Source: Ranitomeya imitator (taxonomy: Eukaryota). Taken from it: a stretch of 64,000 bases of DNA. The stretch covers positions 130,076,001 through 130,140,000 of the forward strand of contig NC_091290.1 of the NCBI RefSeq assembly GCF_032444005.1, given 5' to 3'. A model generated the notes under the pieces. That model did not search any database and was not told where the DNA came from. It saw nothing but the letters and a program-made list of their open reading frames with translations. Shown here in pieces: positions 1 through 64,000 of this stretch. The position numbers were made by a program, and so were the translations under genes. How positions within the stretch are numbered: position 1 is the first letter of the stretch; each line of letters begins with the position of its first letter.

Positions 1-2247
1 AATACAGTTCCTCATGTTGCGGTGACCCCCAACCCAAAAAATAATTTTGGTGGCTACTTTAAAATTGTAATTTTATTAGTTATGATTCGGAATGTAAATA
101 TCTGATATGCATTATGTATAGAGGTAATACAGAGATCACTGGTGACATTATACACAGGACCTCTATATAGTATACAGTGTATAGTGTCAGTGTATAGGTA
201 ACACTGACTCACCAGTGACGTCTCTAGGTGAAGTCCTTCATCTTTCATCCAGCACAGACCGCCATCATTCCTTCCAGCCAGGACTCGTTTCTGCAGGAAA
301 TAACACAGTTATCTAGAGCTCCGCTTGCAGAACACATTACTTAATTTTTCACAACTTCTACATTACACCACATGAAGATAAAAGGTGATATAGTGTCACT
401 CTGCACAGTAACAGGACCGCCCCCCCATTTAAAACAGTATACTCAAAAAATAAAATAAATACATCACTGCAGTAATAATATCCCTTAATTATCCCCTAAA
501 ATGCCTATGGTAACACTATTCCCCACCCTGGCCCCGTTTATCTCATTCCTGGCTCCAGCCATATGTTCTCGCATCCTGCCCTCATGAGTATCCATTCTAC
601 TCCATATGATCTCCCCATCCTGCCCCACCAGCCTCCATCGTATCCGTCCTGCCCCATGATCCAATCCTGCCCCGTGTCTCCAATCATGCCCCGTATCTAC
701 ATTCTGCCCATGCCTCAAGTCCTGCCCCCAGTGTGTCCAGCATATTACCCCCATGTTGTCCAGCAATCTGCCCCAGTGTGTCCAGCATATTACCCCCAGT
801 GTCCAGCATTGCCCCAGTGTGTCCAGCATATTACCCCCAGTGTGTCCAGCAATCTGCCCCAGTGTCCAGCATTGCCCCAGTGTGTCCAGAAGTCTGCCCC
901 AGGGTCTCCAGCATTGCCTCAATGTGTCCAGAAATCTGCCAAAGGGTCTCCAGTATTGCCCCAGTGTGTCCAGCAATCTGCCCCATAGTCTCCTGTATTG
1001 CCCCAGTGTGTCCAGCATTCTGCCACATGGTCTCCTGTATTGCCCCAGTGTGTCCAGCAATCTGCCCCATGGTCTCCAGTATTGCCCCAGTGTGTCCAGC
1101 ATTCTGCCCCATGGTCTCCAGTATTGCCCCAGTGTGTCCAGCAATCTGCCCCATAGTAGTCTCCTGTATTGCCCCAGTGTGTCCAGCAATCTGCCCCATG
1201 GTCTCCAGTATTGCCCCAGTGTGTCCAGCATTCTGCCCCATGGTCTCCAGTATTGCCCCAGTGTGTCCAGCAATCTGCCCCATAGTCTCCTGTATTGCCC
1301 CAGTGTGTCCAGCAATCTGCCCCATGGTCTCCAGTATTGCCCCAGTGTGTCTAGCAATCTGCCCCATGGTCTCCTGTATTGCCCCAGTGTGTCCAGCATT
1401 CTGCCACATGGTCTCCTGTATTGCCCCAGTGTGTCCAGCAATCTGCCCCATGGTCTCCAGTATTGCCCCAGTGTGTCCAGCATTCTGCCCCATGGTCTCC
1501 AGTATTGCCCCAGTGTGTCCAGCAATCTGCCCCATAGTAGTCTCCTGTATTGCCCCAGTGTGTCCAGCAATCTGCCCCATGGTCTCCTGTATTGCCCCAG
1601 TGTGTCCAGCATTCTGCCCCATGGTCTCCAGTATTGCCCCAGTGTGTCCAGCAATCTGCCCCATAGTCTCCTGTATTGCCCCAGTGTGTCCAGCAATCTG
1701 CCCCATGGTCTCCTGTATTGCCCCAGTGTGTCCAGCATTCTGCCACATGGTCTCCTGTATTGCCCCAGTGTGTCCAGCAATCTGCCCCATGGTCTCCAGT
1801 ATTGCCCCAGTGTGTCCAGCATTGCCCCCAGACAGTTAGACATAAAGAAAAAAAAAAAAAGAAAAATCCTCACCTCTCCCGTTCCTAGCGCAGGTCCGGT
1901 GCAGCCAGTCAGCGTCTCTCCGGCTCTGCGACGCTCAGGACAGAGAGGCAGAGCGGCGCGCACAGTAGTGACGTCATCGCGCCCTCTGCTCTGAGACGTC
2001 GCAGAGTCAGAGGACGCTGCAGCTGCCGGCGCCGCAGGAACCAATAGAGGTGAGTATTAGAGTGGGGGCGGGGCCCGGGGTGGGGGGAGCTGGCCCTGGT
2101 CGTGGCGGCGGACGGCGCCGCCCGAAGATTTAAAGGGGCGTCTTTTTTTTTCTTCTTCTCCCCCCTTCCTACGCCACTGGTGGCGACCCCTGTGTTTTGG
2201 TCGTTCGACCCCCCTCGGGGTCGCGACCCCCAGGTTGAGAAACGCTG
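1..2247 (-). mobile_element. Non-autonomous hAT-Charlie element (URR1/SPIN-like ends) with ~2.1 kb of internal cargo; other end lies upstream of the window
   Basis: The minus strand from 2247 reads CAGCGTTTCTCAACCTGGGGGTCGCGACCCC...GGGGTCGCC, a Charlie-type terminus. It is flanked by GTCTAGAA (2248-2255), matching the NTCTAGAN Charlie target. Bases 1-104 match, as I recall it, the 3' half of the URR1/SPIN MITE consensus (CAGATATTTACATT...GGGGGTCACCGCAACATGAGGAACTGTATT on minus). Confidence 0.75.
720..1830. repeat. 42-bp minisatellite (CCCCAGTGTGTCCAGCAATCTGCCCCATGGTCTCCAGTATTG) with 381-bp higher-order periodicity
   Basis: The unit is read directly and gives a 14-aa periodicity in all overlapping ORFs. 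Variant CCATAGTAGT recurs at ~1151 and ~1532, and TGCCACATGG at 1021 and 1402, both 381 bp apart. Degenerate ~21-bp half units precede the array. Confidence 0.97.
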
Positions 2248-2269
2248 GTCTAGAAGCTGCCACAACCCG

Positions 2270-2707
2270 ATCGGCTATGTTACATAGAGGCGATGTTCAG
2301 ATCGCCTCAATATAGCAGAATTGCTCACTTGCTATGAGCGTCGACCACTGGGTGGCGCTCACAGCAATCCAGCAGTGACAACCATAGAGGTCTCCACTAG
2401 ACGTCAGGTTGTCATGCCAACACACCGATGACCCGCAATCTCATGAGGGGGGTCACCGGTGTGCGTATTTCCAGTGCGATTGCCAGCAGTGCAATTTAGA
2501 GTTTGACAGTGGCATTTAACTTGTTATTTAACTTGTTAATATCTGTGGGTAGATCGCTATTCCACCTGCAGCTATTGTGGGCACATGTCAGCTGTACAAA
2601 ACTGCTGACATGTCCCCAGAAAGATGCGGGCTCACTGCCGGAGCCCACATCAACGGGAGGGAGACAGACATTGGCGTAAATGTACGCCCGATGTTGGAAA
2701 CGGGTTA
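2270..2707. mobile_element. Truncated end of a piggyBac-type non-autonomous element (same family as 18052-19328)
   Basis: Ends in GGGTTAA. Shares blocks such as ACATGTCAGCTG...CAGCTGACATGT, GAGCCCACATC and CATAGAGGTCTCC with the 18-19 kb and 26.5-27 kb copies. Confidence 0.7.
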
Positions 2708-3619
2708 AAAAAGAGGCACAAGTTCATGGGGTTGATGATTTTTTGCGTTTCTTTTCAACCGTTCGATTCTACAAACGTTCACTGCAGCTGGATATGAGTG
2801 TTCTGATTTTGCGGGAGGTAGTACTCTGTTAGGGAAAGTGATCAAGCTAATATAAAAAGAGACCTTTTTTATGAGCTCTATTACTTCAGTATTACCACCT
2901 ACAAAAACAAAGGCTACACTTGACATTAATTGAATGGGGAATGAACACTTTCTGACCAATTCAATTTCGAAAAAAAATTGCAGCAGTAGAAGAAAAGTGT
3001 GCTACTTTTGTGGAAAGCAGTGACCTATCCATATCCTTGCATATACTAGGGAGGAAGAAGATCATTTTTCCAGCAGATGTACGGAAGCACATACATAGAA
3101 GGAACCTGGCTCATAAATCCAACATTATGGCTGGATACACTCCATAGGTTTCTAGGCCAGGGGTGATTATACAGATAAACATTTATATATATCATCAGGT
3201 AAATATGTGCAGGCCGCTCTGCATGCCATTACCCTCCATGGTTCATTTTGATTAATGCAACACATTTTCTTAAAAAAAGAATGTTTGCAAACTGAATGCA
3301 AACCTGCAAATGTTCTACAACGTACAGCTTTGATTAATACATGGTTTAATCTTTTTTTCTTTTTTTTTTTTTATAAATTTGCTTTATTGTATTAAATCTT
3401 AAAATTAATAGATCCTGTCTTTGGGTTGTAATAGAAAAAATTTATGTTTCAGATAGGCTAAATTTCAATATATAAAATGAATATCAACATAACCTAGAAA
3501 ATCCTTAAGGAAAGTCAATTACAGAGTTTGTCGACCAATGTATTACAATTGATACATCACTAAGCATAGACGGCTACTCCTGTCTCTTCCTCTGAAACCT
3601 TCTCTGATTAAATAAACCA

Positions 3620-4915
3620 CATGGGTCACTTAAACCTGGCTCTGGTCGTAGGTCACTGCCTGAGTATTCAGGTACCTGGGATTCTTGCTGCTCCATCACT
3701 GCAACCTCACATTTGCTAATCTGGTCATCATTGCTCCAGCACTGCTACATCAAAATACAGGATTCAATTATGTTATATAAACCTGGCTCTGATTTTAGGA
3801 CACCGCCTGAGTATTCAGGTGCCTGGCATTCTTGCTGTTCCACCACTGCAAACTCACATTTACTAATCTGGTCATCATGGTTCCAGCACTGCTGCATCAA
3901 GTTCCGTGGTTCACTTATGTGATATAAAACTGGCTCTGGTTGTAGGACACTGCCTGAGTATTCAGGTACCTGGCATATTTGCTGTTCCACCACTGCAAAC
4001 TAACCAGGTCATCATGGTTCCAGCACTGCTACAATAAAGTTCCGTGGTTCACTTATGTGATATAAAACTGTCTCTGGTTTTAGGACACTGCCTGAGTATT
4101 CAGGTACCAGACATTCTTGCTGCTCCACCACTGCAAACTAACCAGGTCATGATGGTTCCAGCACTGCTACAATAAAGTTCTGTGGTTCACTTATGTGATA
4201 GAAAACTGTCTCTGGTTGTAGGACACTGCCTGAGTATTCAGATACCTGACATTCTTGCCGCTCCACCACTGCAAACTAACCAGGTGATCATGGTTCCAGC
4301 ACTGCTGCATCAAGTTCCGTGGTTCACTTATGTGATATAAAACTGGCTCTGGTTGTAGTACACTGCCTGAGTATTCAGGTACCTGACATTCTTGCTGCTC
4401 CACCACTGCAAACTAACCAGGTCATCATTGTTCCAGCACTGCTACAATAAAGTTCCGTGGATCACTTATGTGATATAAAACTGGCTCTGGTTGTAGGACA
4501 CTGCCTGAGTATTCAGGTATTGTCATTCTTGCTGCTCCACAACTGGAAACTCTCATTTGCTAATCTGGTCATCATGGTTCCAGCACTGCTACATCAAGCT
4601 TCGTGATTCACTTATTTCATATAAAATGACTCTGGTTGTAGGAGTCTGCCTGAGTGTTCAGGTACTCATCTTTCTTGCTTCCCCACCACTGCAAACTAAC
4701 ATTTGCTAATCTGATCTTCATGGTTCCAGCACTGCTACATAAAGCTTTCAAGCTCCGTGATTCACTTATGTCATATAAACCTGGCTCCTGGTAGGACATC
4801 GCCTGAGTATTCTGGTACTTGGCATTTCTGTCGCTACACTGCACCACCACTGCAAACTCAACTTTGCTTTTCAGATTATCATGGTTCTAGCACTGAAACA
4901 TCAAACTATCAAACT
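3620..4915. repeat. Tandem satellite, about 9 copies of a 137-153 bp unit
   Basis: The CCTGAGT anchor falls at 3661, 3808, 3955, 4093, 4231, 4368, 4506, 4651 and 4804 (spacings 147,147,138,138,137,138,145,153). Confidence 0.95.
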
Positions 4916-6808
4916 TCATCATCATCCTAGGTCACTTTTCCAGGTGAGAATTAACAGCAGCCCAGACAAAAAATTTTGCAATGGGCCTTGAAAGTTTCAT
5001 GGTAAATCTCATGTAATGAGCTTTTTTTTGCCACGTGTAATATATATTCTTTTCCCCTCCCTCCATATGTCAATAGTCATTAACTGATTGAAGTGGAAAA
5101 AGGGAAATCAATACGAAGTTATCTGACATGGAGAGATGGATTATCCGTCCTTTCCACTTGATACGGTCATTCGATTGACACTCCATAAGACTGATCCCCA
5201 GGTTGATCAATCCAACAGTATTACAAGATAAATACAGAATCAAGAATGAATGTCACATTCTATCATTAAATACTGGAGCGAATGACAAATACCGCCGAGA
5301 TAATAAGCGCCATTGGCGCCAAGTGCATGTTTATATTCATAATATTCCCCAACTTCAGGAACATAAGAGTTTAATCATCAAATCTCTACTTCCATTGCGT
5401 AATACGTTCTTCATAGATTGGGGCTTATTTATGATAATCTAAAGGAGTAACTAGATAAAGCATCTGCTATGGTGCTCAGCAGATTCAGTGGTCCTATCTT
5501 ACAGGAGCTGTCTGGTACCAAAAGCATTTATCAACACAATAATGTCCAAAATTGGGACTTTTAAGCAATGCGCCAACAAATAACCTGCAAATCATACCTC
5601 TAAGCACCCATTTTTGGGAAAAGTTTGCATAAACCCCTTCCCATCTGTGCTCTGGTTTGCTGTTTTTTTCTCCAGAAATAACTTGGCTGGAGATGAACGA
5701 ACCTCTCGAAAATCAAATTTGGAAGAGTAGCTTGAATTCGGCCGGTCAATCCAATTTGCACCGAATTTGTAAACGCGAATTGATATTGTTCTGTTTGACA
5801 TGATCAGACCCCAAAGAATAGAAGAAGCTCCTGTACACCAAAATCATTTTTAAATGGGCACTTAATGTAATTTACACCAAATTTTGTGGGGGTTTTATAG
5901 GATCTAGGTCCCGTATGTGAATTCTAATACTATTGCTCCACCCCCGAGGTACAGGTTTTCTAATTTGGACAAGATGACCCTTTAAAGGAAGCAGTTAGTA
6001 ATATGTAAAGGAATTTATCAATCAAATAAAGGAAGGTAATAAAAAAGTAGTGATTTTTTTAACCTTTCAGTTACGCAAACTCACTTGGTGGTGGTCATGA
6101 TGGACATGTGCCTATTTCACAATCTTATGACGGGTCCTCAAAAATTATCGACAAATATACAGTATGTCAATCATTCGTTCAGTTAACAATTGAAGATGTC
6201 AAAGCTGTATGAGACTTTCCCATATTATTGTGATGAGATGTCCATAAAGACAAGGCTAAAAAGTTGTAGGATGAGGCCAAATATTGTGGAAGTCCCTATA
6301 TACCGTTCCTTTACATATAGCATGCTTTATTGATAGTATGATGTTCAATGCACACATACAAAAAATAGGATTAACGTGCCACTCTGAATTCTATGTAAAT
6401 TCCTATTCACGTGATGTTTATCCATTCTATAAAAGGCATTAATGCGGAACGTTTCCTCACAGCGGGGGCAAATCTACCATATGTGTAGCAACGGCTCGTA
6501 TGTAAGGACGCCCACCGGAATTTTAACTTTTCATCTATTTTAGTAAGAATGTGTTTTAAGTTTTGCATTGCTGAAATCAAAGTGCCAAAACTATTTTGCT
6601 AGTTCATCACTGTTAGAGGGCTTGTTTTTATTATTGGAAGAGCTCTATTTTTCCATGGCACCATTATAGTGTAAGCTTTTTATTACCTTTAGGCCACCTG
6701 TATTCTCTACAAGAGAGCTTCTTCCAGACTCCACCAGGGCATCGTTCACACTCCCTCAGTAGCGGCTTATCTTCCCATTGAAATTCAGTAGGGCAGATCC
6801 TTCTAGAC

Positions 6809-7795
6809 GGATAGATGGATGGATGGATGGATGGATAGATGGATGAATGGATGGATCACCGAATGAATTGATGGATCGATGATGAATCAATGGATAGGTT
6901 GATGGATCATTCGATGGATGGCTCGATGAATCGATGGATGGGTCCATGGATCGATTGTTGGATGGATGGAGCGATGGATGAACTGTTCGATGAATCAATG
7001 GATGGATGCATGAATCGATGGATGAACGGCTCAGTGGATAAATTGATGGATGGATTGAGGAATGGATCAATGGATGAATTGATGATAGATAGATGAATAG
7101 GATGGATCAATTGATGGATAGATGGATGGGCAATGGATGGATGGACTGATGGATGAATCTGTGAATTTATGGATGCATGAATTTATTAAAAAATTAATGG
7201 ATGATCGATGAATTGATAAATGGATGGATCGATTAATGAATCGATGTATGAATCTATGGATGGATGGAACATTGAATGGATCAATGGATGGATTGTGTTG
7301 GATGAGTCGATGGATGGATGCATGATCTGATGGATGGATGAATGAATCGATAGTTAAATAGAAGGATTGATGGATAGATAAATCGATGGATGGATCGACA
7401 AATGGATCTATGGATTGATGGATACGATGAATCTATTGATGGATAGATGGATGGGTCAATGGATGGCTAGATCGATGGATGAATCATTGAACTGATGGAT
7501 GGATTGATGAATTGATAGACGGGTGGATCGATTAATGAATCAATTAATGAATCATTGGATGAATCAATTGATGGATAAATCGATGGATGAATCAATGGAT
7601 AGATAGATGGATGAATGGATGGATGAATCGATGAATGGATGGAACATTGAATGGATTGATGGATAAATCGAAGAATGGATCGTTGGATGAATCAATGGAT
7701 GGATGAATTGATGGATAGAGAGATGGGTGGGATGGATCGATGAATGGGTGATTTGATGGATGATCTGATGGATAGATGAATGCATAGATAGATGG
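6809..7795. repeat. ~1 kb degenerate (GGAT/GAAT/CGAT)n tetranucleotide-derived simple repeat
   Basis: Continuous ATGG/ATGA/ATCG words; the low-complexity His/Ser/Ile/Pro and Met/Asp ORFs here are by-products. Confidence 0.97.
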
Positions 7796-9298
7796 CACAG
7801 TAAAGACACAATTATATTGACACATTCTGTAAATGAAGTTTGCAGTTATTTAATTGCTCAGAGGATTTGCAAAGTTTTTTCTTTTTACACTGAGAATAAT
7901 TGAATAAATTTCCTGTAATCTCCCGTCCCACTGGCATGAGATGAAACTGAGGAATACATCAATTCCTTTTCTTTTTGTGTTCCCAGTTCTTTTAGCCTAG
8001 TGCAGGGCAGCGTGTAAATATCTGACATGATTAAACAATGATATAAAGAGCTTCCTGCTGTAATTTTTTGCCAAAACCGAGGACAATATCAATTCAAATG
8101 CCCCCTGTAGGAACTAAAAGCACAAGGCAATCATCACTGATACTAGCGTACCCTCCATGTCTGGAATAACACATAGGATATGCAAGGGAAAAACAGACAT
8201 ATTTTGAAGTCATGTGTGGAAAAAGCAGAAAAAATATTTTATTCCAATTTAAGGGCTGTGTGTGCCCTATAAGCAATTTAGGCTACATGGGGTACATAGA
8301 GTAATATCTATAGCAAAATACCCATAAATACAACAAAAACTATTTTTTTAAATCAAAGAAGCGAAATGTGCGTTGGGGTTGCGGGGACCTTATACCGGCA
8401 AGTGATCCGTTCATGCTAGTGTTACTCTCTATACATTATCGCCAAACTTGCAACAGTAAGGGAATAGTATATCCCATTGGAAGGGGAAACAGTAGTAGGT
8501 GTTATTTTTATTTTATACAGAGTGACAGCAGATCACATTGTATAGTGCCCAGACACAGTGTGCATTTAGCCTAACCTATAGCAGGGCAGGCATTAAAAAA
8601 AATTGTAACGATATAGTTGTCACTTACAAACTTTTCAGCATGTGATGTGGAGTGTATCTGCATGGGTTACTTATCTCCTCTCAATCATTACATCTCTCAT
8701 TCTCTGTTTTCGGCTATAAAGTGAGCATAAATCACACCCCTACATATTTAGCACAGCCGCTATCTTTTTTTTACTCGTTCCCACCACTGATCAAACACAC
8801 GGGGTGATGAGTTCCCAACATATGTTACTGTCAAACAATCAAAAGGTCACACACTCTGGAGAGCTATTAGATTATTTTAGAGCATACAAGTTCAAACTTA
8901 TTAAGCATTTTAAGCTTTAATGTAAAAAAACAAATATGCAAAACAATTCTAAAATAAAAAGGAAGAAATAACAGAATAACAGTTTCGTCTACAGTTTTTA
9001 TATGTTGTCCTGAAGGAAGGAGAAGTGAGTCATGGAGCACATCAGCACATCAGCCCTTAAGCAGCCCCCACATATGAACACCTCTCTTTGTGTCATCCAG
9101 ATTTTTATAGTCCTAATCATAGGCTCACATTTTCCCGGATTGTCCCTTTCAAAGGATACTGTTTTGTACGTGGACGAATGGCTAATGTAATGTATATGAA
9201 GGTACTATGGAATCTGATTGCGTAGGATAAATGGATCTGAGACCAAGGTTGAGACAAGCAAACCGTATTAACAAAGCAAGAGCAAACATAAACTAACA

Positions 9299-9640
9299 GA
9301 GTAATCCAGTACGTGATGCACGAGGTGTTTTAGAGCGTGCACATACCTCATCAGAGGTATGCTTCAGACAGGTAGGCCACCAAAAGAAATGGCTCAGGAA
9401 CTCCTATGTCTTCTCTACCCCCCGATGGCCAGCCAACTTGGAGTCATGGACAAACTTGAGGACCTGCAATTTTACAGCCTCTGGAACGTATAAACATCGA
9501 TCCCGGACCCACATACCATTCTTAAAAACCAAGTTTACATCATCAGTCGAGTTAGTGAGAAATGGGTCAGCATCGTAGGCCTCCTTAATAGTCTTCCACA
9601 AGTACTTATTCTGGATAGTTGGCATCCGACAAAATTTTCT
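9299..9640 (-). pseudogene. Ty3/Gypsy pol fragment: integrase N-terminal zinc-binding (HHCC) region
   Basis: Translation LYVPEAVKLQVLKFVHDSKLAGHRGVEKT*EFLSHFFWWPTCLK..EVCARSKTPRASRTGLL. It has the H-x-GH motif and FWWP typical of Gypsy integrase, an in-frame stop and an apparent deletion. Confidence 0.85.
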
Positions 9641-12214
9641 TGGACGGGGCCCCAGGTACGGAATACATGGCATGGATTTGGGACAAGGCATCAGCTTTCC
9701 CATTACGTGAACCTGAGCGGTATGAAATTACAAAATTAAATTCATTCAAAAATAAACTCCAACGAGCCTGACATGGAGAAAGACATTTACAGATCTAAGA
9801 AATCCCAGGGCTGAGATCTCATCTCCCGAGTTGTTGATGTTGAGATCTCCATCTGCGCATGCGCCGCCCCCAGCGGTCAGCCATTTTCCACCGCATAGGA
9901 AACCAGGTCACTGCGGGGGCTCTGGTCTTTCACAAGATGGTGGCAAAGCCCCCGCAGCAACGGACACCCGCAGCACCGAACACCCGCAGCAGCGCGCCAC
10001 ACTGCACATCCGAACACCCCCTCATCCCAGCCTGTGGCCTGCAGCAACACTCCATTTTTGCCTACTCCAGCGGTGATCCTGGGACCCCCTTCACCATAGC
10101 CACCACCTCAATAAGCAATAAGACGCATGGATAATAAAAAGCACCACCATTTTATTAAAAAAAAGTTTTTTTTACTATTTTTCTTCTCAAAATTTAGGGT
10201 GCGTCTTATAATCTGCAAAAACGGTATATACTGTATTTCCTTCCCACTATTATTGAGGTTTTTTTTACTATATTATTATTATTAATAATATAATGTATTA
10301 CTTGTCATACATTATTTTATTTTTTATCATTATTTCCGCACTGTTTGTTATTTTATACATTTTTTCTTTATTATATAACTTTACTTATTTTACGTATTTT
10401 TAATTATCTGGCACTTAAAAAATCAATACAAATTCCCTAATGTTTTTTTCTACTGCTTTTCTTGCCTCCTTATCGGACGTTGCCTTTAGCCAAGAGTTGC
10501 GCTGCTTCTGAAAACAAAATAGGTCTTTATTTTTTTCTAACTCTGTATATCTTTCAATTATTATGTTTGTTTGTTTTTTTATCACTAATCATTTTAGGTA
10601 ACTTATTCTCTTTTTGTAAGTTTTTATTTATTTACAAATTTTGATGCCAATAAACCTTATTTTACGCTCCTACTATGTTCAAAATAATAATAATAAGATG
10701 TAAAATTAGATTTTTCTTTGCCACGGTGATGTAAGAAGAAGGGAACAGAATACACCGGTTGCTCAAGGCTCTGGAATCGCGCTACATTCTAGAGCGCCTC
10801 CGGGCTATTGTGCTATTAATCTATTGTTGGCTTCAAGCTCTCCTGAGCAACACTGACGGGAAAGTGTGTTTTAATTAGAGGAGGCCCATGTCCAATTTCT
10901 ATACAGATGTATATACCGGCTTTGTGTGGAGACGCTTATGAATTCATTCATATAGATCTATTATTTATTAATATACTTAAGGCAGGAACATAATTCATCG
11001 GTGAGGTACGGCACATCTGGGGATCAATGGCATTCTATTTCATCTTGCATTGTACATAGCTATAAATATGTTATGCGTCGAACCATGTGTTGGAAATGTT
11101 TCATGTTTTCACAAAAGCACTTTTTTTTTTGCAGAATCTAAGGTGTTGGTCTGTTTTTCACCCTTTCAACTCTATATAGTAGAGCTGAACAAAAAGATCT
11201 GTAGGAACCTGCTCCATTTTCCACATTGGCAGTCCGTCAGACCGGAACTCTGCAGACTACCCCCTACCTGCCTCATCTCTAGTGCCTCTCCTGATTTGTA
11301 GCTCCTTGCTACATCATGCTGCCATGTAACGATGCTGCAGGACCTACTAATAGGAAGAGGCATCATGGAAGCTACAAGTAGAACTGTAGGAGGTTCACAA
11401 TGAGCTCTTGTCCGATGGCCAAGGAATACCAATGTTCTCTCCTTCAAATTTGTTTGCTAATCTTTACTATTTAAGAACTTAACCGGCAGCATCTGCAAAG
11501 TAGTCGCTGATCGGTGGAGGGACATGACTTGAATGACTAGTCAGAACTAAAGGATATCTCAGTGGTGGACCTATGAAGGGTCTCAGGGGCAGAAGAGGTA
11601 ATGGGGCCCACGTCAAAGCAGATGGCAATGTTCGTTATGATGAGCTATTGGACTGCAAAGGTCCTCATATACTGTTCCTGCACAGTGGCCTCTTCTGTCT
11701 GGAATAACTGGTCTATAAAAGAATCCGAGTCCAAGATCCAGTGGATCTGGACTTGACCGGCTGCATCTGCAGATTAGTCACTGACTGTTGGAGGAACACA
11801 ATGTGAATGACCAGTCTATAAAAGAACCAGGGTCCAAGAAGAAAGTTGGTGAGGCAAAACAATAAAGCAAATGAAGGTCAAATAATTCAACTCAAAACAG
11901 ATTTGAGGGCTTATTCAGAAGACTAGTCAAAGGATAGCCAGTTCATATCATGATAGACCAGTCTTACAGAAGGTGCACCAGGAAGTGGCATAAACAATAA
12001 CTGGCACATGACTGCATCATCGTGTAACTAAACCTTTACTGTTTATTATTAATATTTAATACTACTCTTTGTTTTATAATTATATAACAATAATTATCGT
12101 TTAATTATAAAACATAAAGAATAGTATATAATAATAATATTTTTTCTGTGCAGCATGGAAAGTTATGAAACTTTGAAAATCACTTTATTAGGGGATTTGT
12201 TTTTATACCTCTAA

Positions 12215-14085
12215 AACATTATAAGTATAATACATCGGAGCTCCAGGTGCGACAAACATCTGTGGAGAAAATCCAATCTGGCCAAAGATTAAATTCATTA
12301 TAAGTTTATGGTTAAAACATACAACTCTACCTTTCACCTCTCCAAACAAACCTATTTCAATGCCCTCATTACCTCATTATCCAAGAATCCGAAACGTCTT
12401 TTTCACACTTTTCATTCCTTCCTCAATCCAAGAGTATTGGCCCCGACCACCGATCTCAGCATTGACAGTTTGGCCAATTATTTCAAAGAAAAAATTGACC
12501 ATATCCGACAGGAAATTTTCTCCCAATCCCTACATACCATGCACTGTCCTTTCTCCCCACTGTATCTAGCTCACTTTCTGCCTTTGAACCAGTCACAGAA
12601 GAAGAAATGACCAGGCTCCTTGCTTCTTGTCGCCCTACTACTTGTACCATTGACCCTATTCCCTCACATCTCCTCCAGTCCATTTTCCCAACTGTCACCA
12701 TTCACATAACAAAAATATTCAACCTCTCTCTCCTTCAGTATCTTTCCCTTCTCATTTAAACACGCCATCATACATCCATTACTTTAAAAAACATCCCTCA
12801 ACCAAAACTGTGCCACTAACTATAAATCTTCCCTTCGTCTGTAAACTCCTGGAACGCTTGGTCCACTCCTGTCTAATCTGCTATCTCTCAGATCACTCTC
12901 TTCCTCTAGAATCCAGTTTCTGCTCTTTACACTCCACTGAAACTGTCCTCACTAAAGTCTCTAATGATCTACTAACAGCTAATGGTCACTGCTCCTTGCT
13001 GATCCTCCTGGAACTCTCTGCAGCATTTGACACTGTGGATCACTAGCTCCTCCTCACTATGCTCTGCTCCATCGGCCTCAAGGACACCGTTCTCTCCTGG
13101 TTCTCCTACCTCTCTGACCGCTCCTTCACTGTGTCTTTTGCTGGTTCCTCTTCCTCTCCTTTCCCTATTACTGTCGAGGTTCCTCATGGTTCAGTTCACC
13201 TCCTCTTCTCCTTGGGTCCTGGTCCTATTGGACAAACCATCAGTAGATTTGGTTTCCAGTATCATCTCTATGCTGATGACACCAAATTATGCACCTTTAC
13301 TCCTGACATCATGCCTGCATTACTACAAAACACCAGTGATTGTCTTTCCACTGTCTCTAACATCATGTCCTCCCTCTATCTGAAACTGAACCTGTCAAAA
13401 CTGAACTCCCTCCACTAACCTACCTATGCCCGATATTGCCACTTCCATGTGTGGTTCTATCATTATTATTCCCCAGCAACATGCCCGCTATCTTGGGGTC
13501 ATACTTGATTCAGATCTTTCATTCACTCCCTACATCCAATCACTGTCTCTCTCATGTCATCTACACATTTCAAAAACATCTCTATGATTCGACCTTTTCT
13601 TACTTTCAACTCTGCAAAACTCTTACTATTGCTCTTATTCATTCTTATCTGAACTATGGTAACTCTCTACTAATCGGCCTCCCTCTTACCAAACTCTCCC
13701 CTCTCCAATCTGTCTTGAATGCTGCAGCCAGAATCATATTCCTCGCCAACTGTTACACTGATGCCTCCACCTTGTGCCAGTCATTACACTGGTTACCCAT
13801 CCACTCCAGCGTTCAATATAAACTTATCACTCTCAGACACAAAGCGCTCCATGGATCAGCACCACCCTACATCTCCTCCCGCATCTCAGTCCACCACCCT
13901 ACCTGTGCCCTCCAATTTGCTAATGACCTAAGGTTAACATCCTCAATAAGCCAAACCTCCCACTCCCATCTCCAAGACTTCTCGCGTGCTGCGCCAATTC
14001 TTTGGAATACATTACCCAAGACAATTCAAATAATCCCCAATACCCACACCACAATTTTAAGAGTGTCCTAAAATCTAATTTCTTC
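12215..14085 (+). mobile_element. Decayed L2 (CR1/L2 clade) LINE, ORF2 reverse transcriptase region, truncated at both ends
   Basis: Frameshifted ORF pieces carry L2 RT motifs: [61 protein letters not shown]. No 3' tail is present. Confidence 0.93.
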
Positions 14086-15235
14086 CAATGAAAGGTCAGT
14101 GCAACTGCGCACTCCACGCATGCGCTAGCTTAGTATAGGAGCTCAACAAGGCAATTGTGTCACAATATTTTACAAAAAAACACTTTTTTTTGCAGAAATT
14201 GTCATATGGGTCATAGTTCTTCTACTTTCCTCCCTTCATAGCCAGGTGGAGGGATTATTTATCAGACAGCCTGTTATCCCAACCACACTATACATGGCAG
14301 AAAGGGATAAGTTTTATAATGAATGCCCCAGAGGGGTTTTCTTTGCTACTTACTTCCTATATAATCCTTACTGTTTCTTATCTACATATTCAAGAGTCCT
14401 ACAACCCACTGAAGTTTCACAACTCATCACAATTCCAGATTATGCCACCAGTAAAACTTTCTCCGTTTCCCGATAAGGCCGGAGAATTGCTCAGCGACTA
14501 ATTCCATATTTATGAAGGTAGAAAAGTGACCGTGAAGGAGATCTCATATTTACTCCGCCGTGTTTGCATTCATTCATCTGCAGTTTATTTCTAATATTAT
14601 TAATGACTCTCTGCAAAGTGACAAGGGAAAGGTCAGCGCTATCTTCTGATGAGGACTTTGCTACAGTAGTAGAAGAGTGTTTATACTGATTAGATCACGG
14701 ATTAGTGTGTGACAGAAGGTGATGGGCTTTGGCGTAATCTGAGCCTATGTATAGCTAACTATTCCTGAATCTGTGTGATTGGCATAAACGATCGCTTAAC
14801 CCCTGATATGCTATTTTAAGCTAAAATTCACAAAAAGTTTTAAAAAAATAATAATTTAGAGATTTTTTGCTTAACACATGCTATGGATCAGATCTAATAT
14901 ATTTGCTGGGATTTTATATTTTTATTTTTTTATTAAACTTTTAGAACTTTTTTTTGGCAAATTTAGTCTCAATTTATTATTATTATTTTTTTTTTTATAA
15001 AAGTTTCTTCTTGTTTACAGCTTTTTCGGGGTCCCAAACTTAGATAAGAAAAAAATGTTAAATTAATTTTTAATATATAGACCAAAAAATTTTGTTTGAT
15101 TTTGTCTTTATAGGTTGATATGGAAATCTGAGCTCCTACCAAAGATCCAGATAGAATAAGAATTACAATAAAAAAGGGATATCGAGATAAGAGATATAAA
15201 AATATGTATAAAATAGAGTGCAGTGTTTAACGAGT

Positions 15236-16352
15236 GACCGCCGTTTTCATTTTTAGTCCATAAATCAGTAGTATACATGAAAATAAGTTTGTAATATATC
15301 TTATCAGAGAAATCTGCATCTTTCTCTGTCAGGACTGATTCATTATCAAGATTCTCAATTGACAGGAAAAATCTATATTCAGTGAGATAGGAGATGACAG
15401 TTGGTGCTCATAAGATTGTATGTAGATGGGAGGAGTTGAGAGAGGAGGTGGAGCTAGAGGCAGAGCCCCTCCCATCTACATAGAATCTCATCCGTTCCTA
15501 CTGTCATCTCCTATCTTAGTAATATAACGATCTGTTATGATTGTGCAACAACTCTCATGTGAAAATAGGTGAAACACTGAAAAACTGCGACTAACCCAGT
15601 CGATTCCCATACAGAATAGAGATTCTGACTCTGCAGTCCCTAGCGGTTCCTACATGGGCCGGAATAGCCCTATCAACAGAGTAAACAATGGCAGCTTGGA
15701 CCTATGATCCCTGAAAGGCCGTCAAGCGTTTCATGTTCCTCCTAAGGAACCATAGGGCAGAGCAGAGTGGAAATTGCTCACAGAAGGGAAAGTGTGCTGA
15801 AATAGAAAAAGATCCCAGAGTGAGTAAAACAAACCACAAAATATAACATGAAAAGATATGATATGTACTGTTAGAGAATATGCCACCTACTACCTAAACA
15901 AGTAACAGAACATAGGTGAAAAGCATAAACAGCAGTGTGATAAACCCTAGCTGGTCTTTCACTAAACAACAGCAGTATTATTGGACATTCAAATGAGACT
16001 ATCACCAGCAGAAAATACCAGCAGGGGGTAAGTATATAAAACTGCTCCCGAAAAGTGATTGGGCAGAAAAATGAATAGACGATAACACATGTTAACCTAA
16101 AAAGACTAAAGCAAGGATAACAGACAATAAACGCCTAAAGAAAAGGTGTATCTGCTGTGGCTCAGCGGACAGAGAAGCCAAGCACAAAGCACAGGCATAA
16201 GGGTCCTAATCCATATGCATCACACTATCTGTCTACACTGCTCAGTTCAGTAGGAGACAGGAAAGAAGCCAATTTCTCTGATAAGATATATTACAAGGTT
16301 TCTTATATTCACATGCATTATTGATTTTGAAAACAAAAATGACGGTTACTCT
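15236..16352. mobile_element. Foldback MITE with ~90-bp imperfect terminal inverted repeats, split by a nested solo LTR
   Basis: TTGTAATATATCTTATCAGAGAAAT (~15290-15315) is inverted relative to ATTTCTCTGATAAGATATATTACAA (~16272-16296), with similarity extending to the flanking termini. Confidence 0.6.
15533..16224. mobile_element. Gypsy-type solo LTR (692 bp)
   Basis: TGTTATG...CATCACA termini; 5-bp flanks CGATC (15528-15532) and CTATC (16225-16229), 4/5 identical. Confidence 0.6.
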
Positions 16353-17085
16353 GTAAGTCAACGTTCTGGCTCACAGCCATGGAAGATCAGATCATAGAAT
16401 GATGCACATTAGTAATAATTAAACAATGCATAATGCAAAATATAAACAATCATTAGTTTAGAAGAACTGTTAAAATACATTATAGAATCTGTTTTTTTGT
16501 GAGTACATACTATCTAGAAGACATCAACATTCTCACTGTCTGTAGGCCTAAGTGGTTTCTTCAGCTGAAATTAACAAAATTTGATTTTATAAAGCTGGTA
16601 TATAGCTGGGATCTAACTAGTAATATAGCAGGTATTTTTGTTTAACCCATCAATTACTTACAAGTTGTCTCATTGATGGAAGCAACAATTAATCATTAGA
16701 GTATGCTTGGTTGCCATTGAATCGAGATACCAAATATTTTCTGATCTGAACAGATAGTCTTAGGGCAGAGACAGACTGCCGTATTTCTCGTGCAAGAATC
16801 GCATTGTAAAGCTGGTGCTGGCTGTTTGCTCTCCTGTCCTGAGCTTGACAGCTGCATAGAAATACATCACACTGTCTTGCTCAGGTAAGGATAGGTGCTA
16901 GGCCAGTCTGTGCAGTGCGATGCGATCCTCACATGAGTTATACAGCCATCTGACTCAGCCCTTAAATGGATTGTTGGGTTTGAGCAATTCATTCTTTTCA
17001 GCTGGCCCTACACACTCGATGGCTGTTGGCCAAATAATCGACCAGTGAATTGATCAGCTGATAGTCATCTCCGCTGACTTTCCTA

Positions 17086-18013
17086 TACACAGGAGCATTC
17101 ATTTGGTCGAGTGGATCTTGCCTGGGCTGCAATCCATCTGCTCAGAAACATAGGACAATGGGCTGCTATGTGTCCAGGACCGTGACACCACCAGCAGATC
17201 AGGTCTTTAGCAGGAGCCTTTGATAGCCCCTCAGCAGCTCCATGAGACCTTGGGCTCCCCCCACTGGTCTCTCTGTTACCCCTCTTTTGGGACTCGGACT
17301 CCCGCTGGGTATTCCAGTATGGAGATGTACCACCCTCTGGCTTCCTCTGGGACATCTCAACCACCTGGTACCTTTCTACGAGGACCACCAGTTCATTCGC
17401 ATTTCGTTAGTCTCATTGGGCAACCCAGGTCTGAACTGCCCTGGGGAGAGAATGAATAAATTGGTCCATGATGACCAGCTTGACCATCTGGGCTGGAGTG
17501 GAGCACTCAGGCTGCAGCCATTTTTGGACCAAATACAACAAGTCAAACATTTGTGATACGTCCAGTGATGAACCCTTTGGGCTCTGACAGACACCGTGAC
17601 CCCTGATCATGCCAATATCCTAGTTTTTAACTTGGCATATTCCCAGGTATCCTACAAGTCCAAGTCAAAATAGGCTTTCTAGGGTTCACCTGTCAGATAG
17701 GTGGCCAGCATCTCCGTCCATTGCTCTCCCGTTCTGCAACCTCTCCCGCTCCGCAACCCATTCAAAAACAGTCAGGAAAGCCTCTATATCATCCCCTGGG
17801 GTCATCTTTTGCATGGCTCATCTTAATGCTTCCCGGATGCACAAGTCATCACCTTGATGTGAGAGAGGGGCGGTTTCTCTGCTGCGGACCTCTCCCATCA
17901 GGAGTTCCATCTGCTTTTGCTGCTGCTGTTTCTGTGGCATTAGGAGCTTATTTGTCTCTTGCTGTACCGGGTGCTGTTACTGCTGGCTTGAGGTGCTTGA
18001 GTAGCTCATCCAT
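17086..18013 (-). pseudogene. Gmr1-like Gypsy gag pseudogene with SCAN-like domain and CCHC zinc knuckle
   Basis: ATG at 18013 (MDELLKHL), then MQKMTPGDDIEAFLTVFEWVAERE...YLTGEP*KAYFDL...VRAQRVHHW / SQMFDLLYLVQKWLQPECSTPAQMVKLVIMDQFIHSLPRAVQTWV (SCAN-like) and CWWCHGPGHIAAHCP. Multiple stops and frameshifts. Confidence 0.85.
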
Positions 18014-18051
18014 TTTGTCTGACCGCTGCTCCTTCTCCGTAACTGCCTTAA

Positions 18052-19328
18052 CCCCTTCACGACATGCCCCGTACTAGTACGGCGCATGTCGTGTCTCCCC
18101 CTTTGATGTGGGCTCCGGCGGTGAGCCCACATCAAAGTCGCGACATGTCAGCTGTTTTGTACAGCTGACATGTGCGCGCAATAGCGGCGGGTGAAATCGC
18201 TATTCACCCACCGCTATTAACCTGTTAAATGCCGCTGTCAAACGCAGACAGCGGCATTTAACCAGCGCTTCCGGTCGGGCGGCCGGAAATGATGTCATCG
18301 CCAACCCCCGTCACATGATCGGGGGTCGGCGATGCATCAGGAAGGTAACTATAGAGGTCCTTGAGACCTCTATGGTTACTGATGCCGGCCTGCTGTGAGC
18401 GCCCCCCTGTGGTCGGCGCTCACAGCACACCTGCATTTCAGCTACATAGCAGCGGTCTGATGATCGCTGCTATGTAGCAGAGACGATCAGACTATGCCAG
18501 CTTCTAGCCTCCCATGGAGGCTATTGAAGCATGGCACAAGTAAAAAAAAAATGTTTTTAAAAATATGAAAAAAATATAAAAAATATAAAAGTTTAAATCA
18601 CCCCCCTTTCGACCCATCCTAAATAAAACAATTAAAAAATAAAAAAACTACACGTATTTGGTATCGCCGTGTTCAGAATCGCCCGATCTATCAATTAAAA
18701 AAAGCATTAACCTGATCGCTTAACAGCGTAGCGAGAAAAAAATCCGAAACGCCAGAATTACGTTTTTTTGGTCGCCGTGACATTGCATTAAAATGCAATA
18801 ACGGGCGATCAAAAGAAAGTATCTGCACTGAAATGGTAACATTAAAAACATCAGCTCGGCACGCAAAAAATAAGCCCTCACCCGACCCCAGATCACGAAA
18901 AATGGAGACACTTCGGGTATCGGAAAATGGCACTTTTTTTTTTTATTTAAGCAAAGTTTTGAATTTTTTTTCACCACTTGGATAAAAAATAACCTAGACA
19001 TGTTTGGTGTCTATGAACTCGTAATGACCTAGAGAATCATAATGGCAGGTCAGTTTTAGCATTTAGTGAACCTAGCAAAAAAGCCAAACAAAAAACAAGT
19101 GTGGGATTGCACTTTTTTTGCAATTTCACCGCACTTGGAATTTTTTTCCCGTTTTCTAGTAAAAGACATGGTAAAACCAATGGTGTCGTTCAAAAGTACA
19201 ACTCGTCCCACAAAAAATAAGCCCTCACATGGCCATATTGATGGAAAAATAAAAAAGTTATAGCTCTGGGAAGGAGGGAAGTGAAAAATGAAAACGCAAA
19301 AACGAAAAAGGGCCGCGACTTGAAGGGG
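18052..19328. mobile_element. Full-length non-autonomous piggyBac-type DNA transposon (1277 bp)
   Basis: TTAA|CCCCTTCACGAC at 18048-18063 and GACTTGAAGGGG|TTAA ending 19332: TTAA duplication with CCCC/GGGG termini, and no transposase ORF. Confidence 0.85.
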
Positions 19329-19332
19329 TTAA

Positions 19333-19625
19333 AAGGAATCCGTCACCCCCAAAATTCACCTATAAGCTAAGGCCACCAGCATCAGGGGCTTATCTATAGC
19401 ATTCTGTAATGCTGTAGATAAGCCCCCGATTTAACCTGAAAGAGAAGAAAAACAAGTTAGATTATACTCACCCAGGGGCGGTCCTGGTGTGGTCCGGCCC
19501 GATGGGCGTTATGGTCCGGGGCCTCCCATCTTCATATGATGATGTCCTTTTCTTTGCTTCTTGCCATGGCTCCTGCGCAGGCGTACTTTATCTGCCCTGT
19601 TGAGGGCAGAGCAAAGTACTGCAGG
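19333..19625. mobile_element. Truncated T2/Kolobok-type MITE end
   Basis: TTAA followed by AAGGAATCCGTCACCCCCAAAA, an AGGG-type terminus also seen at 52174; the other end was not found. Confidence 0.5.
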
Positions 19626-19872
19626 ATTGGGTGCATTATATGACCAGGCGACAAAACTTTTGTCTTGCCAAATTCTGACCATTCTGTGTCCATTAACTGA
19701 TCCATATTTCTGGATTGATTCCAATTTATTTTCTTAGCCTAAACCACATTTCGGAGGGTTTGAGCTTTCAAAAGAATAATTTATACAACCAATGGATGAA
19801 TTTAACGTCAGGTTATAAGCTTTTATTTACATTACATGGATAGGCGACAGGACTTCTGTCAGGGAGTGTATA

Positions 19873-19887
19873 TCTATATATACTGTG

Positions 19888-19949
<62 letters not shown>
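19873..19949. repeat. (TA)n microsatellite
   Basis: Direct read. Confidence 0.95.
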
Positions 19950-20315
19950 GGATGGGCCATTTATACGGATACACCTGAAATAAAATAGAAATGGTTGGTG
20001 ATATCAACTTCCTGCTTGTGGCACATTAGTATATGGGAGGGGGAAAACTTTTCAAGATGAGTGGTGAACACATTTTATAAGTGGTCATAAACTTGTAAAT
20101 AACTCATGAAAGAATAAAGTTACGTTAAAGCCAAGCATGCCATTGTTTTTCTTGTGAAATTCTCAATAAGTTTGATGTGTTTCATGACCCTCTTCCCATT
20201 AGAAAAAATAAAGTCGGATCCAAAATGGCCAACTTCAAAATGGCCGCCATGGTCACCACCCATCTTGAAAAGTTTTCGCCCTCCCATATACTAATGTGCC
20301 ACAAACAGGAAGTAT
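19949..20315. mobile_element. Tc1/mariner-type MITE remnant between TA repeats
   Basis: Degenerate GGATGGGCCATTTATACGGATACACC terminus. Internal inverted repeat: CTTCCTGCTTGTGGCACATTAGTATATGGGAGG (~20009-20041) vs CCTCCCATATACTAATGTGCCACAAACAGGAAG (~20279-20311). (TA)n lies on both sides. Confidence 0.55.
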
Positions 20316-20562
20316 ATATATATATATATATTTTTTTTTTTGTCTAGGAAGGTAGAGCAGATTTGTTTATGAGTAAATATCACAGGATATCGCTGCTCGT
20401 CTGTTACATTTACACATGGTTTTTGTTTGCATGTTTAACTTTAAAAATAAATGAAATAAATATCTCTCAAAAGTACGTTGAAGCATTCATGTCATTTCTG
20501 TTAGAATTGGCGGAATGCACCGAGGATATATATATGTATAAATAGGTGCGTTCGCAACCTGG

Positions 20563-21165
20563 GGTCCACTGTGAAGGAGAGGAACCTGCTGCTGGCAAAT
20601 GGCGGCGCTATATGGCGGTATAAGTGAACTCTGTTAACTCCACAGAGTTACTAGAAATAAGATGCTGTGCCCTGTTAGCGTCACAGGGGAACACAGCTAA
20701 CTGCTGAGCTGGAGGCAGTCAGTGGTCACGCACCCAGAAAAGCACAAAAAAATTCCTCACCGGAGGTGCCGGTATTCTAGGGGCTTATTTCACGTGGGTC
20801 ACTGAATACACACATACAGGCGCAACCACAAATAAACAAGCTCATGACATGAGGTGATACTAGCACATGGCCGTGCGGCCATGCAAACCTTTTATAGCTG
20901 CAGCAGCTTCAGGACCTTCCTAGGGAACCAATGGAAGTTGCTACAGTATCTGAGCAACTACAGGACCTTCCTAGAGGATCAATGATAGCTGCTGCAGTAC
21001 CTGAGCATGTGACCCCTCCCCTCCAATCAGAGGTCTTACCTTGGGCATGCTCAGTGTGTGCAAAGCAGGACTTAGTCCCAGAAACCGCAGACCAGTGCAG
21101 GCTACAACAGCAGAGCCTGGAAAGGCAGCAGTAACCCTTTGCACAGTATCAGACTAAGCTATGTT
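20563..21165 (-). mobile_element. Truncated LTR remnant of the same family as 54384-55309
   Basis: Shares GGTGCGTTCGCA.CC.GGGGTCCA, TACTAGCACATGGCCGTGCGGCCATGC and AAAGCAGGACTTAGTCCCAGAAAC with the 54-55 kb solo LTR; termini are missing. Confidence 0.8.
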
Positions 21166-22760
21166 TATGCCTTTTTCTTTCACTCTACTTCTCACTATTT
21201 ATCATAGAACATGCTACTCTATCTTTTCCAGTAAAATGGCAAACATCTTGAGGGACAACTAACAGACTTCACTGTAGTTAATGGAAAATACTTGGTTCCA
21301 TTTATCATATTTAATCGTATTACTTAAGCAACTTCTTCTCAATTGCTATGTTTCCCCCTTGTAAAATAATGACACTTGTAGTCACCTGTGGTTCTGGTAC
21401 TGTTCCATTAATATCACCAATGGCTCTCCCAGGGATGGCATGACATTGTTATATCATGTGATTACTGCAGCCAATTAGCGCTGACTTTAGATTCCCTGTC
21501 TTTGGATGCATCACTTACATCCGTAAGAAGTGAGAGAGCAGCTGTATTTCTCACTTCCTCCGAATGTACGTGATGTGTCCAAACATGGGGACAGTGAAGC
21601 CAACATGGATTGGCAGCAGGGATCACCTGACATAAGAATGTCATGCAATCCCTGGGAGAAGCAGTGCCTACACTGGCACCGGAGTTGAGTATAGTGTTAT
21701 TTTACAAGGCGGAAATATACCGTAGTTATTAACAATGGGTTGTCCAAGTAGTGGACAACCCCTTTAATAATCATAGTGTTCCAAATGCTAGCACTATTGA
21801 CTTTCTACATTGGAATTTAGGTTTGTATCCAACCCAGGACAGCATTTACATGGCATTTGTATGTTTTCTCTTTGTATGGGCTTCCCCCCAGGCAACAAAA
21901 AGTAAACTATGAGGTTAATTGGTTTCCTATTAATCTGACCCAAGCATATGTTTAAAATAAGCAAACGTTGACAGTTTGTGCCACGATATTGGGAATGGGT
22001 AAAAAAAACTCAACTGTTAAAAAAATAATTATATTGGTCAAAAAGCCTCTAAGATTGAACACATTTTATGGGCACATGCAGTAACGTAAGCATCTTCTTG
22101 GGTTAGTCATGAAATCAGTAGAAACTGGGTGTAAATGCTAAATAAAATGTAAATGAAATGATGAAATCACAGTAATTGTATTGAAAACTTCATAAACTCT
22201 ACTGCAGTATTATGTTACCATACACTGTAGCTGATCGACTATTGTGGTCACTGATTTCTGCTCCTTGTTTGAGAAGTAAAGACATAACAATCCTGATGTG
22301 TTGCAGAACAAAGTGGAACGAGACATTAGTCAGCATCTGCTCACTCCCCACCGAGTCCCGGTGCTATGGAAAGTGCCATTAAAATCCCGAGAATGCAATT
22401 AGTGCCGAAGGCTGAGTAAACGGACCACACCTGACTATTTATATGGGGACAGGGTCCTAGATTACTTGAAGGAATTCCTCAAAACTTTCCTTTAAGCCAG
22501 ATCTAAACTGTTTATGATATCTTTGAAACTAAGAATAGAAAGGAAGAAGTTGCAAGAAGGAATCTTCCAAATAGAGATATGGTTCCTTTTACGAAATGGA
22601 TGGAACTTGTCTTGCGTCTCGTCTCCCGGTCCTGACTAATTGAGAGTAGTCTAAAACCAAAGTCACTTGAATTCGACCTGTAGATTCGGTTCCGTCCAAA
22701 CAAATTCAGTCCAAAGCTAAATATATGCCATTTGCCACAAAGAAGGGGTTAAAACAACAT

Positions 22761-23349
22761 AGTAGAAGAAGAACCCTTACACTTACCCTATTTCACCTAT
22801 TCTTGTTCCCTACTACCGGAGATCTCCAGTTCTTCACATGGGTCTTTTCCTCTTCTGTCCTTCGCAATAGAGACCCTTTGAGGCAAATCACAAACCTCAG
22901 ATTGACCTCACATGCCGGAATGGAGGTAGAACAGAAGACCGTTATAGGGAACCGGGCACAAGAACGATTGAGGATAGCTGGATGAGAAGGTGCTTGAATG
23001 AATGGAAGCGGTAGAGTAGAAATGAGTTCATCCATCGTGGACTTATAGTAGAAGTAGACTTATAGTAGAAGAAAAACCCTTATACTCACCCAATTTCACC
23101 TATTCTGGTTCATTACTACCGGAGATCTCCAGTTCTTCACATGGGTCTTTTCCTCTTCTGTCCTTCGCAATAGAGACCCTTTGAGGCAAATCACAGACCT
23201 CAGATTAACCTCACATGCCGGAATGGAGGAAGAACAGAAGACCGTTATAGGCAACCAGGCACAAGAACAGTTGAGGATAGCTGGATGAGAAGGTTCTTGA
23301 ATGAATGGAAGCGGTAGAGTAGAAATGAGTTCATCCATTGTGGACTTAT
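22761..23349. repeat. Local tandem duplication of a ~290-bp block (22761-23047 and ~23064-23349)
   Basis: Near-identical paired ORFs 22793-23035 and 23096-23362; the DNA is about 90% identical by eye. Confidence 0.93.
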
Positions 23350-23606
23350 CGATTTTTCCCAAAAAGTTTGAGTCTTCTCAATCAAAAACAATTCTTAGAG
23401 GTCAGTTTTGAAAAATTCTGCTCAATTAATTGAGGCCGAAAAAAGTTTATAATATCAAGAATCTAGATTTTAGAACCTTTCTTTGCCCCAATGAATTTAG
23501 CAGAATTTTACGAAATTGACTCTTACGAATTGTTTTTGATTGAGAAGACTCAAACTTTTGGGGAAAATTCGATAAGTTCACGATGAATTAACTCATATCT
23601 ACTCTA
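23315..23606. mobile_element. Foldback MITE (TAGA..TGAG hAT-like terminus) with ~85-bp inverted arms
   Basis: AAAGTTTGAGTCTTCTCAATCAAAAACAATTC (~23363-23394) is inverted relative to GAATTGTTTTTGATTGAGAAGACTCAAACTTT (~23528-23559). No TSD was resolved. Confidence 0.6.
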
Positions 23607-25084
23607 ACTCTTCTGTTGATTTTGATAGCTGGTAGCTGTTGACTGGTCATGCTGAGATATTTAGTTCCCCGGCAGTCAATGCCCTTGTAGTTGCCTAAAC
23701 TTTTTTTTTTTTTTAGCAGCAACTAGAATAGAAGCATCAAGAAGACATAAAAGAAGTATTTACCAGCTCCTGCATTCACAAACATCTCAGAGCCTCAGGA
23801 CTAAACAACGTGTCAAGAAACAGCTTCCATTGACAGGCATTTTATTCCTTCTGTGACAGTTTCAACTATGAACAGAAATGAAGGACAGAAATCTGTTGCC
23901 ATCATTTCATGGCTGTCAGCCCTGGCAGCCGAGAGGTATATCTTACGATAACACACGGCCCGGAAATTTTCTTTCATGTGTTGGACCATACTTTCCATCA
24001 TTATTCATTCCTAACCTATGCACGGCGAAAGAAAAAAAAAAATAAGAGAACTGGAACAGCGACAAAGTTTATTACCAAACACTGGACTTCTTGACGGGAG
24101 CCACAACTCACAGAGATAGCTAGGTTTTTGCCTCTGGGGAAGTATTTGTAATCTAGAGTTGTTGTAGTCATTACAGAGATTAAGCATTGCCCTTAACATT
24201 TGACAAATACTATTTGTTTCCTTCCGTATGCTGGCAGTGGGCAGAATATCATGTAAGGATCCGCTATTATTTTACCAGCTCATTCAAAAAAGAAATGTAG
24301 CAGCTAGACATGATGTAACTTCAACTATCAGCATTCGCGGAGTATGTGGACACAGTATCTGTAGCCTTTTGTTTCTGCTTTATGTTTACTGTTTCTGTAA
24401 AAAAAATTAAGGAAGCAGTAGCGGAAGAGTGTGCTGATTTTGGGGAGCAAGTGACCTGTTTAAACTTAGAATTATATAAGGTTAAGGCAACATGTGAAAA
24501 AGAGGTAGGTAATATTTTATGAAGTGGGCAGAGGGTAGTATACCGTGTAAAAAATTAGGCCATTATGGAGGCAAAAGAATGGCATGAAGATCTGTTAACA
24601 TATTTAAAGAGATGGCTCTAAGTGACAGGCTAAGTGAAGGTGAAAATACAAAAACAAATGTACGTTAAAGTGGTTATCCAGGACTATTTAATTTCTTCAC
24701 TATGGGCTTAAGATCTAACAGGCAGGTGATTAACTAACTACCTGCCTGTTGTGCCCGTCACAAATTTTTGCTGGCGCAGAGCTGTCACAGACCGCTCCTG
24801 TCGGCGATTCAGTGACTTCAACTTCCGTCAAGTAGACAAAGAAGAGGCTCCTCTTCCACTCTGCCCTGGTGATGGAGCGTGACAGCCAATGTCATGCTGA
24901 TAGACAGTCAGCTCCCTGCTGCCTAGCTGAACTCGCCTGTGTTCCAGATGTTAGATATGCAAATCGCCCCTTCAGAGAGGAAGAGGACTTCAACTCCAGT
25001 GCCACCTACGGCAAGTAATAATCCTAAAAGTTAACATCAACGCTTTAAAGAGACTTGCCACATGATCTAGGATAAATGCTAAAC

Positions 25085-25700
25085 CAGAATCTTGTGTTTC
25101 TTTTTTTTGCCCCTCACCAGTGCAAAGTATGAGATCTGATTTGGCTGTATGATAGGCCTCTGTCTGGGATCTAGGGAGTAATGTTTCTCCTTGTGGAGAG
25201 TGATATGCCTGGCATGCTAGTGTAAGAAAATTTATAGACCATGCATTACTCATTTCTTGCCCCACCTCATGGCAAAGCATGAGATCTGATTTGGCTACAT
25301 GAGAGGCCTCTGACTGGGGTCTAGGGGGTAATGTTTCTCCTTGTGTAGAGTTACATTCCTAACATGCTAGTGTAAGGAGACTTATAGATAATGTGATACT
25401 CATTTTTGTCTCTCCTCAGTGCAAAGCATGAGATCTGATTTGACTGCATGATAGACCTCTGACTGTGATCTAGAGGGTAATGTTTCTCCTTGTGGAGAGT
25501 TACATTCCCAACCTGCTAGTGTAAGGAGACTTATAGACTATGCATTACTTGTTTTTTTTTGTCCCTCCCCAGTGCAATGCATGAGATCTGACTTTGATGT
25601 ACAGTATGAGAGGCCTCTGACTGGGGTCTAGGGGACAATATCGCAGAGAGCGACATGCCTGACATGCTAGTGTAAGGAGACTTATAGACCATGCGATACT
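25085..25700. repeat. Tandem array, 4 copies of a ~150-bp unit
   Basis: GAGATCTGA anchor at 25131, 25281, 25430 and 25583. Confidence 0.92.
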
Positions 25701-26454
25701 CCTCTGAAGAGACAATTTTCAAATTTAATTTTGCAGTGGAGCATTTCATGGCTTTTCAGTCACCTTACACTAGGATTTCCAACATGTCACTCTTTGCAAG
25801 GAAAAACGTAATCCCTTAGACCCCAGATGATAGAGCCGATACTAGACTCCTCTGACTAATGTCCAGGGTGAACAAAAGGATTGAATATTGAAATTCCAAC
25901 TAGCCGAAACTTTTAGCTATTGGCTTTGCAACTTTTAGCCAATAAGCTCATGTTTCTCATAAGAGCAGTGGAAGAGGAATATGTTCATGTCGTGGGAGGC
26001 AGTGACCTGTCCATTCATATGGATGTAATGTAGAGAGTGGGAGAAAGTAGAATATAACACAGTACAATCTTTGGGGACAAGATGTACAATCATTTAAGAA
26101 TAATGAAGGATTATCAAGATTATCAAGAAGTGGACAATTTATTTTAGTTTTGACTCTGAATTTAATCATTTTTTAGTATTCGACCAGTGTGATAAAAATG
26201 ATGAAAACAACTAATTAATTGATTGCCTCTAGTTAACATTATGCTACTTCATCCATTTCATTTATCTTCCGGACTTGCAGTGATGGGTCAGTGATATGTC
26301 AGGGAACCATGAGTAATTCTGCAGGAATTAAGGATAAAACAGATGAATGTAAGCTTGTTAGTTAGAAAGAAAATGTTCTACTTATTTTTCTTAGACATCA
26401 TTATAATCAATCATGCCGGCACCATGCCACTATTAATCACTGTCTCACATTGAA

Positions 26455-26979
26455 GGATACCTTAAAGGGGGTGATTTGAACTTTTATATTTTTTAATATT
26501 TGTAAAAACATTTTTTTTTTACTTTTGGCATGCATCAATAGCTGTCATAGCCCAATCGGCTCAGCAAATATAGGTGATGATCTGATCTTCTCTATATAGC
26601 AGATGTAATCACTTTCTATGAGCGCCGACCACTGGGTGGCGCTCACAGCAAGCCAGCACTGACAACCATAGAGGTCTCCAGGAGGCCTTCGTTTGTCCAA
26701 CACATCGGTGACCCGCGATCACGTGACGGGGTCACCAGTGTGAGTATTTCCAGCGCCATTGCCGGAAGCGCTTGCTTGACAGCGGCATTTAGCTGGTTAA
26801 TAGCCGTGGGTGGATCGTGATTCCACCCGCGGCTATTGTGGGCACATGTCAGCTGTTCAAAACAGCTGACATGTCCCAGGAAAGATGTGGGGTCACCTCC
26901 AGAGCCCACATCAAAGGGAGGGAGTCCGACATTGGCGTACTATTACGATGTCGGACTCACGATGTCGAAAAGGGGTTAA
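26455..26979. mobile_element. Internally deleted piggyBac-type element end (family of 18052-19328)
   Basis: Ends GAAAAGGGGTTAA (26979); internal blocks are shared with 2270-2707 and 18052-19328. Confidence 0.7.
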
Positions 26980-27615
26980 ACCATTTTCATGCATATTCCA
27001 GCCAGGACCATTCATTCTGTTTTTTTTGCATGCTGAAATATTGTATTGTATTCCTATATTTTCTTGAAATTAAACCCCTAACCTAACGTCATATGAAAGA
27101 CCACCAGTGTCCTCTAATGACATGGCAGGGACCGGATGAGATTGAGCTGTATGATTGTTTGAAGGGCAAAGCGAATAATCGCTGATCACACTGTGACTTA
27201 CGGAACTCCCTCTCATCAGAAGCAAAACACACATCTACCACCGCAGCTTTGATTTGAAGACAAAAAGCAAAAATACCCTTCACTCAAATGAGCCATAAAC
27301 AATGCAACGTCTCCTGTATCCCAGCAATAGAAAAATCAAAGATGGGAAGAAAACTCCTCTCTTGCTGTGAGGCTTTAACATTACGCAGCAGAAATCATTA
27401 AAATATGTTAAGAGCCTCAGTGCCTCGTTGCTGCTCACTGCGGTCTGATTCAACAACATTTGTAAGGTCAGGCTTTTCTCATTAAAGGATTTGGGTTTTT
27501 AACATTCGGCGGATAAACAGACTAACAAATCATTGATCACACCTGGCAACTGATTGGAAAAATTAAAGTGTGATGATAAATAATCATGTACTTATAACAA
27601 AAAAACTGACTGGCG

Positions 27616-28193
27616 CTTCCAAATCAGAAAACTCGTGTGTACAGGTGCAAACCAAGAGAAGCCATCTCTATAGTTAACAAACAAATAAAGTTATACCCGG
27701 TAGTGCTAAAGAATGTAAATATGGAATATATTAAATATGAATAGCATTACTGCTCTAGATAATAAGAAAAAATGGCAATACTTAGCACATAATTTGACTA
27801 ATTCTTGCAGGCCCAGCAACCAACAACAAGTTCGCACCTGTACACACCAGTTTTCTGATTTGGAAGTGTGTCTCAAGCTTATGTTATTTGTATAATAGCT
27901 CTCTGACCGAGCACTCCACCCGCCAGCCTGTGGCGATTTTAATTGCAACTGAAACCTACCTACCTATAAATTCAGGCTTTAGCCTCATAGAGGTATTCAC
28001 ACTAGACATGTAGGTTCCCAGCAAACTGGAGATTGACTTGTCATTGGTTGCTGGGCCTGCATGAATTAGCCAAACTATGTGCTAAGTATCTCAATTTTTT
28101 CTTATTATCTAGAGCAATAATGCTATTCATATTTCATATATTACATAGCTACATGCTTTAGCGCTACAAAGTGCAACTTTATTTGTTTGTTAA
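27616..28193. repeat. Interleaved inverted repeats X-Y-X'-Y' (possible Penelope-type remnant)
   Basis: X (27616-27648) is the reverse complement of 27834-27866 with 1 mismatch in 33; Y (27674-27830) is an imperfect reverse complement of 28037-28193. Confidence 0.75.
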
Positions 28194-28299
28194 TCATGTA
28201 TTTAGTCAGGTCTCATCAGAAATGCTGATGATTTTATTTAATCAAATGTTGAATGATAACCGAGAAAGAAAGAATGAACGAACGAAAGAAAGAAAGAAG

Positions 28300-30330
28300 A
28301 GGTCCCACCAATTCTCCTAGCCTAATCCAGAAAGAGTGAGTCAAGCAGCAAAAAGACCTTAATGATATATTCTACACCGTGGCGAGATTGTACGACCTTA
28401 GGAAAATCAACTACAAGAGGCCAAAGGAAAAATAGATTAATGGTTGGTTTGATAGAGAATGTAAAGAGATATGGAAAATTCTGAGAACAGCCTCAAACAA
28501 GAAACATAGCGACTCCGACCACCTGGGTCTGAAGGATTCCTATGACACCATACAAAAGCAGCACAAAACAATTACTCAGAAGGAAAAAGCAGAGTTGCAT
28601 CTTTACCAAACTTAACCAACTCCAAGAAGCCCTCCAAGACAACTCCTTCTGGGTACTATGGAACTACATGAGCACAAAAAGCAAAAAACAACATCCATAT
28701 CCAAAACGTCAACATCTGGCTCCAGTACTTCAGAGACCTCTATAAAGACATCCTGAAGAAAGAACTAAACCAAGAACAGAGAAATATAATAGCAAAACTA
28801 AAGGCAGTAGAGAACAGAGTCAAAAATTTCCCAAACCCTCTGGATACACCAAACACATTACAGGGTATTACAGAGAGCATCTCTTCCATAAAGTATAGAA
28901 AAGCCAGTGACCTGGATGGAATCCCACCAGAAATGCTGAAGTACAGCCCACCAGAAATACAGGCAACGATGGGAAATCTGTTTATTATTGTGCTAAGTTC
29001 CGGCTACTTCCCTAATACCTGGAATCATGGCCTCATCACTCCGATCCACAAGAGTGGGAACAGGTATGACCCAGTCAGCTGCAGAGGCATATGTGTCAGC
29101 AGCAACCTGGGAAAACTGTTCAAAAGCATTCTGAACAAAAGGATCCTCAGTTTCCTCACCAAGCATAAGGTCCTCAGCAAAAGACAAGATGGGTTCATGC
29201 CAAACCACCGGACTACCGACAACATGTACACCCTCTACAGCCTTATTCAGAGACACGTCCACAACACAAAGCATAAAAAAAATTGCCTGTTTTGTAGACG
29301 ACTTTAAAAGGCCTTTGACTCAGTATGGCACCCGGACCTATTTCTGAAACTGCTTGAGAGCGGAATAGGAGGAAAGACCAATGATATCATCAAAAGCTCC
29401 TACACCAAGAACCACTCCAGCATGCGTGTAAACAGGAGAAGAATGGCTGATTTCCAGCAGAGCTGCGGAGTCAGACAGGGCTGCAGCCTAAGTCCAACGT
29501 TCTTCAATATTTACATCGAGTGGCCACCGCTCTTGAAACTTCCACATCATCAGGTCTCACAGTCCATGACTCCCAGGTGAAACTTTTTCTGTATGCAGAT
29601 GACCTACTGTTCATGGTGTTCCAAAGGAGAAAACCAAGATCAGACCAGCACCCTTCGTTTGTACTAAACAACTGTACTCTTACAGGAACAGACAAATACA
29701 CCTGTATGGACCTGGAAATTCACCAGTCAGGGAGCTTCAAACATGTCATAGAGACCCTGAAAGACAAAGCCTGAAAAACCTTCTATGCCATCTGAAAGAA
29801 AACTCTACCATCTGAAGACCCCAGTGAGGGTTTCACCAAAAATCTTCGATGTCATTATTGCCCCTATACTTCTGTGCAGCAGCAGTGTCTGGGGTCCTCA
29901 CACACACCCAGATGGGTCAAAGTGGGATTTCAACCCAACGGAAATATTCCACCTGGAATTCTGTAAGCCCCTTCTCCAGGTCCACCTTAGCACCACCTGC
30001 AGTGCCTGTCGGGCTCAACTGGGCAGATTTCCTTTCCACTTAGCAGTTCTGAAGAGGGGGCTTTCATTCCGGGGTCACCTACATAGTAGCAATCCAAGCT
30101 CCCATCATAATAAAGCCCTGGTACATGTAGGTGGCCCACACAAACCAGGACCCCCGGAACAGCTTGCCCAAAGCAAACCAGACCAAAGCACCAATCACAG
30201 CAGCCTGACAAAAGCCAGAATCAGGAAGATGGTAGGCAAGGGTCAGGAGAGGTACGTCAGTGACTGGAAGAATGATATCACCTCACAGAAACTGACCATG
30301 TATGGGAATCTACACAGAGACTACAGACGG
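28300..30330 (+). mobile_element. Decayed non-LTR retrotransposon ORF2 (RT; RTE/RTEX-like, clade uncertain)
   Basis: Frameshifted motifs: WFDRECK, DGIPPEMLKYS, WNHGLITPIHKSG, RGICVSSNLGKLF, F(V)DFKKAFDSVWH, GVRQGCSLSPTFFNIY, LYADDLL. Confidence 0.88.
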
Positions 30331-30350
30331 GATGGATGGAGGGATGGATG

Positions 30351-30387
<37 letters not shown>

Positions 30388-30395
30388 GATAGATC
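30327..30395. repeat. (GGAT)n(AGAT)n microsatellite at the LINE 3' end
   Basis: Direct read. Confidence 0.95.
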
Positions 30396-30750
30396 GACCT
30401 TGCACATCCCAGGTATTGCTTGCTACATTTTATACACAAGGGCTTTAAACTGATAGATCACATCATATTTTAATTTTATTAAAGTGTATAAACTTTACCA
30501 TGAAAATAAATATGCAAAAGGCTATAAATTTAATAACTGAATTACACAATATTAATTGTTTTTATTTTGAAATCCATATGACTTCTCTCCAGGTGGGATC
30601 TGAGATAATAGAGATAATATGTTTTATGATTTATAGACATTCATTATATAATGGTTGAAAGTCAGGATCCAACAAGAGAGTACATGATAGGGAGATATGG
30701 GAAAGAAAATATAGAACGATTTTTTTTTTACACAGATTAAGAGATAGATA

Positions 30751-32357
30751 CAGTGGGGCAAAAAAGTATTTAGTCAGTCAGCAATAGTGCAAGTTCCACC
30801 ACTTAAAAAGATGAGAGGCGTCTGTAATTTACATCATAGGTAGACCTCAACTATGGGAGACAAACTGGGAAAAAAAAATCCAGAAAATCACATTGTCTGT
30901 TTTTTTAACATTTTATTTGCATATTATGGTGGAAAATAAGTATTTGGTCAGAAACAAACAATCAAGATTTCTGGCTCTCACAGACCTGTAACTTCTTCTT
31001 TAAGAGTCTCCTCTTTCCTCCACTCATTACCTGTAGTAATGGCACATGTTTAAACTTGTTATCAGTATAAAAAGACACCTGTGCACACCCTCAAACAGTC
31101 TGACTCCAAACTCCACTATGGTGAAGACCAAAGAGCTGTCAAAGGACACCAGAAACAAAATTGTAGTCCTGCACCAGGCTGGGAAGACTGAATCTGCAAT
31201 AGCCAACCAGCTTGGAGTGAAGAAATCAACAGTGGGAGCAATAATTAGAAAATGGAAGACATACAAGACCACTGATAATCTCCCTCGATCTGGGGCTCCA
31301 CGCAAAATCCCACCCCGTGGGGTCAGAATGATCACAAGAACGGTGAGCAAAAATCCCAGAACCACGCGGGGGGACCTAGTGAATGAACTGCAGAGAGCTG
31401 GGACCAATGTAACAAGGCCTACCATAAGTAACACACTACGCCACAATGGACTCAGATCCTGCAGTGCCAGACGTGTCCCACTGCTTAAGCCAGTACATGT
31501 CCGGGCCCGTCTGAAGTTTGCTAGAGAGCATTTGGATGATCCAGAGGAGTTTTGGGAGAATGTCCTATGGTCTGATGAAACCAAACTGGAACTGTTTGGT
31601 AGAAACACAACTTGTCGTGTTTGGAGGAAAAAGAATACTGAGTTGCATCCATCAAACACCATACCTACTGTAAAGCATGGTGGTGGAAACATCATGCTTT
31701 GGGGCTGTTTCTCTGCAAAGGGGTCAGGACGACTGATCCGGGTACATGAAAGAATGAATGGGGCCATGTATCGTGAGATTTTGAGTGCAAACCTCCTTCC
31801 ATCAGCAAGGGCATTGAAGATGAAACGTGGCTGGGTCTTTCAACATGACAATGATCCAAAGCACACCGCCAGGGCAACGAAGGAGTGGCTTCGTAAGAAG
31901 CATTTCAAGGTCCTGGAGTGGCCTAGCCAGTCTCCAGATCTCAACCCTATAGAAAACCTTTGGAGGGAGTTGAAAGTCCGTGTTGCCAAGCGGAAAGCCA
32001 AAAACATCACTGCTCTAGAGGAGATCTGCATGGAGGAATGGGCCAACATACCAACAACAGTGTGTAGCAACCTTGTGAAGACTTACAGAAAACGTTTGAC
32101 CTCTGTCATTGCCAACAAAGGATATATTACAAAGTATTGAGATGAAATTTTGTTTCTGACCAAATACTTATTTTCCACCATAATATGCAAATAAAATGTT
32201 AAAAAAAACAGACAATGTGATATTCTGGATTTTTTTTTCTCAGTTTGTCTCCCATAGTTGAGGTCTACCTATGATGTAAATTACAGACGCCTCTCATCTT
32301 TTTAAGTGGTGGAACTTGCACTATTGCTGACTGACTAAATACTTTTTTGCCCCACTG
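30751..32357 (+). mobile_element. Full-length Tc1 DNA transposon (1607 bp), IR/DR type
   Basis: TA|CAGTGGGGCAAAAAAGTATTTAGTCAG...CTGACTAAATACTTTTTTGCCCCACTG|TA. TIRs of ~208 bp (30751-30958 and 32149-32357) differ at about 3 positions. The inner direct repeat AAAATAAGTATTTGGTCAG echoes the outer end. Confidence 0.98.
31118..32140 (+). CDS. Intact Tc1 transposase, 340 aa, DD34E
   Basis: Uninterrupted [19 protein letters not shown]...KGYITKY*. It has a paired-like N-terminal DNA-binding region, [19 protein letters not shown] and SPDLNPIE, with 34 residues counted between the second D and E. The start is placed at ATG 31118 by analogy with Tc1 transposases. Confidence 0.96.
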
Positions 32358-32559
32358 TAAATGATTGATAATCAAATGCGGGGAACCTGCAGGGGTCCAT
32401 TGCTTGCCCCCTTACAAATTGATCTGGTACACAGCATGTAATCACACTGTAGAGTTTTATACCCAGTCCTCCATGTATTCTGAGTTTATATCAGTTTCTG
32501 TGCCCTATTTGGTCTTTTCATATATAAAACTCTTAGATCAAAGTCCTTTTTGACTTGTA

Positions 32560-35500
32560 CCAAGCAGAGTTTCCAAGCTCCTCACTTCTGCTCGGCCTAC
32601 AACCTGCAATAGTGACTCCATTCCTTCACATCTCCTGCAGTCTCTCTCACCAGTGGTCACCACTCACCTGACTAAAATATTTAACCTCTCTCTTTCTTCA
32701 GGTATCTTTCCCTCCTCATTTAAACATGCCATCATAACCCCTTTACTTAAAAACCCATCCCTGGACAAGAACTGCACTGCTAACTACAGACCTGTCTCTA
32801 ACCTTTCCTTCATCTCTAAACTCCTGGAACGCTTGGTCCACTCCCGTCTAATCCGCTATCTCTTGGATAACTCTCTTCTCGACCCCTTACAATCTGGTTT
32901 CCGCTCTTTACACTCCACTGAAACTGTCCTCAATAAAGTCTCTAATGATCTAATAACAGCTAAATCCAAAGGTCATTGCTCTCTGCTGATTCTCCTGGAT
33001 CTATCTGCCACATTTGACACTGTGGATCACCAGCTCCTTCTCACTATGCTCCGCTCCATAGGCCTCAAGGACACAGCCCTCTCCTGGTTCTCCTCCTACC
33101 TCTCTGTCCGCACCTTCACTGTATCTTTTGCCGGCTCCTCTTCCCCTCCTCGTCCCCTTACTATCGGGGTTCCGCAGGGCTCAGTCCTGGGCCCCCTCCT
33201 TTTCTCTCTATACACTGCCCCTATTGGACAAACAATCAGCAGATTTGGGTTCCAGTATCATCTCTATGCTGATGACACCCAATTATACACTTCTTCCCCT
33301 GATATCACCCCCACTCTAATTCAAAATACCAAGGATTGTCTGTCTGCTGTCTCTAACATCATGTCATCCCTCTATCTGAAACTAAATCTCTCCAAAACTG
33401 AACTACTTGTGTTTCTCCCTTCTACTAACCTCACTCTACCCAACATCGAAATTACCCTGGAGGGTTAAACTGGATCACCCCCAGACGCAGGGCCGCGGGG
33501 TACTCGGTATCGGGTCCTTCGGTCCCTTCCTTCTGGTGATGTCACGGTGGCCCGACCCGGTCCGTGACCCTACTAAGGGGCGCTAAATTAAAGATGGTGC
33601 AAGTTTGTCAAGTTTTCGTGAAGCCACCTGTGGTATTCGGTCAGGGTGACCGACGCTGCTTAGGGGTCCACTGGGGTGATGTTATGGCAGCTAGATGTAA
33701 CACCTTCCCACAGGTGAAGTGTTTCCCCAGGGCTTCCCAGTAGATCCGCAATCCAGAGCACTGCTAACAGGGCTGGCTGAGACCGGCCGGTCCGAAGGTA
33801 CAACCAGAGTTCCCTTTGCAGGTGGAAATCAGTGCCTACCTTCTAGCACCTGGGTGTTGTAGTCCTTCCCTGCTGAGCACCACGGGATAGTCCTCACAAC
33901 TGTCATATTTGTTCTTTCTTTCTCCGTCCCCCAGATGATATGGCTATGACGCACCCAAATGACAGGTAGGCCTGGAGTTATTCTGGGACCCTAGAGACGC
34001 CCCTCTCCCACAATTGCCTCCTATGTCTGCTTAGGTGATTTAGGTGAGACAGCCAACCTATAATTAACTGTCCTGCCGCTGTTTGAAGTAAGGCTTGGAG
34101 CCCAATACTTCCTCGGCATTCTGGCCACCGGCTACGCGCCTCAGTAGGATGTTGCCGATCTCGGGGCATGACTCCTACTGGTTCTATCGCCTTTTTGCTG
34201 TGATCTCATTTCTCACTTCTCCACAATATACTTCACTTCATGTCCTTCCTTAAGATGCCGCCACAAGGTAGTGCAGGCGCAGCTCCGTAACAATCTGTCC
34301 TTTTCGCTAGGTCAATGCCAGGATCCCACCCCTGACAGAGACCCCCCTGAATCTCCCCCGCAACACCCTCTGCTCAGGATGTTGCCTGGACAAAACCCAG
34401 TCAGCTTCTCCCTCACTTCCTATCCAACCCCCAGTTTTACCCAAGTGTGAGGAGTGGCCTAATACATAGAACCCTTTTCTCCCCCTGGTGGCCGGAGTGT
34501 GAAGTGTAGTGTGTGACTGTGATACCTGGTCAGGTGAACTCCTTTAGTGTCATCAGACATAACATCACTCCCCTTAGTGGCAGAGCGACATTACTGCAAC
34601 GACCAGGACTCTGGGGCGATGCACAACCATAACTCCCAAGCAGCATGCCCACTGTCTTGGGGTCATATTCGACACCGAACTTTCCTTTACTCCCTATACC
34701 CGATCACTCACTCGCTCCTGTCACCTGCATCTTAAAAACATCTCCAGAATCTGACCTTTTCTCACCTTTGAAACTGCTAAGACTCTTACTGTTGCTCTTA
34801 TCCATTCTCGTCTGGACTACTGCAACTCTCTTCTGATCGGTCTCCCTCTTTCCAAACTTTCTCCTCTCCAATCCATCTTGAATGCGGCAGCCAGGGTCAT
34901 ATTTCTGTCCAGCCACTTCACCGATGCCTCCATCTTGTGCCAGTCATTACACTGGCTACCCATTCGCTACAGGGTCCAGTATAAACTCATCTCTCTCACC
35001 CACAAAGCTCTCCACAGTTCTGCACCGCCTTATATCTCCTCTCTCATTTCTGTCTATCGCCCTACACGTGCCCTCCGTTCTGCAAATGACCTAAGACTAA
35101 CATCCCCTGTAATCCGAACCTCGCACCTCTGTCTCCAAGACTTCTCTCGTGCTGCGCCAGCTCTCTGGAATGCATTTCCCCAGACGATCAGACTGATACC
35201 TAGCCCCGATCTATTCAAGCGCGCTTTAAAAACCCATCTCTTCAAACAAGCCTACCACATCAACTACTCAGTAAACTAACTTTGTCCTGTTCCCTCCTTC
35301 CAAATATTATTCTAAATCTGCACCCTACTATTCATCTGTCTCCACACCCTCCATGCACACTATTTATTATAATTGCCAGACCTGAAATAACAAGCACTTT
35401 TCACCTATTGTGTCCCCCCATTTCCTTGTAGATTGTAAGCTTGCGAGCAGGGACCTCACCCCTAATGTCACTGTTTAAATTGTCTTAACTTGTACTGAAT

Positions 35501-35588
35501 TTATTGTCTGTACATGTCCCCGCTTAATTGTAAAGTGCTGCGGAATATGTTGGCGCTATATAAATAAAAATTATTATTATTATTATTA
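32560..35588 (+). mobile_element. 5'-truncated young L2 LINE with intact 3' tail, interrupted by a solo LTR at 33471-34623
   Basis: The 271-aa open RT segment contains [38 protein letters not shown] and YADDTQLY. The frame resumes after the LTR. The 3' end is TGTAAAGTGCTGCGGAATATGTTGGCGCTATATAAATAAA followed by (TTA)n. Confidence 0.96.
33471..34623. mobile_element. Gypsy-type solo LTR (1153 bp) inserted in L2 ORF2
   Basis: TG...CA termini; 4-bp flanks AAAC (33467-33470) and CAAC (34624-34627); the L2 sequence rejoins seamlessly when it is removed. Confidence 0.88.
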
Positions 35589-36311
35589 CCATCATCCATT
35601 GAAGATCATATAAATCACGGTTGCTGCTTGGAAGTATGATGAAAGGAAGTCCATATCTTACAAGAAATCTCTGGTTGGCAGGACTAATGTCTGGAAAGAC
35701 CAGTAATCTTACGATTTCCTGCTGGGTAATTGCAGAAATGTGTCGTCGCTCTGAATGTGTTATAGCGATACCTATTACTGTCTAAATGAGACTCTGAAGA
35801 TGACCATTATAATTCAGAACATGAATCCTTCTCACCATAATACATTCATTATGGTGCATTTTTGTGATTTCATGGTTCCGTGGAATACCACTGTGCATAC
35901 ATCAACCATATTGGACCACAATGCATCCCTAATGGTTACTTACAACCTAGTAAATGCCTAATTATGTGCTTAAATTGAGACTTTTCAGTTGTCTGATCAA
36001 ACATAGATCTTGGGTTTGTATTAAGGACAAGTTAATTGAACTCCATTGGGAAGTTTCCCAAAATTCAGGAATTTTCGTGAATCTAAGTTTTTGGGAAACT
36101 CTATTTGCGCAAATCCAGCAAAATTAAAGTTATTTCCTCAAAAAGTATGTGCAAAGAAAGGATTAAATACACTAAAATCGATAATTACATAGCCCCTCAA
36201 CTATTTTTGCCACCGCAGTTCTCTGCTGGTCCTCTGGTGGCTTTCTAAGGCATCAGCACTGGTCTCCTATTCACTCTTCACCGACACTTCTGGCACCAAC
36301 TAGGCCTTGAA

Positions 36312-36921
36312 TAGAGATGAGTGAATACATTTGAATTTTATTCAATGCCAAGATTAGATTTTTTAAAGTTTGATGGAGGCATCTGGTGGTCGTCACGTTT
36401 CTGAACAGTAAAAGGCCATCAAAATGTTAAAAAATCCTTATACTCACATCATCGTCCTATCTTCGTCACCTGTCCAGTCCTCGCTGTATCTTCAGATCAT
36501 CTCTTCTCGTGCTGAAATCTCGGGCCTCTCACATTGAGTTCCAGTTTTGATGAGAGTCTTAGAGGGTTCTGCACAAATGTGCTACAGGCCATGGTAAGAT
36601 AACGTCTCTGCGTATGCGCAGAATCCTCCCTTGTGCCAATAATTAAACTCCCTTCTTGGCATGAGCGTTCATGGTATTTCAACGCAAGCGGCGACGATCT
36701 GAAGAAGCAGCTAGGACCAAACAGGACATGGTGAGGTGCTGTGCAGCCTTGGATGTGAGTGGTCCAATAAGTATAATGATTTTTTCTTATTTTTTATATA
36801 TTACATTTATTATGCTCTAGGGTCTGGACAGGGACATTAAATAACTTTTCCACACTTTAATTTCCTGGAAAAAAATTCTCAAAATGGAGAATTTGAATTT
36901 TGCCTTTTCCACTCATGTCTA
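36312..36921. mobile_element. Old hAT-type non-autonomous element (TAGAGATGAG termini)
   Basis: TAGAGATGAGTGAA at 36312 and ACTCATGTCTA ending 36921; the 8-bp flanks are only 5/8 similar. Confidence 0.5.
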
Positions 36922-39900
36922 GCATTGTCACATGTTTTGATGTCCTGACGTTATGACATGAACTTCCCAATGTGACCCCAGCAAGTCCGAAGAGCAGGTG
37001 CCTCAGAAAGCCAGCATAGGATCAGCTGAAAACTTCGGGGCCAAGGACATGTAAGGGGCTCGGTGAGTGTGATTTATTTTTTAATTTTTGTTTACTCCTT
37101 CATGGCTCATTTACTATGCTTTGTGGTCGGCAGACCTCAGAGAACATTAAAGTGCACTTTTTAGATGCCAGTCAGGTTCATGGGTTTTGCATTGACACCA
37201 AATTAGAGCAAATCTGTCAAATTAGAATTTTGTCATATTCGCTCCTCTCTAGTTTCTGTCATTGGTTGATGACTGACAGTGTTTTAGTTCTATTTATCAA
37301 TCTCAAATTTGATCATAAGCTTCCTTCCTTCATATGTCCTTCCTTTCCTTTCCTTTTAGGTGGACGCATCGAAATGGCCAGCTTTGAAAAAAAAACAATG
37401 ATTTTGTAATCCTGTTTTGATATTGAATTCGTGTCTGAAAACATCAGAGTCTGGAATGAAATCTACAGAAAGATAATGGTGGCCACGTCTTAGATAGGTA
37501 TTCCCATCAAAAGACATTTATGCCATTTAGGAGTAAACCATATATGTCTGACAGGTGGTGTGCCACTTATTAGAGAACTATGACCTCAATTCTTTTTAGG
37601 GTGGAATGAGTGATGAGTCGCTCTGTAGCTCTTTCTATACATCACTATATAAATTTGGGCAAAGGATGAAGTTGGACAATGTGTCCACTTCCATTAATGT
37701 TTCCTCTACGAGGGACCCAAATATTACTATTTTCTATTGATTTTATGGTTTGGGGTGGAGGGGCAGGGATGACATTTTCATTATTTACCTTCACAATACC
37801 AGCACCCACTCCTGTATCGGCGAAATAGGATACGAGTAAAGATGAGACAATTCTACCAACATTCAAATTTAGGATATTTGCCCAAATGTGTCCATGGAAT
37901 ATGATTTGCATTCTATGTCAAATCGAATGTGTCCCTATTGACAGTAAAAAACAAAAAACACATTTAAAAAATAAAAAGCGAATACGCTCTCTTCATCTAG
38001 ACTTTTGGCTTTGGTCTTCTGCTCTTCAATCTCAAATCTTAGGAGCAGTTGGGGACATAAATGCACCAAAGAGTGAAGAATGATGAGAAGACTGGAGTCA
38101 CAAGTAGGAAGCCGGGTGGGACAAGTAAGGGTTTAACGTATTATTTTTATTTTTTACACCCTTCCCAGCCCTGTAAATAATCCAAGAAATGTGTGCCTGG
38201 CCACCATTTTGCTGGATTCAACATTCAAATCTAAAAAAAATGTGATTTTGATAAATTCACATTTATTGTGAATTTGATTTACTTCAAATCAAATTTTCTT
38301 TACTACAAGTAAATTAAATATCCAGAAATGCCAAACTAATATTTTCACGTACACAATATATTTAATAAAATTGTGATGACTTTAGGTGAGGAAGAGAATG
38401 CAGATATTTATTTTTTAGTTTCTTCTCTTGGTGATTTTGTAGATATTGCCTGTGATTTTGTTTGATGGCAAGTATGTGTTTTAACTTTTCTTAGTAAGCA
38501 ACGATATCAGAAAACTAAAAGAAATCTTGGTCTTTCAGGTTTCAGAAATGAAATGACCTGGCTCTATCCTCTTGTCACTGTATAGTGCACAAGCGTAGAG
38601 AAATTAAACATGAAAGGGCAGACATCTGAGAGACAGAAATTACCCTAGGGGCGCACGCTGCTGCCGTCCATCTGTAAATTTAAACAGCTTGGCCATTAGA
38701 ATAACCAGTCAGAATAAATGGCCATGTGTGAAAACGAAAAGACAGTAGCCTGTCTAACACAAAGAAATATATTTAAATTGCACACAAAAAAACAAAGGGA
38801 AAGAAGACAATAAAACTTGAAATGAGCAAATTTGCTCAAATTCAAATTCGGTAAATTTGCACAAATTCATGAAAAATTCGATACCTATTGAATTTATTTA
38901 ATGTGAGTCTGACATGACATTAAAAATCATAATACATGGATGAGCTAAGAATGGCGTTAAAGAACAATAAACTATCATACTCACCTAGCCCCTCACTTGT
39001 TTTGATGGTCTTCCAATGGCATCCTGAGACATGCATGTTTTCCATTTACTCTTCGTTGGCACTTCCCACTTCAACGCATGTTGTAAAGTCATAACATTCT
39101 CATGTGAGTTGCCCCATTCAATCAAGTGGCCATGTGGGGCAACACATTTTATGATGTCATAACGCGTTTTGAGACTTAGCCAGAAAGTCTGCCAAGGAGT
39201 GAATAGAAGAATGAACCCAGAGCAAGTGCCATCGGAGAGCCGGTTGGGAGCTACAGGAGTACTAACAGGTGATGGTAAAAGTAAGTTTGATATTCTATTT
39301 TTTTGCAACCCTTTACCATCCCATCTAAAGCAAAATGAAGGCCAAGTGGCCACCATTTTGCATGATTTCCAAAAATTTGAATTCTTTAGAATTTATGAAT
39401 TCTAAACAAATTGAGTTAGTTTACAATCGATTTGCTCGCCCTTATGGAGAATGTTCACGATTGTTCAAATTATGGGCACAGTCTTTGGTTGCATCTTGGC
39501 CTCATATTATCCACAATATGGACGCTAAGTTTGAACACTGACTGGTATGGATCGAAAATTCAATTCTATTTAACCAGTACCGATAAAACAATGCACACAA
39601 ATTGTCGCCTTGTCATATAAGCCTTGCAGCCGTATATGAAAAAAAGGATGAATAGTCATATAAGGTGCCAATAAATAATCCAAATCGTGAGGCAGTTAGT
39701 TAAGAAGAGTGTGCGGAAAAGTGACAATTAATAGGATACAGTACAAACACCAACGTGGAAAATAAACTGCAAAGCTATACATGAAAACATGCAATATATA
39801 CACACCTAATGTAAAATAAAAGTCTAATAGAAAAAGACTTAATAATATACACATGTAGATAATGCAAAATTAAATGTGTTATTTATAGATTTCAATTTTT

Positions 39901-40652
39901 ATAATTATTTTTCATTAATGTGTTCAATAATAAAGAATTATAATCATTTTGTCTAATATTTTTGGGGGTTTGGTCCACTGAACTAATGCTTGAAAAAGGA
40001 AGATTTTTCTGGAAATGTTTATTTTTGTATCTTGCCCGATTAAGGTAGAGATCATTTGATCCTGCCTCTCAAACTCCAGTGATGGTCCATCTGATGGTTT
40101 CACCTCTTGGCATCCAGCCTCGGACAGAACCGCACTCAAGTGGCCATAACAAAATGGTGTTCATAAGCAGACTTTAACAGCTCTATTGAGATAATTGGTC
40201 AAGTGATGTCAAAAGGTTGTTCTGTCTAATATTCGAGTCCAGACAGGGAAGCCATCAGATGGAATATCACCGTAATATGATAGCAGGGATCCCGTGATCA
40301 CTAACTGAACAGCGGGAGCTGGGCAAGATACTAAAATAATTGTATTTAGAAACATTAGCATTTTTCAAGCATTAGTTCAGTGTGCCAAAAAGTAGTGGAT
40401 TACCCTTTAACTCTTGTTTTAATCTTCTATAGAGTTGAGCATGTTGATTCGTAATTAATTAAATTTGTTGTGAATTTCCAGAAAAAAATCAGATTTGCCA
40501 GAATAATTCTCACCTATCCTAGATCTGCTCCTCACCTGACCAGCTGCCACAGCCGAGAATGGTTTTCCACTCACGTTGAATCAGTCTTCTTTAGGTCTTC
40601 ATTTTAGATCTTCCCTTGCTTTGAAGGCTTCACATCATGTATGTGTCGTGAC

Positions 40653-40963
40653 TAGTGATGAGCGAATATACTCGTTGCCCGGGTTTTCCCGAGCAAACTC
40701 GTGTGGTCTCCGAGTATTTGTGACTGCTCAGAGATTTAGTTTTCCTTGCCTCAGCTGCATGATTTATGGCTGCTAGACAGCTTGATTACATGTGGGGATT
40801 CCCTAGCAACCAGGCAACCCCCACATGTACTCAGTCTGGCTAGCAGCCGTAAAACATGCAGCTGCATCAACAAACACTAAATCTTTGAGCAGTCACAAAT
40901 ACTCAGAGACCACCCGAGCGTGCTCGGGAAAACCCGGGCAATGAGTATATTCGCTCACCAATA
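40653..40963. mobile_element. hAT MITE (311 bp), palindromic, with perfect 8-bp TSD
   Basis: TAGTGATGAGCGAATATACTCGTTGCCCGGGTTTTCCCGAGCA...TGCTCGGGAAAACCCGGGCAATGAGTATATTCGCTCACCAATA; GTCGTGAC at 40645-40652 and 40964-40971. Confidence 0.93.
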
Positions 40964-41358
40964 GTCGTGACCATCATTGGTTCAATGGTGACTAGTAGGA
41001 ATTAAAAACCAAGAAGACCAAAGAGATGACCACTCCAAAGCGAGGAAGGACGAGTGAGAAGTGGGGCTAGAACAGGTGAGAATAATCTTTTAAAACTGTT
41101 AGCGCCTTTCGATCCCTTCTTTTCTTTAGTTCTTTCAGTTCCGGAGAGACATCAAAGCATTATACACATCCTTTCTGGTCAGTTTCGATATGAATCTATT
41201 TTTTTGGATTGAATTGAAGCTGCCTTTCAATTCGGTCGAATCTAGAATTTGGAAAATCTGCTTAACACTAGTTGTAAGGAGAAATAAATTAATTAATAAA
41301 CAGTTATGGAAAGTGGCACTGATTGGCTGAGACCAATAGATTACTTTTTCTATCTTAA

Positions 41359-41745
41359 AGGGGATATCTGGAACTTAAAAAAAAAATGTGCCTAAGCACT
41401 AACATGCAGGTAGTTGCTACCTACCTGTCTGTTGTGCCCGGTGTCTTTCTCTGCCAACACACAGCGGTCACAGACTTCCGCTGATGTCACATCAAGAGCG
41501 GCAATTTCTTTTCCTGTTGACAGGGCAGGCTACTGGTGTCATGCTGATTGACAGCTGCCTAATTGGAGGAAGTTGCTTGTCAATCAGCATGATGCCAGTA
41601 GTCCTGCCCTGTCAACAGGAAGAGAAACTGCTGCTTTGTTGACAGGGAGCAGCTGAATCTCTGGCAGGAAAAAATCAATGACAGGCGCCTGGTACAACAG
41701 GCACATACTGTAGTTGCCTGAGTTAGCCGGTTGTCTATATCCCCT
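41359..41745. mobile_element. T2/Kolobok-type palindromic MITE
   Basis: TTAA|AGGGGATAT...ATATCCCCT|TTAA with a long internal palindrome; same family as 55782-56199. Confidence 0.88.
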
Positions 41746-42817
41746 TTAAGCTGGTAGACAACTCCTTCAAACTTCATGTTATGGGCAACAACACCCTTTA
41801 TTTATCCAAGACATTATTTTTACATCCTACAGAGGAAGAAACATTGTGTTTCGGGGCCACAGATACTGTAATTGTACTTTGTCTGCCCTTTGACAGAGTT
41901 CCTATAGGTTATTATCCTAAGTAGTACACATGATTATTAACTCATCCAGCCTTCCCCTTTCACAAGATTACTCGTTTTCCCCAAGCGTTTTCCTGCTTCA
42001 CTGTAATTAGTCAACGGACAAGTTCAGCTTAACCACTGTTTTCATTTTGTGGACAGACTTCGAGACTTTAATTAAATGTGCATCTTCTGGTGCTCATCCA
42101 GTTGGGCCTTAACCCTTTTGCCATTAAGGAATGTCTAATGTACAGCAATTATATTACTATATATATATTTTTTTTATTAATGCAAGGTTGCGATACTTAT
42201 TAGATTTCAATGCTGCCATCAATTTTACATTATCTTATTAGCATAATTTTTCTTGTGTTCTTTTTTCTTATTATTTCCAACTGGAATATAATAAGGAAAG
42301 AGTATATATACGTATCCATTCTGACAAAATAGAATAGGCTTCTTGTTTTTGAGCCAGAACAAGAACTACAAAGACAGAAAAACTAAAAACTAACCAGCAC
42401 CTCCTAACAGAATGAGGGATGTGTGAACAGGTGCAAGTTGTTATGGCTGCATCATATACAAGCCAAAGAGTGCAGCAGAATGCTCTGAGCTAACATATGC
42501 CAATATTTCATATGCAAAAATCTAAAATGCATTACTGCTATATATTACCCAGAAGAGCATCATTACTGTAGAATAAGCAGCAGAGCCATATATTGTATAA
42601 CCTGAGATGTGTCCTTCTGTTCGAAGCCTCCAGCGCCGGTGCATTGATGCCCAGGGGTCAGAGCATGCCGTACTACCGTTATCTCCGGGATGTTGGTTGG
42701 AGCAGCAGCTTCACCGGTGGTGAGGACATAGAAAGAGAGAGAATGAAAAAGCTATCTGCTCACGTCAATAGCTATTATGTACAGATATGATCTTCCTTAC
42801 ACTTCTTGAGTCATGAC

Positions 42818-43020
42818 TAGAGTTGAGTGAATTTTTCAAAATTCGGTTCCGATTACGATCGGCAGCGAATATTGTGTTTGTAATATTCGCCGAACGTGAT
42901 TGGAGTCAATGGGAGAAGAAATGACCGAATATGTTCGGAACATAAATTCGACAAGAATTGAGTACCAATATGGCAAATTCAGAATCGGCAACCGATTCTG
43001 AACATATTTGCTCAACTCTA
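42818..43020. mobile_element. hAT MITE (203 bp)
   Basis: TAGAGTTGAG...CTCAACTCTA; 8-bp flanks GTCATGAC and GTCATAAC. Confidence 0.85.
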
Positions 43021-43952
43021 GTCATAACTCAACAAGTCTATCGCATACACATTTCTCAGTACGTGATGTGGGGTGCGCCTTCAAGGCTTAATTTATCTCC
43101 TCTTACTCTATCCGACACTCAACCTCTGTTCTACACTATAAAGTGAGCATAAATCCCACCCGGTTTTCCAGGAAGGCTCGGATTGGACTATTTAAAAATT
43201 GCTGTATTGTCCTTTGTGTAGAGACAATCACATGGACCCAGACTTAACAAGCTATTTTATTGATGTTTCCCATACAATATCCTAAGATGAGTGGTAGATG
43301 ATACTTTGTTCAGAACTGTTTATGCTAAATGTGTCTCTTTGTGACCAACCAGTGGCGGAAAGGTAAATTGCAACCAAAGGTTTTGCTGCCGTACAGGCAA
43401 AAATTTATTGAATTTGGGTCATAAAGAAATTGTTTCCTACTTCTGCTTTCCTGTCTGTCAAACTTCATATAAGCATGACATAACAGCAGGCTTTTAGTTC
43501 AGGGTTCGCAAACCAATAGACAATGGCAACGGCAATTAATGAAAGTCACGTCCTGGCTACTATTGTACTGGCCGGATGCTGTTGAAGAAGATTGACCTGG
43601 ATGGTGAATTATGGACAATTAAAGTTGACATATTAAACTGGTATGTGGATTAATTTCTTCGGGAGGGAATGAGGGCAGAAGTTGTGAAAGGACTATTGTG
43701 AAACAACCATTGACCCTAGATGGAGCCAATGGTTTCAAATCACTTTTTAAGGGACTGACTACTTCCCAAATTCACTTTTTAATGGATTTGATTCCACTAA
43801 TTTCCAGTTCTGACATGTGCTATGGTTTAGTCATTACTTACCTCTAGGACATGTCTTCGTTGGAACCAATTTCTCACTCTGAAATTAATATGTAGGAAAC
43901 AGTCACATCATTATCACCTGAAGGAGTCCTAGCAGGAATAGCTGAGGAACAT

Positions 43953-44965
43953 AATCAAACAAATAGGGCAGCACACTGCAGCGCCAAAACATGCAAACTT
44001 GAAAACACGAAATTTTTTATTTATTTTTTTTTTTTTTAAACTGCATTACTGCACTAGAAATATGAAAAATGAGAGCTTTTAGCGCATAAAAATGGCCAAT
44101 TTTATGTGTACCTCGTAGCCACGTTACGGCATCTCTCTTATACGAGGTCCTACTCTAAACCTACCTCTCTGAGAATAAACGTCTCCATCTGAATGGGTAC
44201 ATGTGAAACCTCTCCTTGGACTCAAATTCTCTCTCACTGTGGAGGGGTATTGGACCTACTATAATTAAAACACCTGAAGCTAGGAGGCAGGGAGTGCACG
44301 ATCAGAAGGCTAGAGAATACATTTCAAAAAACCTGATCTGCACATCCAAACATAGACACAGTGTGAACAGGTGCTGAACCCAGAGTCGCCAACTCGTATA
44401 TAATCAAACAAATAGGGCAGCACACTGCAGCGCCAAAACATGCAAATTTGAAAACACGAAATTTTTTTAAACTGCATTACTGCACTAGAAATATGAAAAA
44501 TGAGAGCTTTTAGCGCATAAAAATGGCCAATTTTATGTGTACCTCGTAGCCATGTTACGGCATCTCTCTTATACGAGGTCCTACTCTAAACCTACCTCTC
44601 TGAGAATAAGGTGTTTTAATTATAGTAGGTCCAATACCCCTCCACAGTGAGAGAGAATTTGAGTCCAAGGAGAGGTATTCTCAGAGAGGTAGGTTTAGAG
44701 TAGGACCTCGTATAAGAGAGATGCCGTAACGTGGCTACGAGGTACACATAAAATTGGCCATTTTTATGCGCTAAAAGCTCTCATTTTTCATATTTCTAGT
44801 GCAGTAATGCAGTTTAAAAAAATTTCGTGTTTTCAAGTTTGCATGTTTTGGCGCTGCAGTGTGCTGCCCTATTTGTTTGATTATATACGAGTTGGCGACT
44901 CTGGGTTCAGCACCTGTTCACACTGTGTCTATGTTTGGATGTGCAGATCAGGTTTTTTGAAATGT
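43953..44965 (-). mobile_element. Non-coding retro-type insertion: tandem plus inverted copies of a ~431-bp monomer with 15-bp TSD (Penelope-like / retrozyme-like candidate)
   Basis: ATAGCTGAGGAACAT occurs at 43938-43952 and 44966-44980. The monomer start ATAATCAAACAAATAGGG recurs at 43951 and 44400, and an inverted copy spans 44609-44967. No RT ORF is present. Confidence 0.85.
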
Positions 44966-45366
44966 ATAGCTGAGGAACATGACACACACACACACACACA
45001 CTGCGGCACAGATCCTCTACTCGCAGGGTTGTCAGCTACATTGCTAGAACATTCTTGATTACTAACATTAAAAATACATTGTAAAGAAAGCATCTGGAGA
45101 TCATGATTGCATTTCCATCTTCCTTCCTTATGTGGTTAGTACAAGATAATCTGCATATTTCCAATTCTCATAAATATATTGTAACACAATGCCAGATGTC
45201 CATGTCGACAGTTGCTTTATTGGAATAGGTTACAGTTGAGTTGGTGAAAAGGTATTTCCTCTTAAAGGGATTCTCATACTAGTGTTCAACCAACCAGTCA
45301 TGGAAATTTATCCTGAGGCCCTTCCGTCATCAATAGAAACTATGTTTTTAAGGCAATTCCTGCATG

Positions 45367-45961
45367 TGTTGCGGCAGTCGAACTGTCCCTCACAGTGTGG
45401 GAAAGTGCAATAAGAAGGGATGAGGGGAAGGAAGCCAAGACACTAGGGAAAGGGTGAGTGGAGACACCTAGGCAGATCTAATAACATCCTACCTGCCATA
45501 TCGTCCCTAAATTGGTTCCTCACCAATTGCCGAGCATTAAAGCTAAGTCCTGTATCTCCCTAGAGCTAAGCCCTGGATAAGTAGGGGGTAAGGTGAACAC
45601 TGGTCAGCCCCCACTGTAAACTAAAGGCAAAAAGGTAGACAAACGAGAGGAATGAACCTAGCTTCAGCAGACTCAGAAACGTAACACCAATTGCCCTCAA
45701 ATAGCTCCAGAGAGGACGTTAGCCAACTGCTATAGCTCCAAGCCTTCACAAGGGAAAAATGTGAATATCACCGGCGACTCTCTGCGGCAGACTGGGAATT
45801 TATATACACCCAGGTCCAGGTTTGTCAACTAGAGCCGGAAGGAGGTTGCCACTGGGTCCAAAATTCAGAAGGATTAAGGATGCATCTGTAATTCCAAACG
45901 CAGATAATTTCTGCAGCCAGATGCAGAGCAACAACTTGTTGCATCTGACACATCCTTGACA
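45367..45961. mobile_element. Probable degenerate Gypsy solo LTR
   Basis: TGTT... and ...TGACA ends with an LTR-like composition resembling 15533-16224; no TSD could be resolved. Confidence 0.35.
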
Positions 45962-46147
45962 CAAACAGCCATGAGACAAGCAGTCATGATGGGACTAGAA
46001 CATATTTTTGAGCACGCCAAAGACACTTTATTAGCACTCGAGCATGCTCAGATAATATCTTATTCCGAGCACGCTTGCTCATCACTAAAGAGTCACATTA
46101 GCAGAAATCAAAACCTTTTTCAATCAAAAACATCCTAACCGGCCAAG

Positions 46148-47410
46148 TCACATGGTAACATATGACCCCTTCTTTGATGATCCTTTCACAATTCTTGCAT
46201 AAATTGAACTTGCAAGGTTTTGGATATTTTCTGCTTGAATTTCTTTGCAGGATGTTAGAATAGTCTCCCAGGGCTGCTGCTTAGATGTGAATTGCCTCCC
46301 ACCCTCATAGATCTTTTGCTTGAAGATACTCCAAAGATTCTCTATAGGGTTGGGGTCAGGGGAAGATGGTGGCCATGCCATGAGTTTCTCTCCTTTGATG
46401 CCCATAGCATCCAGTGACTCGGAGGTATCCTTTGCAGCATGAGATGGTGCAATGTCAGCATATAGATGATTTCGCTATGAATGGCATGGTTCTTCTTTTT
46501 GTACCATGGAACAAAGTGTTCAGTCAGAAATTCTATGTGCAAAGCTCATTTTCACACTTTCAGGAACCGTAAAAAGGACTTAGCAGCTCTCTCCCCATGA
46601 TTCTGCCTCCAAAAAATGGCCCCGCCACCTCCTTGCTGGCTTCACAGCCTTGTTGGGACATGATAACCATCCACCAACCATCCGCTACATCTTCCATCTG
46701 GATCATGCATGATTGCATGTCACTACTTAGTAAACAAGAGTGGTTTACAATTAGTCTTCATTTATGCCTGGGCCCACTGTAACAATTTCTCCATTTCTGC
46801 TTGAGAGCAATATTTAGTAGTGGCTGAATGGTAGGTTTATGCACAGCTGCAAATTTCTAGAGGCTCTTACACCTTGAGCTTTGTGGGACTACTTTAGGCA
46901 CAAGCAGATTCAAATACCTTTGTGGTGCTTTTTAAGGGTAAATTAGCACCTGCTCTCTTAATCCAATGAATGTTGCTTGCAGAAACCTTCTTTATTATGC
47001 CTTTATCTGCACAAACCCATCTGTGCTTTGTATCAACCACAAATCTCTTCACTATATGGTGATCACACTTAACATTTTGGGAAATATCAAATATTTTCAT
47101 ACCTTATTCAAGGCACTGCACAATTAAATGCCTTTTGGCAGCAGAGATATCCTTTGTCTTTCCAATATTGCTTGAATCCTCTGGCTTCTTAATAATGTAG
47201 AACGTCCCCCTTAAGTCATTTTCTGTTAAATGGGCTCACCTGGCAAGCTAATTATCACAGATGTTAGAGATTCGTTTCAGTGACTCAATGACTGAGACAG
47301 AATACTATCCTTGAGATTATTTGAAAAGCAAAAAATTACATCTTTATAACATTTAAAGGCAATTTGGATAATAATAAAATAATAAAAGTGCGAAGTACAC
47401 TTATACTTAC
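46148..47410 (-). pseudogene. Decayed Tc1-like DD37E (TRT-type) transposon
   Basis: Fragments IGKTKDISAAKRHLIVQCLE*GMKIFDISQNVKCDH, then D-IAPSHAAKDTSESLDAMGIKGEKLMAWPPSSPDPNPI-E (37 residues counted between D and E) and KIYEGGRQFTSKQQ...KKGSYVTM*. Stops, frameshifts and deletions are present. Confidence 0.88.
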
Positions 47411-50400
47411 TGAATTTTCTAAACGGAGTTGTGGATATTTTTTATTTATAAACACGCCCTCTTTTTTACATTTCCCACCTCTTTTTTAGGCTACGCCTAC
47501 ATATGCGGCTTGTTGCTGCAGCATGAATGTGCATCTAGACTTAATATCAAAGTGAAGAAAACCATAGCATGGCACTGCCCAGCTTGAGGTTTGTGCTGAA
47601 CCAGGGAAACTCGCCAACATTTCAAAGTGCCTCTCAGATCTTTTGGGTGAGTTGACAGGTATTACCTGTTAGTAAGATCTGATTATTTCGGATTCAACAT
47701 ATTTTTCAAAGAGAACACATGGGTCACTGGGTCCTTAGTCCTTCATTCAATTATTCAATGTAACTTCCAGAAAATATACGGCTCTTTGTCTGCACCATTT
47801 CTGAAGGGCTTGATAACTTTTTGGTAAGTATGGAAGTTGTTGCATTATTGAGATCAATAAGGAGACATCAAATCCTTTACAAGAGATGTTTTGGGGTTTT
47901 CACACGCTATATTAACAATGTGAGACCACAGCATAATTAGAGATGAAGGAATCAATTTTAAAAATGATCAATTTTGATAAAAATTTACCCAAATTTTGGC
48001 TTCCAATAAATCGAAAATGTTTCGAATTTGATTTCTGTGCATCCAGCAAATGGACGCCATTTAGTTAGATTCTGAAGGACACATCTTCTTGGATTTCCCA
48101 GATGAGTACCCACCCAGCCGTAGTCCTCCACACATTTACTCTTCAGCCTACTTCTTTCTTCTGGTACTACCATTGACTCAGCAATCACATGGGGTAAGAA
48201 ATGTATTATTAATATTGATGAGGAACATTGCGACCCAATGAAGAGATGTGATGTATGTCATTAATATCATTAAGAGGTGTTGCAAACCAGATAACTATAT
48301 GGAGTCTAACCAAATGAGAAGGAAGACCCCGAAGTGGTCAGAACGAGACACCTGGAGAGGGGTTAATCAGGAGGTGGAGGGACAGCTTTAGGGAAGGCTG
48401 AAGAACAGTGAGTAAAATCGATAATTTTTTTAACCATTTCGATTGGCACCGAACATATTCAATACATATCAAATTTTCACCTCTCTCTGAGTTGAGCAAA
48501 TGAGCATGAATTGATTTTATGTATATTCATTCAACTGGAGCCTTTAAATTACATTAATATTGAATAGCGAATGTGTTAATTTGATTTTAATGTCCTGTTC
48601 TTGTTAAATTACATCATCCCACCGATTTAAAAGGAGATTTCCACCTAACGTGATGGTAACGTGATGTCATCTCGTTAGGATGTGCTGTCACTTTACGACT
48701 CAAACACCCAATAATCCTGAGAATGAAGAAGTACATCTCACCAAGTTGGTCACCTTCTAAGTTTTTCTTTACATAGAATTACTCTCAGCCACCCAATTGT
48801 GCTGGGAACTGGACATCAATGAATGGGATGCAGTAGTGAGTGCTGAGGTCCCTTCACTTTCAGGACTGATGAGGGTTAGAGGTAAGATTATAAATTCAAG
48901 TAGAACTCTACGAGAAAATTACAAAAATCCGCATTCGCCAAAATGCAGATTTTAAGTAATTCCGATCTGCGTGGACTGTGTCGCTGTTGGCCTTCATTTT
49001 TCTGAACTTTAAAGGGCCATCAAAAGGTTAAAGAAAAGAAAAAGATACACACCTTGCTGCTCACCCCTTCAGCCCCTCTGCTCCTCACTGTCACCCACCC
49101 CCCCCCCCAGTCCTCATCGCATTTTCTGATTCCCGAACCTTTCATACTGAGAAAGGACTTCTGGCTGTCATGAGGTTTGGGATGGTTCTTTGCATGCGCG
49201 TTCAAGATCGTGGTGCTAGTTGTCGTAATAACATGATCCTGTGACCTTTCGCGCTCATGCTCATCACAGAACCTCCCGCACCTCATCAGAGCCAGAAATC
49301 TATGTCAGTTTAAGATTTTATAGTGCGCGAATCAGAAGATGTGATGAGGAATGGACAGGTGAAGGTGAAGGTGAAGGTGAGGAGCAGAGGAGTCAGAGAG
49401 GGGAGAGGTGAGATAAGTATTTTTTTAATTGTTATTTACTTATTGAGTTTTTTATGTTCTAGGGTCTGGACAGATCCCTGAGCATAATAAGGGACATTAA
49501 AAAGTTTCTAAGCAAAAAACGTACAGTCAAATTTTGCCTGATCCGCTCATCTTTAGTGAGGGTCCTAAATATGCGATCCCTACCATTTATAGAGTAATGT
49601 CATGCCCCTAGAGATATAACATTACTTCACAAGATTGGAATAAGCCTTTAAAACAATCCATGGTGCAAATTACTGGTTAATTTCTTACTGTGTGAACAAA
49701 ACTCCATATGTTATAGTCTTCATAGTGTAATTCTACAAGTCCTAATTGTTTCCATCTTTATATAACACTGATATCAATTTTCCTTCCTAAACTGCACTGT
49801 CAATTTAGAGTAATTATTTCCAAACTTCTCTCCGATGGCTGCAAAGGATAGAGGGGGAGACGCTGAGCTCGGGGATATATAATGTTGAATGGTTTTAAAA
49901 TATTTTTGTATGTTAAAACCGTGTAAACGTAAAGACAGCATGAGAGTCCAGTTGCTCCGCCCACATACAGCGTGGCAATTTTTCCTGGGTAGGTTTGAAT
50001 TCAAACTGTCAATCAATAAGTGTGGGCGGAGTCAGTAGGACTCACAGGCTTTCTACATAATTTAAGTCTTTTATGTGAAAGTATGGAAGTTTACCATCAA
50101 AAGTTATATATTTCCGAAATCAGTATTTCACCCTTTATCCTATTCCGCCCTCTGATAAAGATTTGACATATCTCCTTAAAATAATGTTACCAATAGGAAA
50201 AAGGAGAAAAATGATTGCTGCCCGGTCTACGATATCATCAGTACATTTAGGACCTATGGAAGTTTCCATAAAAATCCTTGTCATGGTTTCAAGAGAAACA
50301 TCATTTCAAGGTCTACAGGTCAGAAGAACCAAACCATCATAATTTACCGTAGCAAAAAAAATGTTTATTATGGAATGAACGGACTGTGTTGGTGGTATGC

Positions 50401-53400
50401 CTGCACCCAGGGAGGATAAATGTTTAGATTTTGAGGCCAGGGTTGGGGGGAACATTAGCATTCAGGTTTATGGAGACATGTGGCGACCATTTGAGGAGTT
50501 TAAGCTTCTAAAAAGCTGATAGAAGACATAACATCCATGGCGGGTGCTGGACTTTAATGTATCCTAGTGCCAGTGTTTTTGTGATCTTGACAGATTTACA
50601 AGCTCGTCGTTTAACCCTTTTATGTTTCATCATTGACTCTTTCTTACACATCCTTCTCCATCACTTGTATCGATGGTCTCCCTCCTGCCCGCATCTTTCT
50701 CTATAATGACTCTCATGGTTGTTAATTAATGGACTTTTGAAGAGCGAAGAATTGGTACTTTAGGGCCAATTTTTCATGCATTTTATATCCCTGCCACTTT
50801 ACCATTTTTTTTTTTTTGAAATTCAGACAATTCCTGTGTGACTAGAAATAAAACATTACTTACATTGTGATTATATTACTTTTTATGGTTCATATATTGC
50901 GCGTAGCACCGGTTTTATTATATCTGTGACATGCATACATAATATTTCCAGTCTATCGCTAAACAAATGTCTTTTTAACCTTTATTCCCCCGAGGCATTT
51001 TTTTTTCTTTTTTCCTTTTTTTTTCTTTTGATTCTGAAGGAAAGCATTATCACTTAAAGAGTACCCATTGAAATATAGTAATACCCTTAAAGGGATAGTC
51101 CCAACTAGGTAATTCATTACCTCTCCACAGTTTCACAGTGCTCGGCTATTTCTTCGTAGATGGAAACTAGAGATGAGCTTATTGTTTCGAAGGAAATAAA
51201 AATTGCTCTAATGCCACCTGATGTCCTTTTGCTGGATTTTTTTGAGGGCCATGAAGGATTTAAAGGGAATCTGAGACCTTGATTCAGAAAGCTGCCAATC
51301 AGTGGTGTGGGCGGTGTTATACAACTCAGCATTCAGAGCTGTGCTTGCTACTTCCCTCCAGTTCTAGTTTACTTTGTTTGTGTTCCACCTTAAGTACAAA
51401 CTAAGACCTTGGGCAAAGCATGTTATGACATCAGATGAGGTCTAGTCAGCACAGGAGGCACTAAAGATTGAAGGCTGGACAGAGGATGACTAAAGCCAGA
51501 AGGAAGGAGCCATCAAAGAAAGTGGCATGGAGCTGTGGCAGCAGGACAAATAAGGCTGCATGCCCATGATCAGCAATAGTAGCATTTTGGACGCAAAATA
51601 CTTTAGCTGTGTCCGAAACACTGCGTTCTACATTCCGCACTTGTGTTTTGGAACTAGCGTCTCCACTACATTAATTTGCATGTTGCGAATCAGAAACCCG
51701 CACCGTACAGCGGGTGAGTCTATGCAGCAATAAAAAGAAGAACAGTGGTCATGGGCTTTTTTTATAAATCCTGTCCACTGTGCCTGTAATGTAGAACGCA
51801 GCTTTTTGGACAATACGCTGGTTCCAAAACGCTACTATTATTGATCGTAGGGTCTCAGCTTAAGAGGTGAGGCAAGAATAATATTTTTTAATTTTTTTTT
51901 AACCACTCCTTGTATTATGCTCTGGGTTCTGGAGATGGTCATCAGAGGGTAAAAATATCCTTTACTGGCAATCGAGGCCCATTTGATTAGAATTATGCAA
52001 ATTTGCTGCAAACCAAATTTTCTGGCTTAATTCGAGCAAGTCTGCCACGGCTCCTTTCAGATGAGCCATATCAAGGCCCCATTACGAAGATCAGTGGGAC
52101 CCCCAACAATCAGTAAGTTATGACCTATTCTGAATAAAGATCATAACTTGCTCAGCTGGGAAAACCCCTTTAAAGGGAATCTGTCAGATGATTCTTGCCG
52201 CCCAAACTGCAGACTCGATGAGTCAGAACCTGGAAAAAAATAGAAGTCAGGAAAAATAAAGTTTGAAGGTCTGATCGGGGACCATGAAACTAGTCCGGCA
52301 CTGCCCTTAGCTGTCTTCTCCCTGCGCCACTCAACTTGATTAACTGTTTTTTTCCATATTTGTATATAGAGATAGACCTTGCAATCACGTGGAGCTGTGC
52401 AGGGGGAAGCCCACCATTGGCAATGCTGGACTAGCATCATCTCCGACTATGGTCCTTGGCTGGACCTTCAAACAATACTTTCCTTGAAACCTCGGAACTA
52501 TAAAATATTCTCTGCTACATTCCTGGGTAGTATGAATTGAGTAATAAGTTCCCCTTAAGGTGGTTTCAGTTCTTTGGATTAACCTTCTGTTAATTTTTGA
52601 ATTTCTAGTATATTTTACAGAGCCCCCAAAAATAATATGGTTAAATAATACAGTAAAGTAGGGAAATATCCTGACAATCAAGATCAATGGCTTTCTCTCA
52701 TGTAAGATATATAATGTATCATTCCTAGAAAACAGATGTATTTTCACCTGTTTAGTTCCACAGAATTACTAAGTAGAAGCTGCAGCCGCATCCCCCTCCT
52801 CTCCCCTTTACACCATATGACTTAGGAGGTGGTTTCTAGATATCCTGCATGCAGAGAACGGAAAACTTTTAATTTTTTGCGCCAAAAAATAAATTATGGG
52901 AATAGATGAACAAAGTAAGGATTATCCTTCAAGAGTCGGCAGCTTCATCCTTGTCTCTTGCTCCAATGACGGAGACTCCGAAGATCAATTCACCAAGAGT
53001 TTTTGTAAACCAAGTTCAAAATAGTCACTCCCGATATTCCATTTTCAAGGGAATTTATATGGGATATGCCATAACCTTATGATTGCTGGGGGTCTCATTT
53101 CCGGTACTCCCACCAATCTGGTATCCTTAGATTTTTTTGGGCACCCTAGCATTGTAACCAGCCCTTAGGGGATAGGCTACAGTACAAAATCAGGTTGTTG
53201 AGGGTGTCGATATGTAGGTGATCAACAGGAATGGAAATGCAGAGTTGAAGCAGCATTGTGTCCCCTTCCCCATCATGGTGTTCCCTCTGTTCTTTGATCT
53301 CACGATTGATGGACTCCTACGTTTTGGACATGACCAATAATAAATATCCTGGCAAATTAATGTCTGAAATGAGAGACACAGTAGACATCAGTCATACACA

Positions 53401-54030
53401 GGATTTATCATAATCCTGAAAATTAATTGCTAACATATCATGGACAGGCTAAAGGCCCGCATCCTCGGTATAAGCCATAGGCAAGGCCAGACCTCGCATC
53501 TCATTTCACGTTGGAGGTCAGAAAAGAAGCCACAGGATTCATCGCCGGCTTTTATATTTTCATAACCTTCCTCAAAGGCAGTAACTTTCCAGCAGATTTA
53601 CCATTCTTGCTAAATTAGCTCCGGCAAAACAGAATTGCTACTGACAAATGCCAATTGAGGTTTTCAACAATCTGCATAGCAAATGAGACAGCTGAAAATA
53701 GATCGACCATATTTCTGCTTGTCATCTTGGATGGCTTCGTGACACATCTGACTTTTCTGATGACAATCGTGTTGACTGCCCCTGATTAGTCCCACTGTTG
53801 GGTCTTTTTTCTGAATATCATATGTAGCAGGGCTGAGGGAGTCAGGTGTAGGAGAGTAAAGTTTATCAAGTTAAGGTGACGCTTATTAATGAATTTCCAA
53901 ATGGGGAACTTGAAGCTCATGGACCCCAAGTCCAATCCTGTAATGGAGCCACCAACTGATACATGATATGGCGCAGGTAACCTTTTGACACGCTCTGACT
54001 ATAGGATTTAAGTGTACTCTTTGCAGTTAA

Positions 54031-55356
54031 AGGGGTTGTCTGTGACTTTAACATTGATGGTCTTTACTTATGATAGGTCATTAATGTCTGATAAGGGGGT
54101 GCGACATCCTGCACCCCCGCCGATCATCTGTTCCCGGTGTTGGCATCAGCCATAACAGCACAGTTATGGAGTTGCACAGTTCTGTTGAATGTGTAGTAGC
54201 CATGGCCGGGTACTGCACATCTGCCCACTATTCAAATCAACAGGGGGCAGATGTGCAGTCCAGTCGATGCCACTACTCAGTCGAGGGAGCTCTGCTGTGC
54301 AGTATCGTAGCTGAGCAGTTCTGAGAACAGCTGATCTGTAGGGGTGCTGGGTGTTGCAACCAAACCAGATACTGATGACCTATTGTTAGGGCAAGCGGAA
54401 TGCACTGAGTAAATAGAGATGTTTTTATTGATATTGGTGCGTTCGCAGCCCGGGGTCCATCGTGCAGGAGTACCTGCTGCTAGCAAACAGCGGCACTATA
54501 TGGCGGTATAGACCAACTCAGTTAATTCACCGAGTAGCCGTGAAAGAAAAGCACCGTACCCTGTTAGACTCCACAGAGGCACAGGCTAACTGCCCAAACA
54601 GAGAGCAGTCAGTGGTCACACACGTACCCATAACTCCTTGCCAGAGGAGCCAGCATTCTAGGGGCTTATTTCAGCCGGTTCCCTTAATACATCCAAACTC
54701 CTCACCGGAGGTGCCAGCATTCTAGGGTCTTATTTCAGCCGGGTCTCTGAAAACACACTCATGTGACCACACTGGCGCAAAGCACATAACAATAGACAAT
54801 ACTAGCACATGGCCGTGCGGCCATGCGAGCCTTAAATAGTTGCAGCACGTTTAGGACCTTTCAAAGAAGGACCAATGGAGTTGCTGCAGTACCTGAGCAT
54901 GTGACCCCAGATCTCCACTGAGAGATCTTGCCCTGGGCATGCTCAGAGTGCAAAGCAGGACTTAGTCCTAGCACCTACAAGGACCTTCCAAGAAGGACCA
55001 ATGACCTTAGCTGCAGTATCTGATCATGTGACCCTCGATCTCCACTGAGAGATCTTACTCTGGGCATGCTCAGAACGTGAAAAGCAGGACTTAGTCCCAG
55101 AAACGTCTGCTCACCGCTGCCCAGCACTGACTTTAATGGCAGAAGTAGGAAATGCAGCAGTAACTCTTAGCACAGTGTCAGACTGAGCGAGACGCTGGGT
55201 TCGACGTCTCTGCTGAGCAGGCTCCACTGCGGCAGGAGAAGAATGGGAGACCGCAGCAGCGATGGCCCTAGATTCCCCCTGTGCAGAGGCAGGAACTCGA
55301 CCCCTAACACCTATCCTAATTATATGCCATTGATGTTAAAGTCCCGGACAATTCCT
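54031..55356. mobile_element. T2/Kolobok-type MITE split by a solo LTR
   Basis: TTAA|AGGGGTTGTCTGTGACTTTAACATTGATGG...CCATTGATGTTAAAGTCCCGGACAATTCCT|TTAA. Confidence 0.85.
54384..55309 (-). mobile_element. Gypsy-type solo LTR (926 bp) with perfect 5-bp TSD
   Basis: TGTTAGGG...CCCTAACA termini; CCTAT at 54379-54383 and 55310-55314. Confidence 0.93.
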
Positions 55357-55781
55357 TTAAAGCTCATTTAGGGTCATAAATAGGGCTACATTATCATTGA
55401 TATAACTCTGTATATAAGAAAATCAGTTTTGCTATATCTTTTCAAAAATGTAGTGGCAATAAAAAAAAGGGGAACTAAGCAATTACAAAAGGAGTGTAAA
55501 GCACTTAAAATATATTCCCAGCACATCTTCCTTAAGCCTCCCCTTTTCTTTAAAACTATTTATTATAATATAGAAATACTTTGAATACAAAAACTCTCAA
55601 TATGTTTACTAGGAGGTCAGCTATTCCCCCCTCCTCCACCTCACTATTAACTGGCTGCAGCCTCCTCTCTTCTGTCTGCAGTAGAGAACAAAACTAGTTG
55701 AGTCTGCCCAACTGACTAAGCTCCACATTTTCTCTTTAAACAACTCCCAACTGAAAATAGAGCAGATCAGCAAGAGATTAA

Positions 55782-56199
55782 AGGGGATATCTGGGACATT
55801 AAGCAAAAAATGTGCCTTAGCACTAACAGGCATGTAGTTACTAACAGAGGCAACTATTTACCTGTTGTGCACAGCGCTGGTCATTGACCGCTCCTGCCAG
55901 AGATTCTGCTGCTTCTGTCAGCAGAGCAAGAGTTTCTCTTCCTGTTAACAGGGCGGAACTACTGGCGTCATGCTGATTGTCAGCGAGATTCCCCAATTAG
56001 CCAACTGTCTATCAGCATAACACCTACAGTCCCGCCCTGTCAACAGGAAAAGAAACTGCTGCTCACATGATGCCAGCAAAAGTCTGTGACTGCTTTGTGC
56101 TGGTGTAGAACAACGCTGGGCACAACAGTCAAGAAGGTAGCAACTACCTGCCTCGTTAGTTCTTAGACACATTTTTTTTTTAAGTCCTGAACATCCCCC
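55782..56199. mobile_element. T2/Kolobok-type palindromic MITE (family of 41359-41745)
   Basis: TTAA|AGGGGATATCTGGGAC...GTCCTGAACATCCCCT|TTAA; shared internal palindrome CCTGTT.ACAGGGC...CATGCTGAT. Confidence 0.88.
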
Positions 56200-57658
56200 T
56201 TAACTGCTGCATTGGCCATTTTAGGAACATACTGGAAATCCAGCCTGCTGACAACCAGTGAGGGCAAAGTTATTTGCTGTTTTATTTTATTATTTGCCAG
56301 ACCTTCTTCCTTAACGATGTCCTCTCCTTTAATCTTATCTATTAAAACTTAGAAATACTTTGTTTAAAAAAATTATCACTGTGTTCCAAGAGGCCAGCTA
56401 TGGCTCCCCTCATCTTCCTTTTCCTATCTCATAAGTTAGCTGACTGAAGCAGAAGCCTCCCCCCACTACTCTGATTGCCATAGGACAAAAATATTCTGAA
56501 GCCTGCCCCCTTGGCTAAGCACCACCTCTTAAGTAAAAATGGAACAAATTAGCAGGAGATCAACCACGGTGTTCTCTGCCTGTTAATTGAATGTTTCAAA
56601 AACATCATACTGGTAATCCTGAAGACTGATGACCAGTGGAGGCTTCGCTATCTGCTGTCCTTTAATATTATTTATTTCTAAGTTTAGTGTTCTTTTAGTA
56701 AGCTGGACATAGATGTATTTCACAAAAGTTGAGTAATGGCCCATTGGTAAGGGTATTGGTGTATAGGGCGCAGTGGCAGGAGTTATACCAGGAACCTGGG
56801 GCTGGAGGGGATTCAATGATACGTAAAAAGACATTATTATGGTTGACCCTGGTGGGCTAAGTGGGACATGCTCTTCTGTACCTAACATTAATTGCTTTCA
56901 TGCATTTCTAGATGTAGATGGTGACAAACTATTTGGATGTATGGACATTATAGAGAAGATTCTCCTACCCGAGACTCTATGAACTGCTGTATGAGATTGC
57001 CTTTGTTTTTGGCAGATTCGAGACATCCTGGCTTCACAGTACATGTTCGGCAATATATTTGGCGTACAATAGTCTTTCCCAGGCGAAGTCAGCCATGATG
57101 CTTATAGGTGCCAACATTACTAATCGCCAATGAATCTGCATTTTAGAATGGGGTTGACTTTGATGAGAAAACCCCTTTAAAGAGGGATCAACTGTGCTGT
57201 TTTTTGCTTTTGTTTTATTCCTACTGCTCCCATGAGTATTCCTTTCTTGATTTTTTAAATACGCCATTCGGTTCTAGGGATATATATGTCTTTTTATTTT
57301 AGTGCTTAACTTTTATGGTCCTAGGGGGCGTGGTTCACAAGACTAAAGACACCCCCCCACACAGAATCCTGTGAGCCACACCCCCTTTGTAAAGATTGTT
57401 AAAACTAGCACCAAATGAGAAAGCCCATATCTCTGGAATCGCATGGTAGATTTACAAAAAAAAAAATGAAATACCCAGGGAAGCAGCTTGAATTAAATTA
57501 GACCAAAAACTCTCCACTTTTGACCTGGACACAGGTCCTCCTTGAAGTGAACATTAAGATTGTGATTTGGGTTATATCCAGATGATTCAACTTTAAGCTT
57601 GTTAGATGCAACATTGCGCGGTTTCTGAAACATGCAACTCATCATGTACTTCTTACAT

Positions 57659-58047
57659 AGGAAAAGAAGGAAAGATCCATCTTCCAATCCAGGTACATAT
57701 AAAACAAATTACTTTATTGTAAAAAATTAAAAATATTTGACAAGAAGATGAAAAATTGCACACCAACGATCTAAGCTGTGCAGGGGAAACTTGTGGGTCT
57801 CATCATCAGATGCATTTTCAACGCTACCTACGCTCTTAGACTTGGTTTGAAACTTGATCTCTTGACCTAAGAGCTCAGGCAGTACTCAAAATGGTTGATA
57901 AGACATCCAAGTCCTCAACTCACACCTTAGATTGTTGGTATGTAATTGTTCATCTTCTTGCAAAATATTTTCAATTATTTGCAATAAGGGAATTCATTTT
58001 ACAGTATATATGCCTGGATCGGAAGATGGATCTTTCCTTATTCTCCT
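57659..58047. mobile_element. Foldback element with ~110-bp imperfect inverted arms
   Basis: AAGGAAAGATCCATCTTCCAATCCAGG (57667-57693) is the reverse complement of 58013-58039 with 1 mismatch; the arms continue imperfectly inward. Confidence 0.75.
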
Positions 58048-61000
58048 GAGCAGTGACTGTGATCGTGGGCTTCCATGCTGATTCTTCCTTTGAAACGATG
58101 AGCTGGTCTTTTTTCCTTCTTCATGTAATTTTTACGTAGAACTGCAAATTTACCAAGAGTCTGAAAGAATTAAAAAACAAACCCAGTTTTGTTAGTCTTT
58201 ATTTCCAAAAAAGAACATTTTCAAAAAGCTATTAAACGGTGCCCAGACATCAAAACTTTAGGAAGAGGAGATATCAATGACCTTTATATGAATTGACGTA
58301 TAGTGAGAAATCCCCACTCATTATATGGGACGCTCTCGGTCTGTACACTACATCAGCCATGATTTACATTCAGCTACATATTTTGTTTATTATGGGAAAG
58401 AGGCTATGGATTATTGCCAAGGTTACGAGACAAAGGTTTGCGTTGGCTTCGCCCAGACCTCTAAGAGTTCACTTTAAGTTTAGATGTTGCACTATGAAGA
58501 GTTTAGGAGGACTGCAACTAAGAGCTTAGAATTCCTTAAGTATCCATGTACGGCACATAAAAACGAAATTCATAGCAGAAACTTTTCCCCCTAACCTCCT
58601 GCACTCACCGCCTGTTGTAATTGGAGCAGATGTGAAATGGCAAATGAAACATGGAAGGGAAGAAAGTTATTTCGAGGCACACAAAGAACGTGGCCAACTT
58701 TGCCACTGGCAAAGGCATCTTCTGTAACGTCTCAGAAAACAGGCCTTCATTATTGTCTTAACTGGTTTCTGCTTAGAGATTATATTTCTTATCACCAGTA
58801 GCTGCAGCAGATAAGAAACCAGGGATCAAACAAGCGATAGGCATCAGGATCATAGATGAGAGCCAGGCTTCCTCTGAAGACGATAACAGGCTTCTATGTA
58901 AAGCCATCATTGTTTTCTTCCAGAATTCAGAGAATGGCTAATGATAAGACCTTACTTTGTGTCGTGTCATCAAGCGCTTCTCAAGGAAATGATCTGCTTG
59001 ATATAAATTGTGCTCAACGAGTTATACATAATGAATCACACACAGGTCTTATAGGAGTTATTCTACTTTTGCATCTCCCAGTGGAAGCCTCTTGATATGA
59101 TGTTTCGTCAGCCACTGTCCAGATCTCAGGTTTTGGGCACTTGCCCATTTACTTAGAATGGGACACATGGAATATACCTGCCAGATGTGCAACGTACCAG
59201 CTTTTCTGACCAACTAATGTGTATGGGTATCTTCAAGTTCGCCTCAATTTATTCCCGAGAGACAGTGATGAAGCTTGAAGCTTGTAGGCTGGGCTCCAAT
59301 AAAAAATCTTGAACAGGGACCCCAAGTATCACATTGGTCTACGCTTCTGGGCCAAATGGACTTTTTTGCCCCCTTCTCCTCCAAGATCCTAGAGCCTAGG
59401 CCTAGGTGAAACTTCCATCCCTGTGGCCACATTGGTTAAGATAGAACCTTTGAGGAGACAAGCCACCACCAAAGGTATCGGGAGCAACTTAGCTACGCAC
59501 GCTGTTTTTTTTTAGCAATCAAAAAACACCAAGTTTTCATGTGAAAATTTTTTCCTTCCTGGATGAATGTTTGAAGAAGAATTTTTGCTTATTGAAGATA
59601 TTTTGAAGCATTTTGGAAGAGGCTCTTCTTCTCGAAACATTTTTGCTATCATCTAATTGAACAATGCTCAGATTGGGGCAGATTCTATTAGGAGCTGCTT
59701 AAAAGTAGAGAAATACCATTTTTATTTTTTCGAATTCAAGCATTTTTTTAAAAAATTGAACAGAAACAAAAATGCTCAAAAGACTTAAAATATGAACAGC
59801 AAACTGGTTTTACAATGAAAAGGAATAAGAAAAACAAACATGTTTTTTGCTGGAGTTGATCCTCTCCAAACAAATCCTAAAAATAACTATGTGTGCACAT
59901 ATGCTTATTCTCCTCATACAGAACACATGAATGTTTAGTCAAGTGGCATAAGGCCACCAGCCAATGCAAATGTTTTAAAGCAGTTTCATTATAGCTGGTC
60001 ATGGGCCGACCAATCCTAGTCTAGCTCCATCCATTTCGGCATAGATAGGAGAAACTGTTGTGAAGATGTCAAAAGTTGCAAAATTTATGGTCCTAAATTT
60101 TGAGACCTTTCAAAGCTTTTACGCCAGAATCCTGACGTGAAAGCTTTGATGAATTGATGCCAAAGTATTTTTCATCCGTACTCTACTACAAACAGAACCT
60201 GATCGGCAAAATGGGGAATTATTATTTCTTGCGCTAGAATGGACTGTCATGGGAAAACAAGTTAGAATAGTTGACAACTTACTGGTTGGTGGAGGAACTA
60301 AGCTAGGAACCGCAACTTTGATTCCCCACTATAATGGAGCGGCAGTACCGATGCTCGATAGACACTCCAATTATTCTCCAAAAGCCTGCTGAAAAAGCAG
60401 ACCAAAACACTCGGCTGCCTCACAGTGTGATCCAATTCTCTCAGGTGAGGAGTAGACGGAGAAAAAAATGTCTCCATCTTCTCCACTCCGTCAGATGTCC
60501 GACTGCAGTCTGATGGTTTCCGCAAACTCATTGACTTGCATGTCTGACTGTGAGCCTAATTTGGGATGAAACTCAAATATTCTTTTATTTTTTCAAATCA
60601 GACATGTACACGGCCCCATGGAATAACATTGGTCCAAGTGCGGTCCGATGTTTTGTCGGATCGCATTCGGGCACAAAATACGGGCCCTTGGGGCAGGTTC
60701 ACACGACCATAGAAAAAATCGTTCAGTTTCGTCCAGAAAAGTGGGACGATTTTTTTTTCATTTGTCCTCCCCACACGATCCAATTATTTTTAAGCAGCAG
60801 CTGTTAATCATTTAGAAGACAATTTACAGTTTCCTATGTTACAGAATTGCAATGTATCCGTAAAAATCAGCTCCAACACTGTGGCATCTGATTATTTTTT
60901 TTGCGCTCTTGAATGGGCGAGTCTCATCTGATTTAAGCAATTAATGTAGGCTGCAAATTTTTTCACATTAAGGAGAAAAAACGTTGCTCATCTGCACAGC

Positions 61001-63630
61001 GCCATTGAATAACATTGGTCCGGGTGATGTCCGGTTTTTTTTACGGACAACACTTAGACCAAAAATATGGTCGTGTGAGCCCATAGAAACGTTGCTCAAA
61101 GACAATGATGAATCGGGACCCTTACTTTTATCTATATATTTCTGTATTTTCGTACCTCTCTATGGTGATTCTTATACTGAGCGGAATTTTCCATATGTCA
61201 GAATATTTTCACAGTTGACATACTATGTGCTGAATCAATCACATGCAGATCATAAAGAGATCACCGCACATCTGCGGAGATGTGAAAGTAATTATTAGCT
61301 GTTACGCAACTTGTCATGGGATGGAGAATGAGATTTGGCAATGCCGCCATTATTTTGTACCTCTCATTGTGATATAATTGGTGTAAGCGTTCAGTCCATT
61401 CCCTGAAAATGTTGTGTGTGGACATCCTCTTGCCAAATGTGGCCGTAACGAGATTAGAGAAGAAATACATCAGTTATGGATCAGGTAGAAAAGCCTTGGT
61501 TTAATGGTGCCAGCCAGATGTGACACTGCAGTTTTGATAAGGGTGCCAGGAGGCAAGAAAAATCCACTGCAGTTCATCATCTATGAATCTCTCTTAAGCC
61601 GCTTTTCTTTTTTTGTCTTAAAGTACTCATCCTTCTAAATGGCGCATGTGACATATGACCACCTTTGGGAAAAAAAAGTCTCACTTAGGCCTCTTCCAGA
61701 GGTCAGTGTGTCCCGTACGTGTGTTGACAGTTTTCACACATACCGGAGGCACTTACACATGTAGGCCCATTCAAGTGAATGGGTCTGTGCACATGTCAGT
61801 GTGTTTCCACGGATCGTGTGTCCGTGGGCAAAATACGCTGTCATGTCCATTTTTTAACAGCAGCCCCCGCCGCAAAATGTCCCACACGGACGTCACACAG
61901 AGGTCATACAGTTAGCGCTGTTCTCCGGTGCCAGGTGCTGAAGCTGGCTCTCATCATTCTCTCCTGCTCTGCCGGCGATCAGTTTTGGTTTTTGATCAGA
62001 AGAGGTTGGTGGCTGGTTGGCTCCCTTCTTGGCATCCACCCTTTTCTCTCAAGACCAACCATTTATGCATGACAGAGCTCAGGATGGGAGGATATGTTTG
62101 GAGGGGGCTCATGTGCTGAGCCCGCTCTATATCCGGCAAGTGCTGGGTCTTTTATACACTGGTAACTGCGGTGATTGGAGCTTGCTCAGATTGCAGCAGT
62201 TTAACCCCTTAGATGCCATGATGAATAGCAATCACAGATTTTAAGTGGTAACATTGGGGAGCAGACTTGACGCGCTATCGAAGGAACATGATGGGTTGTT
62301 TAATGGTTTCGAATTCTGACCTTCTCAGTGGGTCGCCAAGATTTTAGTGTATGCCCTTGATGGAATTGATATGTTTTCTCTGTGTTTCCATGCGTTCTGT
62401 CTAAGTAGGCGATTTTCCTCCCACACTTATCCAATTAGCTGAGCTAAAAATGCTATGATTGGATTGATTACACAGGTAGAACCTCTAGGGCTTATGTGCC
62501 CCAGTTTTCATGCATGAGGTCCATTGTAATTTGTGAGGCCTTCTGAGGGTGCCATCGGATGGCTTACGGAGACCGGCTTTGATATATTCAGACATATCGT
62601 AGTAAGAACCCTTTCGGTGAATTCCAATATACACTTAGTGATAGCTCACATTGGGTTGTCATGTTTTCCGGTGGTCTTCTGACAACACACACAACTAGAC
62701 CTTGTTATCATCACCATTAGCCTATGAACTGGCTGGCTCAAATCCTTCAAGGGTGTCCTGAGGGGAAGGAGAAGAAGACGACAAGAAGAAAGTGTCATTA
62801 TACCGCTTAGTGGAGGGGAAACGGTAAAGAAGAAAAAAAATATATAAATCTGCAATTCTTTTACATTACAAATACACCCGTAAAGGAAGATCAGAGCCTT
62901 ATGTGCTTGACAAAAAAGACACAGATTGCTTTCTGGGTGGACAGTAATCGGAAATACAATATGTAAAAGAGGCAATTGCCATCTCGTTTTATAGGCAGTT
63001 GAAACAGTAACAAAAGCAATTAGAATGTGGGCCGGCGAAGTCTTTGCGTAGAACTGCCCTGGAATACTAATGAAGCCACCGGCAGGATTCCTACAGAGCA
63101 CATTTGCACTGTGTCATGGAGCATCGGGCTCGAAGCTGACGCTCGCTAGTACAGTACGAAAGCTAGGGTAGAAAATGGCCTTCAGCCAAATTCCGTCCTG
63201 ACAATCTTTCATCGACTGCCTATTGATACGAATTGCAGCTTTCCTTCCTGCAAATTTATCTGTGCCGCAAATGGACCCGTTCTAATGGTATTATAATCTG
63301 CTTTTTTTATTATTGCAAATGAGAGGGAACAAATAAGTAGATAAACATATTGGATTTTACTACTAATTGGGAAACGCGGATTAACCTGTTTTGATGTAAA
63401 AATTCAGAGAGTCTTGTTAATTGCCGAAAAGAAACACAAGTAGGTTGAGAGGTTTTACCTTCTGTTAAAACGTCCCCAACATATACAATTACCGGAGGGC
63501 TGTGACAAATGCCAATGGCAAGAATAACATCTGTTACTCATAAGGTTCGATTGGAAAAAAAAACAAGAAACGTACACCATGCGTCATACTTTTTTTTTAC
63601 CGGACACCATGACTACACTATTCCATATCG

Positions 63631-63810
63631 CAAAAAACGACATAAACCCGGACACGTGCAGCGAAATGGAGGCAAAATTGTTTGATGATGCAAAAAATGA
63701 CATAAACTCGGACACGTGCAGCGAAATGGAGGCAAAATTGTTTGATGACACAAAAAAAGGACATAAACCCGGACACGTGCAGCAAAATGGAGGCAAAATT
63801 GTTTGATGAA
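63631..63810. repeat. 60-bp tandem repeat, 3 copies, each with CACGTG
   Basis: Units start at 63631, 63691 and 63751: CAAAAAA.GACATAAAC.CGGACACGTGCAGC.AAATGGAGGCAAAATTGTTTGATGA. Confidence 0.95.
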
Positions 63811-64000
63811 TGGGGTTTATAGATGGCTGTAAAGTTGAAGAAAAGATCTAAACTTACATGGTAACTGAATACAGAAGATGCAGACTGTTATGATTAGGTA
63901 ATTCAGTACCACAATGGACATAGAAGTCAGAGCACATACAGTGACCTGACAATAACCCAAAAACATAGAACGAGCTCTGAGACGTGGGAACTCTGCTGAC

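Follow-up and report, generated by a model that had tools for sequence, protein, structure and literature searches.

A young, ORF-less 431-bp tandem family in Ranitomeya imitator that was probably inserted by Penelope-like machinery

The window, i.e. the whole 64,000-nucleotide stretch of DNA analyzed here, contains a non-coding insertion (43938-44980) in which a repeated unit is followed by an inverted copy of part of itself, which raises the question of how such a structure was installed and by which enzymes. The initial annotation read the insertion as a young product of target-primed reverse transcription with twin priming, made from an ORF-less multi-monomer template that was mobilized in trans by a Penelope-like system, and labeled it retrozyme-like. 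Our analysis supports the core of that reading. We consider it likely that a single recent event inserted a non-coding, non-autonomous retroelement with a 431-nt monomer at this locus, and that the reverse transcriptase and GIY-YIG endonuclease of a Penelope-like element (PLE) carried it out.

The insertion is flanked by the 15-bp target-site duplication that had been reported as perfect, and its two copies are identical at 15/15 positions. The payload between them consists of ∼1.5 monomers of the 431-bp unit, followed by ∼0.9 monomer in inverted orientation. Monomer positions are numbered on a rotated unit in which position 1 is ATAATCAAAC; X and Y denote the two sites at which outer ends occur, as described below. 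The features of the insertion are:

43938..43952, no strand: target-site duplication, left copy (ATAGCTGAGGAACAT); the last 2 nt (AT) are possibly monomer positions 1-2 and are counted as microhomology
43953..44609, minus strand: left arm, ∼1.5 monomers, from position 3 (or 1) to 431 and on to 210; starts at Y
44013..44037, no strand: expanded, interrupted T-run of 25 nt (T7 elsewhere) in the outermost left-arm monomer
44317..44399, minus strand: segment E, internal copy (positions 349-431, 83 nt); the X-to-Y stretch, equivalent of the Penelope-like 'tail'
44609..44675, plus strand: right arm, inner end (reverse complement of ∼241-308); 1-nt overlap with the left arm at 44609
44676..44967, plus strand: right arm, inverted (reverse complement of 349-431, then 1-209); starts at X, and the RNA sense would be plus
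44885..44967, plus strand: segment E ('tail') at the right outer end; absent from the left outer end
44966..44980, no strand: target-site duplication, right copy, identical to the left copy
44981..44986, plus strand: GACACA target half-site, directly 3' of the duplication; fits a nick followed by G-N-C-W-Y-A

Repeat mapping gave the segment order that the initial annotation had proposed, i.e. A-B-C-D-E-A followed by an inverted C-A-E. The direct part (43951-44609) runs from monomer position 1 to 431 and on to 210, and contains repeat pairs of 68 nt (spacing 449) and 148 nt (spacing 431), each 99% identical; the 18-nt difference between the two spacings is the T-run expansion listed above, as had been suggested. 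In the inverted part, 44676-44967 is 99% complementary to 44317-44608, and 44609-44675 is the reverse complement of monomer positions ∼241-308. This arm lacks ∼30 nt (positions 211-240, segment B), and the gap lies between two CCTCTC repeats. The copies of segment A are near-identical, as claimed, with two C-to-T changes that distinguish the middle copy from the other two. The insertion also proved to be ORF-less, its longest open frame being 55 codons (44310-44477, minus strand), which spans both X and Y. When this frame was compared with 1.84 billion proteins there were four low-complexity multi-stretch matches and no PLE domains. Right after the right-hand duplication a (CA)n microsatellite begins (44981-45002); a bias towards microsatellite targets has been published for some PLE clades (PMC8557442).

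The unit is not confined to this locus. Using the monomer as a query against the 5.96-Gb genome (chromosomes up to 1.25 Gb) returned at least 303 full-length matches with 96-100% identity, and a 171-nt probe gave 1232 first-look candidates. The element is thus multi-copy, and occurs in dispersed tandem arrays of 0.6 to >10 kb on many chromosomes. We fetched 20 arrays and mapped their monomers. All 20 were ORF-less tandems, and insertions with target duplications were found at many loci besides the window. Many of the 141 full monomers equaled the consensus, and most others had 1-3 base differences apart from the T-run; in the plus arm of L046 all 12 full monomers equaled the consensus. Base changes specific to one array were common to all monomers of both arms in L044; in L038 and L042 full monomers were compared in a single arm, and all of them had the changes. 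This suggests a single type of template for each insertion. The family is very young, as many monomers equal the consensus and junctions are intact, and the arrays were inserted whole and not enlarged later by unequal crossing-over.

We compared the two-armed insertions in this sample (n=13: the window, L031, L033, L034/35, L039, L041, L042, L043, L044, L045, L046/47, L048 and L049). With the left arm of the window as the reference orientation, the arms converged in 13/13 cases, and a target duplication of 14-16 bp surrounded the whole array in 13/13. An assembly artifact had been raised as a possible source of the inverted arm in the window; the same architecture recurs at 12 other loci, each with its own target duplication, and the inverted arm is therefore not such an artifact. 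Arm length ranged from 9 nt to >14 monomers, and no two copies had their inner junction at the same monomer position; the junctions contained either an overlap of 1-10 nt or a filler of 1-20 nt. The outer ends, on the other hand, were confined to two places in the monomer, X (∼344-357) or Y (∼1-15), which are 83 nt apart, the distance being that of segment E. In RNA sense X reads ...GGUUUUUUGAAAUGU and Y reads ...UAUUUGUUUGAUUAU, and UUUGA is found in both. Every two-armed insertion (13/13) had one X end and one Y end, an outcome with a probability of 1.2e-4 if the ends had chosen X or Y independently and with equal odds. The 83-nt segment E is therefore present at exactly one outer end of each insertion.

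Five arrays departed from this plan: L032, L040 and L050 were single-armed, L037 had an unusual start and L036 had X at both ends. No target duplication or G-N-C motif (see below) was found in any of these five, which may be endonuclease-independent insertions or the result of later rearrangements.

The T-run offers a second view of the arrays. The longest run was often in the first-synthesized monomer of an arm, with T7 in the rest of the array; long outermost runs were seen in the X-start arms of L036, L038, L039, L040 and L042, and also at 44013-44037 in the window. T-run lengths along the array had a period of 3 in L044 and of ∼5 in L034. We used the T-run length series of these two arrays to look for in-register copying of the same RNA by both arms, and found no match.

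To characterize the target we rebuilt the empty sites of the 13 two-armed insertions, giving 26 nick sites. The base after the nick was G in 22/26 sites (binomial p 3e-10, 0.25 background) and the base two beyond it was C in 25/26 (binomial p 2e-14, same background), with W, Y and A favored at the three positions that follow G-N-C. The layout of the target is symmetric, i.e. G-N-C, 14-16 bp, G-N-C, with each nick just 5' of G-N-C. At the window the left half-site, outside the duplication, is the non-consensus TCC. One site had been hit twice: the independent insertions L046/L047 and L049 lie in opposite orientations at the same 15-bp site, CTATCACAYTGCATA, in two copies of a host repeat that are 86-95% identical (L046:1478-1492 with L047:1297-1311; L049:1894-1908 with L049:4231-4245). 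This is direct evidence of target preference.

These regularities can be accommodated by a single sequence of events. A multi-monomer RNA with the sequence of the left arm's minus strand would be bound in trans by the PLE protein, whose endonuclease would nick both target strands 14-16 bp apart, each just 5' of G-N-C. The freed 3' ends would then each prime reverse transcription at an internal RNA site, X or Y, marked by the UUUGA motif. Two cDNAs of the same sense would grow inwards for one to many monomers, their 3' ends would be joined via microhomology or short filler, and the gaps would be filled in. The predicted product is a duplication, an arm, an inverted arm and a second duplication, and only one of the outer ends would have the 83-nt 'tail'. 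Target-primed reverse transcription joins the 5' end of the cDNA to the 3' end of the target, and the outer ends therefore correspond to the starts of copying and the center to its stop. The plus strand of the left arm would thus have cDNA sense, and the RNA the opposite sense. We infer this polarity from the target-primed geometry and from head-to-head pairs of Penelope-like ORFs, and at the same level we infer the RNA intermediate, the PLE that supplies the enzyme and the linear or circular form of the template.

It had been argued that three copies of segment A require a template with at least three A segments, or a circle copied more than once. However, a circle is not needed, and two A segments suffice because the arms would be separate cDNAs, copying either the same RNA stretch or different RNA molecules.

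This scheme agrees with what has been published for PLEs. The anole PLE cuts and extends both target strands, and its reverse transcription begins at two adjacent internal RNA sites that are non-homologous to the target; the genomic 'tail' of that element is the sequence between the two start sites, and its insertion in vitro does not require hammerhead cleavage (PMC11167929). In PLE insertions, partial tandems are accompanied by an adjoining 5'-truncated copy in inverted orientation, and often only one end has the tail (PMC8557442, PMC3846280). We compared the 431-bp family with PLEs and their non-autonomous derivatives, i.e. Penelope/Poseidon and Neptune, the rotifer Pen families and Chlamydomonas MRC1/Chlamys (PMC11167929, PMC8557442, PMC3846280). 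It shares with them partial or full tandems and an adjacent inverted 5'-truncated copy that is head to head in RNA sense, a one-ended tail extension, a target duplication, and the use of two internal reverse-transcription starts with both target strands as primers. Another likeness is that terminal-repeat sequences suffice for mobilization in trans. Unlike PLEs, however, the family has no ORF, its tail is 83 nt as against the 30-40 nt reported, and its arrays reach >20 monomers; unlike Penelope/Poseidon and Neptune, whose terminal repeats typically carry a hammerhead, it has none. Neither the rule of one X and one Y end nor the symmetric G-N-C half-sites are stated in these papers.

We searched the same genome for a PLE that could act as a partner. 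There were 148 GIY-YIG matches, many of them in open frames of 800-930 aa, and these frames often form head-to-head pairs with the same polarity as that deduced for the 431-bp family. BLAST of the monomer against ten GIY-YIG loci (3.2-kb PLE 3' fragments, a tiny sample of the genome's PLE families) gave no similarity, and Rfam found no hammerhead in these ten loci. Local alignment of the monomer with the terminal-repeat and tail region of one PLE family gave a score no better than those of shuffles. The G-N-C motif was not seen at the four PLE ends that were aligned, the boundaries of which are uncertain.

One PLE family in this set has three alternative end points (L060:2150-2560, L061:2150-2420, L062:2165-2500 and L058:2510-2920). 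They lie downstream of a putative start codon, which itself comes after a CGAAACGCG motif. The first two end points are ∼82 nt apart, near the length of the 83-nt tail, and the sequence has no similarity to the 431-bp family. A short-period tandem array adjoins one of these PLE fragments (L062:1-901), with self-match offsets mostly ∼50 bp apart (78, 182, 233, 284...).

The other systems to which the family bears a close resemblance are the animal non-LTR retrozymes, e.g. newt satellite 2 and the axolotl and Xenopus families (Cervera and de la Pena 2020; Li, Clavereau and Pollet 2026 preprint). Like these, it is AT-rich and non-coding, its monomer measures a few hundred nt, its tandem arrays are dispersed and its target duplications exceed 4 bp, and it co-occurs with PLEs, which have been proposed as the mobilizers of retrozymes. 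The 431-nt monomer is just above the reported range of ∼170-400 nt. However, the type I hammerhead is absent from both strands. Rfam cmscan of more than two monomers, on both strands and at E up to 10, returned no ribozyme family, and a scan of the whole window at the gathering score found nothing. A relaxed hammerhead scan (CUGANGA / helix II / GAA) of the circular consensus in both senses gave nothing credible. The circular fold of the monomer had no obvious rod-like structure, and the X-Y region folded no better than shuffled sequence (z = +0.56). The 'retrozyme' label therefore does not hold, as it lacks its defining feature.

Strict retrozyme identity is ruled out by this absence (Rfam at E up to 10 and the relaxed scan). 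In a search of the genome with RF00163 we found only two solitary copies of the motif, within one 2.3-kb repeat and not in arrays. Both are type I hammerhead motifs above the Rfam gathering score (L051:1501-1543, minus strand; L052:1501-1543, plus strand), and the two host copies are 93% identical; the repeat has no tandem structure and no long ORF.

An alternative that we regard as unlikely is that the family is a true retrozyme: an unrecognized self-cleaving motif would cleave its RNA into monomers, which would be ligated into a 431-nt circle (or a small multimeric one) and reverse-transcribed by a rolling-circle mechanism. Such copying of circles has been published as the model for animal retrozymes (PMC7229834), and it would account for long arrays of identical monomers such as the 12 consensus monomers in the plus arm of L046. 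However, identical monomers are just as well explained by a long transcript from a homogeneous array that was already in place. Similarly, the T-run periods look as if a trimer (3 in L044) or a pentamer (∼5 in L034) had been copied repeatedly, but higher-order structure already present in the source array would also account for them. The very high summed word depth in two runs of one organism, described below, would also suit a retrozyme. The empty ribozyme searches and the lack of a rod-like circular fold or of stable folding in the X-Y region argue against it, and PLE insertion in vitro proceeds without hammerhead cleavage in any case (PMC11167929).

Mobilization of the RNA by a LINE (L1-like, with an APE-type endonuclease) through classical twin priming, as for SINEs and processed pseudogenes, is in our view very unlikely. 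L1 twin priming typically leaves 5' inversions with microhomology and duplications of 14-16 bp, and the L1 target site is of the TT/AAAA type. The 431-bp family looks L1-like in its inverted 5' segment, in the microhomology at its inversion junctions and in its duplications (14-16 bp, i.e. ∼15 bp), and the window contains a reverse-transcriptase fragment (32653-33468). However, there is no poly(A), A- or T-tract or microsatellite tail at any outer end. The ends are instead fixed internal sites of the template, always one X and one Y, an arrangement not expected from twin priming on a poly(A) tail, and the G-N-C half-site found on both strands differs from the L1 site. Movement as DNA, either as a foldback-type transposon whose inverted arms are built of subrepeats or through extrachromosomal or rolling-circle DNA that re-integrates, is more improbable still: although the long inverted arms of tandem subrepeats and the target duplication are superficially foldback-like, the termini differ in sequence (X versus Y, with an 83-nt offset), the duplication length is not fixed (14-16 bp), no transposase is associated with the arrays, and arm lengths and inner junctions are unique to each copy, so that no copy is a transposed replica of another.

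In its behavior the family is like a non-autonomous PLE derivative, and it is similar to animal non-LTR retrozymes in everything except the defining ribozyme. What it adds is a strict rule of one tail per insertion, a symmetric motif at the target and evidence for insertion of whole arrays. A stronger claim, which we put forward tentatively and with rather less confidence than the reading of the locus itself, is that a vertebrate tandem-array retroelement parasitizes Penelope-like machinery without any ribozyme. A limited literature search turned up no vertebrate tandem family described as PLE-derived and lacking a hammerhead. Animal retrozymes have been found and defined by their hammerhead motif, and families without it therefore go unseen.

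If this claim is true, hammerhead cleavage and RNA circles made by ribozymes would be dispensable in vivo for array-forming retrotransposition. The young, clean insertions would also reveal the geometry of PLE integration, i.e. symmetric nicks 14-16 bp apart, each 5' of G-N-C, and such a symmetric nick pair would suggest a dimeric endonuclease. Initiation would be obligately asymmetric, with one DNA end always using X and the other always Y. PLE transposition is little understood, and the 431-bp family bears directly on it. Were the PLE link to be confirmed, the family would provide a natural test of whether mobility needs a ribozyme and a convenient substrate for the biochemistry of PLE integration, as well as a reminder that satellite-like arrays can come from a single retrotransposition event.

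The family was also sought in sequencing runs from other organisms. Near-identical monomer 31-mers (shares 0.4-0.54) were present in runs X7, X9-X11, X13 and X15-X17, labeled as organisms B-G, and single runs held many monomer variants that were 90-99% alike. The occurrence of these 31-mers in at least six other organisms, together with the 90-99% variants, indicates that the family is shared among species and includes older subfamilies. For one organism, two small runs (X8 and X19; Logan contigs of unrecorded library type) had a very high summed word depth, with a ∼6-fold difference between them, which hints at transcription. The Logan contigs that hold the sequence (several organisms, library type unrecorded) contained no joints and no molecule ends.

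Two other parts of the window contain long open frames. At 485-2044 four overlapping ORFs of 319-519 aa lie on both strands of one 1.5-kb stretch and have no credible Pfam match; the presence of long frames on opposite strands points to biased or repetitive sequence. At 31046-32140 (plus strand) there is an open 364-aa ORF for a Tc1/mariner (Sleeping Beauty-like) transposase with HTH and DDE_3 domains, and the reverse-transcriptase fragment mentioned above (RVT_1, 271 aa, plus strand) lies ∼500 bp downstream of it.
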